Source of the DNA: Candidatus Heimdallarchaeota archaeon
GTDB lineage: Archaea; Asgardarchaeota; Heimdallarchaeia; JABLTI01
Direction: 5' to 3'
Assembly (NCBI GenBank): GCA_019058275.1
Contig: JAHLVW010000021.1
Span: 1-10,175 of the forward strand
Length of the DNA stretch: 10,175 bases
The translations under genes were made by a program, and so were the position numbers. Positions 1-10,175 of this stretch are shown one piece after another. Every line of letters begins with the position of its first letter. The first letter of the stretch is position 1. The notes under the pieces were generated by a model. The model did no database searches and was not told the origin of the DNA. It worked only from the letters and a program-made list of their open reading frames with translations.

Positions 1-117
1 AGATAAGAGAACGCAAAAAATCATGAATGGTAAAATATTAAACCTTATAAGAAGAATTTATTACTACAAAAATAACAGTATAACAGTAAAAGAAACTCAT
101 ATTGGAGTCAAAGAAGG

Positions 118-1425
118 ATGATAAAACGAGTCTTAGTAGTAAAAAACAAACTTCCATTGGTTAATAGAAGCTATAAACCTGGTATAACCCAAGATCAAGG
201 TACTTCATTAGGTGAATATCAAGCGATTGTTGAAACCATATCTGGAAAAATGCTACCGGTGCAGAAAAAAGAAGAGATAATTGGTAACAATAAACTAACA
301 TATGAATTGGATGATTCTGTACTATTTATAATTAGTTCAGATCCAAATGAAATTGGTATTTTAGAGATCTTACTGCCTGAACTAAAGAATTTATTCTTTG
401 CTATTTTTCCAAAGGATTTTGTTAGTGGATGGTCTGGAGACGATTTATCGGTTTTTAAGGGATTTGAATCAAAATGTGACCAATTACGCAGTGCATTTGA
501 AAATCGGATAATGACCAAATCAGGCAGTCGAAGAGTTATTGATACACTTAGTGTAATGGAATTACCTCAAAGATTACAGAAAACAGCATTAACCATTCTA
601 GATGCTAAAATAGCAGCTTTTGAGGATGTTATCAGATTAACAGCTGTTACTCCACAAGAAGCTGTTGCGAATATACAAGAGATTCTGAATGCAGGTTTTC
701 TATACACTACAAAAATGGGCAATAAAGTGTTTTATTCTGTTAAATCCTTTGACGAATCAACTGTTGTAGAAGCAGCTCCAAGTGCACCTGCACAAGTTGT
801 TCCACCAAGTAAACCAGTACCAACAGCATCAGTTGCAGAAAGACCACTTGGTATCGATGTTAAGAAACGAGATATTGATAAAGGTAATATGCCATTTTTA
901 ATGAAGCAATTTAAGAAGGATTTAGACAAAGCTTTCAACGCAATCATTAATCGCAGAATTATCTTAGTTTTACTAGATCCTAAAACTGATAAAAATCAGG
1001 TATTAATTAACATGATTTTTGATACGTTTCAATGCTTTGCTCCTGATCGAGAATTGCGCATTGTTAGTTTTACAAAGGATTTCATTCATCCACGAGATGC
1101 AGACATCATTCGTGTTGAACGTGACTTGTTGCAATTCTATTCTAATGAAATTGTGCTTGATGTTGATAAAAAGAAAATTCTAAATGGTGATAATTCAGTT
1201 TATTTAGCAGACATAATTAAAGAAATGAGCAAGATGAAACATTCTAAATGTGTTTCATTACTAATCAACCGTGTTGCTTTAATTGAGAGATTAGCTCAAG
1301 ATTGGGCAAAAATCAAGAAACTTAACTTACCTTCTGAAGATTTCATTACTAATGTCAGAGGAAAACACAACCCAGCAATCATTCAAGTTATGGATGATGT
1401 TGCAGTAAATGTATTCATCAAATAA
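118..1425 (+). CDS. Longin + winged-helix + folliculin/DENN-like domain protein (putative small-GTPase regulator)
   Basis: 435 aa. Residues ~1-128 show a longin-like pattern (IKRVLVVK...KLTYELDDSVLFIISSD...ELKNLFFAIF...WSGDDLSVFKGFESKCD). Residues ~141-208 form a wHTH (LPQRLQKTALTIL...ILNAGFLYTTKMGNKVFYSV). A Pro/Ala linker spans ~215-243. Residues ~257-435 are DENN-like (AFNAIINRRIILVL...IFDTFQCFAP...LRIVSF...IVLDVDKKKI). The ORF itself is secure; the domain calls are inference. Confidence 0.7.
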   Translation: MIKRVLVVKNKLPLVNRSYKPGITQDQGTSLGEYQAIVETISGKMLPVQKKEEIIGNNKLTYELDDSVLFIISSDPNEIGILEILLPELKNLFFAIFPKDFVSGWSGDDLSVFKGFESKCDQLRSAFENRIMTKSGSRRVIDTLSVMELPQRLQKTALTILDAKIAAFEDVIRLTAVTPQEAVANIQEILNAGFLYTTKMGNKVFYSVKSFDESTVVEAAPSAPAQVVPPSKPVPTASVAERPLGIDVKKRDIDKGNMPFLMKQFKKDLDKAFNAIINRRIILVLLDPKTDKNQVLINMIFDTFQCFAPDRELRIVSFTKDFIHPRDADIIRVERDLLQFYSNEIVLDVDKKKILNGDNSVYLADIIKEMSKMKHSKCVSLLINRVALIERLAQDWAKIKKLNLPSEDFITNVRGKHNPAIIQVMDDVAVNVFIK

Positions 1426-1454
1426 AGAAAATAGTTGACCTATTGGTCTTTTAA

Positions 1455-1479
1455 TTTTTTTTTCCCCCCTTTTTATTTT
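1455..1479 (+). terminator. U-rich archaeal-type terminator candidate after ORF1
   Basis: T9 at 1455-1463, then C6 and further T runs, starting ~30 nt after the stop at 1425. Oligo-U tracts are the usual archaeal termination signal. Confidence 0.5.
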
Positions 1480-1580
1480 GGTTTGTATGTTGGTAAAAGT
1501 TTTAATCTATTAACTGAAATCTGTTACTTATAATTGAAATAAAACAATCATTAATTACAATTTATAGTCCAGTAAAATAA

Positions 1581-1586
1581 GAGGTG
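1581..1586 (+). promoter_or_regulatory. Shine-Dalgarno site GAGGTG
   Basis: Ends 9 nt before ATG 1596 and matches the archaeal SD core GGAGGTGA. Confidence 0.7.
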
Positions 1587-1595
1587 TAAGAAAAT

Positions 1596-2342
1596 ATGAC
1601 TGATATTTCAGAAGTCTTATCAGCTATCAAGAGAGGAGAATTGATTTTAGAGGAAGCACTCAATGAGTTAAATACTGTTTTTTCTACAGTGAATAAAGAT
1701 ATAGAAGATATGAAGCAACCTATTCAAGAATTAATAGAATTCGAAAAAAGACAAAATAATGAAATCTCAAATTATGAATCAAGCAATTTAGCATTAACTC
1801 AAGAGATTAATTCATTTAAGGAAGAAAAAGCAACGAACGAAAGAACTTTACAAGATACTCAAAATAACCTTGCAGAAACAACAGAGAAGAGAGCAAAATT
1901 AGAAACCAAAAAGAGAGATGCATTAACAGAGCTATCTAATAATGAGAAGAAATTAGACACAGCAAAAGCAGAACTTACCATGGAAAAAGAACTTGAACAG
2001 AAAATTATTGCTGAGAAAAGTCAAATTATTGAATCAACCGAACAGAAAGTCATTGATATCGAAAAACAGGCTGAAACAGAAAAAAATCTGTTGAAAAAAG
2101 CAGAAGGCGAGAGAATGGCCTTAGAATATTTAATAAAAAGAGGTCATATCGAATTCAATGAAATTAAAATAATTAGTTCATTGGAAGGAAGAAAAAATAC
2201 CGATATGACAACTATTTCTAAAGTAACTGGTTTGTCGGAGTCATTAATCGCAAAAACACTTGAAGGATTAATGAAAAGAGGATTATTATCTTATGATGAT
2301 TCTACTGGAGCTATAGCAATTACAGGAAATCTGAAGCTATAA
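1596..2342 (+). CDS. Long coiled-coil protein with C-terminal winged helix (paralog A)
   Basis: 248 aa. About 175 aa of E/K/L/Q-rich heptad helix, followed by a wHTH pattern (EIKIISSL...DMTTISKVTGLSESLIAKTLEGLMKRGLLSYD). Good SD. Confidence 0.8.
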   Translation: MTDISEVLSAIKRGELILEEALNELNTVFSTVNKDIEDMKQPIQELIEFEKRQNNEISNYESSNLALTQEINSFKEEKATNERTLQDTQNNLAETTEKRAKLETKKRDALTELSNNEKKLDTAKAELTMEKELEQKIIAEKSQIIESTEQKVIDIEKQAETEKNLLKKAEGERMALEYLIKRGHIEFNEIKIISSLEGRKNTDMTTISKVTGLSESLIAKTLEGLMKRGLLSYDDSTGAIAITGNLKL

Positions 2343-2355
2343 TGGAGGGCAGGAA

Positions 2356-3105
2356 ATGACTGACTTTGTAAGCTTAAAAAGAAATTTAGCAACCGAAAAA
2401 GAACGACTTGAGAAATTAGGACAAAATACTAATCAAAAATTAGCTGAAGTTCTAAAGGAAATAGAAAATGCATTGATTTATCTCGATAAAACTGAAACTA
2501 GTTTCAAAGAAATGGAGAATAATCTCAACAATCGAAAAAAAGATGAAATCGATTTCCAAAATCAGAAGAAAACTTTACTGAGCGAAATTGAATCCTTAAG
2601 AGAACATATTGAACGCATTAATATCTCAATCAAAGATGAAGATGAAAGAATAGCAAAACTAGAAGCTGAAATATCACAATTAAATAACGATTTAGCACTT
2701 AAGCAAAATGATCTTTCTAAAACAGAGCGAACAATTGGTGACATGAAATCAAGTAATAAAGAGAAAAATCAAGAGAAAGAGGATATTAAGTCAAATATGG
2801 AATTTAGACTTTCAAAAGCTCAACAAATTTTACAAGAACTAGAAATTGAAAAAGAAAAAGACATGAAGGTTAGCCCAATATTAGATTTCTTGCTAAAAGA
2901 GGTACGTATTGATATTCCAGAAGTAGAAATTCTATCAGTGCTTGCTTACAGAAATCAAGCTATGGGTATCGAGGAGCTGAAACAAGCAGCTTCTAAAACA
3001 CCACCAGTTATTATCTTAAAAGTAATACGAAATCTTGACAGTAAAGGCATAATCAAGTACGATGAAAGATTAGATACAATAGAAATAATAGCTAATCTAG
3101 TTTAG
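2356..3105 (+). CDS. Long coiled-coil protein with C-terminal winged helix (paralog B)
   Basis: 249 aa with the same architecture (EVEILSVL...MGIEELKQAA...IILKVIRNLDSKGIIKYD). SD GGAGGG at 2344-2349. The 13-nt gap from paralog A implies co-transcription. Confidence 0.8.
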   Translation: MTDFVSLKRNLATEKERLEKLGQNTNQKLAEVLKEIENALIYLDKTETSFKEMENNLNNRKKDEIDFQNQKKTLLSEIESLREHIERINISIKDEDERIAKLEAEISQLNNDLALKQNDLSKTERTIGDMKSSNKEKNQEKEDIKSNMEFRLSKAQQILQELEIEKEKDMKVSPILDFLLKEVRIDIPEVEILSVLAYRNQAMGIEELKQAASKTPPVIILKVIRNLDSKGIIKYDERLDTIEIIANLV

Positions 3106-3246
3106 GTATTCAATAGAAAACACAAAGGAATTTCTATAGCAAATATCAGCACAAACTTGGCACTTTAGATGGATTTATTAACAAAGTTAATGAATAAATT
3201 TCCGTATACAACGATGATTAATCATATTAAAGAAGGGAATTATTGA

Positions 3247-3786
3247 TTGAGCTTCTTAGCTAGACTCTTTAGGCAAAAAAAACAATTCAAAATAGCAGTT
3301 GTTGGTTTGGATTCAGCTGGTAAAACCACAATGCTAAACTTTTTGCGTTTTGAAAAAAGCATTGAGACATTACCAACGATCGGTGTGAATGTAGAAGTTC
3401 TCCAACGACAAAATGTTAATCTTAGTGTTTTTGATTTGGGTGGACAAATGCACTTTAGGACTCTTTGGGGAACACTTATGAAAGGCTCAAGTGCGATAAT
3501 TTTTGTTATTGATTCATCTGATCACGAACGTATTGAAGAAGCTAAAAATGAATTGTGGAAAGTATTACTTGATCCTTTATATCCAGATGCACCTTTATTG
3601 ATTGTAGCGAATAAACAGGATAAAACATATGCCATGACTATAGATGAAATTATTAGAGCATGTAATTTAGATGATCCTGAGAAAATGCAAAATCGTAGTT
3701 GGCACATACAACCCACAGTTGCAACAACTGGAGTTGGTGTGGAAGAAGCTATCAAATGGATAGTAATTGAATTAGATAAATTATGA
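3247..3786 (+). CDS. Arf-family (Arf/Arl-like) small GTPase
   Basis: 179 aa, TTG start. G1 GLDSAGKTT, G2 PTIG, G3 FDLGGQ, switch II R-x-L-W, G4 NKQD, G5 TVATTG, plus the Arf-type C-terminus RSWHIQPTVATTGVGVEEAIKWI. N-terminal amphipathic helix MSFLARLFRQKK. Confidence 0.95.
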   Translation: MSFLARLFRQKKQFKIAVVGLDSAGKTTMLNFLRFEKSIETLPTIGVNVEVLQRQNVNLSVFDLGGQMHFRTLWGTLMKGSSAIIFVIDSSDHERIEEAKNELWKVLLDPLYPDAPLLIVANKQDKTYAMTIDEIIRACNLDDPEKMQNRSWHIQPTVATTGVGVEEAIKWIVIELDKL

Positions 3787-3805
3787 GTGTTTGGGTGAAA
3801 GATAG

Positions 3806-4105
3806 ATGGTAGAAATCTCAAGACCAATGATTTTACGAATTGGAACTCCAAAAATCGAGAAAGATCTCAAAAGAGTTCATCAGCTGTTGATTAGTGCAGG
3901 ATATCAAAAAGTTGAGGAAGGAAAGTATGCTCACACTTCTGAACCCACTCTTTCTGCACTTTTGGGATTAGACGTTATAAAGGACAATGAAGGGAATCCT
4001 TTAGAAGAAGTAATTGAGCTAATTCTTTCTGATGCTGATAACTATGTTAATCAAACAATATACAACGCTTTAGCAACAGTATTTCCATTGGAATTAACGA
4101 AGTAG
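3806..4105 (+). CDS. Small alpha/beta protein of unknown function, probably co-transcribed with the Arf gene
   Basis: 99 aa, ATG start, SD GGGTGA at 3793-3798, 19 nt after the Arf stop. Composition is typical of a globular protein. Confidence 0.75.
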   Translation: MVEISRPMILRIGTPKIEKDLKRVHQLLISAGYQKVEEGKYAHTSEPTLSALLGLDVIKDNEGNPLEEVIELILSDADNYVNQTIYNALATVFPLELTK

Positions 4106-4217
4106 AAAGTAGTAAAGATAACTCATTTCAATAGATTTTTGAGATAATTATCTCAAATTTTTTAATAATCAATTATTTGATATTAGATTTAGAAGAAGAT
4201 TAGGATTCAAATTTGGC

Positions 4218-5237
4218 ATGTCAAAAAATAAAGAGATAATTTGCTTAGGTATAGAGAGCACTGCTCATACTCTCGGTGTTGGAATAATAGATTCTTCAGG
4301 TAAAATTCATGCAGATGTAAGATCTTCATATATACCCCCTGTTGGAGGAGGAATTCATCCTAGAGAAGCAGCTAGGCACCATAGTAATATAGCCCCTAAA
4401 CTCATAAGAGATGCACTAAAAGAAGCTAAAATAACAGCAAAAAAACTCTCTTTAATCTCATTTTCACGTGGACCTGGCATGGGCCCTTGTTTACGAACTG
4501 GCGCAGTTATAGCAAGATCAGTTGCTAGTTATTATAAAATTCCATTAGTTGGTGTAAATCATATTATTTCTCATATAGAGCTTGGTAAATTGCTAACGAA
4601 AACGAAGAATCCTATTATACTAATGGTGAGTGGTGGAACAACTCAGATTTCTTCTTTAACGAATAATTATTACACTGTTTTTGGTGAAACATTGGATATT
4701 TCGATAGGAAATTGCTTCGATAAATTCTCTCGAGAAGTTGGCATTCATGATCCAGATAATCCATGGCCAGGACCGATTTTTGATAAGGTTGCTGCCAAAG
4801 GAAAAAACTACCATGAGTTACCATATAGTGTAAAAGGAATGAGTGTGAGTTTTTCAGGATTACTTACTGCAGCAATAAGACTAGTACAAGAAGGAATAAA
4901 ACTGGAAGATGCAGCCTATAGCTTACAAGAAACAGCTTTATCAATGTTAACAGAAATAGCAGAAAGAGCTATTGCACATACAAGAGCTAAAGAATTATTG
5001 GTTGTAGGTGGTTTTGCTAGAAATAAAAGATTTCATGAAATGTTACGTGAAATTTGTAAAGATTGGGGACTAGAGCTTTCAGTTTGTCCTTATAAGTACG
5101 CAAGTGATAATGGTACAATGATTGCTTGGGGTGGCATTTTAGACTATACTGCTTCAGGGGAACTAATGCCAAATGAGTCTCTTGTGTTACCTGATTGGCG
5201 TAGTGATTCAGTAGAAATTAAATGGAATAAAATATAG
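4218..5237 (+). CDS. kae1: tRNA N6-adenosine threonylcarbamoyltransferase Kae1 (KEOPS subunit, standalone)
   Basis: 339 aa. Motifs LGIESTAHT, GGGIHPREAARHH, GPGMGPCL, metal-binding HIISH (HxxxH), VSGGTTQ, GETLD...GNCFDK, YSLQET and DNGTMIA. No Bud32 kinase fusion. Confidence 0.97.
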   Translation: MSKNKEIICLGIESTAHTLGVGIIDSSGKIHADVRSSYIPPVGGGIHPREAARHHSNIAPKLIRDALKEAKITAKKLSLISFSRGPGMGPCLRTGAVIARSVASYYKIPLVGVNHIISHIELGKLLTKTKNPIILMVSGGTTQISSLTNNYYTVFGETLDISIGNCFDKFSREVGIHDPDNPWPGPIFDKVAAKGKNYHELPYSVKGMSVSFSGLLTAAIRLVQEGIKLEDAAYSLQETALSMLTEIAERAIAHTRAKELLVVGGFARNKRFHEMLREICKDWGLELSVCPYKYASDNGTMIAWGGILDYTASGELMPNESLVLPDWRSDSVEIKWNKI

Positions 5238-5265
5238 AGAAAATATTTCACGAGGGTGACATTGA

Positions 5266-5934
5266 TTGATTTTAAAAATTAATCCTGCAAAACCAAATCA
5301 AGAATCTATTAACGAGGTTATATCAGTTCTGAAAAATGGAGGTTTAGTTGTATATCCGACTGAAACAGCTTACGGATTAGGTTGTGATGCTTTTAACACT
5401 CAAGCAATAAACAAAGTCTTCAATGTAAAGAATAGACCTAATGATCAACCTTTGCCAGTAATTGTAAACAATCTGGATATGATTAAAACAATTGCAAAAA
5501 CAAATAATGATATTAAACTTCTTATAAACATGTTTCATCCGGGTCCTTTGGTAATAGCAAGTAACAAAAAGAAGATAATTCCAGATGTTTTGAATGCTAA
5601 AGGAATTGCTTTCAGAATATCTAGTAATATAATCGTTTCAAAAATTATTGATGGTTTAAAGAACCCATTAGTATCAACAAGTGCAAATCTTACTGGAGAT
5701 AAACCACCATACTCACTTGATCAAGTTATTAGCTCGTTAGATGAAACTAAGATAGATTTGATATTGGATGCTGGTCAGTTACCAGTTAGAAAAGTATCAA
5801 CAGTAATTGATTTTCTTGAAGAACCATCACCTCAAATAATAAGAATTGGTGAGATATTGCCTGAAGATATCTTTGCTACTCTTGAAATAAAAGAAGAAGA
5901 TTGGTCTAATCATTTGAGATTAATAAGTTCTTGA
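5266..5934 (+). CDS. sua5: L-threonylcarbamoyladenylate synthase, single-domain TsaC/YrdC type
   Basis: 222 aa, TTG start with SD GAGGGTGA at 5252-5259. Motifs VYPTETAYGLG, KNR (KxR), PGPL, STSAN, STVID and IIRIG. Confidence 0.95.
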   Translation: MILKINPAKPNQESINEVISVLKNGGLVVYPTETAYGLGCDAFNTQAINKVFNVKNRPNDQPLPVIVNNLDMIKTIAKTNNDIKLLINMFHPGPLVIASNKKKIIPDVLNAKGIAFRISSNIIVSKIIDGLKNPLVSTSANLTGDKPPYSLDQVISSLDETKIDLILDAGQLPVRKVSTVIDFLEEPSPQIIRIGEILPEDIFATLEIKEEDWSNHLRLISS

Positions 5935-5948
5935 ACTAATTTTATACT

Positions 5949-6899
5949 TCATTTCTCTTTATCAGAAATACCTTTCTCAGTGATAAAGAATATGCATTCT
6001 CTATCAGGCAATCGAGAAGAGTCATACAAACGTGCAATTCTTGCTTGACCTCGTCCCTTTCTCAACAGAATTCTTTGATGAGGTCGATGTGCCCATGCAA
6101 AACCAAGTGCAGGATGAGGAGATTTATCAAAGATATTCTCATCAATAGTCGCAATTACTTGGTTAGTAACAACAATTGCTATATCTAGTCTTCCTACAAG
6201 TTGTTTTAGGGTTTCAGCTAATTTCATAACTGCTTGTTGTCTCGAGACAAGTTTTTCATTGCCGGTATATTCTGCTCGAAAGTGCGAAGCTATTGAATCA
6301 ATAATGAAGAGCTTAATATTGCGTTCCTTAATTAGTTTTTCAACGTTCATTACTAGAAATATTAGGTGATCTGAATTATAGGTTCTAGTCACTGCTATGT
6401 TCTTTAAGAAATCATCTGGGTTTAAACCATTGCTTTGTGCTATTTGAGCTATTCTTGTTGACGAAAAAGTACCTTCAGTGTCAATATAATATACTCCTCC
6501 ATTCAATCCACCCTTTTCTTGATTGAGCTGTACATTAATAGACATATGAAAACAGATTTGTGTTTTTCCTGCAGCAAATTCACCTGAGATTTCAGTAATC
6601 TCACCTGTGTAAATTCCCCCACCTAACAATTCATCGAGCAGTTCAGAACCTGTAGAGATCTTTTGTCTTTTTTCCTCTTTGGCAAGTAGATCAACTGCAG
6701 ATAATGGTTTTTGATCAACAAAGGAAATAGCTTCAGAGATTATTTTTTTCGCCAAATCTTGATCAATATCGATTTTTTCTGCAAGTTCTTCTTCATTCAA
6801 CCAGCATAGGGATTCAACTGAAGTAAATCCTCTAGCAATTAATTTTTCAATTAATTCCTCAGTTAAGGATTCCATATCTTCGAATTTCTTCTGATACAA
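5949..6899 (-). CDS. radA: RadA/Rad51-family recombinase, divergent full-length paralog
   Basis: 316 aa, TTG start with SD AGGTG (complement of 6907-6911). Has an N-terminal helical domain, ISTGS..LD.LLGGG, Walker A GEFAAGKTQ, YIDTEGTF, Walker B FIIDS, SHFRAEY, VTNQV and RIARLYDS...ITEKGI. Family is secure; orthology to canonical RadA is doubtful. Confidence 0.9.
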   Translation of the reverse strand: MYQKKFEDMESLTEELIEKLIARGFTSVESLCWLNEEELAEKIDIDQDLAKKIISEAISFVDQKPLSAVDLLAKEEKRQKISTGSELLDELLGGGIYTGEITEISGEFAAGKTQICFHMSINVQLNQEKGGLNGGVYYIDTEGTFSSTRIAQIAQSNGLNPDDFLKNIAVTRTYNSDHLIFLVMNVEKLIKERNIKLFIIDSIASHFRAEYTGNEKLVSRQQAVMKLAETLKQLVGRLDIAIVVTNQVIATIDENIFDKSPHPALGFAWAHRPHQRILLRKGRGQARIARLYDSSRLPDRECIFFITEKGISDKEK

Positions 6900-7020
6900 T
6901 TAATAGCACCTTACTAGTCTCTCTAGAACATTGATGTTTAATATCTTTTTTATTTCTAATTTATTATTTAGAGTTGCTAATTTAAAGTCATCCAATATAA
7001 TTTTTAGATTAATTATGATT

Positions 7021-7055
7021 AACAAAGAGAAAGAATCGATTCACATATGAATCGA
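7021..7055 (-). terminator. Hairpin followed by U-rich tail after the 115-aa gene (or a palindromic operator)
   Basis: Perfect 8-bp inverted repeat TCGATTCA (7036-7043) and TGAATCGA (7048-7055) with a 4-nt loop. On the minus strand it is followed by TTCTTTCTCTTTGTT. Confidence 0.45.
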
Positions 7056-7092
7056 AGTGTAACTTTATAGTTGAATTATAATGGATAAAGCA

Positions 7093-7440
7093 TTATTTCG
7101 ATATCAATGGTGGATAGAGTATCAATATTAGCACAGTTGCGATAATGAAGATAACGAAAATTGCTGTCCAGATGATGAATGTGTTTCTAACTGTATCAGG
7201 TTTTTCTTGTAATCTTAACCTTAATGATACGGTTATGATTATCATTAAGAATGGTAGGAAAAATGCTGGGAATACTCTCTCATTCAATTCAATTGATGCT
7301 ATAAAGAAGATTATTTCAACAATAGCTATTGCTAACCAGGCGAATGTAGATAAATCCATTATTTTGATTTCAATAGGTTGTTCTTTCCAATTAGCAAATA
7401 ATTCGGACTTTTTTGTTTCTGGAACTTCTGTGCTACTCAT
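7093..7440 (-). CDS. Small integral membrane protein, about 3 TM helices
   Basis: 115 aa with three hydrophobic segments (FAWLAIAIVEIIFFIASI; VFPAFFLPFLMIIITVSL; TFIIWTAIFVIFIIATVLILILYP) and a hydrophilic N-terminus. Confidence 0.75.
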   Translation of the reverse strand: MSSTEVPETKKSELFANWKEQPIEIKIMDLSTFAWLAIAIVEIIFFIASIELNERVFPAFFLPFLMIIITVSLRLRLQEKPDTVRNTFIIWTAIFVIFIIATVLILILYPPLISK

Positions 7441-7532
7441 CTGAAATCATCACTGTTATTCGTTCTAGAATCGAGTTTGTATGTTTATCTTTAAATATTT
7501 TGTTTAAATTCTCTTTTTCAAATAAGTGAGAA

Positions 7533-8390
7533 TTAAACTTCTCCCCCAACCAACTCTCGTCTTCTTTTTAATCTGAATATTATAGATCCAATAACAACAA
7601 CGGAATAGAATGATATTGTAGTTATTAAAATGGTATTTACATTTAGCTCTTCTAATGGGAATAATTCTGCATTTGTTTCTGATATTATGAAGCTTGCACT
7701 CATTCTATCTCCTCTTGAAGGATCGTAAAATGAGCCAGACATATAAAACAATAAACCATACCAATCACTATTCTGGTTTCGAGCTAATCCAAACAGTAAT
7801 GTCATATTTAAATATGGACCAATAGATTTGTAGACAAACACTTCATAATACTTGTCCAATATATGTATTGATTCACTTCTAACACAAGTAGCAGTATAAT
7901 TCCAGAAATTGGTTGATTTATCTACCTCTAAATCACTTGGGAAAATCCACATTGGTGTTGGAGTTACTTCACCTTCTGGCCATTCAAAAAAGTGAACCAT
8001 AAATAGATTGATTATGTAGGTGTCTTTAGCATTGATGTATAGATGTCTGGTGTCAAGATTTTCACTACCAACAGCAGTTTCATTGTAATAAAACAATCCT
8101 AAATCTGATATGACTAAAACGTGAAATGTTCCAAAAATACTTGATTCGTTTATCATGTGCAGATATTCTACTGTTAGTGTTCCTGAGGATTCCTCAAAGA
8201 CTCCAACTGATTGTGTGATTGTGTAAACCGTTTTTTGATTTACAAAGGGGAATTGTGTATCATCCTCAGAATTATATGTTATTAATTCATCATTGATATT
8301 ATTAGAATCAATAGAACCAAAATTGATTGTAAACATCGTAAGGATAATTATTATGAGGGCAAAATGCTTTCGTCTGTTAGATTCCAACAT
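7533..8390 (-). CDS. Exported, C-terminally anchored cell-surface (glyco)protein
   Basis: 285 aa. Signal-like N-terminus RRKHFALIIIILTMFTINFGS, a beta-rich aromatic ectodomain with sequons NES, NET, NYT and NMT, and a C-terminal TM followed by the basic tail RLKRRR. Confidence 0.8.
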   Translation of the reverse strand: MLESNRRKHFALIIIILTMFTINFGSIDSNNINDELITYNSEDDTQFPFVNQKTVYTITQSVGVFEESSGTLTVEYLHMINESSIFGTFHVLVISDLGLFYYNETAVGSENLDTRHLYINAKDTYIINLFMVHFFEWPEGEVTPTPMWIFPSDLEVDKSTNFWNYTATCVRSESIHILDKYYEVFVYKSIGPYLNMTLLFGLARNQNSDWYGLLFYMSGSFYDPSRGDRMSASFIISETNAELFPLEELNVNTILITTISFYSVVVIGSIIFRLKRRRELVGGEV

Positions 8391-8560
8391 CTAAATTCTC
8401 ACATCATACAAAAGATTTAGAGATACTCAATAATAAACTATTTCTGTATAATTATATTTTAGGTTTAAAATAAATTATCTTATCCAATCATTAGTCTAGG
8501 AATAGTTTTATCTACAAAATACATTTTATTTATAATTCCTAAATACAGTAGGAGAAGCAA

Positions 8561-9502
8561 ATGGACCCCATAATCAATGTTGAGAATTTATCAAAGATAT
8601 TTGGAAATTATCTCTCTCGAGCAAGAGTTACTTCCCTAAGGGATATTTCATTTAAAGTTAACAAAGGAGATAGAATTTGCTTGTTTGGTCCTAATGGAGC
8701 GGGAAAATCAACAATAATGAAATCGATTATGGGGTTAATTAAACCAACAAATGGACAGATTTTGGTTAAGAATTTTAACGCATACAGAAAGCAATTGCTT
8801 GTAAAGAAAATCATCGGTTATTTACCATCGGATTTGAATTTCTATCTTGAAACACCATGTGGAGAGTCACTATATCACTTTGGAGCTTTAAGAGGACTAT
8901 CAAGAAAAGAAGTAAAAGAAGAAGTTAACCGTTTACTAGAAATGGTAGGGTTAGAAATATGGGCTGATTTACCACCAAAACTAATGTCGTCAGGAATGAG
9001 GCAAAGATTTAGTCTTGCATTAGCAACGATTGGTGACCCTGAAATAATTCTGTTTGATGAGCCTATTTCTTTTATTGATGTACAAGGTAAACTGAAAATC
9101 TACCAGCTTGTTCACGAATATGTTAAAGACAAGTCAAAAACAATCATTATGTCAACTCATAATATACAAGATGCAATGGTTATGAGTGACAGAATAATAG
9201 TAATTGATCGTGGTCAAATAATCATTGATGGACCAATAACAGAAGTTGTCACTAAAAGATGTAAATCAATGGAAATAATATTAGCATCAGATTTACCAAC
9301 TAAGAAGCAAATTAAAAATGCAATAGGCGATGAACAATACGAGTTGGCTGGGAGAAAGATTATAGTAAAAGCAGAGGATGCTTTGCAAATCGCTGTTAAT
9401 GTTGTTAATAAACTAAAAGCAAGCAACATTCCTGTATTTTCATTCAGACCATTTGTCGAACAAAGAAGAAAAGAAAGTAAAGAAACAGAGGAGGAATCAT
9501 AA
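8561..9502 (+). CDS. ABC-2/multidrug-type transporter ATP-binding protein
   Basis: 313 aa. Walker A GPNGAGKST, signature MSSGMRQR, Walker B/D-loop IILFDEP, H-loop STH. SD AGGAG at 8550-8554. Confidence 0.95.
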   Translation: MDPIINVENLSKIFGNYLSRARVTSLRDISFKVNKGDRICLFGPNGAGKSTIMKSIMGLIKPTNGQILVKNFNAYRKQLLVKKIIGYLPSDLNFYLETPCGESLYHFGALRGLSRKEVKEEVNRLLEMVGLEIWADLPPKLMSSGMRQRFSLALATIGDPEIILFDEPISFIDVQGKLKIYQLVHEYVKDKSKTIIMSTHNIQDAMVMSDRIIVIDRGQIIIDGPITEVVTKRCKSMEIILASDLPTKKQIKNAIGDEQYELAGRKIIVKAEDALQIAVNVVNKLKASNIPVFSFRPFVEQRRKESKETEEES

Positions 9503-10175
9503 TGGAAACATCAACAGAATCTACACAAAAGTTGCAAAGAACTTTACTGACTGATTTCAAAGAAAATATAGAAATTATTCGATTTGAGGTAAAAAGGATA
9601 ATTATAACCCTGAAATATTTTATTGCTTTATCCTTGGTGCTACTTCCTGCGATTATTTTTCTAAATTCAATTTCAAAGGATTATGAAGCATTACTAATAA
9701 ATTTAGGTAGAGAGAATTTTGAAAGATATGCTACAACAAGTTTTGTCTTGGTTGGTCAATTCTTAATGCAGATGATGGGGATAATGTTAGCTCTTGATAG
9801 TTTTGGAAAGTCAACTCATGAAAGTATGCAAAGATATTTTGCTTTGCCAATTCGTAGAGCAAATATCTTTACAGCTCATACAACAACTGTTATTATTGGT
9901 ACGATATTAACAGGATTTATTGGAATACTTGTATTTGATCTTATTTTGTGGGTATGGACAGGAATTGCGATTTCAGCTATCTTATTGATGAAAGCATTCC
10001 TAATGACGTTCATAGGTGCTTTTCTTGCAATTGCTGTTACAACAATGTTTATTGTAATTGCAAATTACTTTAATTTTTCAAGTTCATTAGCAATAATACC
10101 AACACTATTTTTATTCTACATAATACCATTCTTAGTGAATTTCATTTCTGATTTTGCTTTTGGTCTACCTAAAGC
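9502..10175 (+). CDS. ABC-2 type permease, partial (runs off the 3' edge; not in the ORF track)
   Basis: ATG at 9502 overlaps the ATPase stop (TAATG), with SD GAGGAGG at 9488-9494. The frame is open to the window end: METSTESTQKLQ...EIIRFEVKRII...YFALPIRRANIF..., with several TM segments. The 'LP-I-x-R' loop is typical of ABC-2 permeases. Confidence 0.9.
   Translation, partial: METSTESTQKLQRTLLTDFKENIEIIRFEVKRIIITLKYFIALSLVLLPAIIFLNSISKDYEALLINLGRENFERYATTSFVLVGQFLMQMMGIMLALDSFGKSTHESMQRYFALPIRRANIFTAHTTTVIIGTILTGFIGILVFDLILWVWTGIAISAILLMKAFLMTFIGAFLAIAVTTMFIVIANYFNFSSSLAIIPTLFLFYIIPFLVNFISDFAFGLPK

Follow-up and report, generated by a model that had tools for sequence, protein, structure and literature searches.

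Probably three neighbouring units of different age, rather than one trafficking module, at the locus of an Arf-related GTPase in a Heimdallarchaeota archaeon

Does an archaeal Arf-type GTPase stand in its chromosome together with its own regulator and effector scaffold? The question is raised by five genes on the forward strand at positions 118-4105 of the window, i.e., the whole 10,175-nt stretch of DNA analysed here. The original prediction had read them as a single switch-regulator-scaffold module consisting of a longin/DENN protein (ORF1), two coiled-coil proteins (coil A and coil B), an Arf and a small 99-aa partner, and the five co-oriented reading frames, their coordinates and the spacers of 170, 13, 141 and 19 nt between successive ones were all as it had described. 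Because related genomes contain full-length orthologs of all five, arranged likewise, these are real genes; the same-strand run extends past the 99-aa gene into Kae1 and Sua5, so that co-orientation of the five is nothing special here. We consider it somewhat probable (about 0.58) that the locus holds three units that differ in age and are expressed separately, which lie side by side in a generally order-conserved chromosomal region of one family and whose products have the partner roles proposed below.

Across the family loci, spacers measured 108-200 nt where they separate units and 11-19 nt where they lie inside one, and promoter-like conserved blocks precede ORF1 and Arf. An AT-rich block 5' of ORF1 (positions 40-64, forward strand), which was kept in 8 aligned upstream regions, is a candidate archaeal promoter, and a run of nine T (1455-1463, forward strand) in the 170-nt spacer, where the longest T run was 5-10 in 9/9 loci, is a candidate archaeal terminator. 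About 65 nt 5' of the Arf start lies a block with a TATA-like TTTATTAA (3165-3181, forward strand), which may serve as promoter of the Arf/99-aa unit and was conserved across 11 spacers whose remaining positions diverge. Judged from the sequence, these signals and the spacer sizes fit three transcription units, namely ORF1, coil A-B, and Arf with the 99-aa gene, in agreement with the caveat of up to three units that the original prediction had attached to its module. A scan for sigma-70 promoters and hairpin terminators gave a chance-level result, the models being unsuited to archaea.

The conservation of the neighbourhood across Asgard genomes had been proposed as a check of the module, and the order of the five genes was kept within one family, probably Gerdarchaeales, and not outside it. 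No rearrangement was seen in any family member covering the locus, and the conservation of orthologs was 75% to 96% for Arf, 68% to 96% for the 99-aa protein, 60% to 91% for ORF1, and 51% to 94% for the coils. The unrelated flanking genes, including a five-gene block upstream and Kae1, Sua5, RadA and membrane/ABC genes downstream, were as syntenic as the five genes themselves. An unbroken order in all family members also fits a family-specific module, and separate transcription is compatible with joint function.

The Arf (179 aa; 3247-3786, forward strand) matched PF00025 (E 3e-50) and PDB 8OUN (E 7e-101), and its TTG start codon is fixed by the in-frame TGA that directly precedes it. It is not new, being a member of the Asgard Arf-related GTPases (ArfR) and an ortholog of GerdArfR1 (181 aa, GenBank NHJ47629.1, encoded between NHJ47626.1 and NHJ47630.1), to which it is 87% identical; the gene of GerdArfR1 is flanked by the same genes as in the present locus. 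The G1-G4 motifs are intact, with G20-T28, D63-Q67 and N122-D125 invariant bar one position in 34 orthologs. Residues 2-12 have a hydrophobic moment of 0.52, which was exceeded by 12 of 156 other such segments, and the N-terminal helix differs in one residue over residues 2-11 from the helix resolved in 8OUN. Glycine was found at residue 2 in 0/34 orthologs, so that the Gly2 used for myristoylation is absent. GerdArfR1 thus resembles the present protein in gene neighbourhood, in its N-terminal amphipathic helix and in the absence of Gly2, and the two GTPases show no substantial difference. According to its description, the structures of GerdArfR1 represent the GDP form (8OUN) and the GTP form (8OUM), and its GTP-dependent membrane binding was demonstrated in yeast; no mention of operon, genomic context or GEF was found in that text, and the gene neighbours are apparently undiscussed (bioRxiv 10.1101/2024.02.28.582541). 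By analogy with this 87% identical protein, GTP binding would free the amphipathic helix of the present Arf and allow membrane binding without myristoylation. Asgard Arfs are known membrane switches whose native regulators are still unidentified (PMC11914678), and we found no description of native ArfR partners in the literature.

Coil A (248 aa; 1596-2342, forward strand) and coil B (249 aa; 2356-3105, forward strand), which starts 11-16 nt after coil A in the family, form a tandem pair of paralogs (hhalign 99.6%), each with a coiled coil of about 170 residues followed by a C-terminal winged helix. Both end in HTH-like domains: in coil A, residues 189-231 matched TrmB (E 0.008) and a match to the Sso10a-family was obtained (E 0.004), and in the Atlas model of coil B residues ~174-249 matched HTH domains. 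The PDB search with coil A returned generic coiled-coil matches only. Profile matches to the pair, some of the weak ones being coil-only, were found in 89/151 genomes of the phylum and 20/27 families. Outside the present family, the tandem pair was present in 33 of 39 coil loci, a non-independent set in which close kin occur, and in none of the 39 was an Arf, a 99-aa gene or an ORF1-type longin/DENN gene found nearby, the longin/DENN profile being built from one narrow family and liable to miss distant longins beside the pair. A Ras/Rab-type GTPase was near 1/39 of these loci in comparison to about 3.4 expected from the GTPase density of the present genome. The comparison takes the coil pair out of the Arf story and reveals a widespread Asgard gene pair of which no description was found in the literature. 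The products of this ancient pair most likely assemble as a parallel heterodimer, a rod that bears two winged-helix heads and would work independently of Arf.

Among the eukaryotic proteins that Arf/Arl GTPases recruit are coiled-coil tethers, of which the golgin/GRIP-type effectors have a long soluble coiled coil and a small C-terminal domain. Coils A and B share this general plan and differ from it in their HTH-like C-terminal domain, in their short rod, and in being unlinked to Arf genes in other families. Comparison with known Arf/Arl effectors (GRIP/GRAB golgins, CCDC22/93) gave generic coiled-coil and HTH matches only, that to CCDC93 being weak and non-specific (E 0.003, below cut-off). 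A Commander-like reading, with DENND10 and CCDC22/93, was rejected, as it rests on this generic coiled-coil match; Commander itself joins DENND10 with two coiled-coil proteins, and no prokaryotic CCDC22/93 structures were found (PMC13392464).

For ORF1 (435 aa; 118-1425, forward strand), nothing was obtained from Pfam, NCBIfam, PDB sequence or Atlas feature searches, and it is the predicted fold (AF2 model, pLDDT 79) that points to a longin-DENN protein. The best Foldseek matches were FLCN (E 3e-5) and DENND1B, and the VIA structure matches were Vamp7 longin (Z 14.5, rmsd 2.4, 115 aligned), the folliculin C-terminus over residues 255-435 (Z 14.1, rmsd 3.2, 172 aligned) and DENND10 (Z 13.1, rmsd 4.1, 174 aligned). 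The model has the DENN module order, with an N-terminal longin (1-130) followed by cDENN and dDENN (~246-435), and between these an extra winged helix (~142-209), for which profile comparison gave no similarity to the winged helix of coil A, and a disordered linker (213-244). The identities assigned earlier to longin/DENN, coiled-coil/wHTH pair and Arf thus held, and this winged helix and linker were missing from them.

The GP motif of the catalytic longin GAPs FLCN, SMCR8 and NPRL2 stands at the beginning of longin strand 2 or ahead of it and is absent from DENND proteins and FNIP2 (PMC12290439). In ORF1, no GP motif occurs in the first 45 residues, position 12, before P13, being L/V/I/K/Q in the commonest cases among 28 orthologs; the hairpin of strands 4-5 (63-68), the longin hairpin that bears a conserved arginine finger in those GAPs, is both short and variable, no conserved Arg occurs between positions 5 and 123 in the 28 orthologs, and 0/28 members matched PF11704 (Folliculin). 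With both GP motif and hairpin arginine missing, ORF1 is therefore, on sequence, not of the catalytic FLCN/SMCR8 type, which counts against the proposed module. A paralog on another contig (G000:C69:75635-76774, the C69 paralog) carries GP and RG..R, with GP and hairpin Arg in 8/8 orthologs, and it scores above the Folliculin cut-off of Pfam. ORF1 has the longin and c/dDENN fold in common with Folliculin-FNIP, C9orf72-SMCR8 and the DENND regulators and differs from them in its intervening winged helix and the missing GP and arginine; no partner subunit is encoded alongside. The modelled fold is in keeping with DENND-type exchange factors, which act as GEFs on small GTPases. Most likely the protein takes part in regulating small GTPases as an adaptor or as a partner subunit.

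The 99-aa gene (3806-4105, forward strand) follows Arf by 12-19 nt in 11/11 loci and was found only in the probable Gerdarchaeales family among 151 genomes searched, a range identical to that of this Arf ortholog group. Its product is an alpha/beta protein (model pLDDT 87) with 97% conservation over residues 71-94 and with no family match and no specific fold match; the best structure matches (Z 8.2-8.5) were unrelated alpha/beta domains, and AP/COPI adaptin platform subdomains were not among the matches listed. KEOPS Pcc1, suggested by the Kae1 gene that follows, was rejected, as PF09341 matched 0/46 members, the Z for Pcc1 was only 5.4, and the genome has two true Pcc1 genes on other contigs; the strand-helix order of the 99-aa protein differs from that of a roadblock domain. 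In 7 loci of the family, a paralog of the protein has no GTPase next to it, and the fold itself is thus not tied to GTPases.

Complex prediction for the Arf/99-aa pair, one of the pairs proposed for such a check, gave weak support, with a score of 0.51 in comparison to 0.03 for the best of three controls, an agreement of contacts of at least 84%, and a pLDDT of 77 or more for the partner. Among reference pairs, 58/80 solved and 2/110 mismatched ones reached the mark used, but only 7/80 solved pairs and both of the mismatched ones did so at scores of 0.60 or under. Among the five genes, the Arf/99-aa link is nevertheless the only one with positive evidence for a partnership. The two genes are probably co-expressed, and the 99-aa protein would be the best candidate for a native Arf partner. 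Direct binding to Arf, most likely through the near-invariant C-terminal strand and helix, is a tentative proposal to which we give slightly less than even odds. More doubtful is that the protein is a native, nucleotide-selective effector or regulator of GerdArfR1-type Arfs whose fold has no relation to those of the known Arf GEFs, GAPs and effectors, or, in a stronger form, that ORF1 and the C69 paralog also regulate the same Arf; if true, this would give an archaeal Arf its first native partner.

The arrangement could also have arisen with no functional link among the neighbours, the 99-aa gene being merely co-transcribed with Arf in an inherited gene order. Such an origin would suit the high background synteny in the family, the paralog away from GTPases, and an Arf/99-aa score of a size at which most passes are wrong, save for pairs that were likely beforehand; the constant Arf-99-aa gap, the shared family-limited range, the near-invariant C-terminal surface and the score far above all three controls speak against it, and we regard it as unlikely. 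Still less likely, in our estimate, is that ORF1 regulates Arf with the coils as bystanders; it would do so as a DENND-type exchange factor, or else by joining the catalytic C69 paralog in a heterodimeric GAP as its non-catalytic subunit, in the manner of FNIP or C9orf72. The longin-DENN fold, the GP motif missing in DENND proteins, FNIP2 (PMC12290439) and ORF1 alike, a C69 protein that would need a partner, and a distance of 1.9 kb to Arf, when only 3% of genes have a small GTPase within 2 kb, agree with such a role. However, ORF1 was chosen because it is near Arf; of its four other DENN paralogs one was near a GTPase (P about 0.12), not a significant enrichment with ORF1 set aside, the genome has 31 small-GTPase matches as possible clients, and between ORF1 and Arf there are two genes and two long spacers.

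A family-specific trafficking module that unites all five products, with Arf as switch, a DENN regulator, the coils as tether and the 99-aa protein as small partner, is not supported and appears very improbable. The unbroken order in the family, the tethers of eukaryotic Arf/Arl GTPases and the combination of DENND10 with two coiled-coil proteins in Commander (PMC13392464) are set against a coil pair that is far older and stands among unrelated genes elsewhere, coils that end in winged helices with no known Arf-binding domain, the weak CCDC93 match without prokaryotic CCDC22/93 structures, and spacers that indicate three units. Under the preferred reading of three units, the locus is the native neighbourhood of the ortholog of a crystallised archaeal Arf and provides ranked partner candidates for an existing purified protein, with the 99-aa protein ahead of ORF1, the latter with or without the GP/Arg-bearing C69 paralog. 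If a partner were confirmed, it would show the target of an archaeal Arf before eukaryotic coats existed.

Asgard DENN proteins have already been described, with an FLCN-like architecture among them and with expanded sets of paralogs in Heimdall lineages, and so has an Asgard Roadblock-Rab-DENN operon in which a small GTPase gene adjoins a DENN gene (Liu et al., bioRxiv 10.1101/2020.10.19.343400). In comparison to that operon, no Roadblock gene was identified among the present five, the arrangement is limited to one family, the GTPase is of the Arf type, and two coil genes lie between Arf and ORF1.

The five co-oriented genes lie on the forward strand at 118-1425 (ORF1, 435 aa), 1596-2342 and 2356-3105 (coils A and B, 248 and 249 aa), 3247-3786 (Arf, 179 aa) and 3806-4105 (99-aa gene), and the coordinates, the gaps of 170, 13, 141 and 19 nt, the T9 run at 1455 and the gene labels were all as in the original prediction; the genes are real. 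Kae1 and then Sua5 prolong the same-strand run beyond the 99-aa gene, and RadA follows on the opposite strand. Across the window's own family, the spacer downstream of ORF1 was 108-187 nt long, that preceding Arf 141-200 nt and that preceding Kae1 112-146 nt, while the coil genes were 11-16 nt apart and the 99-aa gene followed Arf at 12-19 nt. The spacer comparison also revealed conserved AT-rich blocks upstream of ORF1 and of Arf, and T runs downstream of ORF1. Together these features would fit three transcription units, in agreement with the earlier caveat that there may be up to three. The end of contig C67 overlaps window positions 1-384 at 99% (4 mismatches), as an assembly break or strain variant, and supplies the genes upstream, including two small-GTPase genes 6-9 kb upstream of ORF1.

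The five-gene order was kept in every family member whose sequence covers the locus, but so were the unrelated flanks: on the downstream side Kae1, Sua5, RadA and membrane and ABC genes, on the upstream side a block of five genes. The conservation is thus real but uninformative, because the flanking genes are equally syntenic. Kae1 and Sua5/TsaC (window 4218-5934), both genes for the t6A modification of tRNA, stand side by side in the same orientation at every family locus. At 7093-7440 on the reverse strand, a membrane protein of 115 aa that weakly matches the DAD/Ost2 family (E 8e-4, below the cut-off) is possibly oligosaccharyltransferase subunit-like.

Coils A and B are paralogs; in each, a coiled coil of about 170 residues leads into an HTH-like end. 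The coil pair is widespread in Asgard archaea (window 1596-3105; loci L031-L049 and L075-L094), its two members matching in length at about 245-255 aa, and the coil B profile matched 89 of the 151 phylum genomes and 20 of 27 families, some weak matches being coil-only. Among 39 coil loci inspected, all outside the window's family, 33 carried the tandem pair, and Arf, ORF1-type domains and the 99-aa gene were absent from all 39; a Ras/Rab-type GTPase was present in one, with about 3.4 expected from the GTPase density of the window's genome. The neighbours varied by lineage (ABC transporters, radical SAM, DNA methylase, metallophosphoesterase and MFS genes). The pair thus appears to be an independent, older, Asgard-wide unit, and these neighbourhoods do not indicate that it acts at the Arf. 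Matched lengths and fixed order suggest a putative parallel heterodimer. The coil genes number four, by duplication, in L087 and L088, and one in L090 and L094. A literature search gave no published description of the pair.

The window Arf matches PDB 8OUN (E 7e-101), a structure of GerdArfR1 (GenBank NHJ47629.1) from Gerdarchaeales, whose N-terminal helix binds membranes in yeast in a GTP-dependent manner without Gly2 (bioRxiv 10.1101/2024.02.28.582541). NHJ47629.1 is flanked by orthologs of ORF1 (NHJ47626.1) and of the 99-aa protein (NHJ47630.1), on a contig with the same gene order, and that Arf (181 aa) is 87% identical to ours, so the window displays the native gene setting of a protein whose crystal structure is available. 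By this ortholog, the source organism of the window probably belongs to Gerdarchaeales too. The window Arf, like the Asgard DENN proteins, is already known. The identities of Asgard Arf regulators are still to be established (PMC11914678), and this locus lets the question of native Asgard Arf partners be tested directly with a protein already purified.

The 99-aa gene stood close behind Arf in 11 of 11 loci and was absent outside the family among the 151 genomes searched, and close orthologs of the Arf are family-limited to the same range. Residues 71-94 are 97% conserved, and the model shows a confident small alpha/beta domain for which the fold search returned no specific match. The predicted Arf complex scored 0.51 against 0.03 for the best control, with contacts agreeing at 84% or more and partner pLDDT of at least 77; of 80 solved pairs 58 attained the score mark, as did 2 of 110 mismatched ones, but those attaining it at 0.60 or below were only seven of the solved pairs and both mismatches. 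The modelling thus lends weak support to this complex, and among the neighbours of Arf the 99-aa protein is the only one with positive evidence. A distant paralog (G000:C41:9092-9379 in the window's genome; L051-L057), with about 30% identity and a shared LSDA motif, does not adjoin any GTPase and has a conserved context without a GTPase gene. Identification of the 99-aa protein as Pcc1 was ruled out.

In the ORF1 model (pLDDT 79) a longin domain is followed by a winged helix (about residues 142-209), which a disordered linker connects to a c/dDENN part. Foldseek ranked folliculin and DENND1B first, and the alignments (VIA) gave Z 14.5, rmsd 2.4 and 115 aligned residues for longin, and Z 14.1, rmsd 3.2 and 172 aligned for the folliculin C-terminal domain. 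An arginine finger accompanies a GP motif in FLCN, SMCR8 and NPRL2, while FNIP2, NPRL3 and DENND proteins are without the GP motif (PMC12290439). In the ortholog comparison ORF1 resembled the latter, Pro13 being preceded by a hydrophobic or other residue, and its longin hairpin held no conserved arginine. ORF1 thus belongs to the DENN-module proteins without being of the catalytic folliculin type. A near-invariant basic segment (residues 122-139, window 481-534; Arg124, 130, 138 and 139) links the longin and winged-helix domains and may be a binding surface.

With a probability of roughly 0.6, we favour a locus of three units. ORF1 would be the first, as a non-catalytic adaptor of the DENN type; the Asgard-wide pair of coiled coils the second; and the Arf switch, expressed together with its small probable partner, the third. 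That the neighbours have no link whatsoever agrees with the equally conserved flanks, but it is unlikely given the constant position of the 99-aa gene and the complex score. Regulation of the Arf by ORF1 would suit the DENN fold but is improbable. The full five-part module of the original prediction was not demonstrated and is very improbable: the order is kept, but it is uninformative, the coil pair is independent and the spacers fit three units.

DENN proteins of Asgard archaea have been published before, as have FLCN-like architectures and a DENN gene adjoining a GTPase (bioRxiv 10.1101/2020.10.19.343400). Searches of the window's genome gave five DENN-like paralogs and 31 matches to small GTPases, and one paralog other than ORF1 lies near a GTPase (P about 0.12). 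A 379-aa longin-DENN paralog (G000:C69:75635-76774; L121:636-1775), 77-96% conserved in 8 family genomes, scores above the Pfam Folliculin cut-off, and each of 8 orthologs has the FDxxxGP motif and the RGGQR hairpin; its Arg99 would by position be the arginine finger. As a GAP candidate this paralog ranks above ORF1; on its contig, the closest small GTPase lies 69 kb off. An ORF1 paralog of about 760 aa (G000:C1:30949-33225; L069:6755-9043), family-specific among the genomes searched, has longin, winged helix, insert and DENN, and possibly a second DENN-like repeat. A 504-aa DENN-containing gene (G000:C55:261104-262618) and the gene of a Ras-like GTPase are convergent, with about 200 nt between them. 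Proteins of about 210 aa from another family (L065:7152-7817, L066:4616-5233) consist of longin and winged helix only, and their genes lie directly 3' of a MinD/ParA-like gene, called from its N-terminal motif.

Follow-up and report, generated by a model that had tools for sequence, protein, structure and literature searches.

Genes A and B, which lie in tandem in the window (the whole 10,175-nucleotide stretch of DNA that was analysed), belong to an ancient, Asgard-specific gene pair whose products, on balance, probably form a heterodimeric two-headed rod of ~26 nm, an autonomous structural module of fixed length. According to this model, each chain would comprise a ~180-residue rod and a C-terminal winged helix, and the two would zip together, parallel and in register, as an acidic heterodimeric coiled coil of that length. 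One end of the rod would then bear two juxtaposed, roughly neutral winged-helix heads, and the opposite end would be a conserved N-terminal tip. The pair would work as a self-contained spacer or adaptor of fixed length, a role that is our best guess from shape and conservation; the heads would have a conserved partner of their own, a protein more probably than DNA, and the N-terminal tip a second one. Two small soluble proteins are a concrete and cheap target for a possible new piece of Asgard cell organisation.

Two paralogous genes paired in fixed order

The coordinates of both genes, of their structural elements and of the genes around them are given in Table 1. A first-pass annotation of this DNA had described two open reading frames of matched length (248/249 aa) with MTD starts and free of ATPase or transmembrane segments. 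Both are present as claimed, both proteins beginning MTD, and no ATPase or transmembrane family was matched by either. NL, said to end both proteins, is found near the C-terminus and not at it, protein A ending in ...GNLKL and protein B in ...ANLV. Nearly all of the 72 close homologs of A are exactly 248 aa long, as are nearly all of the 63 of B at 249 aa.

Table 1. Coordinates of the gene pair, its elements and its neighbours in the window.
Feature	Position (nt)	Strand	Description and basis
ORF1	118-1425	+	435 aa, putative longin/WH/DENN-type; adjoins the pair in family f1 only
Shine-Dalgarno-like GAGGTG of gene A	1581-1586	+	9 nt 5' of the ATG; read from the sequence
Gene A	1596-2342	+	ORF, ATG start, 248 aa; upstream pair member, A-like clade
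A rod	1605-2138	+	single helix, residues 4-181; AF2, heptad analysis, myosin/tropomyosin-type profile matches
A rod stutters	~1656-1661, ~2007-2012	+	residues 21/22 and 138/139; heptad analysis; three segments
A winged-helix head	2154-2321	+	residues 187-242, order H-S-H-H-S-S; AF2, Foldseek, VIA-align
A-B spacer	2343-2355	+	13 nt, holds GGAGGG at 2344-2349; read from the sequence
Gene B	2356-3105	+	ORF, ATG start, 249 aa; downstream pair member, B-like clade
B rod	2359-2898	+	single helix, residues 2-181, with the three heptad segments of A; AF2, heptad analysis
B rod stutters	~2416-2421, ~2767-2790	+	near residue 21/22 and between residues 138 and 145
B winged-helix head	2914-3087	+	residues 187-244; AF2 (low head pLDDT, 53-71), alignment
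Arf-family GTPase	3247-3786	+	Pfam Arf 2.7e-50; follows the pair in f1 only
99-aa gene	3806-4105	+	after Arf; follows the pair in f1 only (synteny)

By sequence comparison, A and B are paralogs. The tandem paralogy and the alignment of the C-termini put forward in the first-pass annotation are real and far beyond chance: a single-pair BLASTP returned E 0.004, hhalign of the two family alignments a probability of 96.3 (E 2e-9), and hhalign of phylum-wide alignments a probability of 99.7 (E 4.6e-27) over 253 columns, with the coil free of gaps. In the tree, one branch (support 100/99) parts the A-like from the B-like clade and the two subtrees mirror each other, which points to one old duplication followed by co-divergence.

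The two genes are obligately paired and their order is fixed. Outside the family to which the window belongs (f1), all 25 fetched loci with both genes hold an A-like gene followed by an adjacent B-like one. Twenty of these distant loci, from seven other families, have an A-like gene (248-254 aa) directly followed by a B-like gene (242-254 aa), the A-like gene being present in one of the 20 as its last 74 residues only; four further loci of families f5 and f2 with both genes are arranged in the same way. According to ORF coordinates, A and B frequently overlap by 1 or 4 nt in other lineages. A head profile found the protein family in 158 of 268 genomes, taken at a completeness of at least 85%, and nearly always with exactly two (or four) matches; in one genome the whole pair is doubled as A-B-A-B. 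The pair is present in at least 15 families and is carried by most Heimdall-, Loki- and Odin-type genomes.

All named relatives are from Asgard archaea. An exhaustive search of 1.84 billion clusters with an HMM of the head module (105 residues) returned 339, almost all of 240-254 aa. The longer matches that were checked were mostly multi-wHTH (MarR-repeat) proteins, with four lacking a Pfam match, and they offered no functional clue.

Searches of A and B against Pfam, NCBIfam and PDB sequences gave sub-threshold coiled-coil and wHTH matches only. PADLOC returned JetC/LmuB coil noise and a weak CasR wHTH match, and PHROGs nothing for A or B (one weak tail-protein coil match was obtained for a Loki-type A-like protein). 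When the full-length family profile was run against the PDB, myosin and tropomyosin rods crowded out all other matches, which makes this profile of no use for inferring homology. Foldseek against the PDB returned no match with E <= 0.001; Foldseek, the ESM-Atlas fold search, VIA-align wide and the Atlas feature search yielded nothing beyond winged helices of a generic kind, long helices and Asgard clusters without a name.

The winged-helix heads

AF2 models computed from the family alignments place a single long helix before a winged helix in both chains, with a mean pLDDT of 89.5 for A and 82.8 for B. Both heads have the winged-helix fold, in agreement with the twin winged-helix tips proposed at first. 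The head of A is directly preceded by the conserved junction ALEYLIK..HIEFNE and that of B by the near-invariant junction SPILDFLLKEVRIDIPEVEIL; in B, PP opens the third helix of the head. The pair is most likely an acidic coil with a conserved N-terminal tip opposite the heads.

Superposition of the A head by Foldseek and VIA-align retrieved MarR, SarA, CAP, Zalpha and cullin WHB structures at Z 8.5-9.8, and the head profile matched MarR (1.8e-5), Lrs14-like (5.4e-5) and also Lrp/AsnC HTH chains in the PDB. MarR Pfam matches were obtained for 15 of 26 B-like proteins (best 1.4e-7), while the A protein of the window itself scored 16.4 bits with TrmB (cut-off 25.6) and both A and B of the window stay below MarR-type cut-offs. 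Moreover, when the end of the coil is taken together with the head, the superposition on MarR/SarA extends to the N-terminal dimerisation helix of these proteins, at Z 9.7-9.8 though with an rmsd of 6.7-8.6.

These matches would suit a DNA or chromatin factor in which the coil holds two MarR-like heads in the manner of the halves of a MarR dimer, the heads bind DNA, and the rod bridges DNA segments or ties the chromosome to another structure. Basic residues recurring at two positions of the third head helix in B-like sequences, as read by eye, fit as well. We nevertheless regard this reading, as a whole, as unlikely. The heads are neutral to slightly acidic, with a mean net charge of +0.15 in A and -0.7 in B, and whole proteins are strongly acidic (-3 to -20), so that the heads are probably not DNA clamps. 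The tips of the wings are acidic or polar in most lineages, the D-x-R of the MarR wing being kept only in B of f1; no DNA-metabolism gene consistently adjoins the pair; and heads that bind proteins, cullin WHB for example, have the winged-helix fold just as well. The earlier suggestion that the wHTH of A looks more DNA-binding-like than that of B did not hold up, since neither head departs much from neutrality and it is the B-like proteins that, if anything, match MarR more often.

Regulators of the MarR/Lrs14/TrmB type share the head fold and a detectable sequence likeness with A and B, and the helix that leads into the head is placed as the dimerisation helix is in MarR. They are, however, homodimeric DNA-binding regulators of ~140-150 aa with basic heads, whereas A and B carry a 180-residue rod in place of the dimerisation domain, are two different chains and have non-basic heads. 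A compact MarR-type homodimer of ~150 aa was accordingly rejected for these 248/249-aa proteins, with their 178-residue rod and heads of ~0 charge. The crenarchaeal chromatin protein Sso10a resembles A and B in joining a winged helix to a dimerising coiled coil; it differs in its size (~95 aa), its N-terminal head and its short antiparallel homodimeric coil with the heads at opposite ends. The A head matches the Sso10a NCBIfam model weakly, with E 0.0038 and 17 bits against a cut-off of 60.

Geometry of the rod and probable pairing of the chains

The coil of each chain spans ~178-180 residues, i.e. ~26 nm at 0.148 nm per residue. The long coil, of the two-stranded type, followed by a winged helix that had been read from the sequence before thus stands, and its length of ~170-175 aa is to be revised upwards by the AF2 models. 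Phylum-wide, the rod measures 188 +/- 3 residues, and the distance from the N-terminus to a conserved Glu in head helix 1 is mostly 187-194 residues in A and B alike, with extremes of 181 and 196, a spread arising mostly from the choice of start codon. Rod length remains steady within a few residues although identity falls below 20%, and close homologs down to 50% identity contain no indels (32 sequences for A and 30 for B), which bears out the matched length, conserved despite divergence, that had been noted. In one lineage the indels of the coil, a deletion of 7 residues and an insertion of 3+4, sum to seven residues.

In eight of nine lineages, A and B share three heptad segments and two stutters, placed at equal distances from the head. 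Same-letter heptad agreement between the two chains amounts to 80-95% in six lineages and, after a 1-residue linker offset, to 91% and 74% in two more; the pair of f9 is a single sequence with a poorly resolved heptad pattern. Such tight geometry, in rod length and stutters at less than 20% identity, is typical of rulers, tethers and lattice-forming rods. Coincident stutters are also expected from shared ancestry alone.

Taken together, the order of the genes, the sequence statistics and a single structure prediction with weak support suggest that A and B most likely pair side by side as a parallel, in-register heterodimeric coiled coil. Net attractive g-e' pairs were counted for parallel in-register pairing in nine lineage representatives and came to +6, 8, 14, 0, 9, 11, 4, 6 and 2 for A-B. 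When A and B were shifted by multiples of 7 the mean fell to about 0 (Wilcoxon p 0.002 against in-register A-B), and the homodimers averaged -0.9 for A-A (p 0.012) and +1.8 for B-B (p 0.020), the relatedness of the lineages meaning that these p-values overstate independence. Conserved charged core residues, six in A and ten in B, never coincide, so that they would face themselves in homodimers only. Core positions of A and B showed no significant polar/hydrophobic complementarity (overlap 7 vs 5.9 expected).

Prediction of the A-B complex gave a score of 0.54, the best of three controls reaching 0.00, with runs agreeing in at least 97% of contacts and a partner pLDDT of at least 85. The mark applied is passed by 58 of 80 solved complexes and by 2 of 110 mismatched pairs, and passing scores of 0.60 or less comprise 7 of the 80 solved complexes and both of the mismatches; the prediction hence lends weak support to the heterodimer. 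The parallel in-register heterodimer of the first-pass annotation is thus supported by the obligate gene pairing, by the coincident stutters and by the g-e' pairs of A-B when set against A-A, B-B and shifted registers.

That A and B each form a parallel homodimer and merely have one operon in common seems improbable. It would accommodate the two lineages in which the g-e' count of a homodimer equals or exceeds that of A-B (A-A of f5 at +12, B-B of f26 at +8), the weak support that the predicted complex lends to A-B and, through common ancestry, the stutters. Separate homodimers would, however, bring all of the conserved charged core residues of each chain face to face, and A-A is net repulsive in most lineages. 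Nor, unless the chains co-assemble, is it easy to see why the genes should be paired strictly 1:1, should so often overlap at start and stop and should be duplicated together, or why the rods should be nearly equal in length.

We think it hardly likely, too, that the A-B dimers assemble further into filaments or lattices in the manner of intermediate-filament-like proteins, with strict rod length and conserved stutters needed for axial packing. The constancy of the rod at low identity, the two stutters and the indels totalling seven residues would all be in keeping with such assembly, and the rod profile resembles the rods of myosin, tropomyosin, crescentin and lamin. Matches of this kind are common to coils in general, though, and a fixed length is equally expected of a ruler or tether. 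A crescentin-type intermediate filament was rejected by sequence, Rod_CreS reaching 13.3 bits against a cut-off of 100.

The heterodimeric rod that we favour has an architectural parallel in Hop2-Mnd1, a recombinase accessory heterodimer of eukaryotes. Its two paralogous chains of ~200-250 aa each have a winged helix and a long coiled coil, and they associate in parallel, which brings the two winged helices together at one end. In Hop2-Mnd1, however, the winged helix is N-terminal and followed by leucine zippers, whereas in A and B it is C-terminal; the coil consists of three zippers and is bent, as opposed to one helix of ~178 residues; and the heads bind DNA, while those of A and B are about neutral. 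Neither TBPIP (PF07106) nor Mnd1 (PF03962) matched A or B at E 0.1, and a genome scan at E 1 was blank at 1596-3105. The likeness to Hop2-Mnd1 is architectural only.

The kinetochore rods Spc24-Spc25 and Ndc80-Nuf2 likewise consist of paralogous chains, coiled together in parallel as heterodimers; they bear a pair of globular heads at one end and serve as fixed-length spacers. Their heads are RWD or CH domains and not winged helices as in A and B, and we know of no sequence relation between them and A/B. Ska1 of the kinetochore (~255 aa) is similar in size to A and B and shares their order of N-terminal coiled coil and C-terminal winged-helix-type head. Paralogy also holds among the Ska subunits (10.1101/514885). 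Ska itself is a bundle of three chains whose head binds microtubules, unlike the two-chain model proposed here, and a genome scan for SKA1 (PF07160) at E 1 found none at the locus and one unrelated match elsewhere (E 0.48).

SMC/Rad50 proteins ('chromosome segregation ATPase', 'SbcCD ATPase subunit') were rejected, as they match the coil only (27 bits vs a cut-off of 567), no ATPase family was found and AF2 gives a single unbroken helix rather than an antiparallel coil with a hinge or hook. ESCRT-III/CdvB, a Snf7-fold group in which CdvB carries a C-terminal winged helix, was rejected as well: A and B have no Snf7 match (E up to 0.1), and AF2 shows a straight helix with no hairpin, in a monomer model that could miss a rod folding back. 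Snf7 is not among the 25 most frequent of the 141 families matched by the 26 B-like proteins, and the PspA_IM30 matches in four of these are coil noise. No named family among those checked (Hop2-Mnd1, Ska1, SMC, ESCRT-III, GRIP) fits A and B.

Gene neighbourhood and the adjacent Arf GTPase

In f1, the order DENN-A-B-Arf-99aa is invariant in both genera (10 of 10 contigs reaching past B). B and Arf are separated by 141 nt without a clear T-run, and a local functional tie is therefore possible. Upstream, ORF1 is followed by a T-rich terminator-like tract (1448-1479), an AT-rich stretch and then the SD of gene A, the tract and the SD setting the pair apart from ORF1. ORF1 has no Pfam match and its full-length ortholog is confined to f1, for which reason a search of sister families for a DENN-Arf-99aa module lacking the pair came to nothing. 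Synteny in f1 spans the whole region, including Kae1, Sua5 and RadA, so that the order may be mere inheritance.

A tie of the pair to this Arf clade, as first envisaged, was not borne out: in 20 loci from seven other families, neither an Arf nor a DENN nor the 99-aa gene lies beside the pair, and outside f1 the orthologs are unlinked to the GTPase. A Ras-type GTPase following B in one f5 genome was considered as a second GTPase link and rejected, since three further genomes of f5, including two from the same genus, lack it. The genome holds 37 small-GTPase-like genes, among which the Arf at this locus is the best Arf-family match, and with such a number a chance adjacency to a GTPase is not rare. 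The DENN-A-B-Arf position thus appears to be a family-specific arrangement and not the key to the function of the pair. We found no paper on the A/B family, and two papers on Asgard Arf proteins are silent on gene neighbourhoods and coiled coils.

It is very improbable that the pair is an Arf effector or tether, in which the neighbouring Arf would recruit the rod and the DENN-type protein regulate it in a tethering of membranes or cargo like that by small golgins, for the invariant f1 order, the B-to-Arf gap without a clear terminator and the rank of this Arf in its genome are met by an f1 order that may be inherited, by Arf adjacency in one family where the pair occurs in at least 15, by the inconstancy of the Ras-type neighbour, by chance adjacency not being rare, by the T-rich tract between ORF1 and A and by the lack of a GRIP or other Arf-binding domain match in Pfam. 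A golgin/GRIP-type Arf/Arl effector was rejected on the same two grounds of Pfam and adjacency. We give equally little credence to the idea that the rod is an Asgard-specific ruler or tether which, in one Heimdall family, has become part of an Arf cassette of DENN-type regulator, rod, Arf and 99-aa partner. If true, the rod of such a cassette would be a prokaryotic counterpart, of independent origin, of the golgin-type coiled-coil Arf/Arl effectors; the pair should count towards an Arf 'proto-trafficking' operon only on the strength of direct binding data. No neighbour common to all lineages was found, in keeping with a self-contained module, and the genes beside the pair vary by lineage, including those for a DNA methylase, a radical SAM protein, HSP20, a RIO-like kinase, a solute-binding protein and GDH.

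Paralogy and predicted fold

Aligned as single sequences, the neighbouring genes A and B of the window match weakly (BLASTP E 0.004). Within-family profiles align over their full length (probability 96.3; E 2e-9), and so do phylum-wide profiles (probability 99.7; E 4.6e-27), the rod running through without gaps. Together with lengths of 248 and 249 residues, this bears out the first-pass annotation, which had taken the two for tandem paralogs. In a maximum-likelihood tree built from 26 proteins of each type, a single branch (100/99) parts the A-like from the B-like side, and the lineage groupings match between them. This indicates one old duplication followed by co-divergence.

AF2 models built on the family alignments show one continuous helix (residues 4–181 in A, 2–181 in B), followed by a canonical winged helix (187–242 and 187–244). 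The models reach mean pLDDT values of 89.5 (A) and 82.8 (B); confidence is lower in the head of B. The predicted rod measures ~26 nm (~178 residues at 0.148 nm each). Conservation is highest in the heads and at the coil-head junction, followed by the N-terminal 20 residues; a smaller peak at residues 60–90 is common to both proteins, whose profiles along the rod are correlated (r ~0.55).

Distribution and gene neighbourhood

Close homologs number 72 for A and 63 for B; nearly every one has the exact length of 248 or 249 aa, respectively, free of indels down to 50% identity, and in at least 11 MAGs the pair carries adjacent locus tags. In a phylum-wide genome scan, seven other families gave B-like matches of lower strength, and 20 of these distant loci were fetched for inspection. 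In all 20, an A-like gene (248–254 aa) is directly followed by a B-like gene (242–254 aa), frequently with an overlap of 1 or 4 nt; one locus, L046, holds just the last 74 residues of its A-like gene. At L032:6563-9688 (-) (G094:C27), in one genome of another Asgard family, the whole pair occurs twice in tandem (A-B-A-B). In the tree, A of the second pair joins its own family's A-like genes and B falls within the same broader clade, so the pair was duplicated as a unit.

A profile of the head module found the family in 158 of 268 genomes of at least 85% completeness, nearly always with exactly two hits. The hits take in every family of the window's class except one, 88 genomes out of 106 in the largest family, and small Odin-sized genomes; the profile had no match in a family with 58 genomes or in several smaller families. 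Searched exhaustively by HMM, 1.84 billion representatives yielded 339 clusters, almost all of 240–254 aa, and a word-indexed search yielded at least 488. Their source names are nearly all Asgard (Loki-, Prometh-, Hermod-, Hod-, Odin- and Heimdallarchaeota, Kariarchaeaceae). A few MAGs that carry the pair (P0050/P0115, P0044/P0109, P0224) are labelled Zixibacteria, Bathyarchaeia or Nanopelagicaceae, most likely through binning or labelling errors.

Two kinds of deviant relative were seen. Four longer proteins of 283–322 aa (P0305, P0326, P0353, P0363; one labelled Promethearchaeota) have the head module 35–75 residues further from the N-terminus, so that their rods should be longer by several heptads. 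The window's genome, G000, encodes a third, shorter relative of 159 aa (G000:C61:21830-22141 (-) = L049:1489-1968 (-)), which combines a coil of ~85 residues with a winged helix and is hit by the head-module profile at E 3.5e-10. Its gene is unpaired, lies beside one that by eye resembles RpoK/Rpb6, and probably represents a separate family.

The window (contig C7 of this Asgard genome; homologs labelled Heimdallarchaeota) has a low GC content of ~31%. A and B are 13 nt apart, each preceded by a strong Shine-Dalgarno motif. The T-rich tract behind ORF1, a DENN-type gene, resembles an archaeal terminator, in which case ORF1 would be a transcription unit separate from A-B; the 141-nt gap between B and the Arf gene lacks a clear T-run.

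Positions and strands of features in the window
Feature	Position	Strand	Remarks
ORF1	118-1425	+	ORF
T-rich tract	1448-1479		T9, C6, T5, A, T4; directly after the ORF1 stop
Gene A	1596-2342	+	248 aa, begins MTD
Gene B	2356-3105	+	249 aa, begins MTD
Arf-family GTPase	3247-3786	+	Pfam Arf 2.7e-50
99-aa gene	3806-4105	+
Kae1, Sua5		+
RadA		-

Elsewhere in the genome, G000:C67:43525-43791 (+) on another contig is 97% identical to ORF1 residues 1–89, in an open frame no longer than 103 aa; possible explanations are a fragmentary duplicate and strain mixture (estimated assembly contamination 6.8%).

Both genera of the window's family keep the order ORF1, A, B, Arf, 99-aa gene, Kae1 without exception, which says little because the whole region is syntenic there. 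Outside it the neighbours are unrelated and lineage-specific (DNA methylase, radical SAM, HSP20, RIO-like kinase, solute-binding protein, glutamate dehydrogenase), and full-length ORF1 orthologs are confined to the window's family. In one genome of family f5 the B-like gene is directly followed by a gene for a small GTPase of the Ras family (L035:5997-6563 (-); G055:C7; Pfam Ras 1.6e-40); three other f5 genomes, two of the same genus, lack it at that place. Small-GTPase-like genes number 37 in the window's genome. As neither ORF1 nor the GTPase is kept across families, the conserved unit is the A-B pair alone. The first-pass annotation had tied the pair to the adjoining Arf clade and had named orthologs unlinked to the GTPase as the finding that would speak against this; such is the situation outside the window's family, and the tie is not supported.

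Rod geometry and pairing

Heptad registers were assigned to A and B independently, from the hydrophobicity of alignment columns. The two chains of the window's family share three heptad segments, interrupted at residue 21/22 and ~138–145. Counted from the conserved Glu at the head start, two stutters, both of which move the heptad phase by +3, lie at matching distances in A and B in 8 of 9 lineages, two of which require a 1-residue linker offset, the single-sequence f9 pair being poorly resolved. The N-terminus lies mostly 187–194 residues from this Glu in both paralogs, phylum-wide. Loki-type A-like proteins (L034, L036, L037, L039, L043, L045) differ from the others by just two coil indels, a 7-residue deletion and a 3+4-residue insertion (columns about 80–86 and 165–175 of alignment A4), so that heptad count and total rod length are kept.

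Assuming parallel in-register pairing, net g-e' charge complementarity over 14 pairs in the window's family is +6.2 for A-B, against −2.4 for A-A and −0.1 for B-B, the combinations expected if A and B formed two separate homodimers. Nine lineage representatives gave A-B values of +6, 8, 14, 0, 9, 11, 4, 6 and 2; displacing B by multiples of seven brings the mean down to ~0 (Wilcoxon p 0.002). The A-B count exceeds A-A (p 0.012) and B-B (p 0.020), p-values that are generous because the lineages are kin. The conserved charged core residues, 6 in A and 10 in B, never coincide; general A-B core complementarity was not significant. Since the stutters are placed asymmetrically, full-length antiparallel pairing would set them against regular heptads.

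Complex prediction scored 0.54 for A-B and 0.00 for the best of three controls, with at least 97% contact agreement between runs and partner pLDDT of at least 85. Of 80 solved complexes 58 passed the mark applied, as did 2 of 110 mismatched pairs; just 7 of the solved complexes, but both of the passing mismatches, did so with scores of 0.60 or less. The model weakly favours a heterodimer. New in this analysis are the statistics on stutters and charge pairs, the tree, and the negative Arf-link result.

Known families and possible role

None of the named families tested fitted A and B, and no paper on the family was found in the literature. Hop2-Mnd1 has the reverse domain order, TBPIP and Mnd1 giving no match; SMC/Rad50 is rejected as the ATPase is absent. 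Source annotations read hypothetical or ‘chromosome segregation ATPase’, the latter wrongly, there being no ATPase family match. ESCRT-III/CdvB is discounted by the missing Snf7 match in A and B and the lack of a hairpin in the AF2 model; Snf7 was also missing among the families listed for B-like relatives. Ska1, GRIP-type effectors and crescentin did not fit either.

The A-B pair is best read as a free-standing spacer or adaptor, two-headed and fixed in length. A DNA or chromatin factor is the rival suggested by the MarR-like head, on account of which the heads may bind nucleic acid; mean net charge is near neutral in the heads (A +0.15, B −0.7) and the whole proteins are acidic, which argues against a classical DNA clamp. 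Further alternatives to the spacer are a filament former, two separate homodimers and, in the window's family alone, an Arf effector. For the rod, the profile hit nothing more specific than two-stranded coils of the myosin and tropomyosin kind. The winged helix of the head is likewise of a generic type: MarR, SarA, CAP, Zalpha, IclR and cullin WHB tie in score (Foldseek, VIA-align), and the head-module profile matches MarR (1.8e-5), Lrs14-like (5.4e-5) and cullin-2 WHB (1.3e-4) chains.
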